From a bacterium (GTDB taxonomy: Bacteria > Electryoneota > Electryoneia > Electryoneales > Electryoneaceae), in contig OY769902.1 in NCBI GenBank assembly GCA_963669175.1, positions 1,664,001-1,728,000 on the forward strand: 64,000 bases of DNA. Reading direction: 5' to 3'. Below, piece by piece: positions 1 to 64,000 of this stretch (the first letter of the stretch is position 1; each line of letters begins with the position of its first letter). The translations under genes were made by a program, and so were the position numbers. The notes beneath the pieces were generated by a model. It did no database searches and was not told where the DNA came from. It was given only the letters and a program-made list of their open reading frames with translations.

Positions 1-85
1 TTTCTGCTATTTGGTGACATTATGAAGGTCTGTATTCATCTGTCTATGCTGCCATAAACATTGTATTCACGTAATGTCGCTTGCA

Positions 86-110
86 GAAAAGAGTAGCAGT
101 CCCGATTTTC
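86..110. repeat. REP-like imperfect palindrome (GAAAA...CAGTCCC...TTTTC family)
   Basis: GAAAAGAGTAGCAGTCCCGATTTTC is the reverse complement of 39129-39153 with 1 mismatch; related copies at 9169-9385. Confidence 0.7.
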
Positions 111-130
111 TCGCGCAATTTTCTTACCCC

Positions 131-158
131 AAAAAAACGGGCGCTCGAAAGCGCCCGT
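131..158 (-). terminator. Rho-independent terminator downstream of the LVIVD lipoprotein gene
   Basis: ACGGGCGC-TCGAAA-GCGCCCGT hairpin with an A7 run (U-tract on the minus strand) 25 bp after the stop. Confidence 0.75.
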
Positions 159-183
159 GTGAATGCAGGAGTAAAGTTGAAGA

Positions 184-1296
184 TCAATACTTCAGTTCCA
201 ACACTGCCAGACCTTCTTCTACCGATGTGATCAGCACGATGTTGTTATCAACAATACTGACACTGGTCGGTTCACGGATAACATACATATCCATGAATTC
301 CGGGTTAACCGGGTCAGAGATATCGAAGAACAACACGCCATCATACTGATCCAGCAGCGCCAGGTACTTGCCGCTGATTGCGATGTCAATGGCGTGGTCC
401 AAACCATCCGTGTCAAAATTCTTCACATACTGCAGATCTATCGGGTTGGAGGCATCAATAATCGCCAAACCTGCCGCGCCATCCGCCACATACAGGTAAT
501 CACCCGCCTTGGTCAAATGAGTGGCTTCACCGGGAGTATCGGCGATCGACAACCATTCCACATCATTCCTGAACATGTAGGAGATGTTGACAGCGCCTAC
601 ACCAAGGTCAGCCAAACCTACAGCCAGAGTATCATAACCATTCAGAACAGCAAGTCCCTCAGGGTTACGCGTGTAGTAGCCTGCCTGGGAGATCACACGG
701 GCTGAATTCCAGAAGCTTGAGAACGAGTCGCCTGCAGCAACGCAATCACGCCAGATATAGTCCATCGAAAGGTTGTCACCCTTATCGGTCAACAGAATGG
801 CGAAAACCTGAACGGAGTGATTATGGTAATCCAATTGAAGAACAACAGAGTCCATACGAGTTATGACCATCATGTCCAGTACGCCGGACGATCCGAAAGT
901 ATACCCGGCATAATTCAGGCTGTCTTTCCAGAAGACCTGGGTATTCAAGCTGGTATTAACCGCAATGAAGGGACTTTCTGAGGTTAATCCGACGCGGCGT
1001 ACGCTCGGCTCTTCCTGGTTGATCGTAATCGTATTGATCAAAGACGGGTTGGATGGATTAGAAAAATCGTAAACCAACACATCAGTGAAGTTCTGACTCA
1101 GATACAATTCATCCCCCTGGACAAACGCATCTTCAGCAAATGCCTGTGTCTGGATAACAGTCAGTTTCTCGTAGTGGTTACCGGAATCAACAGGAATAAC
1201 AGGGTCGTTAGGTTCTCCGCATCCTGTAAGCAGGACTGCAAGCAGCAGCGGAATCAAGATCAAGGGAGCAGTTCGAAGTAAGCCGTGCCGTTCCAT
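184..1296 (-). CDS. LVIVD-repeat beta-propeller lipoprotein
   Basis: Lipobox LLTG-C; LVIVD-type repeats (YLYVADGAAGLAIIDASNP, GVLFFDISDPVNP); start set at the ATG following GGAGG. Confidence 0.8.
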   Translation of the reverse strand: MERHGLLRTAPLILIPLLLAVLLTGCGEPNDPVIPVDSGNHYEKLTVIQTQAFAEDAFVQGDELYLSQNFTDVLVYDFSNPSNPSLINTITINQEEPSVRRVGLTSESPFIAVNTSLNTQVFWKDSLNYAGYTFGSSGVLDMMVITRMDSVVLQLDYHNHSVQVFAILLTDKGDNLSMDYIWRDCVAAGDSFSSFWNSARVISQAGYYTRNPEGLAVLNGYDTLAVGLADLGVGAVNISYMFRNDVEWLSIADTPGEATHLTKAGDYLYVADGAAGLAIIDASNPIDLQYVKNFDTDGLDHAIDIAISGKYLALLDQYDGVLFFDISDPVNPEFMDMYVIREPTSVSIVDNNIVLITSVEEGLAVLELKY

Positions 1297-1324
1297 GGTA
1301 GCCTCCATCAGCTTTTTAGGTATG

Positions 1325-2731
1325 TCAGAAGGTAGTCAGCTTCTGCTTCTGAAGCAAGAACAGGCGCCGAATTGCGCCAACAAGATACAAGCTGCCTGTA
1401 ACAACAAGTATAGCGTCCGAATCGGCATGTTCCAGCGCCAACTCATAGACCTTATCCAGGGCAACAGCCTGCGATTTCCAACCGTGTTGGCGAACGATTG
1501 AAGCGGTGTCTTCCGGCGATAATGCACGTGGCGTGCGCGCCGCTGTTGTGTATGCCATTTCCGGTGTTCTGTCCAGGGCTTTCAGGAAATCCTGTACACG
1601 TTTATCACGATTAAAACCCAGAATGTAATGTACCGGTCTGTCCGGCCAGCAGGCGTTCAACAGTTCACGAAGCACCCCAGCGCCCTGGGGAGTGTGCGCC
1701 CCGTCCAGCAAGACAATCGGATCACGCCGGATAATTTCACCCCGCCCCGGCCACTGGACCAGTTGCAATCCCGCCTGTACCTGTTCGCTTGACAGGGCAT
1801 ATGCCCTATCTGCCGAGAGACGTTCCGCCGCCAACACCGCTGTAGCCGCGTTCTCGGCCTGATGGGCTCCGAGCAGCGGAGTTCGCAAGTCCGTGTAGTT
1901 TCTGTTCGGTGTTGTCAGGTCAAAACGGGTGCCGTTGACATTTACTTCCCGCACCGTCAGTTTCGCCTCATGACCGATACGCCACAATTCGCTCCCGGTC
2001 TGCATCGCTCTTTCCATGATGGGCGTGAGAGCCTCTTCCAGTTGCGGTGCGATCACGGCCGGCTTGCCGGGTTTGATGATATGAGCTTTGTCCGCGGCGA
2101 TTTCACCAACCGTATTACCCAGCACATTCATATGGTCCAGGCCGACCCGTGTAATGACGGATAACACGGGATCAACCACGTTCGTCGCATCGAGGCGTCC
2201 GCCCATACCGACCTCTACCAGGGCGGCATCTACTATCTCAACCTGGAAGGTTTTGAACGCCAGCGCTGTGAGCAGTTCGAAAACGGTACGGAAGCAGGCG
2301 ACCGCCGGACGTTTGTCGATCATGGGCTGAATCATGTGATACAATTCGGCAAAGCGTTCACGTTCCAGGCTTTGTCCGTCAACACGAATCCGTTCACGCA
2401 CCTCAACCAGGTGTGGTGATACGGTTGCGCCGGTATGATACCCGGCATGTTTCAGGATGGCTTCCAGGTGTGCGAGGGTTGCGCCTTTGCCACGTGTTCC
2501 CGTGAAATGAATGACCGGACGGCTCAGGTGCGGACTGCCCATGGTGTCCAGAAACTCGGCATATACACCGAGGTCACGATCTACAGTCGCCTGTGCGTCC
2601 GGCGCCATGCGTTCAAGGTCAAGGCGCTGGTAAAGATGTTCCAGCGCCACACGGTAAGGGCTGCACGATTCTGCACCGGCATCAAAATCGGTGACGTCGA
2701 TACCGTGGGTGTAAGGAGATGTTTCCGCCAT
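1325..2731 (-). CDS. folC: Bifunctional folylpolyglutamate/dihydrofolate synthase
   Basis: P-loop TGTRGKG, SPHL..RERI, EVGMGGRLDATN, WPGR, LDGAH, TGSLYLVG; start moved to MAETSP. Confidence 0.93.
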   Translation of the reverse strand: MAETSPYTHGIDVTDFDAGAESCSPYRVALEHLYQRLDLERMAPDAQATVDRDLGVYAEFLDTMGSPHLSRPVIHFTGTRGKGATLAHLEAILKHAGYHTGATVSPHLVEVRERIRVDGQSLERERFAELYHMIQPMIDKRPAVACFRTVFELLTALAFKTFQVEIVDAALVEVGMGGRLDATNVVDPVLSVITRVGLDHMNVLGNTVGEIAADKAHIIKPGKPAVIAPQLEEALTPIMERAMQTGSELWRIGHEAKLTVREVNVNGTRFDLTTPNRNYTDLRTPLLGAHQAENAATAVLAAERLSADRAYALSSEQVQAGLQLVQWPGRGEIIRRDPIVLLDGAHTPQGAGVLRELLNACWPDRPVHYILGFNRDKRVQDFLKALDRTPEMAYTTAARTPRALSPEDTASIVRQHGWKSQAVALDKVYELALEHADSDAILVVTGSLYLVGAIRRLFLLQKQKLTTF

Positions 2732-2809
2732 CGTTTGCAATCCTGAAAGTAAAAAAAAATCCGCCATCGGCGGATTGAATGTCGTGCTTTGCGTATGTGC
2801 TCGCAAGAC

Positions 2810-3916
2810 CTACATGTACGCTTCCTCGTCCAGTACCGGGCTGACAATATAAATCATCGGTTCCTGGGAGAGATCAATCGTTTTCCCGTCCGGAATTGGT
2901 TCGCCATGCATATCGCGGATAGTCTTAATGACAGGGCGTACCGGGTAAGCCTTGTTGGTCTTGATGACACGGGCCATATTACCATCGTTCAGCTTGACCA
3001 GGCTGTCCACCGGGAAAATGCTGATCACATCGATGAGCGCCTTGATCAGGCGTGCGGAGAAATCCTTGTTGCGACGTTCGATAATGGACTGGATCGCTTT
3101 ATAAGCGATGAAATTATCTTTGTAGTGTCGGTGATGTGTCAGAGCAACAAAGGTATCTGCAATGCCAATGATCTGAGCGTAAATGTGGATATCGTCTTCT
3201 TTCAGGCCCAGCGGGTATCCGTTTCCGTTCCAGCGCTCATGCTCCTGGGAGACGGCTGTCGGAAGATAAGGATGTTCATCTGCGATGACTTCCAGGATTG
3301 CTTTCCCATGGAGAGGATGCTGTTTGATCATCTGGAATTCCATCGGGGTCAGTTCGCCCTTTTTGGTCAGGACTTCCTGCGGAACCCGCAACATGCCGAC
3401 TTCATGCACCAGGGCTGCTACGCCGACTTCAACGACTTTATCGAAAGGCAGGCGCATACCAAATGCGACTTTGATAGAAACAATAGCCACATTTACGGAG
3501 TGTTCGGGCATTTCCTTCTGGCTGCGCCGCGAGGAGAGCCCTTTCATAAACAGGTAATCCCCCTCCTGAAGATTGAGGGCCATTTCTGTGGCGCGTTTCT
3601 CAATCTCATCAAGGTGAAACGGTTCCCCGGCAGCGATTGTGTTCAGGAAATTGTCAACTGCTGTTACTGTAGCGTTAAATGTATCAGCACGTTTAGCCTG
3701 TTCTTCTGCTTTGCGTTTTTCTTCTTCTTCTACCCGGTTTATCTGTGGTGCAGAGCTTACCTGATCACCACCGGGAACTGGCGCTCCCTTTGGTGCGGGG
3801 AATGCGTAACCACCACCACCAAACTGTTCTTTCTTCTCAGGTTCAGAAGGGGTCGATGTCCGTTCAGAACGGACAACGTCACGCGCGGAACGCAATACGT
3901 CGCGCATCCTTACCAT
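2810..3916 (-). CDS. HD-GYP domain protein with altered metal ligands
   Basis: HSVNV, HERWNGNGYP, IIGIAD; the HD dyad reads HE (HEVGM). Confidence 0.85.
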   Translation of the reverse strand: MVRMRDVLRSARDVVRSERTSTPSEPEKKEQFGGGGYAFPAPKGAPVPGGDQVSSAPQINRVEEEEKRKAEEQAKRADTFNATVTAVDNFLNTIAAGEPFHLDEIEKRATEMALNLQEGDYLFMKGLSSRRSQKEMPEHSVNVAIVSIKVAFGMRLPFDKVVEVGVAALVHEVGMLRVPQEVLTKKGELTPMEFQMIKQHPLHGKAILEVIADEHPYLPTAVSQEHERWNGNGYPLGLKEDDIHIYAQIIGIADTFVALTHHRHYKDNFIAYKAIQSIIERRNKDFSARLIKALIDVISIFPVDSLVKLNDGNMARVIKTNKAYPVRPVIKTIRDMHGEPIPDGKTIDLSQEPMIYIVSPVLDEEAYM

Positions 3917-4731
3917 TGGTAGTTCCCCCCAGCGGTTTCACTATCGATCACAGAACGTACCAAGTCCTGATCGATTTTCGCTACTCTATTTCCAGCGCCA
4001 ATTGCAAGACAGAGATCACACAAGTTATTGATTCGACGGGGAGTGCCGCCTGTATGGGAAAAAATCTCTGCAACAGCATCTTCCGTAAATACTTCTTCGT
4101 TTAAATTCCCGGCCACTGCCAGCCGATACTCGATATATTTGAACGTCTCGTCAATATCCAGGGGGATAAGATGATATTTCACATCCAGCCTCTGAACCAA
4201 TTGTGGTAACTGGCGCAGTTTGTCGCGGAGTTCAGGCTGTCCCGACAGGATAAGCGTAAGCATGAAACGGTCATTCATCTGGAAATTAAGCAGGAGTCGC
4301 AATTCTTCCAGGGTCATCAAATCATCAATAACCTGCGCTTCATCTACAATCAACAGGGCGTGTTTGTTCCGCTGTAAATCATCAAACAGGTGTTCATTGA
4401 TTTTTCGTAATACTTCGTTCTTCTTCTCAGGAATATCGTTGGTTCCGAGCTGATACAGGATTTCCTGGAGTAATTCGATAGCGGACCAACGCGGATTTGT
4501 CAAAAGGACAACGTCAAATTTATGAGGATCAATTTCGTTAATCACAGTGCGAATCAGAGTCGTTTTTCCACACCCGTATTCACCTGTCAATAGAGCTGCC
4601 CCCTTGAATTCATGCATCGCATACAGAATTCGCATAAGAGCTTCACGATGTTGCTGGGACTGAAAGAAAAAACGCGGATCTGGTGTATTTTCAAAAGGTT
4701 TTTCTTTCAAACCCCAATAATCGAGATACAC
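3910..4731 (-). CDS. ExeA/GspA/MshM-family AAA+ ATPase
   Basis: YWGLKEKPF..TPDPRFFF N-terminus, Walker A GEYGCGKTT, Walker B IVDEAQ, GQPEL, GGTPRRIN; GTG start; overlaps the HD-GYP gene by 7 bp. Confidence 0.9.
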   Translation of the reverse strand: MYLDYWGLKEKPFENTPDPRFFFQSQQHREALMRILYAMHEFKGAALLTGEYGCGKTTLIRTVINEIDPHKFDVVLLTNPRWSAIELLQEILYQLGTNDIPEKKNEVLRKINEHLFDDLQRNKHALLIVDEAQVIDDLMTLEELRLLLNFQMNDRFMLTLILSGQPELRDKLRQLPQLVQRLDVKYHLIPLDIDETFKYIEYRLAVAGNLNEEVFTEDAVAEIFSHTGGTPRRINNLCDLCLAIGAGNRVAKIDQDLVRSVIDSETAGGNYQW

Positions 4732-4983
4732 AACCAACTCCAACTTCTACAGGTTAACGGCGTGTTTCGCCGGTCTGAGTCTCCACAAGCCTCATAAAGA
4801 ATAGGGCAAACCTAGAAGAAATAAAAGGTACGGGTTTAACAACCTGCTTGCAACAGGTAATCATGCACTCATACCGGCTAGAGTCGCTGTTTCTAGGTTA
4901 ATTGGCTTTTTTAGCATTTGAAAGAAAAGCAGTAAAAGTGACGATTTCAATCAATAATATGCTGAAAACTCTGGATTACGAGC

Positions 4984-5274
4984 CTACTCCTGAACCTGAA
5001 CAAGGTAGTCAAGGCCGCTGATACTAAGCACTTCCCGGATATAGGGCATGGGGTTGTGAATAACCAGACGTCCCCGGGATTTTCGAAGCCGCTGATACGT
5101 TGCCAAGATTACGGATAGACCTGCGCTGTTGATATAGTCGACTTCAGACATATCCAGCTCGATGACTCCCGAGTAATCATCCAGGGTTTCTCGAAACGCA
5201 TCGATTGCTTCGTTGTCGAGTCTGCCAGATAAAACGATACGATTCTGTTCGTATTTCTCAATCCGGAACGCCAT
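4984..5274 (-). CDS. STAS-domain anti-sigma factor antagonist
   Basis: LSGRLD, LDMSEVDYINSAGL with the phosphorylatable Ser, EVLSISGL; start at MAFRIE. Confidence 0.85.
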   Translation of the reverse strand: MAFRIEKYEQNRIVLSGRLDNEAIDAFRETLDDYSGVIELDMSEVDYINSAGLSVILATYQRLRKSRGRLVIHNPMPYIREVLSISGLDYLVQVQE

Positions 5275-5513
5275 GGCTACCTTTGCTTTGTTGCGCTGGC
5301 ATCTTCTCAAGAAAAATAAAAAGTATCTACTTCCAGAGTATGTGACGAATGCACATCCAAAATCAATTCCCCGATAGGGAGTTTTTCGAAATAATACCCA
5401 AGCCGGATTCACTCATATTTCAATATCGACACATTGCTTGCAGAGCTTAAAAATATTAAGCTATACAGTTCCAGTACATTGAGCAAGGATCAAACAACCG
5501 GGAAAGTAGTCGA

Positions 5514-6284
5514 TTGGTTACAATTTTAAAGACTGAAGCCCTGGTGCTTCGTCGCTTCCCCCATGGCGACTCAAGCCTTGTAACTCATATGTTTACAAGG
5601 GAGCAGGGGCGTGTACACTTCCTCGCGAAAGGGGCGCGCTCCGGTGGGAAACGTGCGCCTACACCCCTGATACCAGTCGCGTTGCTCGAGGTTATCTGGA
5701 AACCCTCAACCAAAAGTGAATTACAACTACTTCGAGAAGTATCTCTGCTTGATGGCTTTGGGGCCATTCACCAGGATCTTGACCGTCTCGCCTGGGCTCA
5801 AGCGGCTCTGGAGACACTGGCGCGCACGTTGAACGGTCAGGAGCCTCATGAAGCCTTGTTCACTATGACCGTGGGTTACCTCAAAGCGCTGGCCGCCCCG
5901 GATGCGAACATGGAAAAGCTGTTTTACCGATTCCAGCTTCGTGTTCTGAAGGAGTTGGGCTATGCCATGGACCTGTCCCTGCCGGAGGGACGAGCTTCTC
6001 ACCTGATGTTCCTCGCAGGACATGGCAAGGTTGTTGGAGTGCATCCGCAGGATGTCAGCACGATCAAACGACGCGGCCAGGTGCTCATACGTCCCGGACA
6101 CTGGATGATGCTGCAGGCCCTTGGTGGAGACCAGGGGGACGCCTTCAAACGGTTAAAACTGACCCAGGATGCGAAACGGGAAATCGAGACGGTCATGCAG
6201 GCAGCGTATCAACATGCGTTCGATCATTGGAAACCACTGGAGAGCCTGAAACTGATCAAGGGTAGATCAAACGGAAACGTGTGA
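5514..6284 (+). CDS. recO: DNA repair protein RecO
   Basis: TEALVLRRFPHGDSS, FTREQGRV..AKGAR OB-fold N-terminus; LKELGY. Confidence 0.88.
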   Translation: MVTILKTEALVLRRFPHGDSSLVTHMFTREQGRVHFLAKGARSGGKRAPTPLIPVALLEVIWKPSTKSELQLLREVSLLDGFGAIHQDLDRLAWAQAALETLARTLNGQEPHEALFTMTVGYLKALAAPDANMEKLFYRFQLRVLKELGYAMDLSLPEGRASHLMFLAGHGKVVGVHPQDVSTIKRRGQVLIRPGHWMMLQALGGDQGDAFKRLKLTQDAKREIETVMQAAYQHAFDHWKPLESLKLIKGRSNGNV

Positions 6285-6315
6285 GCCAGTTACCGGGGGT
6301 TGGGAGGACAATCGG

Positions 6316-8946
6316 ATGGCATTTCGGCGGACGTTTTGTATAGTAATTCTGGCATTTCTCATCTCCTTCGGGAGTTCCCTTGCCGGTGAGACCGGGAAAC
6401 TGACCGGGACCATCACGGACGCAACAACCGGTCAGAAACTGGCGGGCGCCAGTGTGCTGATTGAGGGAACTACCCTGGGATCAGCTACTGATCTTGACGG
6501 CGATTACACCATTCTGCGAGTCCCGCCTGGACGACACACTATTTCTATCAGTTTTGTCGGGTACCAGACGCTTGTGGTGGATAACGTGCTGGTTGAATCG
6601 GATAAAACGACACGGCTTTCCTTTGCGTTGGAGCAGGCTGCAGTCGAGGCCGAAGAGGTAGTCATCACCTGGACCAAACCACCGGTAGATCTGACTGAAA
6701 CCAATGAACGCACCACAGTTCAGGGTGAAGTGGTGCGTCAGCTTCCCATGCGTCAGCTTGACCAGATAGTAGCGTTGCAGGCAGGCGCGGTTACGGACGC
6801 TTCCGGCGATCTGCATATTCGTGGCGGACGTAGCGGTGAGATCGCGTATTACGTGGACGGCATCCGTGTCGAGGATCCCCTTTCCGGGGATCGTGCTCAA
6901 CAAATCAGCCGCGAAGCATTGCAGGAACTGAGTGTACTGTCCGGTACCTTCAATGCGGAATACGGCGATGCCATGAGCGGTGTTGTTACCATTGTCACGC
7001 GTGAAGGTGGAGAAGAGTACGAAGGCTCGCTGGAGTATGAAACCGGATTCATCAACTCCAGCCCCTACCGTGAAGCGGACTGGGCCAGTGCGGGCAGTGA
7101 TTCACGACGTGATCCGGTTACCGGTGAGTCCGAATACAAAGAGACCAATGTTCTCGACGAACTCGATCCCTGGATTCCGATCAAGGGACGCCTGTCCGCA
7201 TCCTTTGGCGGACCGGTTCCCTTTACCCCGAACATGACGTTCTTTGTTCTGGGTGTCAGTGAGCCGGAAGATCTCTGGGAACCGTTCGGCTACAAATGGG
7301 TCCGCAAAGCGATGGGCAAAACCGCCTGGACCACCGATTTCGGGAAGCTGACTTTCAGTGGCACGGTGCGCAAAGCGGAAAAGAAAAGCTACAGTCATTC
7401 CTGGAAATACGTCCCCGAGCATTACCACACGAAGTTTGACAACAGCGAGCGATTCGGCTTGTCCTTCACACGTTCCCCCAGCGAAAAACTCTACTACACC
7501 ATCAACCTTGGCTATTTCAACAAGGAGAACGACGTCAAGGTGTTCGAGGACTGGGATGATTACCTGGCCAATGTGACCAAACGGAAACAGCCGTTGAAGG
7601 ACTTCACTTTCGCGGGATATTTCTACGAAGATGATGACTGGTCGGACACCTACCGTGAATCTTCCACCCTCACCTATTCCGCATCATCGAAGGTGACCTG
7701 GCAGATGAACCATGTTCACCAATGGGACGCGGGGATGGAAGTACGTCAGCACAACGCGCAAATGGAAGACTGGCGCGACCTGCAAATCGCTACGGATGGC
7801 AGTAAAATCGGCGTTGTGGATCGTTACGATGAAGACGTTATTGATGGCGCTCTGTATGTTCAGGATAAAATTGAGTTGGATTATCTCGTGGTCAACGCCG
7901 GGCTTCGTTTCGATTATGTCGATCCGGAAACAGAGGGCTGGTCGGATATTGAAAATCCCCTGAGCCCGATGGAGGATGCACCGGCTTCCTATCAGTTGAG
8001 CCCACGGCTTGGTCTCGCTCATCCGATCAGCGACCGTCTGACCCTGCATTTCGCCTATGGTCATTTTTTCCAGTACCCGGACTATGTCAACCTGTTCATG
8101 AATTCTTCGGACCTCGACCCGGATACGCTCGCCATCCGAAGCTTTGACGTGGTAGGCAACCGGATGCTGAAACCGCAAAAAACAGTCGCCTATGAAGTCG
8201 GCATGAAAGCTGTGCTCACGCCGGTCTGGGGTTTGTCCATGACTGCGTTTTACAAGGATATCACGGATCTGGTGGGCACCCGGCAAGTGCGTGTCGGGAC
8301 GGCTTACAACTACGCCGCGATGGTGAACATTGACTACGCCAATGTGAAGGGATTTGAATTCGGCATTGTGCGCAACCTGTCCAATTACTGGAGTTTGCAG
8401 GCGAATTATACCTACAGCGTGGCGAAGGGGAATTCCTCGGAACCGATGACCGGGTATTACGACGCCTATTACAACGAAACCGAAGTCCGGCAGGAGTATT
8501 ACATGGACTTCGACCGCCGCCATGTCTTCAACACCATGTTGACCATTTCCACGGGCGAGAACAATTACCCGGAATTTTTCCATACCACTGCACTGCGTGG
8601 GATTCAGGTCGGGATTACGGTGAATGTGGCGTCGGGGTTGCCCTATACCCCGTATTCCGGGGCGGGAGAACAACTGGCCTTGCGCAATTCTGAACGTATG
8701 GACTACACCGCGACGGTGGATTTTCGTTTGAGTAAAACGGTTGTTTTCAAACCGGTGGGCGTGACGTTGTTTACTTCGATCACCAACCTGTTTGACCGTG
8801 TAAATCCGATCTCGGTGAACAGCCGTACCGGGGAACCCTGGGAAACTACGGTGCCCGGCAACGATATCAGCTATGACCAGATCCACAACCCGAGTTATGT
8901 CGGCGATCCACGGATCGTGCGTGTGGGGATGCAGGTGGATTTCTAG
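6316..8946 (+). CDS. TonB-dependent receptor with N-terminal carboxypeptidase-regulatory-like domain
   Basis: Signal peptide, GKLTGTITDATTG, plug HIRGGRSGEIAYYVDG, GTFNAEYG, SPRLG, C-terminal RVGMQVDF. Confidence 0.93.
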   Translation: MAFRRTFCIVILAFLISFGSSLAGETGKLTGTITDATTGQKLAGASVLIEGTTLGSATDLDGDYTILRVPPGRHTISISFVGYQTLVVDNVLVESDKTTRLSFALEQAAVEAEEVVITWTKPPVDLTETNERTTVQGEVVRQLPMRQLDQIVALQAGAVTDASGDLHIRGGRSGEIAYYVDGIRVEDPLSGDRAQQISREALQELSVLSGTFNAEYGDAMSGVVTIVTREGGEEYEGSLEYETGFINSSPYREADWASAGSDSRRDPVTGESEYKETNVLDELDPWIPIKGRLSASFGGPVPFTPNMTFFVLGVSEPEDLWEPFGYKWVRKAMGKTAWTTDFGKLTFSGTVRKAEKKSYSHSWKYVPEHYHTKFDNSERFGLSFTRSPSEKLYYTINLGYFNKENDVKVFEDWDDYLANVTKRKQPLKDFTFAGYFYEDDDWSDTYRESSTLTYSASSKVTWQMNHVHQWDAGMEVRQHNAQMEDWRDLQIATDGSKIGVVDRYDEDVIDGALYVQDKIELDYLVVNAGLRFDYVDPETEGWSDIENPLSPMEDAPASYQLSPRLGLAHPISDRLTLHFAYGHFFQYPDYVNLFMNSSDLDPDTLAIRSFDVVGNRMLKPQKTVAYEVGMKAVLTPVWGLSMTAFYKDITDLVGTRQVRVGTAYNYAAMVNIDYANVKGFEFGIVRNLSNYWSLQANYTYSVAKGNSSEPMTGYYDAYYNETEVRQEYYMDFDRRHVFNTMLTISTGENNYPEFFHTTALRGIQVGITVNVASGLPYTPYSGAGEQLALRNSERMDYTATVDFRLSKTVVFKPVGVTLFTSITNLFDRVNPISVNSRTGEPWETTVPGNDISYDQIHNPSYVGDPRIVRVGMQVDF

Positions 8947-9000
8947 ACACATTGAGTGAAAAAAGTAGACAGTGAAAAAAGTGAAAAAAGAGAAAAAACA

Positions 9001-9131
9001 CGCGTGGCCAGATTTGCTTGATGTGAAAGCCGCGTGGCCCGGTGTGCTTGCACCCGGGCAGTGAGGAATCAGAATTCGACGAGTGGCTTGGAAGTGGCTT
9101 GGCCGCGTGGCCCGGTGTGCTTGCACCCGGG
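9001..9131. repeat. REP-like GC-rich palindromes (GTGGCCCGG-TGTGCTTGCA-CCCGGG), two full copies and one partial
   Basis: Direct copies at about 9029-9058 and 9102-9131; related inverted pair at 17845-17920. Confidence 0.7.
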
Positions 9132-9168
9132 AAAATTGCTTAGCGAGTGATGTGGAAAAGGATGAAGA

Positions 9169-9385
9169 GAAAGGGGACTGTTTCCTTTCCCTTGTGGCAA
9201 AATCTGATTTCATATGAAATGATGTGGGAAAGGTGACTGTCCCCTTTTTCCTGTGAACATGTAAACGCTCAGGGCCGTTACAGAAATTCAACATCTGCGC
9301 ATCGAAAAGGGTACAGCTTCCTTTTCTGAAAGAACAGCGAAAGTGTCCTGATCACAGCGCGGAGAAAAGGATTCCGTCCCCTTTT
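9169..9385. repeat. Cluster of four GAAAGGG..ACTGT..CCTTT REP-like palindromes
   Basis: Copies at about 9169, 9227, 9305 and 9364; same family as 86-110 and 39129-39368. Confidence 0.65.
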
Positions 9386-9458
9386 CGTACAAGTTTCTGA
9401 TGAACCGAATGGTCTTTATATCTCACTTAACAGAAAGCCAAACAACACGGAGTGAACC

Positions 9459-12400
9459 GTGAAACGATACAGCCTCACCCTCGCAAGCCTGTTCCTCTTC
9501 GCCACACTGGCGACCGCCGCCTCACCGCTCGGACCCGGACCACACGACATGAAACGGTTCAAAGAGATCGGTCGTGAAGTGCTGGCGCGAGACGAGGAAG
9601 GCATAGGCCTCATGGACAAAGGGCAGGTGCAGAACGTGATCTCCAACATCGGGATCATCAGCCACTTCCTCTACGCCTCCCCCGCGCTGCACTGGCCGCG
9701 CAACGGGGACGACGTGCAACAATACGGCTTCGGTGTGAACCTGATCGTGGCGACGGAAAACGAGGTAATTCACTCCATCTATGACCCTTCTTCCGCATCG
9801 CAGGACTTCCGTTGGACGCCTGTGGATGGCAGCAACGGCTCCCTCTACAATTCAAACCGTACCGAGGACAATACGGCCGCTGATGGTGTCACACCGCTTC
9901 TCGCCAGCAGCGACCGTCGCAGCACATGGCCGGTGATCAACGGTTCCCCATCCTGGCCCGGCCCGTTCCGTGAAAGCCTGTCGTTTCCCGGTGTCTACGA
10001 GACCAACCAGTTCACTTCCGACCGTGATATCTATTGCGAATACACCGACACTCGCGGCGAAGATCTGCGCGTACGTCAGCTCGCCTATTCCTACAGCCGT
10101 CCCTATGCCGAGGACATCGTGTTCGTCCGTTTCTGGCTGCATAACGACGGCAATGAGACCCTGGACAGCGTGTACGTCGGATTCCAGGCGGACCTGAAGC
10201 CGGATTTTTACGCCGATGACCGGATTGGCGCATGGAAGATGACGCCTTATGATTCCAGCGCGACAGAGGACAACTACCCGTCATTCATTTACAAGGTTGA
10301 CCTCAACGGAGTCCCGCAACGGGATGATTCCTCCACCTTCGAGCAGTGGGTCGGTCCGGTGGGGTGGATCGGGCTTGGTTTTGTGCAGACGCCTGAAGAT
10401 GCCGGGGTGAGTTCGTTCCACTATTATCATGATGACAATTCCCCGGTCGATGATGATGTTTTCGCCGCCCTTCTGCGCAACGATGCGTCTGTACCGGAAC
10501 ACCCGGACTGGTATTTTCACGGTTCCGACCCGGCGTTTGACGATATCGCGTTGCAGGAAGATGTCAACATGAACGATCTGCCGGGCTCGGAAATCACCTT
10601 CACCATTGGCTCGGGACCGTTCACATTGGCGCCCGGTGACAGTACAGAGTTTGCGATTGTGCTGGGCCTGGGCGCTGATTCCACCGACTTGCAGGAAAAT
10701 GTCGAGACCGCCTATTTCATGGCGAAGGAGAAAAGCTACCAGGGCAGCGGGCCGCCGGAGACGCCTACCCTGACTGCACGGCCGGGTGACGGATTCGTGG
10801 AACTGTTCTGGAACAACGTGGCCGAGGGCAGTATCGACGCCATTACCGGACGGCAGGATTTTGAGGGCTACCGTCTGTACAAATCCACCGACGCAGGGGA
10901 GACCTGGGGCGATCCGATCGGCAACTGGTGGGGCGAAGCGGTCAACTATGTGCCGATTTATACCTGTGACCTGGTGGATTCGATCACCGGGCTGGACCCG
11001 GCCTACAGCGCGGACTTCCCCTCAGCGCATGCCTGGCTCGGCGATGACAGCGGCATTTTCCACCGTTACGTGGACGACGATGTCACCAACGGCATCGAAG
11101 TCTGGTACAGCCTGACTTCGTATGACAAGGGCACTTACAACCCGTTGTATCCGGACTCGACGCAACCGAGTTATGAGTGCGGACGTGGGATCACGCAATA
11201 CGAATCGAACACCGTCGCCGTAACTCCGGGCACACGAGCCTCCGATCTCAACCTGGAGGGCATCTCGGTTGAACTGCACGAGCTGAACGACCACGCCGCC
11301 GATGGCGAGATCTATGTGAGTATCGTGAACGAGGCCGAGCTGACCGGGCATACTTACCAGGTCACGTTCACCGATACGACGCTCTATGAAATCGAGGACG
11401 GCGATTCCATCGAGGTTCATGCGGCGATGATGAACCTGTTTGATGTGGATCGTCAGAGCTACGACTTCACCGACGGCATCACCGGCGACCTGTTCACCTA
11501 CCGCAATGTACCCCTCGCAGGTGACGCCATGCCGGTGGTGGACGGCTTCCGTGTCTATGTGGAAGACCTGCAGCAGACCGGTGTGCGTAGCATGGGCTGG
11601 ACCGAGGTTGCGGGGGATGAATGCACCTTCGACTGGTGGACGGAAAACCGTCTGCCGGAAAGCCAGCAGAGTTATGCGGAAGTGGTAGAAGGGCTGGATG
11701 ACTGGCGCATCACACGTACCGATACCCCGGTGAAGATCGCGGCGTTTGCGGTGGGATTTGGTGATACGCCGTTTGATTCGTTCGATGTGGCGATCCGTAT
11801 CGAGCATGCGGACTACGAGCAGGGCGGGGCGTGGGAGGATGTGACCGAACACCTCTGGATCTCGGACCTGAAATTTGTCTTCCCGACCAGCGGGTTCGTC
11901 GGGCCGTTGGGCTGGGACTGGGAACCGGGCGGCGACGGCTACAACCCGAGCGAAATGGGCGATATGTGGATGGATATCCTGGTGTTGCGTGACGACGAGG
12001 ACGATTCCACCGGGTCCGAGCTCTGGCTGAAAACCCAAAACGGTCCCGCGACAGCCACCGCGCCGAGCGTGGGCGACCAGTTCACCATCATCACGACCAA
12101 ACCCTTCAACGGCTCCCTGGTCTACGAATTCACCACCCAGGCCGCCACCGGCAGCCGTATCGCCAACCTCTCCGCAATCAAGGCAGTGCCGAACCCGTTT
12201 ATCGTGAAAAGCGGCCTGGAACGCACTACCACCGAATCACGCATGATGTTCACGCATCTGCCCAGCCGTTGCACCATCGATATCTATACCGTGGACGGCC
12301 GTAAAGTCCGCTCTCTCGAGCATGCGTCCGCCGGCACCGAAGGCATCGCCTACTGGGACCTGACCAACGAACATGGGCAGGATGTCGCCTATGGGCTGTA

Positions 12401-12464
12401 TATCTACATCGTAAAAACAAATGATGGACGGACACACCAGGGGAAGGTTATGGTGATAAGGTAG
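9459..12464 (+). CDS. Large secreted protein with FN3-like domain and T9SS/FlgD-Ig-like C-terminal domain
   Basis: Signal peptide; PPETPTLTARPGDGFVELFW and DFEGYRLYKS (FN3-like); C-terminal IKAVPNPF..CTIDIYTVDG..WDL..VAYGLYIY. Confidence 0.85.
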   Translation: MKRYSLTLASLFLFATLATAASPLGPGPHDMKRFKEIGREVLARDEEGIGLMDKGQVQNVISNIGIISHFLYASPALHWPRNGDDVQQYGFGVNLIVATENEVIHSIYDPSSASQDFRWTPVDGSNGSLYNSNRTEDNTAADGVTPLLASSDRRSTWPVINGSPSWPGPFRESLSFPGVYETNQFTSDRDIYCEYTDTRGEDLRVRQLAYSYSRPYAEDIVFVRFWLHNDGNETLDSVYVGFQADLKPDFYADDRIGAWKMTPYDSSATEDNYPSFIYKVDLNGVPQRDDSSTFEQWVGPVGWIGLGFVQTPEDAGVSSFHYYHDDNSPVDDDVFAALLRNDASVPEHPDWYFHGSDPAFDDIALQEDVNMNDLPGSEITFTIGSGPFTLAPGDSTEFAIVLGLGADSTDLQENVETAYFMAKEKSYQGSGPPETPTLTARPGDGFVELFWNNVAEGSIDAITGRQDFEGYRLYKSTDAGETWGDPIGNWWGEAVNYVPIYTCDLVDSITGLDPAYSADFPSAHAWLGDDSGIFHRYVDDDVTNGIEVWYSLTSYDKGTYNPLYPDSTQPSYECGRGITQYESNTVAVTPGTRASDLNLEGISVELHELNDHAADGEIYVSIVNEAELTGHTYQVTFTDTTLYEIEDGDSIEVHAAMMNLFDVDRQSYDFTDGITGDLFTYRNVPLAGDAMPVVDGFRVYVEDLQQTGVRSMGWTEVAGDECTFDWWTENRLPESQQSYAEVVEGLDDWRITRTDTPVKIAAFAVGFGDTPFDSFDVAIRIEHADYEQGGAWEDVTEHLWISDLKFVFPTSGFVGPLGWDWEPGGDGYNPSEMGDMWMDILVLRDDEDDSTGSELWLKTQNGPATATAPSVGDQFTIITTKPFNGSLVYEFTTQAATGSRIANLSAIKAVPNPFIVKSGLERTTTESRMMFTHLPSRCTIDIYTVDGRKVRSLEHASAGTEGIAYWDLTNEHGQDVAYGLYIYIVKTNDGRTHQGKVMVIR

Positions 12465-12480
12465 GCGTCAAGTAGTTCTA

Positions 12481-13020
12481 TCAATCTTTATTGTGATTCA
12501 TAAAATTGTACAACCTATTTATTAACTCGGCAATATAGCCAAGCGTCTCATTGTAATCTGGATTGTATGTGGTAGGGTGAGCGCATTCATTTCTTTTAGC
12601 CAATAAACCATGTAAAGATTTCATTTCGCTCTTTTTTATCATTCGTAGTTCACATAAACATGTTATAAATTGATGTTCGCTAATGTTTTCAATTAACACA
12701 TCTTTACTTTTATATTTTCTCCACTTATCATGCAATTCAAATACATGTTCAAGCTTTTTATCATTAATAGAATTTTCAAGGAAATCAATGAATGCTGTCC
12801 ATGCAGAAACATGTGCCACTCTGAATAAATCGTATTTAATACAATGAATTGATTGAATAAATAGCTCTTCTTGTAATATAGATAACGACTCAATATTTTT
12901 GATAGCTTTTTCTATTGTTGTTATTCTTGTATTATCACTACTCCCTTCGTTATAAGTAGTATTATTTTCTATTTGAAAAGAATTCAGTTTTTTGATTGTG
13001 TTAATTAATCTAGAATTCAT
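12481..13020 (-). CDS. HEPN-domain protein (putative RNase)
   Basis: RxxxxH motif RNECAH followed by P; upstream helix FRVAHVSAW; very AT-rich compared with flanks. Confidence 0.7.
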   Translation of the reverse strand: MNSRLINTIKKLNSFQIENNTTYNEGSSDNTRITTIEKAIKNIESLSILQEELFIQSIHCIKYDLFRVAHVSAWTAFIDFLENSINDKKLEHVFELHDKWRKYKSKDVLIENISEHQFITCLCELRMIKKSEMKSLHGLLAKRNECAHPTTYNPDYNETLGYIAELINRLYNFMNHNKD

Positions 13021-13024
13021 AATA

Positions 13025-13639
13025 TTAATCCGTTAAAAGATATTGTTTCATTGATTTAAATATTTTATCATAAATATCAGATTTGTCTGTGTTTGGTAAA
13101 TTTATTTGGATATTAAAATTGATAGTTAGGTTTTTATCTTTCGATGAGTCTGGTTGATTGCGGCTTGTATTAGTTTTCTTGATCTGTTCAGTAATGTCTT
13201 GGTCGCAGATTTCTTCCTTCTTCTCTATAGCGAAATCCGCTTTGGCACATAATGTTTTGAATGTAGAGGAAATTGCAGATAATCCTTGCGTCCCTCCCTT
13301 GTAGTCACCTGCGTAGAAGGCCGTAATTTCACCATCAGATAGATTTTGTGCATTGGGATATGTCTCAAATAGCTTTTTGTAGGCTTCTCTGATAGAAATG
13401 CCCAATGCTTTTGGGCCGTTATTGGTTCGAAAATCAGACCACAGTTTTGTCGGTGCGCCACCCTGATCAACAAATCCAACGTATTTTAGCACTACTAACA
13501 GACTTCGATCACTTGCTTTATCGTATCCAATTCTTATCAGCCAATCGTCATCAGCATTGTTTGGTATTCCTAAGGATCTGATCTTTTCAAGAAACGTAGA
13601 TAACTTCTTAGGAGTCTTTGTATAAACAGGAACGGACAT
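13025..13639 (-). CDS. DUF5343-like protein
   Basis: LKYVGFVDQGGAPTKLW, IREAYKKLF, TFKTLCAKADF, C-terminal INFNIQINLP..YDKIFKSMK; 4 bp from the HEPN gene. Confidence 0.7.
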   Translation of the reverse strand: MSVPVYTKTPKKLSTFLEKIRSLGIPNNADDDWLIRIGYDKASDRSLLVVLKYVGFVDQGGAPTKLWSDFRTNNGPKALGISIREAYKKLFETYPNAQNLSDGEITAFYAGDYKGGTQGLSAISSTFKTLCAKADFAIEKKEEICDQDITEQIKKTNTSRNQPDSSKDKNLTINFNIQINLPNTDKSDIYDKIFKSMKQYLLTD

Positions 13640-13763
13640 AATACATCCCAAAGTGTGTTTAAAACGTAGTTATCCTTTTATCCTACAAAATACATCAGAT
13701 ATCATGTAGGATTACAGCACAAATAGGAAGTTATTAGTAGTATTCAGCAATATGACATAAGGG

Positions 13764-13964
13764 CTATTTCTTGGGAATGAAATTGCTGTCATGACGACCA
13801 ATAGTTTGAGAATTAGCCCCAGTATGAACGCCTTGATTTGGTCCAGAATAAGCAGAAATGCGTGAAAGATCATTAAAGTCCTGCATGCCAATCTTGACGT
13901 CGTTTATACCTTGGTTGATCTTAACTGTTTTACCGTCACCAGCATCAATTTTAAAACCAGACAT
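13764..13964 (-). CDS. Small hypothetical protein (66 aa)
   Basis: Strong RBS GGAGGT directly upstream of ATG (MSGFKIDAGDG...). Confidence 0.55.
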   Translation of the reverse strand: MSGFKIDAGDGKTVKINQGINDVKIGMQDFNDLSRISAYSGPNQGVHTGANSQTIGRHDSNFIPKK

Positions 13965-14244
13965 GGTATACCTCCACATATATGACCCCTTAACCAACCT
14001 TCTGTGAGTAAAAAATACAAGCTGATATTGCGATAATCAAGACAAATAATAAAAAACAAAAAATTTCGAAATAGACAAACGGACTCTAGGAGAATGCTGT
14101 GATTCTTCTATTAAACTACTTTGTTCTTCCTTAATATTCTGGATATTTATGGTGTTTCTTTCTTATGCGAGAAGCTTCCACACAAAGCTGTGAATGCGAA
14201 TAAGGAAAATCCATTTCGCATATGCGACATTACTTTCGAACATT

Positions 14245-14272
14245 ACTATAAAACTTGGAAACACACCGTCAA
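14245..14272 (-). promoter_or_regulatory. Putative sigma70 promoter for the AT-rich island
   Basis: Minus strand TTGACG-N16-TATAGT; perfect palindrome TCGCATATGCGA at 14216-14227 just downstream. Confidence 0.4.
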
Positions 14273-14399
14273 GACTCTACGAAAACAGTCCACTAAAGGC
14301 GGACTACTTGAACAGTGACTATCTTTCAAATCAAGCTTTTCGGAGAGTATTTAATTTTCAAGAGCGTATTAGGAAGACGTTCTTTTCGTGCCCTTTTTG

Positions 14400-14655
14400 A
14401 TCATTTCTCCCCTCACCAGCATCAGCTTTCGTGTTTCGGTCCAGTGGACGGGGACGGTTGCTGGACGAGATAGACCCCGCTGCTCAGGCAGTTCGCATCG
14501 AAGGTGAAACGCTGTTCTCCGGCGGCAAAGAGTGTGTTGGCAAGTTCGGCGACCTGCTGGCCCAACACGTTGAACACGCGCACGCTCAACTGCGACGCCT
14601 CCGGCAGCGACACGGCCACCGACGTATGCGAGTTGAGCGGTGGGTGGACCGGGAG
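14400..14655 (-). pseudogene. Orphan, frameshifted remnant of a T9SS/FlgD-Ig C-terminal domain
   Basis: VAVSLPEASQLSVRVFNVLGQQVAEL..AGEQRFTFDA..LSSGVYL in one frame and TRKLMLVR in another; no upstream gene body. Confidence 0.7.
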
Positions 14656-14721
14656 CTGGCTCCCGGGTGAAAATAGAAATCAAGAATTGAATCTATTGCG
14701 AAAAGTCCGTATACCTTCCCA

Positions 14722-14926
14722 TTAGCCTGCTTCAGCAGGCTCTTCTTAGCACCCGGCTTTAGCCGGGGTGAATAGAACGTGTAATAATCAGGAGCGCGCT
14801 TTAGCGTGCTTTCCGGTTGTGGTCCTGGTTGCTGGGAAGCACCCTGAAGGGCGCTCGCGATACTTCTTTGCATCCGACACCCCGGCTGAAGCCGGGTGCT
14901 AAAAAGAGCAGGCTAAAGCCTGCTAA
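14722..14926 (-). mobile_element. 205-bp multi-palindrome REP/MITE core, copy 1 (inverted relative to copies 2 and 3)
   Basis: Six hairpins (GCCTGCTTCAGCAGGC, CCCGGCTTTAGCCGGG, GCACCCTGAAGGGCGC...); homologous to 22939-23143 and 63198-63404. Confidence 0.85.
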
Positions 14927-15066
14927 GATGACACAATCTCAAAGAATTGAGTGAAACTCTTTGAGGTCATTCGTTGGGATCTCCTGTTGGATCTCTCGCA
15001 AGGTAGCTGATTTGAAAACGATTTCCACCGAGGACGTTCCGGATTATGACTACCCAATGATAAAAG

Positions 15067-15092
15067 AAAACCCGGTCAGAAATGACCGGGTT
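15067..15092 (-). terminator. Rho-independent terminator
   Basis: AACCCGGTCA-GAAA-TGACCGGGTT hairpin with an A-run, downstream of the 15123 gene. Confidence 0.7.
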
Positions 15093-15122
15093 ACAATTGA
15101 CAAAACAAAACCTTCAACCACC

Positions 15123-16148
15123 CTACCTCACAAACTGCACCTTCTGTGTCTGGTGCAGGCCCTGGGCGTCGAGACGGATAAAATAGGTTCCGCTGGCCAG
15201 GCCGGACGCGTTGAACAGCGCACGGTTGGTCCCGGCGGGCAGGACACCGTCCACCAGGCGGCTCACCACACGTCCCTGCAGGTCATACACCGTCATGGTA
15301 ACCTGTCCCGGTGCGGTCAGGTTGAACGGTACAAAGGTGCTGGAGTTGAACGGGTTCGGATAAGCCGGCTCAAGGGAAAGTTGTACCGGCTGCGCGGTAC
15401 GGGAATCATCGACCGAAGTCCAGTTATCAATTGCGACAGTACGGTAGAATGTTCCCCCGGTGAAATTGGGATTGGTCGCATAATCCTCAGACTTGGCCTT
15501 GAAGGTTTCTCCACGGTCCGGTGAGTACCACATATAACTGATGTTAGCGATAAGGTTCGGCTCGTCCATGTCGGTCTGGATCTCCTGGACACGCAGGACC
15601 GAGAATGTACCGGCGCTGTCGGTGAGGGTTCCCCAGGCGTCAACCACAAAATGAGATGAGTCCGCGCTGCCATCGTTGTTAATCGTGATATCCCACTCAT
15701 CGCCATAGCTCAACGGCCAGCTCATCAGAGGGCCCGATGTTTCCATGGGATAGAGCATGGTGGTTTGACTGGCGTATACGTATACACTTGCGCCGAGCAG
15801 ATTCACAGCGTCGTTTTCGAACCGGTAGAAGGAAAATACCTGCATGCCGTAGGAAGAATCGCCATAACTGACAGTGTTGGCTGTTGGGAAACTGTCCGCG
15901 CCGGGGATATCTGTCACTTCCGCATAAGTTTTTGTCTCACCGGTATTTCCACTCAGCGAAGAGAAATCCCAGCTCTGGTCTGCGCCGCCCTCGCCTGGAG
16001 TTGCGGTCCACATTCCCACCGAAGTGGAAATCACGACTCCGGGTGATACGGGGAAATCATCCAACTGAAGCGTAATTTGTCCGTACCCGATGCCCACCCA
16101 AAGCATCAGGCAACAAGATGCCACCATAAACCATCGAGCAAACCGCAT
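15123..16148 (-). CDS. Secreted protein with T9SS/FlgD-Ig C-terminal sorting domain
   Basis: Signal peptide; PGEGGADQSWDFS, VDAWGTL; C-terminal PAYPNPFN..VYDLQGR..ASGTYFIRL; RBS AAGGAG. Confidence 0.85.
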   Translation of the reverse strand: MRFARWFMVASCCLMLWVGIGYGQITLQLDDFPVSPGVVISTSVGMWTATPGEGGADQSWDFSSLSGNTGETKTYAEVTDIPGADSFPTANTVSYGDSSYGMQVFSFYRFENDAVNLLGASVYVYASQTTMLYPMETSGPLMSWPLSYGDEWDITINNDGSADSSHFVVDAWGTLTDSAGTFSVLRVQEIQTDMDEPNLIANISYMWYSPDRGETFKAKSEDYATNPNFTGGTFYRTVAIDNWTSVDDSRTAQPVQLSLEPAYPNPFNSSTFVPFNLTAPGQVTMTVYDLQGRVVSRLVDGVLPAGTNRALFNASGLASGTYFIRLDAQGLHQTQKVQFVR

Positions 16149-16651
16149 GTCTACTCCTTTCTCCTGATCGAGAGGTTGAGCCTGAAAGGCTTCATGTATG
16201 CCACCCATGGCTTTCTGACACATTCAGACAGCCAACGCATACGATTATATCGTTGCTTTCGGTTGTTTCTTGCCGCAATAAAAAAGTGTGTCCGCACACC
16301 GGTCCGGACAGACAAGCAGGGGAACCGTCAATGGTTAGCAGAATCGTGTGCCCCCCGGCGCCAGGCGAAACGCCTCAAGCCCCAGCACGATCATTCCAGA
16401 GGATGAATTAGGGAGGGTTAGTGTTCAGAAAATATGCACTAAAATGCGCTGTTTCAGGGGAATGATGCAATAGCAGTATTATTATTTGTTGTTTCATCGG
16501 TCCCCGGTCAACATTAAATGGAGCCCTGGCTGGTTGTCCAGCGCGAGGCAGTGTGTTACTGAACGTATACTGTTGTTGAAATAGGCTTGTATTTATTGCG
16601 TTGGCAGTGTACACTTTCTGAAACGATTCTATTCGCTTCGGGAGGTCGGCT

Positions 16652-17317
16652 TTGCGTGTACGTGGACAGTGGTGGTTAGTCTGGCTGGTCATCACGTTTG
16701 CATGTATGTTGCAAGGCTGCGGGGATCGCGACACCCTGGAAGGCTGGACCGTTTTCCCCAAATCTTCTGAGCTGGTTTTTTCCTACCACCGCCTGGGTAA
16801 TACCCTGGGTCGCACCTATGGCCGGAAAGACATGCTCGCTGCATTGGAAGACGCAGCGCGGCATGTGCAGAAGAAGTATCCCGGTACACGTATCGCGTAT
16901 CTCGATGTCAGCCAGCCAAAAGGCGGACGTATGCTGCCGCATTTAAGCCACCGGAAAGGCATTGATATCGACCTGGTTTACTTCGGCACAACACCCAAAG
17001 GCGGCCTGTTTCCCACCAAACCCACCCTGTTCGGGATCAGCTATTTCCTCAGGAACTACAATTGCCAGGGAAAGTGCGGTAAGTTGACATTTGACCGTGC
17101 CCGCAATTGGGAGCTTCTTGTCGGGCTCAGGAACAACAAACATCTTCGGGTGGAAAAGATATTTGTTGAGCCGTACATCCGTGACTGGTTGCTGGAGGAA
17201 GGCCGTCGTCAGGGCGCGTCTGACACGATGATGAACTGGGCGAAAAACACACTGCGTTATGCCGGGAAAAACGCCGCGCCGCACAAAGATCATTTCCATA
17301 TCCGGTTTGTTCAGTAA
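16652..17317 (+). CDS. MepA-like (penicillin-insensitive) murein endopeptidase, lipoprotein
   Basis: Lipobox LQG-C; DVSQPKGG, HLSHRKGIDID, HKDHFHIRF LAS-type zinc motifs. Confidence 0.8.
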   Translation: MRVRGQWWLVWLVITFACMLQGCGDRDTLEGWTVFPKSSELVFSYHRLGNTLGRTYGRKDMLAALEDAARHVQKKYPGTRIAYLDVSQPKGGRMLPHLSHRKGIDIDLVYFGTTPKGGLFPTKPTLFGISYFLRNYNCQGKCGKLTFDRARNWELLVGLRNNKHLRVEKIFVEPYIRDWLLEEGRRQGASDTMMNWAKNTLRYAGKNAAPHKDHFHIRFVQ

Positions 17318-17474
17318 ACAGCGCCAAAGTTGGTTCCGACAGGTCTTGGCATGATGCTGGTTTCACTTCTTTGCTACGATTCAGAGCATTACTCTTCAAC
17401 TTTCATGCAATTCCATATGTAGGTATTCTGTTGGCATCATGGTGTGACCTGACGGTAAAAGAGCGCAGAAACAA

Positions 17475-17588
17475 GTGGCAGGTCATAGCGCGACAACAGC
17501 TTAGACGCGGATGTAGTTTTGGGCCTGCTTTCTAGTCAAAAAAGAAGCTGGTGGTGAAAAGGGAAAATGTCGCGCCAAGACCTGCCAC
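17475..17588. repeat. Inverted repeat pair (REP doublet)
   Basis: GTGGCAGGTCATAGCGCGACA (17475-17495) versus TGTCGCGCCAAGACCTGCCAC (17568-17588). Confidence 0.65.
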
Positions 17589-17844
17589 AACTTGGGATAT
17601 CCGATTTATACAGTAGACAGCCACACCAGGATTGAAATCCTACACAAAAACGTGACAGACCACTGCGGGGCAGTCCCAGTTTTCGTTCCCATATCAAATG
17701 GGTATTATCCAGCCAGATAATCCCGCAGGCACCGAGCATTTCCCCTCGTTTTTTCATACCTTTTCTTCTCACGGGAAAAATTGTTCTTTCAGTTGCTGAC
17801 TTTTTGATTGCACGAATACTTGTTGCGAGCTCGTGATAAGTCGT

Positions 17845-17920
17845 GTGGCCCGGGCGCTGGCGCCCGGAAAGTTGCAACAGTGCGTACACATAAAACCCGG
17901 GTGCAAGCGCCCGGGCCACT
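17845..17920. repeat. Inverted REP doublet of the GTGGCCCGGG family
   Basis: GTGGCCCGGGCGCTGGCGCCCGG ... CCCGGGTGCAAGCGCCCGGGCCAC; same family as 9001-9131. Confidence 0.7.
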
Positions 17921-18034
17921 CAGCCACGCAAAGCCGGGCTACGCAGCATTCGTAGTGTCTCACGACAACTGCAAGAACCGTAAGTAACCCGATATACAAA
18001 ACGATTCATACCCCACAGGGGAAGGAACACATTC

Positions 18035-20208
18035 ATGGGTGAAGGACATCTGGATCCGCCGGAACTGAACGAACCTGCAGGTGCGTTGTTTGATGAGTTT
18101 GCCGCGCCGACGTTCGAGGAGTGGAAGGCGGAGGTAGAACGATTGCTCAAGGGCAAGCCGTTCGACAAGAGCATGCTGACTCGTACCCACGAGGGCATCA
18201 CGCTTCAGCCGGTCTATCGCCAGGAAGACCTGGAAGGACTCGAGTTTGTCAAAGCGATGCCGGGGCATGCACCGTTTGTACGTGGCACCACACTCTACCA
18301 CCAGGAAAAAGGCGGTTGGTTGGTAGCACAGGAGCATACCTGCTGTACGGCTGAAGAGTACAACGCTATTCTGCGTCGCAGCCTGTCGCGTGGGCAGTCA
18401 GCGGTAATGTTGCCGTTGGATCGTGCCGGACGTCTCGGCCTCGACCCGGATCACGGCGATGTCAATTCGGTTGGTGTCGATGGTGTATCGATCTGCTCCG
18501 TTGAAGACCTGGGAAAAGCGCTGGATTCGATTGATCTGGCGAAAACCCCGGTGTTTATCCAGAGCGGCGCCAGTGGCATGCCCTTCCTTGGGCTGTATGT
18601 CGCGCTGGCGAAGCGTAATGGCTACAATCCTGCGAAATTGCAGGGCGCAATTGCCATGGACCCGTTGGGCGAGCTGGTTCGCCTCGGCAAGTTGAGCCAG
18701 TCGCTGGATTGGGAGTGGATCAGCATGGCGGAAATGACCCGCTGGGCCACGAAGAACGCGCCCGGACTGGGGACATGCTGGATTCACGGTGAAATCTACC
18801 ATGATGGCGGCGCACATGCGGTGCAGGAACTTGCTTTTGCCATGGCTACGGCCATCCAGTACCTGCGTGAGCTGGAACTGAAGGGCATCGCACCGGAAGT
18901 TGCCGCGTCACACATGCGCTTCAGCTTCGGGCTTGGCACCAACTTCTTCATGGAAGTCGCCAAGTTACGCGCCGCACGTTTGCTGTGGAACCGCATCCTC
19001 GAAGCCAGCGGTGTTGAGGACGAGACCAAGCGTAAGCTGTGGATGCATGGCCGTACCAGCCGTTACACCAAGACCTTCTTTGATCCGTACGTGAACATGC
19101 TTCGCGTGACAACAGAAGCGTTCAGCGGCATCACCGGCGGTGTGGACAGTCTGCATGTCGGCCCGTTTGATGAGGGGCTGCGTGAGACCGATTCATTCAG
19201 CCGTCGCATTGCCCGGAATGTCCAGATCGTTCTCCGTGAAGAAGCGCATCTCGAGCAGATCACCGACCCGGCCGGTGGAAGCTGGTACGTTGAAAAACTG
19301 ACGGACCAGGTCGCGCAGATGGCCTGGGAGCTTGTACAGACCATCGAAGAGCAGGGCGGCATGGTCAAGGCGCTGGAAGCCGGTCAACCGCAGGAAATGA
19401 TCGCACGCACTGTAAGCGAACGAGCCAAGTCGCTGGCCCTGCGCAAGGATGTCCAGATCGGCACCAACAAGTACCCGAACCCGGTTGAGATGCCGTTGGA
19501 AGAACGTCAGAAGATGAACGGCACTTACTACGAGAAACGTGTTCGCCAGATGGAGCAGGTGCGCAGCAGTGAATCGCACAAGCATGAGATGATCGTCTTG
19601 CAGAAGCTTGGCGACCTGCTGGACGCTGAGTTGGAAGAAGTGGCTGAAGCGGTGATCGATGCGGCAGCGCACGGCGCGACAGTCGGTGAAATCGTACGCA
19701 CTCGCACCAGCGACGCCACCAACGGTGTCGAAATTGAACCCATCCCGCAGCGCCGCGCTTCGGAAGCGTTTGAAGCGCTTCGCAAAGCGGTCGAAGAACA
19801 GCGAAACGAGGATGGCGGCTGCAAGGTCTTCATGGCGACGCTGGACCGTATCGGGAAATACATGCCACGCTTTGACTTTGCCGCCTCATTCTTCGAGGTC
19901 GGCGGTTTTGATGTGCTTCGCACAGACGGACATGATACCCCGGAAGCCGCAGCCGATGCGGCCATCGCAGCCAAAGCGCAGGCGGTGGTGATCGTCGGGC
20001 TGGATGACGCTTACGCCGAAGGCGCGGCGACAGTAGCCCGCAAGGTCAAGGAAGCCAACGCCGATGCGCAGGTGATCCTGGCCGGGTTGCCCACGGACGA
20101 GAATTTCCGTGATGAGCTGATCGAAGCAGGGGTTGATTCGTTTGTCCATATCAGGTCGAACATCCTCGAAGAGCTGACCGCGCTTGCGGAAACGATGGGG
20201 GTGGAGCT

Positions 20209-20212
<4 letters not shown>
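18035..20212 (+). CDS. mutA: Methylmalonyl-CoA mutase, small (beta) subunit
   Basis: [40 protein letters not shown]; lacks DxHxxG; ATGA overlap with the large subunit. Confidence 0.9.
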
Positions 20213-22380
<2,168 letters not shown>

Positions 22381-22386
22381 TCCTTT

Positions 22387-22760
22387 TGACTCACAGGATA
22401 ATAGGATAAAAGGATATCAAGGATGAACTGATGTAAAGCAGTAAAAAAAGTAAATAATGTAAAGAAGGCAAAGAAGGAAAGAAGGCAATAATGCTTTAGA
22501 AGGCAACAGCATACCATCATGGGTGCAGGATATCGGTTCTGCACCCTTTTTTTTGACTCACAGGATAACAGGATGCAAAGATATCAAGGAAGAACTGATG
22601 TAAAGCAGTAAAAGAAGTAAATAATGTAAAGAAGGCAAAGAAGGAAAGAAGGCAATAAAGCTTTAGAAGGCAACAGCATACCATCATGGGTGCAGGATTC
22701 CGGTTCTGCACCCTTTTTTTTTTGACTCACAGGATAACAGGATGCAAAGATATCAAGGAT
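22387..22760 (+). repeat. About 168-bp tandem duplication (2 units plus a partial third), each full unit ending in a terminator hairpin
   Basis: Units start TGACTCACAGGAT at 22387, 22554 and 22723; hairpin GGGTGCAG..CTGCACCC plus T-run; inverted copy of the unit start at 24553-24591. Confidence 0.9.
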
Positions 22761-23259
22761 GTGGTTTAATTAAGAATAATGTTGTTGTTTTCTGCAGCCT
22801 TTCACTTTAATTGTAGTTATAGTCGTTCCCGAAAGTCTTTACCGTTTCAGGTTGGTGGCAACAGCTTTCTGATACTGAACATCTTTCTTGTGAAAGGTCC
22901 GATTTTTCCCGATTGCACTCTTTCGAAAATTATTTGTATTAGCAGGCTTTAGCCTGCTCCTCTTAGACCCCCGGCTTTAGCCGGGGGAACAAGGACAACA
23001 ACGGATCGAGCGCCCTTCAGGGTGCTTTCCTGATCCTTTTGATTCGATGACGAAAAGCACGCTAAAGCGCGCTCATAGTTTTTGTTACTTCAATCCACCC
23101 GGCTAAAGCCGGGTGCTAAGCGGAGCCTGCTGAAGCAGGCTAATCGCTTTCGAATCAGCAATAACTTTCGAGTTCCTATGTTAAACGACAGGCGCATCAA
23201 GTCGTGTTGGAACTGCTATCTTAGCAGTATTCCATTTTTCCAACACAAGGAGAAGCGCC

Positions 23260-24321
23260 ATGTCGAAGAACCAAGTTATTGCAGCGGACCGTTCATTGTC
23301 TATAGGTCTGGATGTTGATTCGCAGACTTCTTTCGCCGTTGTGCTCGACACCCAGACTGGTGAAGTGCTCTTTGAGAATCGGATCAAGCATGACTCAGCC
23401 GCTTGGGAACGCTTCTTTGCCCGTTTTCCCAACTGCCGCATGTGGGCGTGTTATGAAGCGGGCCTCACCGGCTTTGGCCTCTGTCGTTACCTGATCGGCC
23501 AAGGTGTTGACTGCCAGATCGCGCCGCCCAGCCAAGTTCCCAAAGGGGCGCAAGCGAAGCAGCAGAAGACCGATCATCTGGATGCCCTTACCTTGGCCCA
23601 CATGTTCTGGACACCACCTCGTACCTGGGTACATGTCCCCACAGAACAGGAAGAGGCGGATCGTCAGTTGTCTCGCACCCGTGACCAGGTGATGAATGAT
23701 CGCGTTCGGGTCAAAAACCGAATCAAGAGTCTGCTATTGTTTCACGGTTTACAGTCACCGTTTCCGCCGCAACGCTATTGGACAAAGGAATACCGGCGCT
23801 GGTTGCGAACGTGTGATTGTCTGGCCGCGACACGGATAGCCATTGATGTTGCTCTCGATGAGCTGGAGGCCATTGAACAGCAACTCAAGGTGATCACCAA
23901 AGCGATCAAGGCGATGAATGCGTCCGCAACGTATCGGGACCGTACCCAGCGCCTGCGCCAGGTGAAGGGAGTGGGCGAGTTGACCGTGAACGCCTTCGTG
24001 ACCGAGATGTATCGTCCCGAACGCTTCGCATCCGGTAAGCAAGTCGGCGCACATCTTGGCTTGACGCCGTGTGAATGGTCAAGCGCCAACACACGCCATA
24101 TGGGACACATTACCCACTGGGGACCGTCCCATCTACGAAAACTATTGGTCGAAGCTGCGTGGCGTTGGGTGCAAAAAGATCCGTATGCAAAGAAGAAATA
24201 CGATGCGATCCATGCCGGGAAAACACGGAAAGTGGCGATCGTCGCCATGGCACGAAAACTAGCCGTGATACTGTGGGCCATGCTGGTCAAAGAACAAGAC
24301 TACAATCCTGCCTGCGTATAA
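23260..24321 (+). CDS. IS110-family DEDD transposase/recombinase
   Basis: GLDVD, YEAG, KTDHLDA (DEDD); VKGVG, GLTPCEWSS (catalytic Ser), LRKLLVEAAW, AIVAMARKLA. Confidence 0.95.
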   Translation: MSKNQVIAADRSLSIGLDVDSQTSFAVVLDTQTGEVLFENRIKHDSAAWERFFARFPNCRMWACYEAGLTGFGLCRYLIGQGVDCQIAPPSQVPKGAQAKQQKTDHLDALTLAHMFWTPPRTWVHVPTEQEEADRQLSRTRDQVMNDRVRVKNRIKSLLLFHGLQSPFPPQRYWTKEYRRWLRTCDCLAATRIAIDVALDELEAIEQQLKVITKAIKAMNASATYRDRTQRLRQVKGVGELTVNAFVTEMYRPERFASGKQVGAHLGLTPCEWSSANTRHMGHITHWGPSHLRKLLVEAAWRWVQKDPYAKKKYDAIHAGKTRKVAIVAMARKLAVILWAMLVKEQDYNPACV

Positions 24322-24541
24322 CCCCAGCACTGCTGGCAGGTAGGTAAAGCATAGATTGTGATTGAATCGTCCGATGCCATTGGGAACACGCGACCCTGGT
24401 AGTTATTCTGTTGCTTGACAACGATTCGAGTTTAGGGCGCCGCTGTTCCGTGCGAACAAAAAACTTGTGCCACGAGCACGAATAGCAGAACGGCACATGG
24501 GACGATACAAAGGCTCTTTACACCCTTGACTGTTTACATAG
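24322..24541 (+). ncRNA. Candidate bridge/seek RNA region of the IS110 element
   Basis: Long non-coding 3' end with stem potential (GCCGCTGTTCCGTGC...GCACGAATAGCAGAACGGC); function inferred from IS110/IS1111 biology. Confidence 0.5.
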
Positions 24542-24595
24542 CGGAACAACTATATCCTTTATATCCTTCTATCCTATTATCCTGTGAGTCATCTG

Positions 24596-26149
24596 TCAGG
24601 ACCTGCGGGCGTACTTGTTGGTCAACACCGCGATCATCAAGCCCAACGACATGAACCCCGCCACCGTCTCACAGAACACCGCGATCACCCCCGCATTACA
24701 CGCCGGATGAGTTGACCTCACGCCCAGGTTGGTGAAGATGTCAAACGAGATAAAGAAGTACTTCCAGAACCCGAGCAGTGTGTCTGGGAGCCTCTGGCCA
24801 GCCAGGTTGGGATCAACCAGGGTTTGCCCCGGTTCCATAACCAGTTGACTCAGGATGGGAATATGACTCAGGCAATCGACATACCAGTCCGGCATGAAGG
24901 TGAAGGGAGCATTCATAAAAATCCATGCGAACAATAAAATAATTCCAAGTCCCCAAAATGCCACCCGGGTCGCAGAATACCCGCAATTGGTAGTCAGGTT
25001 CCAGAACCAGTAGAATAGTGGTTGTTTCTGTTTGAAGGCCCGAAGAAACTGCTGGTCTTTGATGTAGCGGACAAGATCACCAGCTTCGGTTGTGTCGCAT
25101 TTATCAATGTCAACGCCCGTAAAATTTGTAAAAAACCAACGTTCCTGAAGTAATGGCTTCCACCATTCAATCGGAATCACATGAAATCGTTGCTTACGGG
25201 CTTTGAGCCACAATTTGCCTGAGAAATATATTGGGAAAAAATAGGTGGCTTGATCTGTATAAAGCTCTTGAGCAATCATATCACATCTGTGAACAAATGT
25301 TTGCAACCAGTCTATTTTCTTTAATAGTGAATACCACCAATCTCCCCAGCGTGGCACAAACCAGTTTTTTGCAAAAAGCGTGTTTTCTTGTTTTGAAGAG
25401 ATTTCTTCGTTCTCATTTTTCCGAATCTCACCAATTGTAGTAAAACTACAATTGGTGCGGAATAGAATTGCTTCCCACATCTTCGCTCCCTCGAGGTGCG
25501 CTTCCCTCATATCCGCTCCCTCGAGGTGCGCTTCCCTCATCTTCGCTCCTTCGAGGTTCGTCCAACTCATCTTCGCTCCATCGAGGTGCGCCCTGAACAT
25601 CTTCGCTCCCTCGAGGTGCGCCCTGAACATCTTCGCTCCCTCGAGGTGCGCTTCCCTCATATACGCACCCTCGAGGTGCGCCCACCTCATATCCGCTCCC
25701 TCGAGGTGCGCTTCCCCCATATACGCACCCTCGAGGTGCGCCCCACTCATATACGCTCCCTCGAGGTGTGCCCCACTCATAGAAGCTCCCTCGAGGTGCG
25801 CTTCCCTCATATACGCACCCTCGAGGTGCGCAAAGGGTATAGCTATCTTATCCAGCTTTCTTTTAGTCCAATCAATTCCCTTCAGGTCTAAAACGGGTAC
25901 CAAAAAGCTGTTGCGGTTCCAAGGATATTGATTTGTTCCTTTTGAATGGTCCACATCAAATTCATCACGCCACTTTTTCCCATTCAACAAGCAGTTGACC
26001 TTCCACATCCGTTTGGCGGCTTCTTCGTCGGTCTTAGCAGGTTCGTTTCCCTTGAGAATTCTGGCAATTTGGTCAGGCAGGTGTTCTGTATGCGGTTGTG
26101 TCCAGCGGTCTTGCCATTGTTGGATCTGTTTATCGGTTGGGACTGGCAT
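24596..26149 (-). CDS. Pentapeptide-repeat membrane protein with C-terminal two-TM K-channel-like domain
   Basis: 12 x AHLEGAxMxx; C-terminal TM-pore-TM (YFFISFDIFTNLGVRSTHP, ETVAGFMSLGLMIAVL). Confidence 0.85.
   Translation of the reverse strand: MPVPTDKQIQQWQDRWTQPHTEHLPDQIARILKGNEPAKTDEEAAKRMWKVNCLLNGKKWRDEFDVDHSKGTNQYPWNRNSFLVPVLDLKGIDWTKRKLDKIAIPFAHLEGAYMREAHLEGASMSGAHLEGAYMSGAHLEGAYMGEAHLEGADMRWAHLEGAYMREAHLEGAKMFRAHLEGAKMFRAHLDGAKMSWTNLEGAKMREAHLEGADMREAHLEGAKMWEAILFRTNCSFTTIGEIRKNENEEISSKQENTLFAKNWFVPRWGDWWYSLLKKIDWLQTFVHRCDMIAQELYTDQATYFFPIYFSGKLWLKARKQRFHVIPIEWWKPLLQERWFFTNFTGVDIDKCDTTEAGDLVRYIKDQQFLRAFKQKQPLFYWFWNLTTNCGYSATRVAFWGLGIILLFAWIFMNAPFTFMPDWYVDCLSHIPILSQLVMEPGQTLVDPNLAGQRLPDTLLGFWKYFFISFDIFTNLGVRSTHPACNAGVIAVFCETVAGFMSLGLMIAVLTNKYARRS
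25471..25830 (-). repeat. Coding 30-bp tandem repeat x12
   Basis: Near-identical CTTCCCTCATxxxCGCTCCCTCGAGGTGCG units in frame. Confidence 0.95.
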
Positions 26150-26358
26150 CGGTGATTTCTCCCCACAGTGGTGGTTGATGGGAGAATATGAAGGGAGAGG
26201 GAATACAAGTCAACGCCGTTTGCGCAATTAAGAATTAAAAGTGAAAAATTAAGAATTGAAAAGAGCACTACATGAAGCTATTGTGTGTGTTCTGAGCAGG
26301 AATGTTTTGAATACCTTCAGGAGTTCGTAAACTTAATTCTTTAGTATTATAGTAGAAG

Positions 26359-26398
26359 AAAAACCGGGACGGACCTTCAGTGGTCAGCCCCGGTTTTT
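26359..26398. terminator. Terminator hairpin
   Basis: AAAAACCGGG..GACC..GGTC..CCCGGTTTTT downstream of the 26455 gene. Confidence 0.65.
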
Positions 26399-26454
26399 GT
26401 TCTATCTTTCTATCCTGCAAATTTTAAAGAATCTTGTTCATCTTGTGAATCCAG

Positions 26455-28404
26455 TCATCGCACCAGCATTACCTTCCTAGTCATACAAGTGGTCTGCTGT
26501 AATCCACCATTCGCCGCAAATCGTACCAGATACGTCCCTGAAGCCAGGGGTTGACCGGACGCATTGCAGCCATTCCACACCGCCAGGTGTTCACCGCTGT
26601 GCTGGGTATCGTTGAACAGGGTCTGCACACGCTGGCCCAGGATGTCATACACCTCGAGTGTCACCTTTGCTGCTTTCGGCAACGTATACGCAATGCGGAC
26701 TGTCTGGTTGAACGGGTTCGGCCAGGTGGATGTAATCTTCCACTCGGTAGGGGTGATATGTTCCACCGGGTCGCTGTTGCCCAGTTCCCAGTGGTCAATG
26801 ACAAAATCCTGGGGACCGTTGCTGGACAGGGTTCCCTGGTAGGGATCCAGCGCGGTTACATTCCATTTCCCGCCGAGGGTGTCATGGGGCAGCCCATCCA
26901 CATAGGCAAGATCAATGGAGTATTGAGAACTGGCGACGGTATCGCGAACAACAACCTGGCCATCGAGGAAAGTCATTTCCACGGCATACCGTATCGGGCT
27001 GTTGTCATTATCTGTCGCATCTTCCCAGTCCAGCCAGACATTGTTTCGATCAACAATGGCGCTGTCCAGGGGTGTCAAAAGGGCAAACGGTTGCGGCGCG
27101 GATGTATCGGGCGGCAGGAAGAAGTGAAACGGTGCGTTGGACGCTTCCGTCTCATACAGGCCGTCGGATGATTTCACTCGCCAGGTAATCTCGCCGCCAT
27201 CCCTGGGAATCTCGTCAAACTCGTAGAAATCGAGAATGAGATTGGTTTCATTTGTGCGCGCCCAGCCGTAAATCGGCGAACCATCGAAGGAAACCTCGAT
27301 ATAATACCAAACCGGCATTCCTTCCGGATCAGTTGATGGTCCCCAACTGAACGGGACATGATCACGCGCCACCGTACTGCCGTTTGTGGGAGTCGCCAGG
27401 ATGAAGTCGCCGGGGGGCAACTCATTGGCAGGGAAACCCTCATTGTCAGTCGTGAGAATGAGGCCGCCTTCACCGGAGATGATGCCATGTCCGTCCGCAG
27501 TAGATACCGATGTCAACCGGCTGTTTGCAGGGCAATCCTGCACTGTCCAGCTTTCGCCATAATCACGCGAGAACAGCACAACTCCGCTGTCGCCAACGGC
27601 ATGGATGACTTCTGTATTAAATGTCCATGAGTCGCTGAACACAGCATCGTTCAGGTTCTGGGTAGTTGGAGTGTGGATGTCATCCCAGGTCTGCCCATCA
27701 TCTTCGGTGATCCAGAGCATGCCGTCATCACCCGCGATCACGTCCACGATGCCGAATGTCTGACCGCCGATCGAATTCAGGCGATATTCTGTTTCAAAGA
27801 CCGTCTGCCAGGTTTCGCCGTCATCTTCCGACTTCAGCAAGGCGCCAAGGGTATCCTCGTATATGATGGTCATATATATGGTAAACAGGAAATCCTTCCG
27901 CAGTCCGGTAGGAACAAGGCCTTCATAGTCCGTGTTAATGGCCGAGACAAGCAGGGAGTCCTGCTGATGAGATATTCCCAGTACAGGATTATCATCCTGA
28001 TCATGCCCGGCAGCTATTATCATCCCCATATTGGAGCATGCGGTTGTGAAGGTATACTCGCCATCCACAAACAGGGGAAGAATCCAATCGTCATCCTGGT
28101 ACAGCAGGTATGTGCTCTCGTCACCGAGGATGAAAGAGGGAGCAACTCCATATTCACCAACAATAGCATACAAGTCGGCATCAGTTCCCAGATTAACGAA
28201 TGACCATTCGCCGCCATCATAATAGTCCGGCCCAACCAGGCACAGACCGTTCTGGCCGACTACAAGAGGACCAAAATCGGTTACGCGAGCAGAGTATAGG
28301 TCGGCAGCGATTTCGAGCTGGGCAGATACCCACCCTTCCTGGGCAGAAACCAGGGAAAAGGCGAAGCAGCAAACAAGGCAGGCAAAGCAGATTTTTCGGT
28401 ACAT
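26455..28404 (-). CDS. Secreted YCF48/BNR-repeat protein with Ig-like domains and T9SS/FlgD-Ig CTD
   Basis: Signal peptide; SEDDGETW, TEDDGQTW, SRDYGESW BNR repeats; WPNPFN..VYDILGQRV..WNG..LASGTYL; RBS GGAGG. Confidence 0.85.
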   Translation of the reverse strand: MYRKICFACLVCCFAFSLVSAQEGWVSAQLEIAADLYSARVTDFGPLVVGQNGLCLVGPDYYDGGEWSFVNLGTDADLYAIVGEYGVAPSFILGDESTYLLYQDDDWILPLFVDGEYTFTTACSNMGMIIAAGHDQDDNPVLGISHQQDSLLVSAINTDYEGLVPTGLRKDFLFTIYMTIIYEDTLGALLKSEDDGETWQTVFETEYRLNSIGGQTFGIVDVIAGDDGMLWITEDDGQTWDDIHTPTTQNLNDAVFSDSWTFNTEVIHAVGDSGVVLFSRDYGESWTVQDCPANSRLTSVSTADGHGIISGEGGLILTTDNEGFPANELPPGDFILATPTNGSTVARDHVPFSWGPSTDPEGMPVWYYIEVSFDGSPIYGWARTNETNLILDFYEFDEIPRDGGEITWRVKSSDGLYETEASNAPFHFFLPPDTSAPQPFALLTPLDSAIVDRNNVWLDWEDATDNDNSPIRYAVEMTFLDGQVVVRDTVASSQYSIDLAYVDGLPHDTLGGKWNVTALDPYQGTLSSNGPQDFVIDHWELGNSDPVEHITPTEWKITSTWPNPFNQTVRIAYTLPKAAKVTLEVYDILGQRVQTLFNDTQHSGEHLAVWNGCNASGQPLASGTYLVRFAANGGLQQTTCMTRKVMLVR

Positions 28405-28579
28405 CGTGATTCCTCCATAGATAAGAAGTCTGTCATACTCTCCCGCCCACAACTAAACTATCAGCAGAATTTTCCAATTGTCAAGTAACCCGAGAGGAAG
28501 CAACCGGTTAAGAGCATGGAGGACAGGGTTTGCCGAAGTGAGAAATTAACCCTATATTCGGGATTCAAGCACACGCCAC

Positions 28580-28667
28580 GGAGAGGTGGCCGAGTGGTTG
28601 AAGGCGCTCGCCTCGAAAGCGAGTTTGCGATGACCTCGTAACGTGGGTTCGAATCCCACCCTCTCCG
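28580..28667 (+). tRNA. tRNA-Ser(CGA)
   Basis: GGAGAGG/CCTCTCC acceptor stem, G discriminator, anticodon arm CTCGC-CTCGAAA-GCGAG, long variable arm, GGTTCGAATCC. Confidence 0.95.
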
Positions 28668-28675
28668 CACCATCT

Positions 28676-28706
28676 CAACGCCCCGGATTCCGGGGCGTTG
28701 GTGTTT
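28676..28706 (+). terminator. Hairpin/terminator after the tRNA
   Basis: CAACGCCCCGG-ATT-CCGGGGCGTTG followed by GTGTTT. Confidence 0.6.
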
Positions 28707-28826
28707 CTACACGCCCTGCTACACAGCTTTTCGATCCTGGCCGATTACTCACTTCCGGTCCCTCTTCATTGAAATACGGTTTGCGATAGTTTGGTCTTGC
28801 TAACTTGTGGTTTGTACCTTTCCAGT

Positions 28827-30662
28827 ATGAGCGAACATCACTTATACATGATAGCGGCGATTCTGTTGTTCGGGTTGGCAGCGCAATGGATCGCGTGGAA
28901 ATTCAACCTCCCCTCCATCCTGTTGCTGCTCGGTTTCGGGCTGGTTGCGGGACCGTTGACGGGTTGGTTGGACCCGGACAGCCTGTTCGGAGAACTGCTC
29001 TTTCCCTTTGTGACGGTATCCGTAGCGGTGATCCTCTACGAAGGCGGCTTGAGCCTGCGATTCAGTGAAATAAAAACGCATAGTGGAGTTGTGCGGAACC
29101 TGATCACTATTGGCGTATTGGTGCAGTGGGTTCTTGGCACGGTGGCTGCTTACCTGTTGCTTGATATCGGTTTGCAGTTATCGGTGTTGTTGGGAGCGGT
29201 GTTAACCGTGACCGGCCCCACGGTTATCGGGCCATTGCTCCGTTTTGTTCGTCCCAAACGTGATATCGGCTCAATCATCAAATGGGAAGGCATTCTCGAT
29301 GATCCGGTAGGTGCGATGCTGGCAGTCCTTGTGTTTGAGCAGATCCTCGCGGGCAATGTCAGCGGCAATATCCTGGAGATGGCGCTGGGGTTACTGAAAA
29401 CACTTGGAGTAGGTGGCATTGTCGGGGCGATTTCTGCGGCGACTCTCTATTACCTGATGGAGCATGACCTTGTCCCTGATTTCCTGCAGAATCCAATTTC
29501 CCTGGGATTGGTTGTGGGGACGCTTATCGTTGCGAACATGGTGCAGCATGAGGCTGGTTTGCTGGCGGTTACGGTGATGGGCGTCATCATGGCCAACCAG
29601 AAACGTCACCAGGTCCGTCACATTGTCGAGTTCAAAGAAAACCTTCGTCTCCTGCTGATTTCCACACTCTTTATTATCCTTGCCGCTCGTGTCACCATGG
29701 AGGATATACAGGAACTGACCTGGCCGGCGCTCTGGTTTGTGCTGGCGTTGATTTTGGTGATACGCCCGGTGGTGGCGTTTGCATCGACAGTCGGATCGCA
29801 ACTCAACTGGAAGGAACGGTTGTTCATTGGTTGGATGGCGCCGCGAGGTATTGTATCGGCGGCCGTTATTTCCGCATTTGGGCTGGCGTTGGTGAACAAC
29901 GGGATCACCGAGGCGGAGAAGTTGATTTCGCTTACGTTTCTGGTTATTACCGCCACAGTCGTCGTTTATGGATTAACCGCGCGGCCACTGGCGAAGCTGT
30001 TGGGTGTGGGTGCACCTGACCCGCACGGTATCGTGATCGTTGGCGCCCAGGGATGGACACGCAAGATCGCGCTGGCGATACAGGAAGCAGGGGGACGTGT
30101 GCTGGTTGTGGATAACAACGAGCGTCATGTTGAGCTGGCACGTGAAGAGGGATTGGCTGCTACACATATCAATATCCTTGCTGAGAACAAGGTGGAAGAG
30201 CTGGACCTGGATGGGATAGGCATGGCGGCGGCGATGACGACCAATGATGAAGTGAATTCGTTGGCTGCCTTGCACCTGTCGGAATCACTGGGACGGCAGG
30301 CGGTATACCAGCTTCCTCCCGTATCGCATAGAGAAGAAGGACTGAAGCCGAAAGAACGTGTGTCCCGCATGTTACGTGGCCGAATCCTGTTCTGTCCCCA
30401 GGGTAATGGCGATAACCTGGAGCGTCTGATTGACCATGGCGTGGATGTTATCGTCACGCAGGTAGAAGAGAAAACCAACGGGCGTGAGTATGTGAAGAAT
30501 CAACCTGAACTGTTGCCACTTTTTGTTATACGGCCCGGCGCAATCGTAGCGCCTGTCGATTGTGAAAAAGCGACCCCTATTCAGCCTGAGGATAAAATCG
30601 TGTGTCTGTCAGGTGACACTGTTCTGGAATTGAAAAGACAGCCTGTATGTGAGGAAAGTTGA
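28827..30662 (+). CDS. Cation:proton antiporter (CPA1/NhaP-like) with C-terminal TrkA-N domain
   Basis: About 12 TM helices; VTGPTVIGPL, WEGILDDPVG, APRGIVSAA; IVIVGAQ Rossmann-like tail. Confidence 0.9.
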   Translation: MSEHHLYMIAAILLFGLAAQWIAWKFNLPSILLLLGFGLVAGPLTGWLDPDSLFGELLFPFVTVSVAVILYEGGLSLRFSEIKTHSGVVRNLITIGVLVQWVLGTVAAYLLLDIGLQLSVLLGAVLTVTGPTVIGPLLRFVRPKRDIGSIIKWEGILDDPVGAMLAVLVFEQILAGNVSGNILEMALGLLKTLGVGGIVGAISAATLYYLMEHDLVPDFLQNPISLGLVVGTLIVANMVQHEAGLLAVTVMGVIMANQKRHQVRHIVEFKENLRLLLISTLFIILAARVTMEDIQELTWPALWFVLALILVIRPVVAFASTVGSQLNWKERLFIGWMAPRGIVSAAVISAFGLALVNNGITEAEKLISLTFLVITATVVVYGLTARPLAKLLGVGAPDPHGIVIVGAQGWTRKIALAIQEAGGRVLVVDNNERHVELAREEGLAATHINILAENKVEELDLDGIGMAAAMTTNDEVNSLAALHLSESLGRQAVYQLPPVSHREEGLKPKERVSRMLRGRILFCPQGNGDNLERLIDHGVDVIVTQVEEKTNGREYVKNQPELLPLFVIRPGAIVAPVDCEKATPIQPEDKIVCLSGDTVLELKRQPVCEES

Positions 30663-30708
30663 ACGTGACTGAAGTGTATTCAATCATTTTCAGGGACAAC
30701 AAGACAGG

Positions 30709-30746
30709 GAAAACCCGGGATCGGTCAAAATGACCAACCCCGGGTT
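30709..30746. terminator. Bidirectional terminator between convergent genes
   Basis: AAACCCGGG..GGTCA-AAA-TGACC..CCCGGGTTT. Confidence 0.65.
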
Positions 30747-30778
30747 TGTGTTGTTAAATCGAATGCAGCTTGACCTCG

Positions 30779-31050
30779 AGATCCCCGTTCGGGGCCGGGG
30801 ATGACATATTTCCTACTTTTACCGAGGATGACATGGATCCCTGCTTTCACCGGGGATGACATGGATCCCTGCTTTCACCGGGGATGACATGGATCCCTGC
30901 TTTCACCGGGGATGACATGGATCCCTGCTTTCACCGGGGATGACATGGATCCCTGCTTTCACCGGGGATGACATGGATCCCGTTTTCACCGGGGATGACA
31001 TATTTCCTACTTTCACCGGGGATGACATGGATCCCGCTTTCGACAGAATG
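30779..31050. repeat. Tandem array of about ten 27-29-bp palindromic units (GGATCCCTGCTTTCACCGGGGATGACAT)
   Basis: Five identical 28-bp units from 30835 to 30974 flanked by variants; no spacers; resembles GGATTCCCGCTTTCGCGGGAATGAC-type REPs. Confidence 0.9.
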
Positions 31051-31070
31051 GGACTACTGTCACCATGAGC

Positions 31071-33356
31071 TTACAGCTTGTACACATCAACACCCTTCTT
31101 ATCCCACAGGAACATCCTGTCGCCTGCTGAATTGAAGAAGATGTTGGTGTCTTTCGCGTTGCGTTCTTTGCTCTTCCAGATGACGGAACCATCTTCCAGC
31201 GAAATGTAGGTCATCCATTTCTTGTACTGGTACAACAAGCCGCGTTGGGTGATCACCGGTTTGTACTGGATCTTCTTGGTGTTCCAATCCCACTCTGTTT
31301 CCCAAATAGTGTCCCCGGCGATATTCATCTTGATGACCTTTTTCGGGCCGAGGACCAGGAAATCGTTATCATCCAGCATGCGGATACCCAGTTCCATGGT
31401 TGGAGGAGCGTATTCCTTGGTGACAGAATAATGCGAGTAACCTCCCCAATTGCCCTGGTATACGGATGAAGAGCTTGTAAGGATGTAAGGAACGCCTTCT
31501 TTTGCCGAGATCGGGCCGACCAGCTTCTTCAGCTCCTTGGTCCAGACATAATCCCCGTTTTTAATGTCCAGCATACGGATGGTTTCACCGTCAAGGCCAA
31601 GGATTTTCCCGGCATTACGGAAGTATACTTCCTGCATGACATTGAAGGGAAGCTGCTTCTTCTTGGGTTCTTCCATCCAGATTTGTTGCCCTGTCGCTTC
31701 ATCCAGAATGAAATACCCGATCTCCTTGGTCATGGTATGATTATCATTCGATTCCATCCTTCCTGCGTCATGTGTCGGCCACCAGTCGCCGATCCCGATC
31801 TCACCAAAGATGCGTCCGTTGTCGATACGTGTGGCCGTCATCAAGCCGTACTCGGGGCTTTCCCAGACATTTTTACCGGTTTTCAGGTCGAGCTTGATCA
31901 TACGGTTGTTGGCGTTCTGGTATACGTAATCCCAACCATCGAAAATCGGTTCAGGCGTATACCATTGGAACAGAGACGCTGTGGAAGCGGGAACCGGCTT
32001 ACGCCAGTTGGCCTTGGGGATGTATTCGTTCCAATTCTCCCACAACACCCAGTCATTGGTGCGCCACTTGACGTCGCCGGTCATCGGGTCCATCAGGATA
32101 AAGCCTTCACCGCCCGGCTCTTTCCACTGGACCTTGATCCCGGTTTCATCCTGGATTTTGCGTCCCATCAGACCATAGGTGTAAATAAGAACGCCGTAAG
32201 GACAATCCCAGTACACTTCAGTAACATCGTAACGGTTTTTCACTTCCAGGCCAACCAGCGGGATTTTGAAGTAGACACCGGGGGTGGTGTAGTAGGCAAG
32301 GCGGGTGGTATACTTAATCTCGCCTGTCAAGAAGTCCATGCCGTAAGCCAGGACATGAGAACCACCCGGTCCCCAGTTCCAGGTTTCTTCACGCATCGGG
32401 TTATGGTTCTTCACACCAATGACGACCAGAATGCCGTTATCATAGGCCATCACATCGCTGGGCCAGATCACAAATTCTTCACCCGTTTGCCAGACTTCTT
32501 TACCTTCATCGAGGTCAAAAAGTCTCAGTGTTTTTTTCAGGCCAAGCAGGATATAATGCTTGCCTTTGTATTCCAGTGGATCGAGTTCTTCGCCCGGATC
32601 GAGCTCTTCCTCGATATTCCACATGACAGCGCCGGTCTGTAAATTGAAAGCCATGGTCTGGTTTTTACCGAACAGGGCAATTCCGATTTTGCTGATGTTG
32701 CCTGTGGGTGTGTTGTTTTTGTCTGAGAATTTGATGTCGTAGGCGCCAAGGATTTGTCCATTGGTGACATCAATAAGGATGGATTGTTTCTTTCCGATGG
32801 CGAGGATTCTTCCGCCGATATCGTAATCCCAGTAATGGATCGTGGGCACACCTGCTTCGATGTACTTGTCCCACAGATCAGGCGCTTCAATTTCCCAGAT
32901 TTTTTCGCCGGTGTTCGCATTGTACCCGGCCCAGACTTTCTTGAACTCAAGGACAAAGATTCCTTCAAAGTCTATCCGGTCATAATAATCCTTGATTTTG
33001 TATTCAAGCTCTTTTTGCCATTTCAACTCGCCCGTCATCAGGTCATAGGCAAACATCTTATCTTTTTTGGTTGTGTATGTATACAGGCCATCCTGCACTT
33101 CTTCATTGCCGTATACCGGTTCTTCGAGCTCTTTATCCCAGAGCTTTTTCCCACTGTCAGTTTCATACACCCATACATAATCCTCTGAGCGCACCAGGGT
33201 GAGTTTGTCATTCTCACCGATCAGGTACACGTGTTCGATTTTTTTGGATGCGACACTGAATACTACTTCTGGTTCAGGATCTCCGGCGACAGCAGATAAG
33301 CTGAACAGAAATCCGAGAAGCAGAGCCCCCAGTATGACAAATCGTACTCCTCGCAT
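31071..33356 (-). CDS. Secreted PQQ-like (BamB-like) beta-propeller repeat protein
   Basis: Signal peptide; many AxDxxTG..xW repeats (AYDLMTGELKWQ, MDPMTGDVKW, LDLKTGKNVW). Confidence 0.85.
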   Translation of the reverse strand: MRGVRFVILGALLLGFLFSLSAVAGDPEPEVVFSVASKKIEHVYLIGENDKLTLVRSEDYVWVYETDSGKKLWDKELEEPVYGNEEVQDGLYTYTTKKDKMFAYDLMTGELKWQKELEYKIKDYYDRIDFEGIFVLEFKKVWAGYNANTGEKIWEIEAPDLWDKYIEAGVPTIHYWDYDIGGRILAIGKKQSILIDVTNGQILGAYDIKFSDKNNTPTGNISKIGIALFGKNQTMAFNLQTGAVMWNIEEELDPGEELDPLEYKGKHYILLGLKKTLRLFDLDEGKEVWQTGEEFVIWPSDVMAYDNGILVVIGVKNHNPMREETWNWGPGGSHVLAYGMDFLTGEIKYTTRLAYYTTPGVYFKIPLVGLEVKNRYDVTEVYWDCPYGVLIYTYGLMGRKIQDETGIKVQWKEPGGEGFILMDPMTGDVKWRTNDWVLWENWNEYIPKANWRKPVPASTASLFQWYTPEPIFDGWDYVYQNANNRMIKLDLKTGKNVWESPEYGLMTATRIDNGRIFGEIGIGDWWPTHDAGRMESNDNHTMTKEIGYFILDEATGQQIWMEEPKKKQLPFNVMQEVYFRNAGKILGLDGETIRMLDIKNGDYVWTKELKKLVGPISAKEGVPYILTSSSSVYQGNWGGYSHYSVTKEYAPPTMELGIRMLDDNDFLVLGPKKVIKMNIAGDTIWETEWDWNTKKIQYKPVITQRGLLYQYKKWMTYISLEDGSVIWKSKERNAKDTNIFFNSAGDRMFLWDKKGVDVYKL

Positions 33357-33723
33357 AGTACTCCCTCCCTCGTTAAAACGGTTGTAAAAGAACAAAGAAT
33401 AAACGCCTGGTCGAGTGTAGCTGAAAAGTTCTGCCATGAAAGCGAAAAAGGCAAGAGAAGGGATAGTAAAAATAGAAATCGCTGTTGCTTATGTTATCGC
33501 ATGAGAGACTGCGAATTGTGATGCTAATCACAAAAATGAGTAATAAATCCAGCCCCCAAACGGGATTTCGAACATATCACTATTCCCGTTCGTTGTACAA
33601 ATCTTTCGTTCAAGCTGGCGTAATACTATTATCTACTGTATTTTACAAAAATACTACCACACCCGATCCGGTCCTGATGCCTTCCCGGTTGGTCATCCAG
33701 GCTGGATTCTCAGGAGGTTTGGC

Positions 33724-36700
33724 ATGCATCGGTACCGGCTCACGCTGCTGCTTACAGGAATCGTATGCGCTTTTGCCGCGTTCGGTTCAGACTCTACCCG
33801 CGATTTCAGCCTGGAGGAACCGGGGCGACTTGAAAAAGTGCGTATTGCCGCCAACCAGTGGGACGTCATTTTTCACTGGTCACCAGAAGAAATCGTCCTC
33901 TGGAAAACTGCCATTGAAGCCAATACAAGTCTTGATGAGTCAGCAGAAATTTCTTTGCCCGGCCGCCAGATCCTGATCCCGTTCTGTTCGGAGATTGACT
34001 ATTCCATTATAGCACAACGTGTTTCGAATACACCTGTACCTCATGCTGTAGCCGCCCTGATCGAACAGGAACAGGCTGGGGCCATGGTCGAGGCGGGTGA
34101 TCCGGTTGTCTTCCGTGATATTCATGCTGTTCCCCTCCAGGTACGTCCCTACCAAAGGCAGGGAAATTCCTGGTTCCCGGTGGAAGAAATCAGGATCGCA
34201 GTGCGTCGAAACAACCATATACAGGTCAATGGAACTGTATCCCCGGCATTTCTTCCCTTGTACCGTTCTTTCCTGGATGAAGATGAACTGGATGAGCTGG
34301 GCGTGGCGACAGAATCCGGCGGATACATCATTGTCGGCGGAGCAGCATACCTTGAGCAGATGCAGGGGTGGCTGGACTGGAAGCGACAATGCGGTTTTCC
34401 TCTCCATATCATCGAAACGGGCGCATCACCAACCTTCAGCTCTTTAAGAAGCCAGATTGAAACACTTTACCATGATACCGAACCTCGCCCGGAATACCTG
34501 TTGCTTGTCGGTGACCCGCACCTGGGGCCTTCAACCATCCCCGGCGATTATGTTGAAACACTGTATTACGGTGATATCATTACCGATCATCATTATGTAA
34601 CCATTGACGGGAATGATGAATTTCCGGAAATGCTTGTGGGTCGCTGGTCTGTTGTCAACCTGTCTCAATTGCTGGTTTTGTCCGGCAAATCCATGGATTA
34701 TGAGAAGGGTGTCTATTTGCATGATGATCCCACCTGGACGGAAAAGGGTGTGGTCATTTGCGACAATAATTACAATTCGGTTGGCTATACCACGACCTGG
34801 CTGCGTCAACAAATGCTTGAAAATGGCTATACGCAGGTTGATTCTTTCTGGGCGCCGCCCACTTCCGCTGCGGCCCCAATCATTAACTCAATAAACCAGG
34901 GACGAGGCTGGGTCTCCTATCGTGGCTTCGGATCCACAACCGGATGGACCGAGCCGAATTTTCATGTTGAAGATTTGTCCGGATTGACCAATGATGGCAT
35001 GACCCCGTTTGTCACGGGCATCGTGTGTGGTTGCGGACGTTTTGATGATGACACCGATCCCTGTCTTGGGGAAGCCATGACCAGGATGGGCACGGTTTCT
35101 ACTCCGACGGGTGCGGTTGGCTTCATCGGACCAACGGAAATAGACACCCACACCCGTTGGAATAACTGCAATGTCAGGGGAATTTTCACCGGTGTGCTTT
35201 GGGAAGGCGTTCAGACAATGGGCGCGGCCATGCTGCGCGGAAAAATGAACATCTGGAATAACTTTCCGGGAAGCCGTGATCCAGGCTATTCGACCAATTC
35301 GGCGCGTTTCTATTTTGATTGTTACAACCTTCTCGGTGATCCAGGGGTGATGATCAGAACCGGGTGCGCCATTTCCCTCCAGCTTACCCTGCCGGATACG
35401 CTTGGAATAAATACGCAGACACTCGCAACAAGAGTGACCCTGCCGAATCAACAGCCTGTTGAAAACGCACGGGTGACTGTATTTGGTGAAAACGGAACAA
35501 GCAGTTCAATGCTTTCTGCTGCAGATGGGTTTGCCTGGTTTGATGTGTCCGATTGGACATCCGTAGCCTCACAACTGAAGGTGACTGCCGTTATCCGGAA
35601 TGGTATCGCGGTTGAAGACAGTGTGATGATTGATGTTCCCGAGCTTGCCATTTCCCTGGATGATCTGACTTCCGAAAGCCCGGTTTATGCTGGCGAGATG
35701 GTTACCATGACAGCCTATCTAAGTTCGGTGGGTTCTGCTTCAGGAATTGCCTCTGCTGTGTTGCAGGTCATGGACCCATCTATCGAAATCACAGGAAACG
35801 ATCAATGGCAGTTCGATCTCGATGACCCAGTTGATCCACTGGAATTTACCATCTCGATACCCTCTACCATGCTTGATGGTTATGATCCGGGATTGACGCT
35901 GCTGGTGCTCGCTGGCGGTGAAATGGTGCAGGTCAGGTTGCCCGTCGTCATCCAGGCCCCATGTGTGGAAACGTATGATGACAGCCTGATAGTTGGGCGA
36001 CCGGGTGACGCCGTAGCGCTACCGTTGATCTATTATAATAATGGTCACAGGACAGTAGACGGAACTTTTGAATTCACCATTGAGTCGCCAGGGGTAAATC
36101 TGCTCAGCAGTGAAGTACAACTCCCCCAGATGCTCGCGCCGGGTGACAGTATTGTATTTTCCGATCAACTTATTGTCTCAGTGGACCCAGCATCGTATCC
36201 CGGTGACAGGTACACTCTTGCTTGGGAGTTTACCGGCCAGCCGGAATATGAAGTTTCCGGAGAAATCAAGATTATAACGGGCGCTCAACAGTTGAATGAC
36301 CCTTATGGTCCGGATAGCTACGGATATCGCGCTTTTGATAATACGGACACATGTTATTGGCATGCGCCCCTGTTTGACTGGTTTGAAATCAACCCCTATG
36401 AGGGAGGTTGTGGAGTGTCCCTTGCTTTACAGGATTTCGGTCGGGAACAGGATGCTTCCACTTTGAGACAATTACCATTCGACTTCACGTATTACGGTGA
36501 AACGTATAACCAGGTCACAATTTGCAGCAATGGCTGGCTGGTCATGGGAGAAACGGACCAGGTTTACTATCTGAACTGGCCGTTGGATGAAGGGATGACG
36601 CCACCGAATATGATAGCGCCGTTATGGGATGATCTAAACAGAACTTCCGGTGATATTTGCGTAGCCTACGATGAAGAAGGGGATCGCTATATCATTGAGT

Positions 36701-38460
36701 GGTCAGGGTTGAACCAGGAGGGGGCAAGTGGTCAGGACCACCTGGTATCGCTGCAGGCAGTGCTTTACAACCCGCAGTCCTACCCGACGTCGTCAGGAGA
36801 TGGAATCATCGATTTTTACTACCTGGCGGTTCAGGACGGGATCATGGATGAGAACGGTGCGACCGTAGGAATCAGAAACCGTGCTGGCGATGCCTGTCTC
36901 CAGTTGCGTTACTACAACGACGGACCAGATGCTGTGCTGCCGTTTGGACCGGGAACAGCATACCGTTTCGCTACAGGGGCAACTCCTGACGGTTTCGCGG
37001 TACGGATGCTGGACTACCGGATCTTTGATGATGGAAGCTATGGCAGCGGTGGAGATGGTGATGGTAATGCCGACAATGGCGATACCCTGGCTGTCAGAAT
37101 GCGTGTGAAGAATTATGGCGCAGTTGCCTCCGGCGAACTTGAGCTGACCGCTTCAACCAGCGGGGAGCATGTCTTGTTGCTGGATAGCCTTGTTTCCATT
37201 CCAGCTCTGGAGGCCGGTGAATCGGTTTACCTTGATCAAGTGGTTCGGTTCAAGGTTGATGATCACATTTCCGACGGCGACTGGGTTCGTGTCAGCATAC
37301 AGATTTCTGATGACGATTCTGTGTACACACGACAGGCTTTTTCGTTTGAAGCCTATGCGCCGTCCTTAAAGCTCGCTGAAACCTGCCTCTATGATGATCC
37401 TCCCGGCGGGAATGGAAATGGACGTGTCCAGGCCGGCGAAGATGTGCAGGTTGCCCTCAATATGCGTAATTCCGGACGCAATGATGCCGGTAGGGTGACC
37501 GCATCACTGGGTAGCCATAACGACTGGGCGCTGGTACACAGTGGAACAGCGACCATTGATGCGGTTCCCCAAGGCCAGTCACTCCCGTTTTCTCCCATGT
37601 TTGACATCGAGATAACCGATGCCGCCCCGATGCCAACACTGCTGCAGATGCCCTTAACGATTTCAATTGATGGGGAAGTGTCCGGCCACGAAGTTCTTGA
37701 GCTGGGAATTGATGACGGAATCTATTATGAACCGTTTGGCCATGATGCTGATATGCACTGGTATCTGGAAGGGGATTGGCATATCAGTTCCGTGCGTGCC
37801 ATCTCTGGGAACCGTAGTCTTCGCTGGGGAGATCAATCCGGAATGTGGTATACCGGTGGCGCCTATGAAGAAGCGGTTTCGGATACTTTCCGTGTCAATC
37901 CGGGAGATAGGATTGAATACTGGGCGAATTACGCAATCCAGGGCGGATTCGTCCTGCTCAAACTGATTCGTGTTGGTCAGGATACGATAGTAATATCCAA
38001 TATGAATGGCTTTTCGAACGGATGGGTAAATCGGGATCGATATCTTCAGGTCAACCGGGAGAATATGCTGGCCAAATTGCAACTACGTACAACCGTGTAT
38101 TATGAGGATGGAACCGGAACCGGGTTCCATATTGATGATATCCATATCTATAACCCTTCCGGCATCGAGGATGAGGAAAATCATGTAACCATCCCGGAAC
38201 AGTGGCAGGTTCTCGGGCCTTACCCGAACCCGTTTAACCCGGAAACCCGAATAACCCTGGCAATGCCGGTTGCAGATAATGTATCTGTGGATGTGTTTGA
38301 TGTGCTGGGCAGACATGTGACCAGGCTGGAACAGGGACGTCTGGCTGCGGGGTATCATGAACTGGTCTGGAAGCCGGATGTCGCGTCCGGTATTTATTTC
38401 ATGAAGGTGAACACAACGTCTGGATTTACGACTGTAAAGAAATTAACATTTATACGGTGA
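33724..38460 (+). CDS. Peptidase C25 (gingipain-like) multidomain protein with T9SS/FlgD-Ig CTD
   Basis: WKRQCG, YLLLVGD, TDHHY, VGRWS, CLGEA, YNLLGDP; GPDSYGY; C-terminal PYPNPFNP..VFDVLGR..ASGIYF. Confidence 0.9.
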   Translation: MHRYRLTLLLTGIVCAFAAFGSDSTRDFSLEEPGRLEKVRIAANQWDVIFHWSPEEIVLWKTAIEANTSLDESAEISLPGRQILIPFCSEIDYSIIAQRVSNTPVPHAVAALIEQEQAGAMVEAGDPVVFRDIHAVPLQVRPYQRQGNSWFPVEEIRIAVRRNNHIQVNGTVSPAFLPLYRSFLDEDELDELGVATESGGYIIVGGAAYLEQMQGWLDWKRQCGFPLHIIETGASPTFSSLRSQIETLYHDTEPRPEYLLLVGDPHLGPSTIPGDYVETLYYGDIITDHHYVTIDGNDEFPEMLVGRWSVVNLSQLLVLSGKSMDYEKGVYLHDDPTWTEKGVVICDNNYNSVGYTTTWLRQQMLENGYTQVDSFWAPPTSAAAPIINSINQGRGWVSYRGFGSTTGWTEPNFHVEDLSGLTNDGMTPFVTGIVCGCGRFDDDTDPCLGEAMTRMGTVSTPTGAVGFIGPTEIDTHTRWNNCNVRGIFTGVLWEGVQTMGAAMLRGKMNIWNNFPGSRDPGYSTNSARFYFDCYNLLGDPGVMIRTGCAISLQLTLPDTLGINTQTLATRVTLPNQQPVENARVTVFGENGTSSSMLSAADGFAWFDVSDWTSVASQLKVTAVIRNGIAVEDSVMIDVPELAISLDDLTSESPVYAGEMVTMTAYLSSVGSASGIASAVLQVMDPSIEITGNDQWQFDLDDPVDPLEFTISIPSTMLDGYDPGLTLLVLAGGEMVQVRLPVVIQAPCVETYDDSLIVGRPGDAVALPLIYYNNGHRTVDGTFEFTIESPGVNLLSSEVQLPQMLAPGDSIVFSDQLIVSVDPASYPGDRYTLAWEFTGQPEYEVSGEIKIITGAQQLNDPYGPDSYGYRAFDNTDTCYWHAPLFDWFEINPYEGGCGVSLALQDFGREQDASTLRQLPFDFTYYGETYNQVTICSNGWLVMGETDQVYYLNWPLDEGMTPPNMIAPLWDDLNRTSGDICVAYDEEGDRYIIEWSGLNQEGASGQDHLVSLQAVLYNPQSYPTSSGDGIIDFYYLAVQDGIMDENGATVGIRNRAGDACLQLRYYNDGPDAVLPFGPGTAYRFATGATPDGFAVRMLDYRIFDDGSYGSGGDGDGNADNGDTLAVRMRVKNYGAVASGELELTASTSGEHVLLLDSLVSIPALEAGESVYLDQVVRFKVDDHISDGDWVRVSIQISDDDSVYTRQAFSFEAYAPSLKLAETCLYDDPPGGNGNGRVQAGEDVQVALNMRNSGRNDAGRVTASLGSHNDWALVHSGTATIDAVPQGQSLPFSPMFDIEITDAAPMPTLLQMPLTISIDGEVSGHEVLELGIDDGIYYEPFGHDADMHWYLEGDWHISSVRAISGNRSLRWGDQSGMWYTGGAYEEAVSDTFRVNPGDRIEYWANYAIQGGFVLLKLIRVGQDTIVISNMNGFSNGWVNRDRYLQVNRENMLAKLQLRTTVYYEDGTGTGFHIDDIHIYNPSGIEDEENHVTIPEQWQVLGPYPNPFNPETRITLAMPVADNVSVDVFDVLGRHVTRLEQGRLAAGYHELVWKPDVASGIYFMKVNTTSGFTTVKKLTFIR

Positions 38461-38485
38461 GCACATTTCATGAGCTGAGGTTAGG

Positions 38486-39082
38486 ATGGAGATAGATCTT
38501 TGGCAGGCAATCCTTGGCGTGATCATAGGATTGGGGCTTTCGGCGGCATGCGGATTCAGGATTCTGTTACCGCCATTTCTCATGGGGTTGGCGGTAAAAG
38601 CGGGCATGCTGCATCTGTCGGACGGGTTCTTGTGGATGGGGAGCTGGCTGGCGATCATCGCTTTCGGTGTGGCAAGTTTGTTTGAAATTCTGGCCTACTT
38701 TATCCCGTGGGTCGATAACATGCTGGACACCATTTCCACACCGACAGCCATCATTGCCGGTGTTCTGGTTACTGCGGCGGCCGCGGGTGAGATGACGCCG
38801 TTACTCAAATGGAGTCTCGCGGTCATCGGTGGTGGATCGGCAGCCGGGCTGGTGCAGGGATCGACTGTCGCGGTACGGGCGATCTCTACCGGGACAACTG
38901 GAGGACTGGCGAATCCGCTTGTTTCTCTTGTCGAAGTGGGGCTGGCCGGAGTGATGTCGGTGGTTGCGATTGTAGCGCCGGTGTTGGGCGCTATTCTGCT
39001 GGTTGTCGTGATCGGATTCGCGATTAATCGTATCCTGGCGTGGCGCAGGAAAAAACGTGCGAAAGTAGTTGTGGTATCTTAG
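38486..39082 (+). CDS. DUF4126-family membrane protein
   Basis: GLGLSAACGFR, EILAYFIPWVDNMLD, GGLANPLVSLVE. Confidence 0.85.
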   Translation: MEIDLWQAILGVIIGLGLSAACGFRILLPPFLMGLAVKAGMLHLSDGFLWMGSWLAIIAFGVASLFEILAYFIPWVDNMLDTISTPTAIIAGVLVTAAAAGEMTPLLKWSLAVIGGGSAAGLVQGSTVAVRAISTGTTGGLANPLVSLVEVGLAGVMSVVAIVAPVLGAILLVVVIGFAINRILAWRRKKRAKVVVVS

Positions 39083-39128
39083 ATATTCATGATTAGAGAG
39101 GGATCAAACTACCCGAAAGTGTCCGCAG

Positions 39129-39368
39129 GAAAATCGGGACTGCTACACTTTTCCGCCAAAGACATTACCAGAACACAAGATCAGAAAGAAACTGGTTGAC
39201 CAAAGAATACTGATCTTCAAATAAAAACGGCAGAAAAGGTAGCTGTCCCAGGATTTTCGGTAAATATTGCACTATAGCAGGCGAAAAATCCGGTACAGCT
39301 ACTTTTTCGGAAACTCTAGATTAAAATCCTGATTTGACAAAGATGAAAAGGTAGCAGTCCCATTTTTC
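39129..39368. repeat. Four alternating REP-like palindromes (GAAAA..GTAGCAGTCCC..TTTTC family)
   Basis: Copies at about 39129, 39233, 39283 and 39345 in alternating orientation. Confidence 0.75.
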
Positions 39369-39505
39369 GCAGCCAACCTGTCATCCCGGATTGCCGGTTC
39401 AATGAGACGATCGACAGGCAACAATAATCCTTTCATCCATCATCATTTCTTTGTTGGCTATAGACACTTCTCCACAGACGAAACAGCGCGGCATCTTTCA
39501 GACAT

Positions 39506-39536
39506 AAAAATACCGGACCTCGAGGTCCGGTAAAAA
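39506..39536. terminator. Terminator hairpin
   Basis: TACCGGACCTCGAGGTCCGGTA palindrome with A-runs, downstream of the 39557 gene. Confidence 0.6.
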
Positions 39537-39556
39537 CTCTCCGTTGTTGAAGCCTT

Positions 39557-39751
39557 TTATTCTTCAACAGCCGGAATGCTTGCGTTGAGCGCGGCTCGTC
39601 CCTGGTCACTGATCTGTACCGTATCCGGTCCACTCATCAGCGAGCTTGACTGTCCCTGCGCATTGCCAGGCTCGACATTCTGGTAAAGCCCATCCGCCGT
39701 TGCCTTCTGCACATCCAACGCATTTCCCAGGCCAGCTATGGCACCGGTCAT
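39557..39751 (-). CDS. Small hypothetical protein with DxVxIS motif (64 aa)
   Basis: RBS AAGGAGG before MTGAIAG; DTVQISDQGRAAL motif. Confidence 0.6.
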   Translation of the reverse strand: MTGAIAGLGNALDVQKATADGLYQNVEPGNAQGQSSSLMSGPDTVQISDQGRAALNASIPAVEE

Positions 39752-39857
39752 AAGCGCCTCCTTTCGTAGAGAACCCTTGCTGGACCACGTTGTGCGGTCC
39801 TTCCGCAACATGATCCAGGCAGCAGGTCCGCTAAAAGGCGCCTGTTATTACTATCGC

Positions 39858-39888
39858 AAAAAACGGGCGCCCCTTGATGAGCGCCCGT
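39858..39888 (-). terminator. Rho-independent terminator
   Basis: ACGGGCGC..GCGCCCGT hairpin with A6, after the DUF4097 gene. Confidence 0.7.
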
Positions 39889-39916
39889 ATGGATTTCCGT
39901 AGAACCAGAGCCGTGA

Positions 39917-41089
39917 TCAGATTTTCTTGACTTTGATTTTTCCTTGCGTGGTCACTTCCACATCTACACCACCGCCATTAACCGAGCCTGAACCATGGCT
40001 TTTATCCTTATTGATATCAATGGCAAATTCGGAACTGATTTTTCCTGAGCTACCCGTGCTGAGGTCAAAATCATACCCGCCATCACCTGGTAACGCCAGG
40101 GTAACACTGCCCATCCCCGAGCTTAGTTCAATGATGGGATTCTCAATGTCATCGAAACCGAGCAACTCCACATCCAGCGATCCCATCCCTGTGCTGGCGA
40201 CAAGGCTGCATATGCTTTCATCCACGTCAACTCTCCCGGCGCCAGTGCTGATGTCCAGTTTGCCGGTATGGGATTCGACATCAATTGCTCCTGCTCCGGT
40301 GGAAGCTTCAAAGACGCCCTTACATCCCCTGATATTGATATCTCCGCCGCCGGTGCTGACATCGACTTTTACTGTGGCAACGACTTCCTCAAGGTATAAC
40401 GCGCCGCCGCCGGTGCTGAGATCAATTCTGTCGCAGGCGCTGTGAGTCATCTCGCTGCCGCCACCCCCGGTTGATGCATCCACCAGGCTGCCGGTAACAT
40501 GCGACAGCTCGATTCCGCCGCCACCGGTCGAGAGATCCAGGTTGCCGTTGACATGATCGCCTTCGATGGACCCGCCACCCGTCGATGCTTCGATGTCGCC
40601 GGTGATGTTTTCAAAATTAATAGAACCTGCGCCTGTGGAAATGGAAAATTCACCGGTAAGACCGTCGAGTTCAACACCACCGGCCGCAGTAGACGCATGC
40701 ACACTTTGTTTCGCAGGCAAAAAGACCTCGAGATCGAAACTCCATTCACCCTTTGAATTCTGTGATTCACCACGCAACAGGTATCCAGCGTCATCCCGGG
40801 TGAGCTCAGGTATTTCTTTCTCCAGAAGCGCTTCTGCTTCGGCGAAATCCACATCATTTGCGTGGAAAGCGATCGTCAGCAATGGATCACCGGCTTCAAT
40901 GGTCATACTGCCAAGGAAGTGTTCAATCTTGAATAGCTGTCCAGCCTGTGGCTCGAACGTGTATTCGATAACCGCTTTCCAGTCGTCACCATCCTGTTCC
41001 CAGGAAATTTGTGGCTCAGGCGCCGCCAGCAATACAACAGGTAAAGAAAGTAATACCAGCAATACAAGCCAGTGTTTCGCCGTCTTCAT
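39917..41089 (-). CDS. DUF4097-family beta-strand repeat (adhesin-like) protein
   Basis: Signal peptide; many STGGGxI / STGAG repeats. Confidence 0.85.
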   Translation of the reverse strand: MKTAKHWLVLLVLLSLPVVLLAAPEPQISWEQDGDDWKAVIEYTFEPQAGQLFKIEHFLGSMTIEAGDPLLTIAFHANDVDFAEAEALLEKEIPELTRDDAGYLLRGESQNSKGEWSFDLEVFLPAKQSVHASTAAGGVELDGLTGEFSISTGAGSINFENITGDIEASTGGGSIEGDHVNGNLDLSTGGGGIELSHVTGSLVDASTGGGGSEMTHSACDRIDLSTGGGALYLEEVVATVKVDVSTGGGDINIRGCKGVFEASTGAGAIDVESHTGKLDISTGAGRVDVDESICSLVASTGMGSLDVELLGFDDIENPIIELSSGMGSVTLALPGDGGYDFDLSTGSSGKISSEFAIDINKDKSHGSGSVNGGGVDVEVTTQGKIKVKKI

Positions 41090-41322
41090 GGATTCCTCCA
41101 TCCCTGAATGAAAAGTGTCTTACTCCTGTGACAAGGATAAGGGCGAGTTAGTTACAACAAAGAGAGGCGCAGCTATCGACGGTACCGAAAGCAGAGTGGA
41201 AGCATGACAAGAAACTCAAAGATCACACCCATATGCCCTTTATGTCCTGTTACATAGGAGTGCATGAGTTTCATTTTGGGATCATTCTTTGTATGATATC
41301 ATTAGCCAACCAGGGAGCGTTA

Positions 41323-42813
41323 ATGACAGATGTGCCTGCACGCCATGATGCACCGGGTCCGGTAGTTATTACGGACGATGATCCAGCCCAGATTCGCCTG
41401 CTTGAGCACCATATCGCACGGTTGGGATACGAGACCGAATCCTTCCAGTCCGGGGAAGACTTGTTGGAAAGCATCAGCGCCGGGTTAAAGCCGGGGTGCG
41501 TTCTCCTGGATTTGATGATGCCGGGGATCGGGGGCGAGGAGACCCTGAAACGCCTGTCGGTGATGGATGCCGAGATTCCGGTGATCATCGCCAGCGCCCA
41601 GGAGAAGGTGGATGTCGCCATCCGGGTGATGAAACTCGGGGCGTTTGACTATGTTGTGAAACCATTACAACGGGCGGACCTGGAGATCCTGCTACGGAAC
41701 GCCCTGGAACGCCGGGCCATGTCGCTGGAACTCTCACGTTTGCGTGAACAAGTACGTCAGGCCAATGCTTTTGACCGGATGATCGGACGTTCCCCTGCGA
41801 TGAAACGTGTCTTCGCACTTCTCGAAAAAACCCTTCGTAACGATATCACAGTGCTGGTGCTTGGTGAGTCGGGGACTGGAAAAGAACTGGTTGCCCGCGC
41901 CATCCACCAATATGGCCTGCGTTCATCCAAACCGTTTGTCGTTGTCAATTGTGCGGCCATTCCCAAGGAACTGGTAGAATCAGAACTGTTCGGCCATGAG
42001 AAAGGTTCGTTTACCGGTGCAGTAGCACGGAAAATCGGGAAATTTGAGCAGGCGGATGAAGGGACCATCTTCCTGGACGAAATCGGGGAACTGGCGCTCC
42101 CGGTTCAGGCCAAACTTCTACGGGTTTTGCAGGAACGTGAAATCGAGCGAGTCGGCGGCACACACACAATACCGGTGAATGTCCGGGTTATCGCTGCTAC
42201 CAAACAGGAGTTGCCGGATATGGTAGCCGCCGGCAGTTTTCGTGAGGATTTGTTCTACCGTATCAACACGTTTCAGGTTGATCTTCCGCCCCTGCGCGAC
42301 CGACGGGAAGATATTCCCATCCTCATCAATCACTTCATTGATAAGCATCGGTCATCATTGGGAAACAGTACGCTATCCGGTATTGATAAAGATGCCATGA
42401 TCCGGCTGATACACTATGACTGGCAGGGCAATGTTCGCCAGTTGGAAAATGTGATCGCGCGTGCAATAGTGCTGGCTGAGCAGGATCTGATCATGCCATC
42501 TGATCTACCACCCGAGATCGGCGGGGTTGAGGTCAGTGATGATGTTGACTATGCGGAAGAAGAGCCCCTTTCACGAGCTACCGCCCAGGAGTTTGTCTTG
42601 AGGAACAGCGACCCTGCGCTGGTGCCTCTTTTTAATAATCCCGACGATATCCTCCCATTGGAAGAGGTTAAGGAGCGGGTATTCAGAAGGGCCTGGGAGG
42701 TGTGTGATGGCAACACATCGCTTGCCGCGAAAAAACTTGACATCGGACGCGCTACTGCTTTTCGTTTTGTCGATCAATACGGGCTGAGAAGAGAAGCGAA
42801 TTCGGATATGTGA
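41323..42813 (+). CDS. Sigma54-dependent response regulator (NtrC/AtoC family)
   Basis: Receiver (DDD, LLDLMMP, KP), GESGTGKE, ESELFGHEKGSFTGA, FLDEIGE, FREDLFYR, WQGNVRQL, Fis-type HTH. Confidence 0.95.
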   Translation: MTDVPARHDAPGPVVITDDDPAQIRLLEHHIARLGYETESFQSGEDLLESISAGLKPGCVLLDLMMPGIGGEETLKRLSVMDAEIPVIIASAQEKVDVAIRVMKLGAFDYVVKPLQRADLEILLRNALERRAMSLELSRLREQVRQANAFDRMIGRSPAMKRVFALLEKTLRNDITVLVLGESGTGKELVARAIHQYGLRSSKPFVVVNCAAIPKELVESELFGHEKGSFTGAVARKIGKFEQADEGTIFLDEIGELALPVQAKLLRVLQEREIERVGGTHTIPVNVRVIAATKQELPDMVAAGSFREDLFYRINTFQVDLPPLRDRREDIPILINHFIDKHRSSLGNSTLSGIDKDAMIRLIHYDWQGNVRQLENVIARAIVLAEQDLIMPSDLPPEIGGVEVSDDVDYAEEEPLSRATAQEFVLRNSDPALVPLFNNPDDILPLEEVKERVFRRAWEVCDGNTSLAAKKLDIGRATAFRFVDQYGLRREANSDM

Positions 42814-43165
42814 ACCAATGATCTCGGCAGTTTTCACGTTATGGTATTCGAGTATTTCACTAATGGCATTTACAAATGTGATATTTGATAGAACGGAAAG
42901 GGCAAGAACCACGGAAGTGGTTCTCTGAATTAGCCCACCGTCCAGCGCCGTCTGTTTGGCGCTCACGGTAGGAAAAGGATGCGTTCACTTTGCCAACTCC
43001 GGCAGCGAGTTGCCTAATGGCTTGTGCTGTATATTTATGATAATACAAAGATTAATCCTGTTTGCTGTCGATTCGCGATATTGTGAATTGTGTTGAGAAA
43101 ATACTTCCAATTTTGGATTATTGCTTTATCCAACCCGCTTCGGGGTTGAAAAAGAGGTGTCTTTC

Positions 43166-43235
43166 TACCCGGGGTGCGCGCTAAAAAGACAGCGCGTACC
43201 CCGGGCTCACTTATTGTACTCCTTCGGAGTACCCC
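43166..43235. repeat. REP-like hairpins (CCCGGGGT..ACCCCGGG / TACTCCTTCGGAGTA)
   Basis: Nested palindromes; related hairpins at 63460-63545. Confidence 0.55.
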
Positions 43236-43636
43236 GGTGTCTGGCTGTTCAGTCGGGTATCAGGTCGGTCTGTTCCGTCAAGTTGGCTGATCAGTCGGGC
43301 AATCAGATCTGGCTGTTAGGTAGGAAAGTCATAAAAGGTAGTTGGGGATAGCTATCAGGTCAGTCTGTTTGAGGTTGTTCAGAATTCTGTTCATGAATTC
43401 CTGTTAGATTTCCGGATGGACAGGCATACGCCGGTTGGCGCACAGGTGTCCGGGGCAACAATCTACCTTCTTTACTTTTTTACTTCTTCCCCCTGTGATT
43501 TTGAACAACACCCTCCTGCAAGTGTGTTAGAAATCACACAATAACGGAATTGCAATCTGGTAAGGAAAATATAATAATTCTATAAATATTAAATGGTAAT
43601 GCTCTACGGAATGTGCAATCAGTCTGAGAAGTCAAT

Positions 43637-43651
43637 TGGCACATGGGTTGC
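43637..43651 (+). promoter_or_regulatory. Sigma54 (-24/-12) promoter
   Basis: TGGCAC-ATGGG-TTGC consensus 45 bp upstream of the 43696 ATG; AT-rich tract upstream; activator gene adjacent. Confidence 0.8.
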
Positions 43652-43695
43652 GAAACATGATTGCAGCGGAGCCATGTGTACAATTGGAGGATCTC

Positions 43696-44664
43696 ATGCA
43701 CAACCGTAAAAATTTCTGGCTGTTCCTGCTTTTTATCCCCGCATTCCTGGTGCCGGTGGTAGCGATAGGTAGTACCGCGACTGGTATAGACCTTTCGGGC
43801 GACCAGCCGATCGCGTTTCGGGCCCAATCCGGACCGATGATGGATGGCCCGGTTGAAAAGGTACGTGAAGCCATCAAGAAGGTCGCATCGGGCGCTTCTG
43901 AAGACTTTTCATCCGTTTCCATGGATGACGAGGAAGAGGATGAAGATGATGATGCGTATGAATGGCATCGTTGGGGAAAAGACAAGAAGGAACGGCATTA
44001 CGACCGTTTTCATGGCATGGGCGGCTTCATTGTAAGCTACCAGATGTTCAGCTCGGATGACCTGGATAAACTGGCTGACCAGATGGGTGTGGAGCGTCTT
44101 GACGGTGGCATGGTTACCTTCGGCGGCTTCGGCATGGGGTATGTGGGTCGTGGCTGGTACATCGGCGGTGGTGGTTTCGGTGGTTATACGCGCTCAACCG
44201 GAGTATATGTCGATACCAATGGCGACTCGTACAACCGTGAGCTTGGCGTCGGCTTCGGCGGCGGTGGTTTCATGTTTGAATACGCTCCCCTGATGCTGGG
44301 GCCGGTGAATATCGGCGCGGGGGCGCTGGTCGGTGGTGGCGGCCTGTATGTACGGATGATACAGGATACAGGCATTTACACATGGGATGACCTGAGCCGT
44401 CCCTATTGGGATGACCCTGTGGCCTATGATGCCGAGAACACGGAGACCGAGATTGACCAGGGCTTCTTCCTGTTCCAGCCTTATGTCAGTGCACGTATCA
44501 AGGCGCTTGACTGGATGGGATTCACCGCATCAGTAGGATACAATCTGACAGCGGTAGGAGAAGGCAAAGACTGGTATTTCAACGATACAGAGATCAAGGG
44601 CGGTGGCCCTGACGTGTCTGCCAGTAATGTATTCTATCGTGTCGGTGTCATCTTCGGTGGATGA
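43696..44664 (+). CDS. Secreted Gly/aromatic-rich probable outer-membrane beta-barrel protein
   Basis: RBS GGAGG; signal peptide; acidic linker; amphipathic strands ending FYRVGVIFGG. Confidence 0.7.
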   Translation: MHNRKNFWLFLLFIPAFLVPVVAIGSTATGIDLSGDQPIAFRAQSGPMMDGPVEKVREAIKKVASGASEDFSSVSMDDEEEDEDDDAYEWHRWGKDKKERHYDRFHGMGGFIVSYQMFSSDDLDKLADQMGVERLDGGMVTFGGFGMGYVGRGWYIGGGGFGGYTRSTGVYVDTNGDSYNRELGVGFGGGGFMFEYAPLMLGPVNIGAGALVGGGGLYVRMIQDTGIYTWDDLSRPYWDDPVAYDAENTETEIDQGFFLFQPYVSARIKALDWMGFTASVGYNLTAVGEGKDWYFNDTEIKGGGPDVSASNVFYRVGVIFGG

Positions 44665-44749
44665 CAGGCAGGCATTGACAAACGCTGAAAATCGTGAGTC
44701 GGTTCAACATAAAGATGTAAACGTCTGCAAGACGGACTCTGGACAAACG

Positions 44750-44788
44750 AATGCCCCGGTACCCTGAAACCGGGGCGTTTGCTGTTTG
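44750..44788. terminator. Terminator hairpin between convergent genes
   Basis: GCCCCGGT-ACCCTGAA-ACCGGGGC followed by GTTTGCTGTTT. Confidence 0.55.
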
Positions 44789-44865
44789 TGGCAGGAAGGA
44801 TTCTTCCTACAGGGTGACACTGAAAGGATAGACATCAAATACAATATGAATACGGATGGCACAGC

Positions 44866-45990
44866 TTATCCCCTGAATCCCATAGCACGCCAGACACGGA
44901 ACTGGTTTTCTACCAATTCTGACGGTGAGGGTTCCTGCAGAATCCGCCGGTAGGCATTCTGTCCCATGGCGCGGGCATCATCCATGTTACGGGCCAGTTG
45001 GAGCAGAACTGACGCGTAATGTGCCGGATTACGTGTGCCGATCAGCGATCCGCTCTTGCCATCTTCCACCAACCTGGCAATGTCGCCGACCCGGGCGCAT
45101 ACGGAAGGCCGTGCAGCGATCATGGCTTCAAGCAGCGCGTTGGGCGTGCCTTCGTAGTGAGAAGTCAGCAGGAAAACGTGGGATCGTGCCAGCACCGCCG
45201 GGATATCATCCTGAAAGCCCAGGAATTCCACGTTGTCCTGTATAGCCAGGTCCTGTGCCAGTGTCCTCAGCCGTGCTTCTTCCACACCACGTCCGCACAG
45301 CAGAAAGCGCCAGGGATTCTTGTACTGTTTAGCAAAATGTGACAAGCTTCTAAAAGCGAGATCCCAATCCTTTTCCGGGTTCAATCTGCCGATTCCAATA
45401 ATCGTGAAGGCATCATCCTGCGGCCATGCAGGCGCTGGGCGAGAGCGGTCCACATCAACTGCGTTGGGAACAAACTCAACCTGTTTCGGCGCAAAGGGAC
45501 CATGAATCTGTTGCAGGCGTGCGGCTGTATCGGCGCTGTTGGCGAGGATTGTACCGGGATAGCGTACGCATAATCCGGAAAGAAGCCGACCATTGGCGCG
45601 GATCATGGCGTTCCAGTCGCTGCGAATGCTGCCGGTTACCAGCGCAGGTATGCTTCGCGCTGCCAACCAGGTTGGAAAGTTGGTGTAGAATGCCATGGAA
45701 TGGACAATCTCGGGGCGTGCAGTTGTCAGCAGACGTCGAAGCATCCGGACTTTCCCCCAAGAATTCAACCCGGCCGGAATCGGGATCACATCGACACCAA
45801 GCTCACGCCAGACCGGCATCCAGGGTGAATCTTCCTTATGGGTGAAAGAGACCACCAGGGGCTTATACCGGTCAATGTCCACGTGGGACAGGATATGGTT
45901 TAACTGACGTTCTATGCCGCCATCATCGAGGTTCCCGACAACATATACCAGACGGTTGTGGTTGGATCCCGGATGGTCTGCTGGCGTCAT
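44866..45990 (-). CDS. GT4-family glycosyltransferase
   Basis: GGIERQL, IGRLNPEKD, EGTPNALLEAM (ExxxxxxxE). Confidence 0.9.
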   Translation of the reverse strand: MTPADHPGSNHNRLVYVVGNLDDGGIERQLNHILSHVDIDRYKPLVVSFTHKEDSPWMPVWRELGVDVIPIPAGLNSWGKVRMLRRLLTTARPEIVHSMAFYTNFPTWLAARSIPALVTGSIRSDWNAMIRANGRLLSGLCVRYPGTILANSADTAARLQQIHGPFAPKQVEFVPNAVDVDRSRPAPAWPQDDAFTIIGIGRLNPEKDWDLAFRSLSHFAKQYKNPWRFLLCGRGVEEARLRTLAQDLAIQDNVEFLGFQDDIPAVLARSHVFLLTSHYEGTPNALLEAMIAARPSVCARVGDIARLVEDGKSGSLIGTRNPAHYASVLLQLARNMDDARAMGQNAYRRILQEPSPSELVENQFRVWRAMGFRG

Positions 45991-47546
45991 TGACCTCCTC
46001 CGAAAACCAGGGGAATCTGGTATCGCAGGTAAGCCGTATAGGTTTCAAGGTCGCTGTTGAAGGTTCCATCGGTGTTGCTGTCCAGATCCATATGTGTTTC
46101 CAAGCCAAGCTGCAGGCCCGGTAAAGGTTCCGCGGAAATGTCAAGCCGTAAATACGTATTCTCGTGGTAACGTCCGGACGGGAAAGGCTGATCAATAAAC
46201 GAATCGGCAAAATCGGAATACGGATCGTTGATAATGGAATTCTCGCCCCACCTGTACGAACCGTACGCTGCCTCAAGGATCATGGGCCAGCCGAATACCA
46301 TGCGGCCACCCACTTCGTACCGGTCCGCATCGTTGCCGATGGGGTGGAACAGCAGTTCACCACGGGACACAAAATTATTGGTGCCGACAAAATGCTGGAG
46401 GGTATAGGTGTTGATCCGGAGATATTCGCTGAACAGGGTCACGCCCATCCAGCGCGAGCGAGCGAATTGCGGTGTCCAGGCCAGCCGTCCCAGGTATGCC
46501 ATGTTGTCCGGACGGCCCTCTTCACGATCCTCATCGTCAAGCTGGAATTCATCCATTAAAAGGGTGGTGCTGATACGGAGCTGGTTGAATGCATACCAGT
46601 CCAGGTAGGATACCCAGACAGCATTGTTGAAATCGGCGGAAGTCGCATTGGAACGGTTATTCTGGTCCGTTTCAAGGTGCAGGGCAATGGGATTGAGGAA
46701 GGCCAAATCAAGCGGACGGTCGATTCCTGACAGAATCGTGATTTCACCCAACCCAAGCAGGAAGTTCTTCCCGTTGGAATATTCCAGCATACGTCCGGAG
46801 ATATACCGCTGGAACACATTTTGGGTGCCCGGTTCTTCATAGGCTTCCAGGAAACCGTAGAAGTAACGAGCTTTCATCTTCCAGAAGGAAAGGGTTACCG
46901 ATAGTCTTTCGTAGGACGGCTGATTGGCGGAGAGGACCAGGTTATTCTCGGTGAGCGGTCCCCAGATATTACGGTTGCGCCCGTACTCCACCTGGTACCA
47001 ATCGCCTTTTATCCCCAGGTAAGCCTGGTCAAACTCACCGGTATCGAACCCGAAACGGCTCCGGTCACGCGCCACTCCGGTAAAATGCGGCATGCTGGCG
47101 GCTTCGTTGGTTGCCTGGGAATAAATGCCACCGTAGATATTTTCATGGAAGATAAAATTGACCAGCATACGTGGCTGAAGTGCGACGTCGTCATAGGTTT
47201 TTGCATCGCCGGATTGTGAGGCGAAGCCCAGGCCGGGCATGGCAACCACACCGATGCCGTTACGCGACTTATCGCGTGCCGCATCAATCTTGCTGCCCCA
47301 GCGGTCGAACGATTTCAACATCCAACGGTAGGCTGTATGTTCCGATTCCCAGCGTACTCCTTTTGCCGGGAGCGGATGCTCGAGCTGCTGATCCTCCCAG
47401 AAGTAGCCTGCATCCAGCAGGTACTCGGTCCGTTTGGAATATTCAAAGTCAAGCGGAAATACCTGCGCCAGTCCCGTCTGTGCCAGGAGAACTAGCAGTA
47501 TCAGCCCAAGTACACCTTTACCTGTCAGTTCATGCTTTGAATTCAT
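45987..47546 (-). CDS. Capsule assembly Wzi-like outer-membrane protein
   Basis: QAYL, YGRNRNIWGP, FLNPI, DEFQ, HPIGNDAD; located in the polysaccharide cluster; start uncertain. Confidence 0.7.
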   Translation of the reverse strand: MNSKHELTGKGVLGLILLVLLAQTGLAQVFPLDFEYSKRTEYLLDAGYFWEDQQLEHPLPAKGVRWESEHTAYRWMLKSFDRWGSKIDAARDKSRNGIGVVAMPGLGFASQSGDAKTYDDVALQPRMLVNFIFHENIYGGIYSQATNEAASMPHFTGVARDRSRFGFDTGEFDQAYLGIKGDWYQVEYGRNRNIWGPLTENNLVLSANQPSYERLSVTLSFWKMKARYFYGFLEAYEEPGTQNVFQRYISGRMLEYSNGKNFLLGLGEITILSGIDRPLDLAFLNPIALHLETDQNNRSNATSADFNNAVWVSYLDWYAFNQLRISTTLLMDEFQLDDEDREEGRPDNMAYLGRLAWTPQFARSRWMGVTLFSEYLRINTYTLQHFVGTNNFVSRGELLFHPIGNDADRYEVGGRMVFGWPMILEAAYGSYRWGENSIINDPYSDFADSFIDQPFPSGRYHENTYLRLDISAEPLPGLQLGLETHMDLDSNTDGTFNSDLETYTAYLRYQIPLVFGGGQ

Positions 47547-48747
47547 CTGCAATAGCTTGAACGCTTTCCACGACATAATCAACCTCGTCATCACGCATGG
47601 TTGGGAAGATCGGTAGAGAAATCAGTCTCGGCCACCAGGCGGCAGCATTTGGGAAATCAGAAGCTTTGTATCCGTATGTATTCACATAGTATGGATGCAT
47701 GTGCAGCGGTAGATAATGAACCGAACAGAATACTTCGCGTTTTACCAACTCGTCAATAAATGCCGCCCGGTCAATACGCAGTGTGTCCAGGTTCAGGCCA
47801 ATCTCATACAGGTGCCAGGAATGTTGATGTGTTTCCGGCGAATCAGGCGGTAAATGAATAGCAGCGCACTCAGCAAGACCGGCGTTCAAGCGTGTCGCCA
47901 CACGAAGCCTTTCTGCCAGCAGTTCATCCGCGCGCTCCAATTGGTGAAGGCCCAAAGCGCCAGCGAGATCGGTCATGTTGTACTTGTATCCCGGTGCGAT
48001 AATCTCGTAATACCAGGATCCGATTTGCTGGAATCGCTTCCACGCATCCCGGCTCATGCCATGCAGGGACATCACCTGCATACGTTCTGCCAGTTCATCA
48101 TCGTCGGTTATCGCCATGCCACCTTCGCCGGTGGTGATGCACTTGTTGGCATAGAAGGAGAAGCAGCCAACTTTCCCGAAACGGCCGGCATCTTTCCAGT
48201 CACCGTTCGTCGTTTTGAATTTGCTGGGGAAGGCGTGGGCAGCATCTTCAACAATCGTCAGATCGTGCTGTTCGGCAATGGCTGTGATTTTATCCATGTC
48301 ACAGCAATATCCGCCATAATGCATTGGAATGACTGCTTTCAGCGGACCATACTGGGAAGGAGAAAGACCGGCTGTCGGTTTGCCGCTTTCCAGGTCCAGA
48401 ATGGTCTTTTCCAAAGCCTCCGGGTCCATGCACCAGGTATCATCACAGTCGACAAAGACAGGGATGGCGCCAAAATAGCGTACAACTTCCGCAGTAGCGG
48501 CGAAAGTCAGTGTCGGCGCCAGGACCATATCGCCCTGCTTAATCCCGATCGCTTCCAGGGCAAGGTGCATGGCAGCGGTACATGAATTCACTGCAATGGC
48601 GTGTTTTACACCCAGGCGTTCAGCAAAGTTCTTTTCAAACTGTTTTACTTTCGGGCCGGTTGTCAGCCACCCGTTCCGAAGCGAATCGGTCACTTCGGCA
48701 ATCTCAGTTTCGCTCAATTCGACACGAAAAAAAGGGACACCACTCAT
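47530..48747 (-). CDS. DegT/DnrJ/EryC1/StrS sugar aminotransferase
   Basis: GWLTTGPKV, VNSCTAAMHLAL, VEDAAHA, SFYANKCITTGEGG (PLP Lys). Confidence 0.95.
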   Translation of the reverse strand: MSGVPFFRVELSETEIAEVTDSLRNGWLTTGPKVKQFEKNFAERLGVKHAIAVNSCTAAMHLALEAIGIKQGDMVLAPTLTFAATAEVVRYFGAIPVFVDCDDTWCMDPEALEKTILDLESGKPTAGLSPSQYGPLKAVIPMHYGGYCCDMDKITAIAEQHDLTIVEDAAHAFPSKFKTTNGDWKDAGRFGKVGCFSFYANKCITTGEGGMAITDDDELAERMQVMSLHGMSRDAWKRFQQIGSWYYEIIAPGYKYNMTDLAGALGLHQLERADELLAERLRVATRLNAGLAECAAIHLPPDSPETHQHSWHLYEIGLNLDTLRIDRAAFIDELVKREVFCSVHYLPLHMHPYYVNTYGYKASDFPNAAAWWPRLISLPIFPTMRDDEVDYVVESVQAIADEFKA

Positions 48748-48851
48748 TGTCCCGCCTTCCTGAAAAAATGTCAATGACAAACGTGCAACACGACAAAGTT
48801 GCACGTATTCCACTACTACTCACGGAAAACTATTTTCCGTTTTTACAAAGG

Positions 48852-51158
48852 CTACCAGATATCGAGTTTTTCCGGCATGTTGTAAGAAACTGCACAGATT
48901 ACTTCATCCCACTGGGTTAAGACTGTTGACCAGTCACACTTCTGTACAGTATCCAGCCCGTTGCGGGTTATTTTCCTGTATAGCTCATCATCTTCGATCA
49001 GGTCAATGATGTATTTGGCCATTTGCTTGTCATCATTATCATTTACCAACAGGCAGTCGTGGTCATGTTTGACCATGTAGCTGATCCCACCGACATTGGT
49101 ACTGACGACCGGGATGTTGCATGCCATGGATTCCAGAAGGCTGACCGGTGTATTGTCAATGTGCGTCGGGTTCACGAAAATGTCCATCTTCTTCAGAACA
49201 GCGGGCACTTCCTTGAATGGAATTCCACCCAGGAATTCAACATTCTTGTCCAGCTTACGTTCCTGGACCTCGCGTTCCAGGCTTTTCTGGTAGGCTGGAT
49301 CTTTTACCGGACCGATAATATGCAGCATCGTATCCGGGTACTTCATACAGACACGCTCAATTGCGCGTATTGCCATTTTGACATTGTAGAGCGAAATGAT
49401 TGAACGCAAGTAGACGATATTTTTCCTGTTATCCTTCATCGTGATTTTTTCATACATATCCACATCAAGCGCATTGGGGATGGTAATAATATCGCCACGG
49501 TACTGAATCAACTGCTGACGCAGGTAGTTTGATGGCGCAACAGATGTGTTTGCGAGGCTAAGGAAGTAGCGGACAATCTTCGGCCTGCGTTTGGCAAGGG
49601 CAGGTAGATTGCCGCCATGAAGAACATGGATATATGGCTTGTTCAGGAAGCTCAGGACCATCGAAGTGACTGCGGCCCACAGGAATGACTTCGAGCTGAA
49701 GACATCAATGAAGGCGATATCATAGTCTTTCTTGAACCTGATCAGCTTGTACACCATATCATAAGCGCGCAAATAAGGATTGGATATGGTGGATGCATGG
49801 TAAACCTGGTAACCATGACGTCCCAGATGAGTCATAAGTTCTTCGCTGGCCTGCCGGTAACCGGGTACATGAGACAGGTGATTGCCAATAAAGAATAGTC
49901 TGGGCCGGTTTTGATTAAAGCGTTTTATATGAAGTTTTGCCAGTTGATTGATATGGCTGGCAAATCGCCTTCCGTTTACTTTGCTGTCAGCCAGTTGCTC
50001 AATGCGTTTTCGTCCCAGTACCGAAAGTCTTGAGCGTAATTCCGGGCTATCAAGCACCTGCTCGATACGATCAGCAATAGCATCCGCATCACGTGGCGGG
50101 AAAAGAAGTCCATACTTGCTATTTCCCAGAAGTTCCGGGATGCAGGTAATAACTGAAGCAGCAACAGGAGTACCGAGCGACATGGCCTCTTTCAATACGG
50201 TGGGCATCGAATCACCCAGCATGGATGATGGATGTACCAGCATTGTGGCTCTTTTCATGGTGGCGTGAACAAAATCGTTCGGTTGCCAACCATAAAAAGT
50301 TGTCCGGTCCTGAATGCCAAGGTCAGCAGTCAGTTTTCTAAGCGCTTTTCCTTCCTTACCATCACCGATCAATTCAAGATTGACGTAGCGTCCCCGTTGT
50401 TTCAAAATATGTATGGCTTCAATCAGGTAATTAAATCCCTTGTTGTAGTCCATCCCGCCGACTGCTACAATAAGGTCTTCTTTCCGCTTTCCGGTATAGC
50501 AGGAAAAATCTTCTATATCAATTCCAAGTATATGAAGATAAATTTTATGCTTAATCTTGTCATAGACTTTGGGGAATTTTTTTGACAAGTATAATTTATT
50601 GTATTTACAGACAGTAACAATGCTGTCTGCATATAAAAGTTTCTTCTCCATAATAATAGGTGTTCGATATAAATCTGTTCCGGCATGAAGAAACATCACA
50701 AAAGGCGAAGATGATTTCATCAATTTGTGAAAAAAGATAGAACTGGTTGCCGAGTAATTACCCCAATAAGAAATAGTCATGTCGTACTTATTGGTGTTTT
50801 TATTGGCGTAAACAGCACCAAGCAACAATGAATAGATGCTCTTGGCAGTAGCAACCGGCCCATAGGGTAAACTGTGAGGTATAATGTACAATATCTCGAA
50901 AAGTAACCTGAACATTATAAATATGTTAAGTCTAAAGAAAGAAAATATTGCCTTCAGATAGGAATAATGAAAGATTCGATCTCGTCTTAAAACTTCCGGG
51001 CCAAGGTAGTCCGGAACATAGCGGAAAAGGTCTGCTTCGAGTGGACGAAGTGTGTAAATGTCTACCTCGTGCCCCGCATCAATCAGTGTGCGAATGTCCC
51101 GCGAGAAAAAGGTACTCACGCGTGCGGGAAACGCATTGGAAAAAACCGCTATCTTCAC
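48852..51158 (-). CDS. Tandem (double) GT4 glycosyltransferase
   Basis: Two GT-B units with DSMPTVLKEAM and DNTPVSLLESM motifs; GTG start. Confidence 0.88.
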   Translation of the reverse strand: MKIAVFSNAFPARVSTFFSRDIRTLIDAGHEVDIYTLRPLEADLFRYVPDYLGPEVLRRDRIFHYSYLKAIFSFFRLNIFIMFRLLFEILYIIPHSLPYGPVATAKSIYSLLLGAVYANKNTNKYDMTISYWGNYSATSSIFFHKLMKSSSPFVMFLHAGTDLYRTPIIMEKKLLYADSIVTVCKYNKLYLSKKFPKVYDKIKHKIYLHILGIDIEDFSCYTGKRKEDLIVAVGGMDYNKGFNYLIEAIHILKQRGRYVNLELIGDGKEGKALRKLTADLGIQDRTTFYGWQPNDFVHATMKRATMLVHPSSMLGDSMPTVLKEAMSLGTPVAASVITCIPELLGNSKYGLLFPPRDADAIADRIEQVLDSPELRSRLSVLGRKRIEQLADSKVNGRRFASHINQLAKLHIKRFNQNRPRLFFIGNHLSHVPGYRQASEELMTHLGRHGYQVYHASTISNPYLRAYDMVYKLIRFKKDYDIAFIDVFSSKSFLWAAVTSMVLSFLNKPYIHVLHGGNLPALAKRRPKIVRYFLSLANTSVAPSNYLRQQLIQYRGDIITIPNALDVDMYEKITMKDNRKNIVYLRSIISLYNVKMAIRAIERVCMKYPDTMLHIIGPVKDPAYQKSLEREVQERKLDKNVEFLGGIPFKEVPAVLKKMDIFVNPTHIDNTPVSLLESMACNIPVVSTNVGGISYMVKHDHDCLLVNDNDDKQMAKYIIDLIEDDELYRKITRNGLDTVQKCDWSTVLTQWDEVICAVSYNMPEKLDIW

Positions 51159-51218
51159 AATACAACTCCAGTGGTGTTAAAAAAAAACCCTGCAAACCGA
51201 ATAAAGCATAGCCGAGTA

Positions 51219-52286
51219 TCAGCGTGTCATTTTCTGCATCTGTGGTCTTTTCTTTCTGAGTACAATGAAGTCTTTCACACCCTCAAGGAAGCCCAACCCA
51301 TAAGATACCTGGAAAGTAGCAAATATCACGGGTAGAATTGGCAGGTAGCGCCAACCATGTTTGCGAGATTCGCTGAAGCTTCCATATAGAACAAAACACG
51401 CATAGGCCAGCCATTCAGCGGCAAGAATCAATTTATTGAATTTGTAAAGATTATGCCAAGGCCCTGTCTTTTTTATTGCAGATAGTAGCCTGGTAACGAG
51501 TAGCGAGCAAGTGAAGAATAAGGATGATCCGACAAACGTGCCGGGAACAAGGTGACGTATAGAAGCGGGCAGTTTATGTTTCTGAATCACACGGATTTTA
51601 TAGTACCCGTATTGGCGGTACTGTTTAAACAGCTTGACAAGTGAATTCCGTGGATAGTAATAACTCTTCAGGCGAAGTGACTGATAGACCGTTTTCCCAT
51701 TTCTATTCAACCTGAGGTTGAACTCATCATCCTGGTTGCGTGTCAGTTCTTCGTCAAACAAGCCAACTTCATCAAAAAGTTCTTTATGCCAGCAACCGCC
51801 GAAAACAGTATCGATCTTACCTTCATATTCCGTGTCGTGATGACGTGATCCCCCGATAACCAGCGGGGATTGATAGCCGATTGCCACAGCGTTTGACAGG
51901 TAATTGGTGCCACGAGCGATAACTGGCCCGCCAACAGCATCAGCCCCGGTTTCGATGAGGACATAGACCGATTCCCGGATATAATCCCTGGGGAAAACGG
52001 AATGCACATCGAGCCTGACAAGAATATCTCCCCTTGCAGCCCGGATAGCATGATTCAAAGCGAAAGGGGTTGTCAGTTCGGGATTGTCGATCATACGAAT
52101 GCGCTTATCGAGGCGGTGATAATGGTCCAGGATTTTTCGTGTGCCATCATCAGACATCCCATCGGCAATAATCACCTCAAAACCACCATCCGGGTTTGTC
52201 TGCGCAAGTACGGAATCCAGGAAAGCGCCAATGTGCTTGACTTCATTCCTGCAGGGAACTATCACGCTTATGTTTGGCTGAGTCAT
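51219..52286 (-). CDS. GT2 glycosyltransferase (succinoglycan ExoA-like)
   Basis: SVIVPCRNE, DGMSDDGT, RLDVH, FDEELTRNQDDEFNLR, QYRQYGYYK. Confidence 0.92.
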   Translation of the reverse strand: MTQPNISVIVPCRNEVKHIGAFLDSVLAQTNPDGGFEVIIADGMSDDGTRKILDHYHRLDKRIRMIDNPELTTPFALNHAIRAARGDILVRLDVHSVFPRDYIRESVYVLIETGADAVGGPVIARGTNYLSNAVAIGYQSPLVIGGSRHHDTEYEGKIDTVFGGCWHKELFDEVGLFDEELTRNQDDEFNLRLNRNGKTVYQSLRLKSYYYPRNSLVKLFKQYRQYGYYKIRVIQKHKLPASIRHLVPGTFVGSSLFFTCSLLVTRLLSAIKKTGPWHNLYKFNKLILAAEWLAYACFVLYGSFSESRKHGWRYLPILPVIFATFQVSYGLGFLEGVKDFIVLRKKRPQMQKMTR

Positions 52287-52354
52287 GATATCACTTCAAA
52301 GTTAAACACCATCCGGGTTTGCCTTGCTGAATAGACAATATACCAGTGGCACGT

Positions 52355-53047
52355 TCAATGTGTATTGGTCTTTTCCATGAGAGCTTTGTAGATCCGTGCA
52401 TTCAGGCTTGCTCCTGTCAACCCCGTATGATCATTGGCTGTGTGAGGTTCATCCGGAATACCCAGTTGCTGGCTCAGTCGAGAACCATATAAATCCCTGA
52501 ACCCCAACGTCCAGGCCATGGAAGGTATATCCATCACATAGTAATAATACATCTCACGCCAGGTACCATCCGACGTACGAAAAAGATGATCAAGAAACGA
52601 TGCGTCAAACCATGAATTGAATGCTACCATAAGTACATTTTTATCTCCGGCCGTACGTTGATGAAAATCACGTATAAGCTGTACTGCCTCGGTGGATTCT
52701 ACCGCCTCCAGTGATAGCCAACGATCAACAGAGAATCCATTTACCTCAACGGCGCCTTGAGATGCTCGCTCGGGATGATCCGGTAGAATGCGAATAAAAA
52801 GTGAGTCAATGACATCGCCGTCAACTGTCGTATATACCATGCCAATGTCAATCATTTCATGCCAGCCCGGCACCAATCCCGTGGTTTCAACATCAATAAA
52901 CGCCAGCAACCACGCGTCGGGCAATTCACCGGGTAATCCCTCAATCGTATCACCGGCTTGATCTACCGCCGTAACATACCCTGGTTCCTGGGCGAAAAGA
53001 GGTATGTAAAGAATGAAGAAGTAAAGAGTTAAAACAATCCAACGCAT
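52355..53047 (-). CDS. DEDDh 3'-5' exonuclease-like protein with signal peptide
   Basis: ExoI FIDVETTGL, ExoII AFNSWFDASFL, altered ExoIII HTGLTGA; N-terminal hydrophobic signal ending LFA-QE. Confidence 0.8.
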   Translation of the reverse strand: MRWIVLTLYFFILYIPLFAQEPGYVTAVDQAGDTIEGLPGELPDAWLLAFIDVETTGLVPGWHEMIDIGMVYTTVDGDVIDSLFIRILPDHPERASQGAVEVNGFSVDRWLSLEAVESTEAVQLIRDFHQRTAGDKNVLMVAFNSWFDASFLDHLFRTSDGTWREMYYYYVMDIPSMAWTLGFRDLYGSRLSQQLGIPDEPHTANDHTGLTGASLNARIYKALMEKTNTH

Positions 53048-53215
53048 CGTGACATCTTCCAGTTGTTAGCAGTTGACCGGAATATACCAACCAGCGGAGA
53101 AGCGAACAAGCAAACCTCAATACATGACCAGGGGAGCTTGATACCCGTATCAAATAATGAAAGCAAGCAAAAATGTTTGTACTTTCTTCTGCCCGTTTCA
53201 CCCAAAGAGTACGAG

Positions 53216-53587
53216 ATGGAAATTCTTCTGGTCGAACTGATAGCCGTTTTATTGCCGGGTATTGTGCTGAGCTTTAGCATTGCATACTACCGTTTGAGGA
53301 AGACTCTGTCCTTACGGATGGTGCCGTTCAACATTATTTTTACACATTGCAGCACCGGTGGCCTGATCGCAGTCAGGCGATGTGCGGTAATTCCGGCAAT
53401 CGCAGCGCTTGCTGTGGCTGTTGTCCTACTTGTAGCGCTCAGTGTTACGCCGCTCGCCGAACATACCGCCCTGGTCAAACGTTCTATTATCGTGTTACCG
53501 TCAGGTCTCGTGTTCTATACCTGGTGGGGAATAAACCTGAAGAAGAAATGCCTGAAGGAAAAACGGGTTCGCGATTTGTATAATTGA
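53216..53587 (+). CDS. Hypothetical membrane protein (about 3 TM)
   Basis: Hydrophobic helices; start uncertain. Confidence 0.45.
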   Translation: MEILLVELIAVLLPGIVLSFSIAYYRLRKTLSLRMVPFNIIFTHCSTGGLIAVRRCAVIPAIAALAVAVVLLVALSVTPLAEHTALVKRSIIVLPSGLVFYTWWGINLKKKCLKEKRVRDLYN

Positions 53588-53602
53588 TCAAGCGCCGGTT
53601 TG

Positions 53603-53872
53603 CTAGTGGACCGAATCACATAAATCGATGGATACTGAGCTGCGCATTATCGTTCAGGACGAGACGCATTCCTGAAGACATAGCGGGTTATTTCAAAGGA
53701 ATGGAACGACGTCATGAACGATGAGGCGCGCTCCCTTCGGGCATGTCACAAGGCGGCTGTCTGCTGCGTTGATTTCATTTACAGTAGCCCGCTACACCTG
53801 CATGAAATCGTCTTGCACCCAACTCGCCCGTGACAAGCAGAACTCCTCGATTCACGTGATCCGGTCCACTAG
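53603..53872. mobile_element. 270-bp MITE with about 29-bp terminal inverted repeats and CTAG ends
   Basis: CTAGTGGACCGAATCACATAAATCGA ... TCGATTCACGTGATCCGGTCCACTAG; internal TAGCGGG/TAGCCCGCTA hairpins; no transposase. Confidence 0.8.
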
Positions 53873-53981
53873 ACAGGATTTCGTGTCGCTGAAGCAAATT
53901 GTTGAATTGTGGTTCTGCTTGTGGTGAAATGACCACACAAGACAGCAGGCGTGTGGAAACAGGTTCACACTGTCGTTCTAT

Positions 53982-54350
53982 TTACACGTAATTGTGTGTC
54001 CCGATGACAACCGGGATACCGAGTTTCTCTTCCAGTTTCACTTTCAGCGCCTCCACATCAAGCGGGCAATCACCATGCGCGATAGCCTGCTTGATACAGG
54101 TGCCGAAATGGATGGCATCAACCCGGTTGCCGATCATTTTTTCTATGAATCCCTTGACCATGACCGCACGTGGCATAAGCAGTCCGGGGCAATCACCACA
54201 GTCTGTCATTCCAACAATTTCAACATCTTCCCCGTGTACACCGAAGTCGCCTGCCAGCTCGCCAGCTCCCTTGAAGCACTTTGCACAGGCCACGCAAGTG
54301 TGGTCTTGAATCCGCTTGCAGTAAAGGATGAGAATCTTTTTTGCCGCCAT
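53982..54350 (-). CDS. CGGC-domain (metal-binding) protein
   Basis: C..(CxxCxxC)..DCGDCPG, HFGTC, C-terminal VVIGTH. Confidence 0.85.
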   Translation of the reverse strand: MAAKKILILYCKRIQDHTCVACAKCFKGAGELAGDFGVHGEDVEIVGMTDCGDCPGLLMPRAVMVKGFIEKMIGNRVDAIHFGTCIKQAIAHGDCPLDVEALKVKLEEKLGIPVVIGTHNYV

Positions 54351-54586
54351 GAACTTCTCCCCCGGATGGTGATCTTGATGTGCAGGATAACAGGATAGCA
54401 CACGAAAGCAGAAGACGCAAGCAAACTGTCATAAAGATTGCTGAATTTTTCTGCGATAGCCTTCAGGATAGCAAGTAAACAGAAGGCTGTGCCGGAGAGA
54501 AAAGAAGTTGCTTATGCTTTTCTCTGGAATTCGATGTTTGTGAACACGATATTGATGCGGGTGAGAAAGACATTCATACTGGAGGG

Positions 54587-57118
54587 ATGATGATAAAGAA
54601 ATCGTTACTACTGTTCTGTTTACTGCTGCCCGGGATTCTCCTGGCCCAAAGCCAGGTACCTCCCCTTGATTATTTCAGTAACGGACGTGGCGCGTACAAC
54701 TTGATCGCTCTGCCTTATGGCCCGGTTGCATTTCCGGATGCCGGGGGAGCGTTATGGACCAACCCGGCAGGTATCGGAATAGATGGTTCGAGTGGCTTAA
54801 TGCTACTCGGTACGACGACTTCCGGTGGTGACAATGAATCCAGTGGTTTCGAGGAGGATTGGGGCTGGGGATTCAACTTGGGGCAACTTGGCTTTGGTGT
54901 TGAATACGCACGCAGCCGTGGCCTCGATGCGAACCGCTATACCATGGGGTTTGCCGGTGAAATGACTGAAGGCTGGACAACCGGCTGGGCTTATCACTGG
55001 TCTGACCGCCTTGATCGGGACAATTCCTGGGATTTCGGCACCTTGATACGTCCGTGCAGCATGTTGTCCGTCGGCGCTATGGTCACTGAGATCGGTCGTC
55101 CGAGAATCAATGGCATGCGCGTTTCGCCGACCTATCACCTGGGCTTGGGCGTTCGTCCCTTTGGCAATACTCTGACGCTGACTGCCGACGCGACCCTGTG
55201 GGAAACAGCCAATGTGGACTATGGTGACTCGATGGATGTCACCCTTGGCGCGACTTGGCAACCGGTTCCCAACATAGCGCTGCGCGGTGGCTATGCCCTG
55301 GACAGCGAGACCATTTTCGCCGGGATCAGCATTTCCAGTGCGTTCTCCACAATATCCAACTATTCTGGTATTCGTAACGAGAGCGTAACGAATCAGCCCG
55401 ACATGGTCGGTTCGACATATATGCGATTCTCTTCACAGTGGGCGCCGGAGCTCAACGATTACATCTTCAAGAAGCCAACCGTGGTACGCTACAAGCTGCG
55501 TGGCAGCATTGTAGAAGAATCTGCACCATTCGGCCTCTTTTATGAACGTCACCTGACACTGCTTGATCTGCTTGAACGTGTCCGCCGGATGACCAATGAT
55601 CCTTCCATTGATGGCCTGGTCCTGGAGATTGAAAATGTATCCATGGGATCCAGTGATCGTGCAGAACTACGGATGGCGTTGAATGATTTCCGGGCTGCCG
55701 GAAAGAAGATCGTTGTTTATTCAGAGGATTATTCCAGCCTGGGTAGCTACTACCTGGCCAGTGTTGCGGACCATGTGATCATGCACCCGGCCGGAGCGGT
55801 AATGATGCCCGGTATCCGCACCACCATGCCTTATTTCAAGGGAACCCTTGAAAAGCTGGGCATTGAAGCGCAGTTCATTACCATTGGCAAATACAAATCG
55901 GCAGCAGAAGTATTCACGCGTGACGGGATGAGTGACGCTGCACGTGAATCCATGACCGCCTACGTTGAGACCCTGTGGGATGTTATCCTCAGGGATGTTT
56001 CTGAAAGCCGTGGCGTCAGCCGTGAAAAGGTGGAAGAGTGGATCAATACGACCATCTTCTCCGCAGATGACGCTCTGGACCAGGGAGTTGTTGACGCCCT
56101 GGCATTCCACGACGAGTTGAACGATGAAGTCAAGACCATATTCGATGATAAAGCGGTCCGTTCCATTCCGTTTGCGATGTATAACGCGCGTGTAGAACCG
56201 CCGAAGGAATGGACGAACATGAGTTCACCGAAGATTGCGATTGTCTATGCGACTGGCAACATCGTGTCGGGTGAATCGCATTACAGTCCGTTTGGTGGCG
56301 GCCATACCATGGGCAGCACAACCCTGGCCCGTGCCATTCGTGAAGCGCGTAGTGATCCACGAGTAAAGGCAATCGTATTCCGCATTGATTCCGGTGGTGG
56401 TTCGGCGTTGGCCTCCGATGTGATTCTGCGAGAAATCCAGAGAACCGTGGAAGGCACAGATGGTTCTGAAGGTATCCCGGTGATCGTATCAATGTCCGAT
56501 GTAGCCGGTAGTGGTGGTTACTATATCGCCTGTCTTGCCGACAAGATCATCGCCCCGGAAACCTGTATTACCGGGTCCATCGGTGTACTGGGAGGCAAGT
56601 TTGTCATGAAGGGCCTGTACGACAAAATCGGATTGGCGCATGATGGTGTCGAGCGTGGCGATCATGCAGGTATCTGGTCAACCACACGTTTGTGGGATGA
56701 AGAAGAGCAGGATGTCCTGCGTCACGAGATGGAAGTCACCTACGACCGTTTCACCGGCTTCGTCGCTGAAGGACGTGAGATGTCCCAGGATCGTGTGAAG
56801 GAATTGGGACAGGGGCGTATCTGGTCCGGTCGTGATGCCGTCGAAAACGGTCTGGTCGATGAGAATGGCGGCTTCCTGTATGCGATCAATGTGGCGCGTG
56901 AAGCTGCCGGTATCGCTGAAGGACGCGAGATTGGCTACAAAATCTACCCGCGCCATGGTGGTCCCAGCATCGGTCGTGAATTGCGGATGATCACTGCGTC
57001 CATGCTTCCTGAATCTGTACGCCAGGTACTTAAAGCTGAAGCGTACATGGAACAGCTCAATACTGGTGAACCCCTGTTGCTGTGTCCATTGGAAGATACA
57101 GGAATGATTGAAAAGTAG
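54587..57118 (+). CDS. sppA: Signal peptide peptidase SppA (protease IV) with N-terminal beta-barrel-like domain
   Basis: YYLAS, GKYKSAAE (Lys), RIDSGGGS, SMSDVAGSGGYYIA (Ser), TGSIGV, GRIWSG; N-terminal about 290 aa with NPAG and amphipathic strands. Confidence 0.9.
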   Translation: MMIKKSLLLFCLLLPGILLAQSQVPPLDYFSNGRGAYNLIALPYGPVAFPDAGGALWTNPAGIGIDGSSGLMLLGTTTSGGDNESSGFEEDWGWGFNLGQLGFGVEYARSRGLDANRYTMGFAGEMTEGWTTGWAYHWSDRLDRDNSWDFGTLIRPCSMLSVGAMVTEIGRPRINGMRVSPTYHLGLGVRPFGNTLTLTADATLWETANVDYGDSMDVTLGATWQPVPNIALRGGYALDSETIFAGISISSAFSTISNYSGIRNESVTNQPDMVGSTYMRFSSQWAPELNDYIFKKPTVVRYKLRGSIVEESAPFGLFYERHLTLLDLLERVRRMTNDPSIDGLVLEIENVSMGSSDRAELRMALNDFRAAGKKIVVYSEDYSSLGSYYLASVADHVIMHPAGAVMMPGIRTTMPYFKGTLEKLGIEAQFITIGKYKSAAEVFTRDGMSDAARESMTAYVETLWDVILRDVSESRGVSREKVEEWINTTIFSADDALDQGVVDALAFHDELNDEVKTIFDDKAVRSIPFAMYNARVEPPKEWTNMSSPKIAIVYATGNIVSGESHYSPFGGGHTMGSTTLARAIREARSDPRVKAIVFRIDSGGGSALASDVILREIQRTVEGTDGSEGIPVIVSMSDVAGSGGYYIACLADKIIAPETCITGSIGVLGGKFVMKGLYDKIGLAHDGVERGDHAGIWSTTRLWDEEEQDVLRHEMEVTYDRFTGFVAEGREMSQDRVKELGQGRIWSGRDAVENGLVDENGGFLYAINVAREAAGIAEGREIGYKIYPRHGGPSIGRELRMITASMLPESVRQVLKAEAYMEQLNTGEPLLLCPLEDTGMIEK

Positions 57119-57175
57119 GAATCTATTGGTCCGGGTGATGTTTCCCGGTCCATCAGGTTGAACTCGAGAGTTGAT

Positions 57176-57226
57176 CACCCGTTCCCCTGTCTATTGCATT
57201 CAGGGGGGCGGGTTTCTTATTTTTTA
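57176..57226 (+). terminator. Terminator after sppA
   Basis: ACCCGTTCCCCTG...CAGGGGGGCGGGT followed by TTCTTATTTTTT. Confidence 0.6.
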
Positions 57227-57459
57227 CTATGCATGGAACGGCATTATTACTGAGTGTTATAGAAAATATTGAGATTGCACTCCAGGCAGGTAGTGTGGTT
57301 TCCTTCCAAGGTCGCACAACGGTTTACTTTTCGAAAACATGCGCTGCAAAATGGAAGGTGTTCTCTCTGTAGTATGGATATGGAAAATATTGCCATGAAA
57401 TCAACTGGGGACAAGCGGGGTGGTAGGGAGCAGGATTGTAGAAAGTTGAGAAAGAAAAG

Positions 57460-57936
57460 ATGTTTGTAGAACAACATACACATAAACAGAATTCGATTGA
57501 ACGGTCTTTCCCCCAGGCGTCTCACCTGGGCAGGGGGGAATGGGTCGGCAATGAGACCATTTTGCTGGTTGATGATGAAGAGCTGGTATTGGCATACTTG
57601 ACAAAAGCCCTAATCAGGTTTGGCTATAAAGTGCTGACAGCTTCTGATCCGGAAGAAGCGCTGGTGGTATTCCGTAATAACCAGGACAGGATCAACCTTG
57701 TAGTTCTGGACGTTATCATGCCGGGGATGAATGGCGCACAACTGTTGAAGAAGATTCATGCCATCCAGTCTTCGACTCCGGCGTTGATTATCTCTGCATT
57801 TTCCGAACAGGATATTGAGAAATTATTTCCGGATGGTTTGAACAAGCTCACATTTCTGCAGAAGCCTTTTGTCCCCGGTGATTTGTTGAGCCGGTTGCGA
57901 ATCCTGCTGGATGGCAAGCAGGGCTTGATAAATTGA
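57460..57936 (+). CDS. Stand-alone response regulator receiver
   Basis: GNETILLVDDE, LDVIMPGMNG, ISA, FLQKPF. Confidence 0.9.
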   Translation: MFVEQHTHKQNSIERSFPQASHLGRGEWVGNETILLVDDEELVLAYLTKALIRFGYKVLTASDPEEALVVFRNNQDRINLVVLDVIMPGMNGAQLLKKIHAIQSSTPALIISAFSEQDIEKLFPDGLNKLTFLQKPFVPGDLLSRLRILLDGKQGLIN

Positions 57937-58142
57937 ATTATATCGTTTGAATTTTTAGTCTTTTTCATTTTTTATTTACTTCTCTCGAGCGATTGCATTT
58001 GCAGGCAACCTTGTTTATACTCTTCGGTTAAGTTGGGTGTAGCAATACTTGCACGCCATATGTTCAGCGCCATGGTTTTCTTGGATTTTCTCGCGATGAT
58101 TGGCGTAGTCACTTCATTACCAAGCACTACAATTGGAGCATC

Positions 58143-58604
58143 ATGCGAGGCCTGTCTTTAAATACCGATCGTCACGCTCTTGTCAAGGACCGCCCCCGTC
58201 TGGAAGAAGTCACCTCCTACCGTGGAAGCGAAGCGATCCTTGTCATCGATGATGACGAATTTGTTGCCGATTATGTGGCGAATGTTCTGGAGACATTCGG
58301 ATACAGAGTCTTTACTGCATCCAATGGGTATGAAGGACTGGATAGCTACAATGAAAACAAAGATGAAATAGATGCCGTTATTCTCGACATTATGATGCCG
58401 GGGATGAATGGCGCTGAAGTGTATCGTCGGTTGCATGGGGTGAACCCGGATCTTCCGATCCTGATTATATCCGGCTACGTTGAAACTGAGGTTGCCCAGT
58501 TATTCCCGGGTAATCGTCTCCCGAAGAGCTTTCTCCAGAAACCGTTTTTACCGGTGGATCTGATGGCATGCTTGCGTTTTCATTTTGATCAGGTCTCCGT
58601 ATAG
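58143..58604 (+). CDS. Stand-alone response regulator receiver (paralogue of the previous gene)
   Basis: GSEAILVIDDD, LDIMMPGMNG, ISGY, FLQKPF; RBS GGAG. Confidence 0.9.
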   Translation: MRGLSLNTDRHALVKDRPRLEEVTSYRGSEAILVIDDDEFVADYVANVLETFGYRVFTASNGYEGLDSYNENKDEIDAVILDIMMPGMNGAEVYRRLHGVNPDLPILIISGYVETEVAQLFPGNRLPKSFLQKPFLPVDLMACLRFHFDQVSV

Positions 58605-58629
58605 ACGTGATTTTTCCGTTTTCAGAGAT

Positions 58630-58665
58630 AAAAAAAAGCCACCCTGTCCTGTCCCGGGTGGCTTG
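58630..58665 (-). terminator. Terminator hairpin
   Basis: A-run plus AAGCCACCC..GGGTGGCTT. Confidence 0.65.
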
Positions 58666-58689
58666 TCATTTCAGGGCTGTACTTACCAG

Positions 58690-59103
58690 CTATTTGGCCG
58701 GTGTCGCTTCGGCAGATTCTTCCTCTTGAATCACATCGAAGTTGATTACCTCGTCCAGGTCACGGCCCAGGTTGTTTAATTCGAATTTGGCCGATTCCAG
58801 CATATAGGGATCGACATTTGCGCCATAAGCATCAATGAACTTCTGATAGGCTGCACGCGCTTTGGACGTGTCAAACATGGCATAGGTGGAACCGAGCGTG
58901 AATTGGATATTGGCAGCTTTATCACTGTTGGGATATTGTGTCAGCAGAGTTTCATATGTATTTGCTGCAAGTTCGTACTTCTGCTCCTGGGCAAAAGACT
59001 GCGCCTGCTTGAACAGATCTTCTTCGCACGGTTTTCCCGAACAGGCTCCAAAGAAAATTCCAGCGGCAAGCGCCAGGATTACCACAATAGCCGACTGTCT
59101 CAT
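58690..59103 (-). CDS. TPR lipoprotein (BamD/CpoB-like)
   Basis: Lipobox FGA-C; YETLLTQYPNS, AYQKFIDAY TPR patterns. Confidence 0.8.
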   Translation of the reverse strand: MRQSAIVVILALAAGIFFGACSGKPCEEDLFKQAQSFAQEQKYELAANTYETLLTQYPNSDKAANIQFTLGSTYAMFDTSKARAAYQKFIDAYGANVDPYMLESAKFELNNLGRDLDEVINFDVIQEEESAEATPAK

Positions 59104-59197
59104 GGTTCCAACCTCTCACTGGTGAAAGATGGTTAAAAGTAGCTGTTGTCTTTTTCGAAACGCAAGAATACGGATGAAAAAAGGAAAATTCAAGCTA

Positions 59198-60127
59198 TTA
59201 TCCGGGGAATAGCTCAAAAACCATGGCTGCTGCCCCGGTTAATCCGGCTTTTTCACCCAGATTGGCTCGCTGAACTGTCACATCCGATACATTAGCTTTA
59301 TACGCAATTGCCTTCATTGTGTTCCTTGCCGGTTCCAGCAAGACTTCCCCGGCTCCGGAAATTCCCCCGCCGATCAGAATCAGCGAAGGGTTGAAAATGT
59401 TCAGAAAAATGGCAAGTCCGCGCCCTAACCATTCGCCGACAATTTCCCATACTTCCAACGCTTCAACGCTTCCTTCTGCTGCCAGCTTGCTCAACGCGGC
59501 AGGAGAGGCCGGGACTTTATCGGCACGATAAACCTGTCGTGCAGCCCGCATGACTCCCCTGATATTGCAATATACTTCAAGGCATCCGTGAGCGCCGCAG
59601 CCGCAGATGGGGCCATCAGGATGTAACTGTATGTGCCCCAGCTCCGCGCCGCCGCCACCATGACCACGGAGCAGACTGCCATTCACAAGCACACCGCCGC
59701 CAACACCGGTCCCAAGGGTCAGAACCATAAAGTTGTCATGGTTCTGCGCCGCACCCCAACGATGTTCCGCATAGACGACTACATTGGCATCGTTTTCCAG
59801 GAGGACGGGGATATCGCCAGCGACATTTTGCAGGATATCCGCCAGGGGAACATTATCCCACAAAGGGAAATTGGGAGGAGTCCTTACAATCTTCTGGGTT
59901 TTATCAATCAATCCCGGGCTGCCGATGCCGATCCCGATAACCGGAGACGGTGAAAGGTTTTTGGCTCTGTGGATTACATCGGATAGAATCGCAACAACTG
60001 CATCCGGAGAACGATCCTCCAGTTCAATCCGTTCATCGTGCAGGCTGGCGCCCGTCTCATCCACCAGTCCCCATTTTACCGCAGAACCGCCCAGATCGAG
60101 GCCCAATGCAACCCGTGGCATGGTCAT
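59198..60127 (-). CDS. ROK-family sugar kinase (glucokinase-like)
   Basis: DLGGS, ENDAN, TLGTGVGGG, ELGH, CGCGAHGCLE. Confidence 0.93.
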   Translation of the reverse strand: MTMPRVALGLDLGGSAVKWGLVDETGASLHDERIELEDRSPDAVVAILSDVIHRAKNLSPSPVIGIGIGSPGLIDKTQKIVRTPPNFPLWDNVPLADILQNVAGDIPVLLENDANVVVYAEHRWGAAQNHDNFMVLTLGTGVGGGVLVNGSLLRGHGGGGAELGHIQLHPDGPICGCGAHGCLEVYCNIRGVMRAARQVYRADKVPASPAALSKLAAEGSVEALEVWEIVGEWLGRGLAIFLNIFNPSLILIGGGISGAGEVLLEPARNTMKAIAYKANVSDVTVQRANLGEKAGLTGAAAMVFELFPG

Positions 60128-62334
60128 AACGAACTCCTTTCTACACCCTTCAATTCAGTGCCATTCAAGAAAAGTGTCAGCTCGCCACTTTCTCCTGCCT
60201 TGCGTTCCAATAAGGCTGTTCTTCCCGGTAAGATGTTTATGGATATACTGCAACGAATCTCATCAACGATGACATCCTTGAGGTCAATACTCAGCTTGTC
60301 CTTCCCCTCGATATGGCTGACACAATACCGTCCACGAAAGGGATCACTTTCGATAAGCAACTTGTTCGTTCCAACCGCGAGAATACAGGTATACTCCCTG
60401 TCTTGCCAGAATTCAAGCGGGTCCGGGGGCGAGATCAGGATGCGGCTATGAATCGGAGAAGGGTGCAGCCCCAGAACCGCTTCATAAAAATAGCGAACAC
60501 GTTCACCAATAGTCGCCAGCGCTTCCGGGCTGCCGCCCGGTAATGGCTGCCGTAGTGTCGGGGTACGGCTGTCGTAATACTCAGCATAAGCAAGCGTTTT
60601 CAGGGATTCCCAGTCGTTCTGATGTATACGGTTGTTTTCCCTTATGCGTGTGTATCCGGCAGTCCAGTAGGGTGCGTTGAAACAAACATTCTTAAACAGG
60701 AGATCGCTGTTCCACCGCAAGCCGAGGTCGCATTTCCAGTCATCCGGAATGAGATTGACCAGGTAACGACTATTGACATCATCGCGGTCAATCAGCATTG
60801 ATGTTTCAACATAACCAAGGTTGTACGCGGGATTAGCCAACGCTTCCTGCCAGGCTTCTATATGCTTCTCTGTCCACAAGAAACGGTCACGTTTTAATGT
60901 GGCGCTTATCTGCGCCTGTCCTCTGAACCCGATATCCGTATGGTAGCCAGCGGTCTTTTTCAGAAGAGCTACCCATTCACTGTCATGGGATGACCACCGT
61001 TGTCCGCGTCGGGTGACTTCCTTCAGCATCTGGTACAGGGCGAAACGGTCCTCACTTCCTCGAGGTGGCAGGTTCAACAGATCCAGTTTTCGGGTCCAGT
61101 GCGAGGGATACTTTTTAAAACCTTCACCGTCTTCAGCCGTGGCAGCTTTGCCGATTGCATCGAATAAAACCGCCAGTGATTCCCTGTGCTGCCCAATCAC
61201 CCCGGTATGGCCTGACAGGTCAATCCAGTCCATCCAGCCAACCAGTTCAAACAGGCTTTCTTCCAAATTCAGCATGGAATCCGGTATGGCCAGCAGCGAA
61301 TCGAAACGCGATTCAATCTCCGTGTTCCCACCGCTTGCATACCACCAGGCCGGGATAGCGCGAATCAAGGTAGCGCCATCGGGTTCCAGACCAAGGGGCG
61401 GCAACGGCAACAGACCATGCAACGGACCGGAATCCAGGAAATGACTGGTCGTCAGCCAACGATCCCAGGAAACAGCCACAGCGAGAGTGGTGTCCTTTGA
61501 GAAGAAGGGAGCACGGTTCAATATGTTCAACGCATGGGTTTCCGTGCGCATACGAATTGCCGCTGCATCTTTACCGCACTGTTGCAGGGCTGACAAGGCT
61601 GCTTCCTTTGTCAAACCCGCGCCCAGAAATACAGTGACATTATCTGTATCCCTGAACCTGAAAACACCCGGTTCAAAGACTGTTGCCGCTTTATCCAGAG
61701 GTGAGTAAGCTTCTGCATAATCAATGCGGTGCCGTGAGGGAGCGGGTAACCATTCAGCGTCAGCACGCACTGCCACGAAGCCATACAAATCTGATCCTAC
61801 AAAAAGAACATTTTCTCGTTTATCATAGGATGCGTAACTGTCCAGATAACTCAATCCGGTCGGACGGATGTCAAAGGACAGAGATAATTCGATTACCTGG
61901 TCCAGCGGCGGGGCGATCAATTCAAGCAAGGCGACAGGATTTTCCGTATCCAACGTGATTCGCGTGCCTATCCCGTCCGCCTGGCTGGTTTGAATGAAGT
62001 CAGGACGTACGGCATCCGGTGCGGACACCATGGGTTTTGTCGGAGCTTTCTCCAGTTGCCAGCGCCATCCGGCCAGTAATCGCATGGGGCCGAAATACAG
62101 ACCATCAACCGGTAAGGTATCCGGCGCTGCATCCACCTGATCCCTGTATGGCAGGCAGGCCATCATCCCGCTGGGAGATATCAACAGGGCATGGCCCGGC
62201 TGACTGGTGCGGAGTTCACTCATCCTGTTCAACCAGGCCGCAGTATGTACCGGTGGTTCCGGCGTTTTTCCGCAGCCAATGAGACACAGCAGGAGTATAA
62301 TGCCCCACCCAGGCATCCCGTGTCGCATGCGCAT
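60124..62334 (-). CDS. Large hypothetical lipoprotein (possibly a divergent glycoside hydrolase)
   Basis: Lipobox LIG-C; ATGA overlap with the ROK gene; weak GH-like C-terminus (YEAVLGLHP). Confidence 0.6.
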   Translation of the reverse strand: MRMRHGMPGWGIILLLCLIGCGKTPEPPVHTAAWLNRMSELRTSQPGHALLISPSGMMACLPYRDQVDAAPDTLPVDGLYFGPMRLLAGWRWQLEKAPTKPMVSAPDAVRPDFIQTSQADGIGTRITLDTENPVALLELIAPPLDQVIELSLSFDIRPTGLSYLDSYASYDKRENVLFVGSDLYGFVAVRADAEWLPAPSRHRIDYAEAYSPLDKAATVFEPGVFRFRDTDNVTVFLGAGLTKEAALSALQQCGKDAAAIRMRTETHALNILNRAPFFSKDTTLAVAVSWDRWLTTSHFLDSGPLHGLLPLPPLGLEPDGATLIRAIPAWWYASGGNTEIESRFDSLLAIPDSMLNLEESLFELVGWMDWIDLSGHTGVIGQHRESLAVLFDAIGKAATAEDGEGFKKYPSHWTRKLDLLNLPPRGSEDRFALYQMLKEVTRRGQRWSSHDSEWVALLKKTAGYHTDIGFRGQAQISATLKRDRFLWTEKHIEAWQEALANPAYNLGYVETSMLIDRDDVNSRYLVNLIPDDWKCDLGLRWNSDLLFKNVCFNAPYWTAGYTRIRENNRIHQNDWESLKTLAYAEYYDSRTPTLRQPLPGGSPEALATIGERVRYFYEAVLGLHPSPIHSRILISPPDPLEFWQDREYTCILAVGTNKLLIESDPFRGRYCVSHIEGKDKLSIDLKDVIVDEIRCSISINILPGRTALLERKAGESGELTLFLNGTELKGVERSSL

Positions 62335-62386
62335 GCTTCTACCTCTTTGTTCGCAGTTGTTGATGCGCTACCCTTCCAGTCCCCTG

Positions 62387-62926
62387 CTACGCGCGGTTCT
62401 TAAACGGCAGGAAGCTCATGAAATCCGTGTGGTGTACGATGTACGCTTCCGTGGTGCGTTTCACCATGTCACCTTCACCCGCGTGGGCGGCGATGATATG
62501 GCAGACCTCTTCCGGACAGCCGGCTTCCATGGCCAGCGCAACACCTGAGAAGGGGTGACGAACATGCTTGCCGAACGAACTCTGGACCGCTTTACCGTCT
62601 ACGGTTTCGTATTCAAGCAACTTGCCGACATCGGCCAGGATAGCGCCGCTGACAACGATGTCCAGGTCAATCGGGAGTTCATTACCAAAGAAACTCTGCA
62701 TGATCTTGGCGCTCTCGTAGGAAAGGTGAACCACCGCACGTTTATGCGCCATGAAGCTGACCTTCAGATCCTTGACCAGTAGCGTGAATGGAATTTCTTC
62801 CAGGTCTGCCGCGGTCAAGGGGCTGCGTTCCAGGGCCAGCGCCCAGGTCTTCGCGGTTTTTTCACGCAAGTCGATGTTCTTGATCCAGTTCAGTTCGGGC
62901 CAGAGTTTCTTCGCTTCTTCCAACAT
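62387..62926 (-). CDS. HD/HDIG-domain protein
   Basis: HKRAV, LADVGKLLE, RHPFSG, HIIAAH, HHTDF; start MLEEAK after GGAG. Confidence 0.85.
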   Translation of the reverse strand: MLEEAKKLWPELNWIKNIDLREKTAKTWALALERSPLTAADLEEIPFTLLVKDLKVSFMAHKRAVVHLSYESAKIMQSFFGNELPIDLDIVVSGAILADVGKLLEYETVDGKAVQSSFGKHVRHPFSGVALAMEAGCPEEVCHIIAAHAGEGDMVKRTTEAYIVHHTDFMSFLPFKNRA

Positions 62927-63019
62927 GGTTTGTTTCTCCCACTCGTATGTTGTTTTGTGTTGCGTTCTTGTCAATCATTCTATTCACAATGCCAATTGGC
63001 AAGTATTGTTTTATTCTTC

Positions 63020-63440
63020 TGGTAGTTGTTCCAGAAAGTCATTGCCGTTTAAGTTTAAGGTTGGTGATAGCTTCTTTCTGGCACGATACGGTTATCTCGT
63101 ATAGGGTCCGATTCTTTTTGATTGCCTTCTTTCAGCTATCGCGTATGGAGTCCGATTCCTTCTGATTGCCTTCTCTGGAAATATGTAATTAGTTGTTTTA
63201 GCAGGCTTTAGCCTGCTCTTCTTAGCCCCCGGCTTTAGCCGGGGGAGCAGGGATAATAACGATATCGAGCGCCCTTCAGGGTGCTTTTCTGATTCGTATT
63301 GATTCTATCATGAGAAAGCACGCTAAAGCGCGCTCATAGCTTTTGTAATACCCATCCACCCGGCTAAAGCCGGGTGCTAAGAGGAGCCTGCTGAAGCAGG
63401 CTAATTGCTTTCGAATCAGCAAATGTTTTGGGAACTACCA
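63020..63440. mobile_element. Uninterrupted MITE copy containing REP core copy 3 (63198-63404)
   Basis: Ends TGGTAGTTGTTCCAGAAAGT and GGGAACTACCA; collinear with 22818-23170; internal about 45-bp duplication at 63085-63178. Confidence 0.75.
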
Positions 63441-63543
63441 AGGCACAAAACCTGTAGTTCCACCCCTTCGGGGTGGAGAGATTGTTGCCCTATGTTTTCC
63501 CGGGGCTTACGACCCGCGCTATTCATGTTTCGCCCCTTCGGGG

Positions 63544-63825
63544 CTCTGCAATCTGCCTATTCTCGAGCGAATGTGACAGCGTTTTCTAGAGATTATTTCG
63601 TTTGCCTGTTCTAGAGCGTAAATGACAGCACCCCTTCGGGCTCTGCAATCTGCCTATTTTCGAGCGAATGTGACAACGCCTCCTCAGGATGCGTTTGTTT
63701 CCTTTGCTCGAATATAAATAGCATTATTTCCTCACGACTATTTCGTTTGGCTATTTTCGAGCGTAAATGACAGCGTTCCCTCGAGACTATATTGTTGCCT
63801 GTTCTTGATCAAAATGACAGCGTCT
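63544..63825. repeat. Degenerate tandem repeat, about 48-bp period (TGCCTATTCTCGAGCG..ATGACAGC)
   Basis: About six diverged copies visible by eye. Confidence 0.6.
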
Positions 63826-63873
63826 ATGTTGCTGCCTGATTTCAATTCTTTATTCTTAATTTTTAATTCTTAA

Positions 63874-64000
63874 TTAGATAAGCTCTCCCGGTTGGTTCAG
63901 CACCAGCAGTCTGGGTTCAGTCATTTCTTCCATCGCGTAACGGATGCCTTCCCGTCCGAATCCGCTGTCTTTCACCCCACCGTAGGGCATGGAATCCACA
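63874..64000 (-). CDS. Aldehyde dehydrogenase, 3' end (partial)
   Basis: Manual translation [34 protein letters not shown].. shows the ALDH C-terminal PxGGxKxSGxGREG motif; truncated by the window edge. Confidence 0.9.

Follow-up and report, generated by a model that had tools for sequence, protein, structure and literature searches.

The insertion sequence and its boundaries

The locus lies in a window of 64,000 nucleotides (the whole stretch of DNA that was analysed) and consists of a small repeat, here called MITE-a, whose right terminal inverted repeat is interrupted by an insertion sequence (IS) (Table 1). An IS110 element in that right repeat had been proposed by the sequence-only reading of this DNA, and the transposase frame bears this out, with matches to PF01548 (E = 5.3e-18, residues 15–160) and PF02371 (E = 8e-20, residues 230–314) that both exceed the curated cut-offs. 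The strings it had quoted, the left end of the repeat (22818–22836) and GAATCAGCAA-N8-GGAAC at 63413–63435, are likewise present. The transposases of IS621 and ISCro4 in the PDB match the IS transposase with the catalytic serine aligned, the counterpart in ISCro4 (9t56, E = 3e-9) being the serine of its SG pair. The C-terminal motif reads GLTPCEWSSA, a variant in which the residue after the catalytic serine is A, not G; the available text of PMC11187229 gives the motif of IS1111 transposases, within which the catalytic serine lies, as GL-P----S(T)G.

Table 1. Features of the nested locus and of its uninterrupted relative in the window
Position	Strand	Feature	Basis or remark
22384..22765	+	Three direct copies of a 37-nt motif with four phased AGGAT (22384–22425, 22551–22590, 22720–22765)	Outside the nested element
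22818..22819	.	TA at left end of MITE-a, possible target duplication	Sequence
22820..22937	+	MITE-a left arm; 10–13 genome copies	19-nt terminal inverted repeat = 22818–22836, TA included
22938..23142	.	Hairpin core, six short palindromes as three mirrored pairs; about 50–83 genome copies	
23143..23170	+	MITE-a right arm to the insertion point	Final bases ..CTTTCG = left target flank
23171..24542	+	IS assigned to the IS1111 group (IS110 family), 1372 bp, left AG core (23171–23172) counted	One of 12 copies
23176..23186	+	Left subterminal inverted repeat CTATGTTAAAC; TATGTT (23178–23183), would-be -10 of circle-junction promoter	Sequence
23260..24321	+	Transposase gene, 353 aa, DEDD_Tnp_IS110 + Transposase_20	Domains; frame intact in 12/12 copies
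24390..24440	+	Predicted target-binding module of a seekRNA/bridge RNA	Closing stem GCG-A-CCCUGG / UUAGGG-CGC, 7x7 internal loop, top hairpin 24410–24422
24398..24409	+	Putative T guide	24400–24409 (UAGUUAUUCU) exactly complementary to AG + AATAACTA; invariant in 12/12 copies
24425..24430	+	Putative B guide UUCGAG	Equals left flank TTCG + core AG; invariant in 12/12 copies
24481..24488	+	AAUAGCAG, candidate donor-end guide	Equals right IS end + core; kept in 6/6 relatives
24526..24541	+	TTGACT (24526–24531), would-be -35, then right subterminal inverted repeat GTTTACATAG (24532–24541)	Sequence
24543..24554	+	Target core GG (24543–24544), last 8 bases of MITE-a right repeat AACAACTA (24545–24552), flanking TA (24553–24554)	
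24554..24591	-	Inverted AGGAT copy	Begins 4 nt past the stop of gene 24596–26149 (-)
63190..63440	+	Diverged uninterrupted MITE-a relative	Right end ..TTTTG GG AACTACC.., three G like other empty sites

We assign the element to the IS1111 group on the strength of its domains, end repeats, site specificity and the position of its non-coding region (NCR), that is, of subterminal repeats together with a putative guide RNA region 3' of the gene. By eye, CTATGTTAAAC pairs as an inverted repeat with GTTTACATAG with a one-base gap, and L024, one of the relatives described below, has a similarly gapped subterminal repeat in different letters. The extensions beyond these repeats, counted by eye from ATGT, are 7 on the left (AGTTCCT) and 3 on the right (AGC), and the available text of PMC11187229 gives 7 and 3 for IS1111 elements. 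When the IS ends are joined in silico they read TTGACT, 17 nt, TATGTT, by eye a predicted promoter of the circle junction. The non-coding DNA amounts to 221 nt 3' of the gene (24322–24542) as against 89 nt 5' of it (23171–23259).

The boundaries were fixed by uninterrupted targets. About 68 ends of a second repeat family, MITE-b, read ..AATCG AG AAC.. without interruption and 7 read ..AATCG AG followed by the IS, and the element therefore runs from AG to AGC, after which the target resumes with its own core. Empty sites hold the 2-nt core on both sides and nothing further. Insertion is specific for site and orientation, and the shared 2-nt core is the sole duplication. This core is AG, or GG at MITE-a targets, where several uninterrupted ends read TTCG GG AAC; at the GG-core targets, which differ from the AG of the donor, the donor core stands at the left junction and the target core at the right in 4/4 cases. 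The sequence-only reading had assumed a CG core and an insertion of 1373 bp (23171–24543); since the core is AG or GG, its excision is one base too long, and its cut needs a one-base gap. Once the actual 1372 bp are taken out, the right end agrees ungapped with the left end, reverse-complemented, in 18 of 19 bases, in line with its claim that the one end is nearly the reverse complement of the other.

One could instead extend the IS to take in the 11 conserved bases on its right (GAAYARCTATA), leaving the left flank alone as target, given that the right flank is conserved at 12/12 sites and that an exact-string search for CGGAACAACTATA with at most one mismatch returned no empty MITE site among 17 matches. 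That search, however, used the one-base-short junction of the earlier reading; with the correct junction, the 68 MITE-b ends and several MITE-a ends hold these bases contiguous with the repeat. The bases also mirror the left repeat and differ between copies, whereas the IS body does not. We give this longer element almost no credence, and the empty sites refute it.

Contigs from other sequencing runs were also aligned to the locus. Those of run X4, from another study, gave zero depth over the IS body, and 10 records pass directly from 23170 to GGAACAACTATA; they were aligned at 88% likeness and may derive from other MITE-a copies of related organisms. Contigs of run X3 (a small share) contained fragments of the IS only. 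None of the contigs aligned spanned the whole stretch, and no circle junction was listed among them, although contigs would not be expected to show one. It is possible that runs X1 and X2 come from the source sample itself.

The host repeats and their surroundings

MITE-a comprises 22820–23170 and 24543–24552, about 361 bp in all, and is overlapped by frames of just 57 and 78 codons. Its left arm has 12 matches in the genome, the window's own among them; the terminal inverted repeats are the same on other copies, and a 1248-bp variant has no long open frame either. Both the window's MITE-a and genome copy 3525281 have TA on either side, and one variant has CA at the left. The six-hairpin core described earlier is there as six short palindromes: the DNA fold of 22930–23150 reaches -62.3 kcal/mol compared with -31.4 for shuffles (z = -8.1), and in the minimum free energy structure the two outer palindromes form local hairpins while the four inner ones are joined in one long mirrored stem. 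The core (22938–23142) is REP-like in the sense of short extragenic palindromes present in many copies. MITE-b is a non-coding, TA-flanked repeat of about 113–190 bp with roughly 70–90 ends in the genome, TA following most of its ends and standing at 7 of 8 left ends. Parts of the hairpin core were present in 3 of 16 relatives searched, and MITE-b in none of the 16.

A search of this genome found no autonomous element bearing the MITE terminal repeats (ending TAGCTGTTCTCGA), and inverted pairs of the tip motif 0.6–4 kb apart, among which a parent transposase was sought, were non-coding variants or chance pairs only. Five IS630-like copies were discarded as parents, as their ends differ from the tip, and so were Y1 transposases (PF01797), none of whose 10 matches in the genome is flanked by the tip motif.

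The AGGAT repeats had been taken for the outermost layer of the nest, and this we do not uphold. Of the 37-nt motif the genome has 23 copies, most of them standing alone; 14 of the 23 lie just 3' of an open frame of at least 150 codons reading towards them (in 200 trials with random positions the mean was 3.1 and the highest count 8). In the window the first direct copy begins 3 nt past the stop of the upstream gene, the direct copies are separated by two tandem units of about 168 bp, each with a terminator-like hairpin and a T run, and MITE-a is placed at the TA at the end of the inverted copy. The inverted AGGAT pair belongs to two convergent genes and not to an outer mobile layer.

Landing sites and the non-coding region of the IS

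The genome holds 12 copies of the IS, 99.27–100% identical and with identical ends: 3 in MITE-a, 7 in MITE-b at the same position within the repeat end, and 2 in unique intergenic DNA, where the short target motif is present too. All 12 sites read TCG/CAG-RG-AAY..CTAT, the IS has a single orientation relative to the motif in 12/12 copies, and at 11 of the 12 no open frame of more than 150 codons crosses the insertion point. The motif, TCG-(A/G)G-AA(C/T)A(A/G)CTAT, is the outermost stretch of the terminal inverted repeat of both MITE families, and most insertions therefore lie 10 bases inside a MITE tip; the sites are intergenic, and each MITE-tip insertion splits the terminal repeat. The unit recognised, as judged from these sites, appears to be a motif of about 14–16 nt common to the tips of two MITE families and not MITE-a as such. 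The earlier suggestion of an IS aimed at a multicopy MITE end is borne out by 10 of 12 copies and by segments of the NCR that match the site, and has to be amended in that the motif, not this MITE, is the target and that the two remaining copies lie in unique DNA. Its expectation of uniform boundaries is confirmed in 12/12 copies; that of uniform flanks is not, the flanks being of three kinds, all with the target motif.

A repeat stands on the left of 10 of the 12 copies, and a MITE-like hitch-hiker, MITEPpu9, has been reported for ISPpu9 in the available text of PMC12288879, so that the IS and the adjoining repeat might be imagined as a composite or hitch-hiking unit whose repeats are IS-derived. 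The IS-adjacent MITE-b units, however, are only 84–98% identical to the query MITE-b copy, whereas identity among the IS copies is 99.27% or more; 68 MITE-b ends and two IS copies occur each without the other partner, the repeat ends (..CTATA) are unlike the IS ends, and the last 10 bases of the repeat resume on the right of the IS. Such a unit is very improbable, and already contradicted.

We ranked 14-mers as potential targets by an ad hoc score, after taking the 12 copies out of the genome in silico. An occupied site heads the ranking, and by this score 2 of 4 sites are occupied at 13 or above, 4 of 14 at 12.5 or above and 7 of 73 at 12 or above. The other 66 of the 73 are empty, many of them scoring as high as occupied sites or higher, and occupancy is therefore not predicted by pairing alone.

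The NCR carries two segments that correspond to the target. The 10 nt at 24400–24409 are an exact complement of the core and right flank seen at sister copies, a length reached by 0/5000 NCR shuffles. With each of the 12 sites the T segment of 12 nt can form 7–10 Watson-Crick and 1–3 G:U pairs, and the B segment is matched at 4–5 of its 6 positions; the two overlap on AG. At the commonest occupied targets (8/12 sites) a C lies opposite an A of the T guide, the target reading AAC instead of AAT. In the minimum free energy fold of the NCR the T and B segments face each other across one internal loop, and this order, T 5' of B, is the one described for IS1111 seekRNAs in the available text of PMC11187229. 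The single-sequence fold is no better than those of shuffles (z = -0.39 and -0.40); RNAalifold on six elements predicts the closing stem around T and B, with 7 of 16 predicted pairs maintained via changes on both sides. An Rfam scan of 22000–25000 recovered no bridge-RNA family; its only two matches fell below threshold and are put down to chance. Candidates for the other donor guide, which would pair with the left IS end, were compared by eye among the relatives and gave no consistent co-variation, and a scan for pairing between the NCR and either target or donor that admitted G:U pairs was dropped as too noisy.

The same two NCR positions vary with the target in six relatives with five other targets, whose transposases are 48–53% identical to that of the IS. 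The position homologous to T complements the relative's own core and right flank over 11 nt in L024 (0/5000 shuffles), 8 nt in L025 (13/5000), and 7 nt in both L026 (73/5000) and L027 (48/5000), the last two having a common target and therefore not being independent. In L021 the own flank is matched with one mismatch; in L002 the perfect anchored match is just 5 nt and lies elsewhere, and the homologous match, found by eye, requires two G:U pairs. The relatives' own left flank plus AG, 4–6 nt, is found 15–22 nt downstream of the T position, and the insertions of L024, L026 and L027 lie at the foot of REP-like hairpins. No relative above 53% protein identity was found in the genome collection (3 loci), the metagenome collection (57 loci) or 40 related genomes, and a genome of the same genus (92% complete, 390 contigs) gave no match to the IS.

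From this complementarity and its co-variation with the target we consider it highly probable that the DEDD transposase of the IS is directed by a small RNA derived from the NCR. By analogy with other IS1111/IS110 elements, the 221-nt region would give rise to a small RNA that binds the transposase and exposes two short segments, one to each side of an internal loop; T would complement the top strand over the AG core and 8–10 bases rightward, B would be identical to the top strand over 4 bases leftward and the core (TTCG AG), and the RNA would guide recombination via a circular intermediate. Ten of the 12 copies would then lie in MITE tips because a short RNA encoded by the IS matches the tip. 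Were the protein alone to recognise the tip, with the complementarity incidental or serving end recognition only, the short B match (4–6 nt), the tolerance of a C:A mismatch and G:U pairs at occupied targets, and the many well-matching sites left empty would all be unsurprising. The T segment, however, varies with the target in relatives whose transposases and IS ends remain alike, a closing stem with compensatory changes encloses the variable segments, and the two insertions in unique DNA have only the short motif in common with the others; in other IS1111 members the RNA is essential by experiment, according to the available text of PMC11187229. Recognition by protein alone is in our judgement improbable.

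Beyond an RNA-directed transposase, we offer tentatively, and with more doubt than conviction, the idea that an invariant, wobble-tolerant guide pair is tuned to the 14–16-nt tip of two MITE families. The IS would then be a parasite of mobile elements that splits the repeat 10 bases from its tip and probably immobilises it, and the 4/4 core pattern could record a one-sided strand exchange in IS1111-type recombination, for example if one strand pair were exchanged and replication followed, or if the crossover took place 5' of the core's first base.

Comparison with known systems

Targeting of REP sequences and of the inverted repeats of other transposons by the IS110/IS1111 family is already in print, and the picture of how the family works is unchanged by the present case. 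IS621 also inserts into REP sequences. A limited literature search did not find a described insertion of an IS110-family element into a MITE end, the ISPpu9 paper alone being relevant. What the locus adds is a readable natural case of probably RNA-guided target choice, the studied IS1111/IS110 elements coming from other phyla, and a resource of 12 intact copies, dozens of empty sites, putative guides readable from sequence and relatives whose guides are re-aimed at other repeats. It suggests that an IS can spread without harm to genes through the ends of older selfish repeats, and its natural record of tolerated mismatches (the C:A mismatch, G:U pairs and an A/G core) may be useful for the engineering of bridge or seek recombinases.

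A title in the reference list of PMC11208160 describes an IS1111-group element whose insertions fall within a terminal inverted repeat that belongs to a different transposable element. As far as that source goes, the two elements are alike in their subterminal inverted repeats and in using one position and one orientation within the terminal repeat of another element. They differ in that its host is a large resistance transposon, whereas here the hosts are small non-coding chromosomal MITEs of an environmental bacterium, and two unrelated-looking repeat families are targeted via a common tip of 14–16 nt; the transposases are taken to be distant, with no direct comparison behind this. IS1383, known by title (Muller et al. 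2001, via PMC11208160), integrates in Pseudomonas putida H into the IS1384 inverted repeats, and is likewise an IS110-family element that uses the inverted repeat of another mobile element as its specific target; its target is an autonomous IS, whereas here it is a non-autonomous repeat without an identified transposase.

ISPa11, ISPpu9 and ISPpu10 (IS110/IS1111) insert into REP sequences according to the available texts of PMC11187229 and PMC12288879. Like them, the present IS uses a multicopy intergenic palindromic repeat as target, with position and orientation fixed, and as in ISPpu9 an AG dinucleotide stands at the IS termini. Unlike in these three, as those texts describe them, the motif used in the window forms the outermost part of a terminal inverted repeat, and the hairpin core of MITE-a is left intact. 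With the seekRNAs of ISEc11, ISKpn4 and ISPa11 (PMC11187229) and the bridge RNA of IS621 (PMC11208160), both taken from the available texts, the putative RNA would share an NCR 3' of the transposase gene, a segment complementary to the top strand 5' of one complementary to the bottom strand, and an overlap of the two at the insertion point, and in both settings natural re-direction is visible as co-variation of guide and target among relatives. Set against those systems, the one described here is known from sequence alone, its donor-binding part is half identified (AAUAGCAG), and its closest transposases, 48–53% identical, come from metagenomes.

Boundaries and core of the insertion sequence

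A BLAST search with the interval proposed by the sequence-only reading found 12 copies of the insertion sequence (IS) in the 5.45-Mb genome, which are 99.27-100% identical, have the same ends throughout and all carry an intact transposase ORF. The transposase contains both IS110-family domains of Pfam (PF01548, E = 5.3e-18; PF02371, E = 8e-20) and hits the IS621 and ISCro4 transposases of known structure (E = 3e-9); its catalytic serine could be aligned with theirs (motif GLTP....SA). The genome also has two copies (344372-345346, +; 1259236-1260210, -) of another IS110-family transposase, distantly related to this one (26% identity). At the locus itself, the pentapeptide-repeat gene encodes a protein in which a long series of pentapeptide-like units, AHLEGA(K/D/Y)M.., precedes a hydrophobic C-terminal part, and the IS-bearing repeat (MITE-a) adjoins the stop of this gene, just beyond it.

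Features of the locus (window coordinates)
Feature	Position	Strand	Remark
Methylmalonyl-CoA-mutase-like gene	20209-22380	+	left neighbour of the intergenic gap
AGGAT motif, three direct copies	22384-22765	+	after the mutase-like gene
MITE-a	22820-23170 and 24543-24552		about 361 bp, 19-nt terminal repeats, TA on each side
IS	23171-24542		
Transposase ORF, 353 codons	23260-24321	+	inside the gap between the mutase-like and pentapeptide-repeat genes
T segment	24398-24409		predicted guide
B segment	24425-24430		predicted guide
Target's own core	24543-24544		
AGGAT motif, inverted copy	24554-24591	-	after the convergent pentapeptide-repeat gene; MITE-a at a TA there
Pentapeptide-repeat gene, 517 codons	24596-26149	-	right neighbour of the gap, convergent

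The left flank is the right arm of MITE-a (..CAGCAATARCTTTCG) in 3 of the 12 copies, a second repeat family, MITE-b (..GACGGAATAAAATCG), in 7 and unique DNA in 2, and the right flank is (A/G)G-AAYARCTAT-like in all of them. The genome was first searched with the junction as the sequence-only reading had rejoined it, and no empty site matched; the right-hand bases could thus have been part of the IS, a reading that the empty ends of MITE-b ruled out. Among the 91 MITE-b copies with an alignment extending into the last 15 bases, 7 enter the IS and most others continue as ..AATCG AG AACAGCTATA; a junction-spanning 17-mer (two or fewer mismatches) likewise gave 68 uninterrupted and 7 interrupted ends. 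Uninterrupted MITE-a ends elsewhere in the genome read TTCG GG AAC, and the diverged copy at 63413-63435 that had been named as the empty counterpart has three G too. The site structure is flank-AG-TTCC...CATAGC-AG-flank, and the comparison of empty with filled sites therefore gives an IS of 1372 bp, one copy of the two-base core included. The same comparison replaces the CG core proposed earlier with AG or GG. The proposed excision of 1373 bp was one base too long: once 1372 bp are taken out, the right end of MITE-a agrees with the reverse complement of 22818-22836 in an ungapped match at 18 of 19 positions, whereas the earlier cut needs a one-base gap. At the 4 GG-core targets the donor's AG always stands at the left junction and the target's GG at the right one, and at the 8 AG-core targets both junctions read AG. 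This consistent asymmetry may bear on how strand exchange is ordered or resolved.

We also compared the window with contigs from sequencing runs. In X1 and X2, which may represent the source sample, a separate unitig is made up of the IS (23170-24542); its depth of 287-398, versus 18-34 in the flanks, fits about a dozen copies. Contigs of X4, a run from another study, have a depth of 0 on the IS body, and 10 records pass from 23170 straight to GGAACAACTATA; since the likeness at placement was 88%, these records may come from related organisms and represent other copies of MITE-a.

Repeats around the insertions

The 205-bp core of MITE-a consists of six short palindromes in three mirrored pairs. 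Folded as DNA it gave z = -8.1, and in its minimum free energy (MFE) fold the outer two palindromes are hairpins and the inner four are joined in one long stem. The genome holds 50-83 copies of this core versus 10-13 of the left arm and 17-35 of the right arm, and parts of the core recur in three further genera of this family. A 1248-bp variant (genome 847298-848545; L081, 298-1547) is non-coding with no long ORF, and its near-perfect terminal repeats and long series of nested inverted repeats make it a giant hairpin element. MITE-b has 35-nt-like terminal repeats in its ~190-bp form, most copies being the 113-bp right part, and was absent from the matches in the 16 relatives searched. The TA flanks may hint at a TA-duplicating transposase. 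No transposase with MITE-a or MITE-b tips was found in the genome, and "MITE" is therefore a structural label here; the Y1 transposase family had 10 matches in the genome. An IS630-like element (DDE_3, ~1.17 kb) with CTAG-flanked ends GTGCCAGTTTAGATCAAG occurs in five identical copies (L088-L092; genome 3.63, 4.01, 4.46, 4.49 and 5.00 Mb), and GAGTCGTTTTTGAAAGT, which lies ~45 nt in from the left end of this element, is similar to the MITE-a tip AGTCGTTCCCGAAAGT, a likeness that may be chance. At 63440-63830, 3' of the second MITE-a-like copy, about six imperfect repeats ..CTATTTTCGAGCG(A/T)AAATGACAGC.. are interspersed with CCCCTTCGGGG hairpins.

The AGGAT inverted repeats, previously taken as the outermost layer of the nest, are not terminal repeats of an enclosing element; the motif tends to trail gene ends. 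Its 37-nt unit (GACTCACAGGATAA.AGGAT...AAGGATAA, four AGGAT ~9-10 nt apart) has 23 genome copies, mostly single, of which 14 lie just 3' of an open frame of at least 150 codons reading towards them, several 3-20 nt past the stop, versus 3.1 on average and never more than 8 when random positions were drawn in 200 trials. Many genes have the motif immediately behind their stop codon or terminator, facing away from the gene; on the left, a ~168-bp tandem duplication has made three copies of it and repeated a terminator-like hairpin as well. The motif has the look of a protein-binding array or else of a 3'-end signal.

Predicted guide RNA and its co-variation in relatives

Within the non-coding region 3' of the transposase gene (NCR), positions 24400-24409 (UAGUUAUUCU) are the exact complement of AG AATAACTA; two sister copies have this core and right flank, and a third has the flank next to a GG core. 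The B segment, UUCGAG, has the same sequence as the left flank (TTCG) followed by the core (AG). In the MFE fold of the NCR the T and B segments face each other across a 7x7 internal loop, with GCG-A-CCCUGG / UUAGGG-CGC as its closing stem and a small hairpin on top; the fold energy was no better than that of shuffles. None of the 12 copies differs in either segment, and the NCR varies only at position 24465. Their order agrees with that described for IS1111 seekRNAs in PMC11187229, namely the top-strand complement followed by the bottom-strand complement, overlapping on the core.

The decisive support for reading these segments as putative guides is co-variation in relatives. The nearest transposases found are 48-53% identical, and six relative loci (L002, L021 and L024-L027) have the same ends and AG/GG core as the IS, conserve ACGAAUAGCAG in their NCRs and sit in five other targets. 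ACGAAUAGCAG equals the right IS end plus the core and is likely a donor guide. The NCR position homologous to T is the complement of each relative's own core and right flank, to a graded extent: the anchored complement is 10 nt in the window and 11 nt in L024 (each reached by 0 of 5000 NCR shuffles), 8 nt in L025 (13 of 5000), and 7 nt in both L026 (73 of 5000) and L027 (48 of 5000), which share a common target and so are not independent. Two cases are weaker, L021, nearly the same element as L025, matching its own flank with one mismatch and L002 requiring two G:U pairs (by eye). A segment 15-22 nt further downstream in each relative's NCR matches its own left flank plus AG over 4-6 nt. RNAalifold on 6 elements predicted a closing stem around the variable segments, with 7 of 16 predicted pairs kept despite changes on both sides.

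The NCRs of four relatives also contain an extra ~70-nt perfect hairpin (CCACATTCCCACAC...GTGTGGAAATGTGGA; L024 1733-1850, L026 1759-1880, L025 and L021 ~290-380 nt past the stop). Relative to the predicted guide module its placement varies, which would fit the insertion of a small hairpin element into the IS.

Site choice and comparison with known systems

At the 12 sites, pairing with the 12-nt T segment comprises 7-10 Watson-Crick and 1-3 G:U pairs, and the B segment matches at 4-5 of 6 positions; 8 sites have C in place of the guide-preferred T. All 12 copies were then excised in silico and every 14-mer was scored by an ad hoc rule. The top-scoring single site is an occupied one, and the occupied fraction on this score is 2/4 at 13 or above, 4/14 at 12.5 or above, 7/73 at 12 or above and 12/2385 at 10.5 or above; pairing therefore enriches strongly and is not the sole determinant. 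The earlier proposal that the IS targets MITE ends holds for 10 of 12 copies, but it is a short sequence that is recognised and not the MITE as such, as shown by the two non-repeat insertions, both of which are in unique DNA carrying the motif. These two sites have no spanning open frame of at least 80 codons. Spanning stop-to-stop frames at the other ten are 150 codons or fewer, with one exception of 384 codons, which starts inside MITE-b, so that its true start is probably downstream of the insertion site.

The IS1111 group as described by Siddiquee et al. (PMC11187229) has subterminal inverted repeats, short terminal extensions, a long NCR 3' of the gene, and site- and orientation-specific insertion without real duplication, and all four of these listed features are present in the IS. 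The subterminal inverted repeats are CTATGTTAAAC and GTTTACATAG, with a one-base gap, and the non-coding DNA amounts to 221 nt 3' of the gene versus 89 nt 5'. Joining the ends in silico creates TTGACT, 17 nt and TATGTT, which resembles the junction promoter described for the family and is here predicted from sequence, by eye.

A limited literature search found no described MITE-end target, although one may still be in print. Among the published cases, REP sequences are documented targets of ISPa11, ISPpu9 and ISPpu10 (PMC11187229; PMC12288879), and PMC11208160 cites insertion of IS4321/IS5075 in the inverted repeats carried by Tn21-family transposons and of IS1383 in those of IS1384. The IS is an example of an element living on the tips of older selfish repeats, and its use lies in letting guide-target pairing, mismatches included, be read off a natural case. 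RNA-guided target choice by IS110/IS1111 elements was shown in 2024 (PMC11187229; PMC11208160), and the IS adds to this already described kind of element.

Follow-up and report, generated by a model that had tools for sequence, protein, structure and literature searches.

The locus at positions 23171-24544 of the window (the whole 64,000-nucleotide stretch that was analysed) raises the question of whether a recombinase gene and the long non-coding segment behind it form a mobile element whose own RNA chooses the insertion site and, if so, which sequences serve as its core, target and donor.

An IS1111-Type Element in 12 Near-Identical Copies

The locus is occupied by an IS110-family element of the IS1111 type, 1.37 kb long and one of 12 copies that are 99.1-100% identical; comparison of these copies sets its length at 1,370 bp plus a 2-bp core. 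The element and its borders comprise the following features.

23100-23170, + strand: left flank, formed by the terminal part of a REP-like repeat (family 1, with the hairpins CCCGGCTAAAGCCGGG and AGCCTGCTGAAGCAGGCT) and recognized by its recurrence in the same genome
23167-23170, + strand: left target TTCG, within the left flank
23171-23172, + strand: left core dinucleotide AG, standing before TTCC in 12 of 12 copies
23173-23259, + strand: left end and 5' UTR (87 nt), containing the right donor TTCC..., TATGTT, the left inverted repeat and the ribosome-binding site
23247-23252, + strand: ribosome-binding site AAGGAG, within the 5' UTR
23260-24321, + strand: gene for the 353-aa transposase/recombinase, whose DEDD domain is RuvC-like and whose Tnp domain bears Ser275
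24526-24542, + strand: right end, with TTGACT, the right inverted repeat CTGTTTACATAG and the last element base, C, at 24542
24543-24554, + strand: right core (GG in this copy) and right target AACAACTATA, which vary among copies and equal the continuation of empty repeat copies

The 353-aa protein matched the NCBIfam model NF033542 ('IS110 family RNA-guided transposase') with 247.8 bits against a cut-off of 140, as well as Pfam PF01548 (DEDD_Tnp_IS110; residues 15-160, E = 5.3e-18) and PF02371 (Transposase_20; E = 8e-20). Residues D18, E66, D105, D108 and S274/S275 were invariant in a four-sequence alignment, and the four acidic ones are those that we take to be catalytic. The C-terminal motif reads GLTPCEWSSA, in which S275 lines up with the serine of 'SG' in ISCro4 and is followed by Ala, so that the element carries Ser-Ala and not Ser-Gly. 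The intact DEDD/Ser recombinase put forward in the original prediction is hence confirmed, with this variant of the motif, and every one of the 12 copies keeps an open frame. For the corresponding IS1111-type motif, GL-P----S(t)G, the available text of PMC11187229 gives SG, TG and occasionally TA. The protein is 33-55% identical to those of the relatives used below and at most 34% identical to that of any plasmid-borne relative, the named ones being ISEc45 (30.8%), ISSso6 (29.4%) and IS5708 (28.6%). Separately, a wetland RNA library yielded two 151-nt contigs that fall inside the transposase gene with 95-99% likeness.

The sub-terminal inverted repeats, which had also been foreseen, are present at 23176-23191 (CTATGTTAAACGACAG) and, as the reverse complement of CTGTTTACATAG, at 24530-24541. 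They start 3 nt and 1 nt in from the respective ends and pair imperfectly as CTATGT(T)AAAC(G)ACAG; a gapless repeat finder leaves them unlisted because the pair has an indel. Only 14 columns vary inside the element across the 12 copies, and a single one of these, 24465, falls in the non-coding end. In assembled sequencing data, a collapsed repeat contig of run X1 covers 23170-24542 at a depth of 287, compared with 18-23 for contigs of the unique flanks. Judged from its sequence, the element thus reads as an intact and recently active IS of the known IS110/IS1111 family, apparently equipped with its own guide RNA for the choice of insertion site.

Core Dinucleotide, Insertion Sites and Host Repeats

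All 12 copies have different flanks, and their position and orientation within a common target motif are identical: the 12 nt following CATAGC differ by locus, whereas the element itself does not. Only the 2-nt core is found on both sides of the element, and there is no long target duplication. The left junction reads ...AG-TTCC in 12 of 12 copies (the left-end word AG-TTCCTAT is common to the relatives), and the right junction reads CATAGC-AG in eight and CATAGC-GG in four. Unoccupied copies of the host repeats agree, continuing either as AAAATCG-AG-AACAGCTATA or as CTTTCG-GG-AAC...CTATA. Since 12 junction pairs could be compared with unoccupied sites, the ends and the core are fixed: the donor core is AG and the target core either AG or GG, with the overlap at 23171-23172 and 24543-24544.

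These junctions bear directly on the original prediction, which had proposed a CG core, a circle junction CATAG-CG-AGTTCC, an 18-bp promoter spacer and a guide, TGTTCCG (24444-24450), directed at CGGAACA. Both junctions of the window copy can be read as containing CG, and TGTTCC is complementary to the GGAACA directly after the element here; the CG is nevertheless only apparent, because the last element base, C, adjoins the first base of the GG target core. The eight copies ending in CATAGC-AG lack CG at the right junction, and the empty sites of repeat family 2 run ...TCG-AG-AAC..., from which a CG core would cost a base. The multi-copy comparison refutes this model, which, considered together with the fold and guide positions given below, retains practically no probability.

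Sites of this kind lie at the ends of two repeat families. The 70-nt left flank recurs about 30 times in the element's own genome; the 17-nt hairpin of this repeat (family 1) has 56 anchors, and its empty copies run on as ...CTTTC-GGGAAC..CTATA, while family 2 has 87 anchors. Occupied copies amount to 7 of 87 in one family and 3 of 56 in the other. Against a 16-nt ideal derived from the guides described below, the 12 reconstructed sites show 2-5 mismatches (five sites with at most 3, five with 4 and two with 5), compared with a genome background of about 10.9 million positions in which only 38 have at most 3 mismatches and 2,944 at most 5. Within family 2, the right target has 0-2 mismatches in all seven occupied copies as against 20 of the 71 readable empty copies (hypergeometric probability about 3e-4, by our own arithmetic). 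The right target shows at least one mismatch at 9 of the 12 insertion sites, with A opposite C at eight of these nine. As most natural sites are mismatched, either mismatches must be tolerated in the pairing or the guide has changed by drift.

The same data weigh on the possibility that the element is immobile and that its 12 copies are relics spread by duplication or by recombination between repeats. Consistent with immobility are the Ser-Ala variant of the catalytic motif and the contigs of four runs, which showed no circle, no 24542/23171 joint and no empty-site contig for this locus. Contigs cannot show absence, starts or ends, and these weigh neither for nor against circles or the RNA. 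Relics would hardly be expected, though, to combine at least 99.1% identity and intact frames with flanks that are all different, to sit at precisely the same position of the target motif in every copy, and to occupy preferentially the best-matching repeat copies; we therefore give this explanation little credence and retain that of a mobile element.

A Conserved RNA Predicted in the 3' Non-Coding End

Downstream of the gene lie 221 non-coding nucleotides (24322-24542), as against 87 upstream (23173-23259), and this 3' end had been described beforehand as structured. Folding energy alone did not bear out that description, as the minimum-free-energy fold of the full 223-nt 3' end was no better than shuffles (z = -0.39) and that of a 149-nt core was marginal (z = -1.94; 9 of 200 shuffles as good). 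Sequence covariance did: the covariance model R1, built from 25 relatives with the window sequence left out, matched 24367-24495 over its full length with 34.2 bits (E = 2.3e-7), its only match in the window. The predicted structure consists of the following parts.

24366-24506, + strand: predicted bridge/seek RNA core, from the covariance model, centroid fold, repeat pair and family pair counts
24366-24372 with 24500-24506, + strand: P1, predicted stem
24383-24387 with 24445-24449, + strand: P2a, GGAAC:GUUCC in the centroid fold and the covariance-model alignment
24390-24397 with 24434-24440, + strand: P2b, predicted stem
24410-24422, + strand: predicted hairpin GUUG-CUUGA-CAAC, closing the target-binding loop; five pairs, four with compensatory changes, 94% paired in relatives
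24467-24479, + strand: P3, predicted hairpin

Across the family, 83.9% of the cells are paired in this structure compared with 30-51% in controls with slid partners; double changes occur in 13 of the 28 pairs. The predicted RNA is shared by relatives whose proteins are only 33-55% identical, and its guides covary with the flanks of each relative. The structure was set by hand on the 25-sequence subset and then tested, because alignment across subfamilies was too poor; RNAalifold applied to a 38-sequence MAFFT alignment had given only the target-loop hairpin. A scan of 22000-26000 against Rfam with E up to 1 produced no match in the element, the only hit being a chance-level, unrelated sRNA outside it.

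Predicted Guides for Target and Donor

Four segments of the predicted RNA correspond to sequences around the insertion point.

[quoted passage not shown]
24425-24430, + strand: UUCGAG, predicted left target guide; it belongs to the 3' side of that loop, and its sense is that of left target plus core
24461-24464, + strand: AACU, weak candidate for a right donor guide; it lies 3'-terminally in the J2/3 strand (24450-24466) and complements the core AG together with TT of the left end
24481-24488, + strand: AAUAGCAG, predicted left donor guide; its sense is that of ...ATAGC at the right end plus core AG

In the relatives, the right target guide lies at the same position and covaries with the right flank, the longest run complementary to a locus's own right flank having a median of 9 nt. 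A run of at least 9 nt was found at 18 of 35 relative loci compared with 3.4% of 938 cross pairs, these loci being kin and the counts accordingly not independent events. The cross-pair control is itself inflated by G+C-rich flanks, 24% of cross pairs reaching 7 nt. The left target guide has the same sense as its target and would therefore pair with the bottom strand; it aligns with the 'AAAG' positions of the R1 model, and identity of at least 3 nt beyond the core was observed in 13 of 24 related loci versus 3.6% of 498 cross pairs. Covariation of the non-coding end with targets across homologues, which had been proposed as a check, is thus observed on both sides.

TGTTCCG does lie at 24444-24450, and the reservation under which it had been proposed, that it may simply be part of a stem, turned out to be apt: GUUCC (24445-24449) is paired with GGAAC (24383-24387) in the fold as well as in the covariance-model alignment, and the covarying guide of the relatives sits about 40 nt upstream of it. 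These positions speak against the guide role assigned to TGTTCCG.

On the donor side, the right-end word is repeated in the RNA: 43 of the 69 sequences contain ATAGC[AG]G two times at a distance of 40-130 nt, and other relatives repeat variant words. At the place of the candidate right donor guide, some relatives with AG-TTC ends carry GAACU and some with AG-ATA ends carry UAUCU; only 4 nt match here, and the match is absent in relatives L015 and L035. When the right donor guide was sought as the longest complementary run, positions were scattered and inconsistent, and only the short match beside P3 was positionally consistent.

Could GAAC..CTATA, the target motif at the repeat ends, be recognized by the recombinase protein alone, so that the matches in the 3' end would be coincidental or of structural use only? 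The left target guide (6 nt) and the right donor guide (4 nt) are short, most sites mismatch the guide and the RNA is itself a prediction, all of which would suit such a reading. Relatives with unrelated flanks, however, change the same loop positions to fit their own right and left flanks, which a fixed protein specificity does not predict, and in the IS1111-type experiments described in the available text of PMC11187229 the non-coding region was essential and reprogrammable. Recognition by protein alone consequently keeps very little probability. We consider it very probable instead that this is an active IS1111-type IS, in which the 353-aa DEDD/Ser recombinase acts with a guide RNA, about 140 nt long, that the 3' non-coding end encodes.

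Predicted Circle Junction and Promoter

A promoter formed at the circle junction had been anticipated from TTGACT and TATGTT, and the positions of both hold: TTGACT, the predicted -35 half, is at 24526-24531 and TATGTT, the predicted -10 half, at 23177-23182. The junction between them does not: the excised circle is predicted to join ...CATAGC-AG-TTCC..., that is, ...TTGACTGTTTACATAGC-AG-TTCCTATGTT..., and as this contains a single AG core the spacer is 11 + 2 + 4 = 17 bp instead of 18. The joined ends would create the promoter TTGACT-N17-TATGTT, from which the recombinase gene may be transcribed and, by read-through, the RNA as well. The predicted junction promoter recurs in 21 of 25 relatives for which both ends are available, with a spacing of 17 nt in 19 of the 21. 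In the integrated copy, a promoter scan of the + strand inside the element found no sigma-70-like site.

Proposed Mechanism and Significance

In the mechanism that we propose, the recombinase would bind and work with the RNA of about 140 nt produced from the 3' non-coding end, which is expected to form a three-way junction. One arm of this RNA would carry an internal loop, and the junction strands flanking P3 would read the joined ends of the element, AAUAGCAG corresponding to the right end plus core and the short AACU to the core plus left end. The complex would then insert the circle at sites resembling TTCG-AG-AATAACTA, which are found at the ends of the two abundant repeat families. The general idea of an RNA-guided recombinase with a deducible target and donor therefore survives from the original prediction, while the core, junction, spacer and guide deduced there do not.

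The element belongs to a kind already described and is an ordinary addition to it, new only as a family member, because the annotation model that it matches is already named 'IS110 family RNA-guided transposase'. As RNA-guided recombination by IS110/IS1111 has been established since 2024, it opens no new question. Its practical value is that, for an unnamed IS of a little-studied phylum, the ends, core, guides and target are given exactly, and the multi-copy comparison corrects errors of a single-copy reading. Occupied and empty repeat copies within one genome also form a natural experiment on the tolerance of guide-target mismatches, and the added orthologue, together with about 40 related RNA-flank pairs, can be screened as a programmable recombinase.

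More tentatively, the element and its metagenomic relatives may constitute a deep IS1111-like clade with a fixed ATAGC-AG donor end, a three-way-junction bridge RNA, a right target guide that is long at about 10 nt, and left and donor guides reduced to a minimum, in which one unchanged RNA serves two unrelated repeat families despite A-C mismatches; this joint reading is less probable than not. Were it true and the element active as predicted, it would supply a compact new orthologue for programmable recombination and a natural mismatch-tolerance data set of 12 insertions among about 140 candidate repeat copies. Full-text literature on Calditrich IS110 elements contained no paper on this one, going by titles and the openings of abstracts, and the supplementary IS lists of PMC11187229 and PMC11208160 could already catalogue the clade.

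Comparison with Known Systems

Publications already exist on bridge/seek RNAs that IS1111-type elements carry in their 3' end (PMC11187229 and PMC11208160, in their available text). For the IS1111 type, the former describes a non-coding region downstream of the gene in which the top-strand match lies 5' of the bottom-strand match. By published description, the closest counterparts are the seekRNA elements ISEc11, ISPa11, ISKpn4 and ISPst6 (Siddiquee et al. 2024, PMC11187229), which share with the present element a DEDD/Ser transposase of about 340-350 aa, a long downstream non-coding region, sub-terminal inverted repeats and a circle-junction promoter (predicted here), as well as site-specific insertion, often into repeats. 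The order of the RNA matches is likewise common to both, the two overlapping at the insertion point. Unlike these elements, the one described here has TTCG-AG-AATAACTA as its target, end sequences of its own and Ser-Ala instead of S/T-G.

IS621 and ISCro4, of the IS110 group (Durrant et al. 2024, PMC11208160; PDB 8wt6 and 9t56), have in common with it, as far as their published description goes, a 2-nt core inside each pairing and two protein domains, although phmmer aligns only the C-terminal domain (residues ~193-343, E = 3e-9). In contrast to both, the RNA here lies 3' of the gene, each loop has its guides in the opposite order and the core is AG, not CT; in our model, moreover, the donor-reading strands would be located at the three-way junction and not in another simple internal loop. 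ISPpu9 of Pseudomonas putida (PMC12288879), by its available description, resembles the element in having several copies in REP sequences and a small RNA gene downstream of the transposase (predicted here), but differs from it in host phylum, and its repeats and sequence are unrelated.

Copies, ends and core

The single 5.45-Mb contig of the genome carries 12 full copies of the element at 99.1–100% identity, all with an uninterrupted transposase frame, and the ends and the core were determined from their aligned 12 left and 12 right junctions. AG stands ahead of TTCCTATG... in all 12 copies, and ...TTTACATAGC is followed on the right by GG in four copies and by AG in eight; on the left the core is AG throughout, and on the right it takes the sequence of the target. 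Because of these junction pairs and the unoccupied repeat copies described below, the element is placed at 23173–24542 plus a 2-nt core present on both sides (23171–23172 and 24543–24544). A collapsed repeat contig of a public run spans exactly 23170–24542. The 10 nt after the right core are variable but related, reading AAYARCTATR in 11 of the 12 copies; of the 19 occurrences of this motif in the genome, 11 adjoin right ends of the element, so it is not simply part of an overlooked repeat.

With one AG at the junction of a circle, TTGACT (24526–24531) and TATGTT (23177–23182) would be separated by 17 bp. The CG core and the junction CATAG-CG-AGTTCC of the original prediction came from reading a single copy whose target core chanced to be GG, and the proposed 18-bp promoter spacer shortens to 17 bp. 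A predicted promoter of the form TTGAC[AT]-N17/18-TAnnnT across the junction was detected in 21 of 25 distinct relatives with both ends (17-bp spacing in 19 of those) and, by the same criteria, not in the other four; none was found on the + strand of the integrated copy.

Among the 12 copies, 14 alignment columns vary inside the element. The copies form sublineages with linked variants at 23826, 23956, 23967, 23970 and 23980, and a contig from X3, a public run of a second sample of the same organism, bears the variant set at 23956, 23967, 23970 and 23980. The sole variable position of the 3′ non-coding end, 24465 (T in nine copies, C in three), lies directly 3′ of the candidate right donor guide AACU.

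Transposase gene

The recombinase is intact, as originally proposed: the 353-aa product contains PF01548 (E 5e-18) and PF02371 (E 8e-20), a Pfam pair typical of IS110-family transposases, and scores 247.8 bits (cut-off 140) with the NCBIfam model NF033542, ‘IS110 family RNA-guided transposase’. The solved structures of ISCro4 and IS621 align with the C-terminal domain only (E 3e-9), where S275 coincides with the serine of the ‘SG’ motif in those proteins and precedes an Ala. Ahead of the gene, a 22-nt imperfect inverted repeat (23191–23212 with 23238–23259, 77%) would pair the ribosome-binding site and start codon, and a terminator-like hairpin is followed by a T-rich run at 23212–23228; these features may damp translation of, or read-through into, the transposase gene. 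Two 151-nt contigs from X4, a public wetland metatranscriptome run, are 95–99% like the gene at 23443–23783, a weak pointer to expression of a close relative, although the contigs may stem from carried-over DNA. Broken relatives also occur: in one copy of genome G052 (contig C16, loci L023/L025) the gene is split into 230- and 150-aa frames, and a TGA lies inside the match of another (locus L016, genome G001, contig C209).

Predicted RNA of the 3′ non-coding end

In each of four same-phylum relatives (about 47–48% aa identity), which share an AG-TTCCTAT left end, ATAGCAG has two occurrences, one within the 3′ end and the other at the right end. With 57 further loci from a metagenome scan, 69 sequences (68 loci and the window) were examined, 43 of which contain ATAGC[AG]G twice, 40–130 nt apart; the pair is also present in locus L014, uncounted since a third, chance copy tripped the filter. 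Several loci without it repeat another 7–8-mer at similar spacing (ATAGGAA, ATAGGAGC, AATGGGAG or TTGGGCG), the second copies being candidate ends.

In every relative, the sequence about 85–95 nt 5′ of the first ATAGCAG includes a segment complementary to that element's core plus right flank (for example, GCTATTCGCT for AG-CGAATAGC and CGAGACCCACCC for G-GGTGGGTCTCG). Across 35 distinct loci, which are kin rather than independent samples, the longest complementary run has a median of 9 nt and reaches at least 9 nt in 18, versus 3.4% of 938 cross pairs, a noisy control in that runs of 7 nt or more turn up in 24% of them. A hairpin follows, and then a stretch identical to left flank plus core; in 13 of 24 loci the identity runs at least 3 nt past the core, versus 3.6% of 498 cross pairs.

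On 25 of the more distant relatives, a structure set by hand (five helices, 28 pairs) was 83.9% paired, compared with 30–51% for slid partners, with changes on both sides in 13 of the 28 pairs; the two helices flanking the target loop were 94–96% paired and P3 was invariant. Those 25 sequences, which include neither the window nor its closest relatives, gave a covariance model that matched the window once, at full length (24367–24495, 34.2 bits, E 2.3e-7), and the centroid fold of 24362–24510 contains the same helices.

Transposase gene and predicted RNA features in the window
23260–24321, +, transposase ORF, 353 aa
24366–24372 with 24500–24506, +, predicted helix P1
24383–24387 (GGAAC) with 24445–24449 (GUUCC), +, predicted helix P2a
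24390–24397 with 24434–24440, +, predicted helix P2b
24400–24409, +, predicted right target guide UAGUUAUUCU
24410–24422, +, predicted hairpin between the target guides
24425–24430, +, predicted left target guide UUCGAG
24450–24466, +, predicted joining strand J2/3
24467–24479, +, predicted helix P3
24481–24488, +, predicted left donor guide AAUAGCAG

The segment TGTTCCG (24444–24450), formerly put forward as a candidate guide, is the 3′ strand of P2a, in keeping with the caveat then attached that it could belong to a stem. Most of the specific earlier deductions (core, junction, spacer and guide) proved wrong. The candidate right donor guide is the weak point of the RNA reading: beside P3, some relatives carry GAACU with AG-TTC ends and UAUCU with AG-ATA ends; the window offers AACU only (24461–24464), and no match adjoining P3 was found in loci L015 and L035.

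Target sites

Ten of the 12 insertions lie in two repeat families, the remaining two outside both. Family 1, a REP-like pair of hairpins, has 56 anchors (three occupied), and family 2, whose repeat unit measures at least about 190 bp, has 87 (seven occupied). Unoccupied copies read ...CTTTCG-GG-AACnnCTATA in family 1 and ...AAAATCG-AG-AACAGCTATA in family 2, with AG at the core position in 65 of 71 readable empty family 2 copies. Two convergent genes flank the window copy of the element, which sits between their 3′ ends.

The guide-derived 16-mer differs from the 12 reconstructed sites by two to five mismatches (three or fewer at five sites), against a genome background of 38 positions with at most three and 2,944 with at most five among about 10.9 million. 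An A of the guide meets C at eight of the 12 sites, so a degree of mismatch is tolerated. The seven occupied family 2 copies, whose downstream flanks all differ, show 0, 1, 1, 2, 2, 2 and 2 right-target mismatches, whereas only 20 of the 71 readable empty copies have two or fewer (about 3e-4, hypergeometric, our own arithmetic).

Both families end alike, in CG-RG-AAC..CTATA (e.g., 23100–23170). The bottom strand of the family 2 target (TATAGC-TG-TTC) agrees with the predicted circle junction (CATAGC-AG-TTC; 24537–24542 plus 23171–23175) at 9 of 11 positions, which may reflect chance or repeats ending in sequence like the ends of the element. Upstream of the element, two small, nearly identical ORFs on the reverse strand (88 and 64 aa, each beginning MQNR.PAPMMVCCCLLK) occupy intergenic 22278–22711, and pieces of the right flank (24554–24591) recur at 22387–22766; the ORF pair is probably another local repeat rather than genes.

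Comparison with known elements

Relatives on plasmids were absent at 60% aa identity or more (best 34%), and within the phylum 6 of 79 genomes, that of the window included, yield a match with E no higher than 1e-30; the closest is at 48%. ISEc45, ISSso6 and IS5708 share 29–31% aa identity with the transposase; judged by protein sequence, the element is distant from named elements. Passages of PMC11187229 describe IS1111-type elements as having a downstream non-coding region and sub-terminal repeats, and their seekRNA as carrying the top-strand match 5′ of the bottom-strand match; portions of PMC11208160 define target guides and donor guides, each with a left and a right member, that share a core, and predict for 93% of IS1111 elements a bridge RNA located in the right end. 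The element fits these published features, its right donor guide being a weak candidate, and, on the comparisons made here, is a real, well-defined addition to an already known kind, with a predicted RNA, circle and activity.
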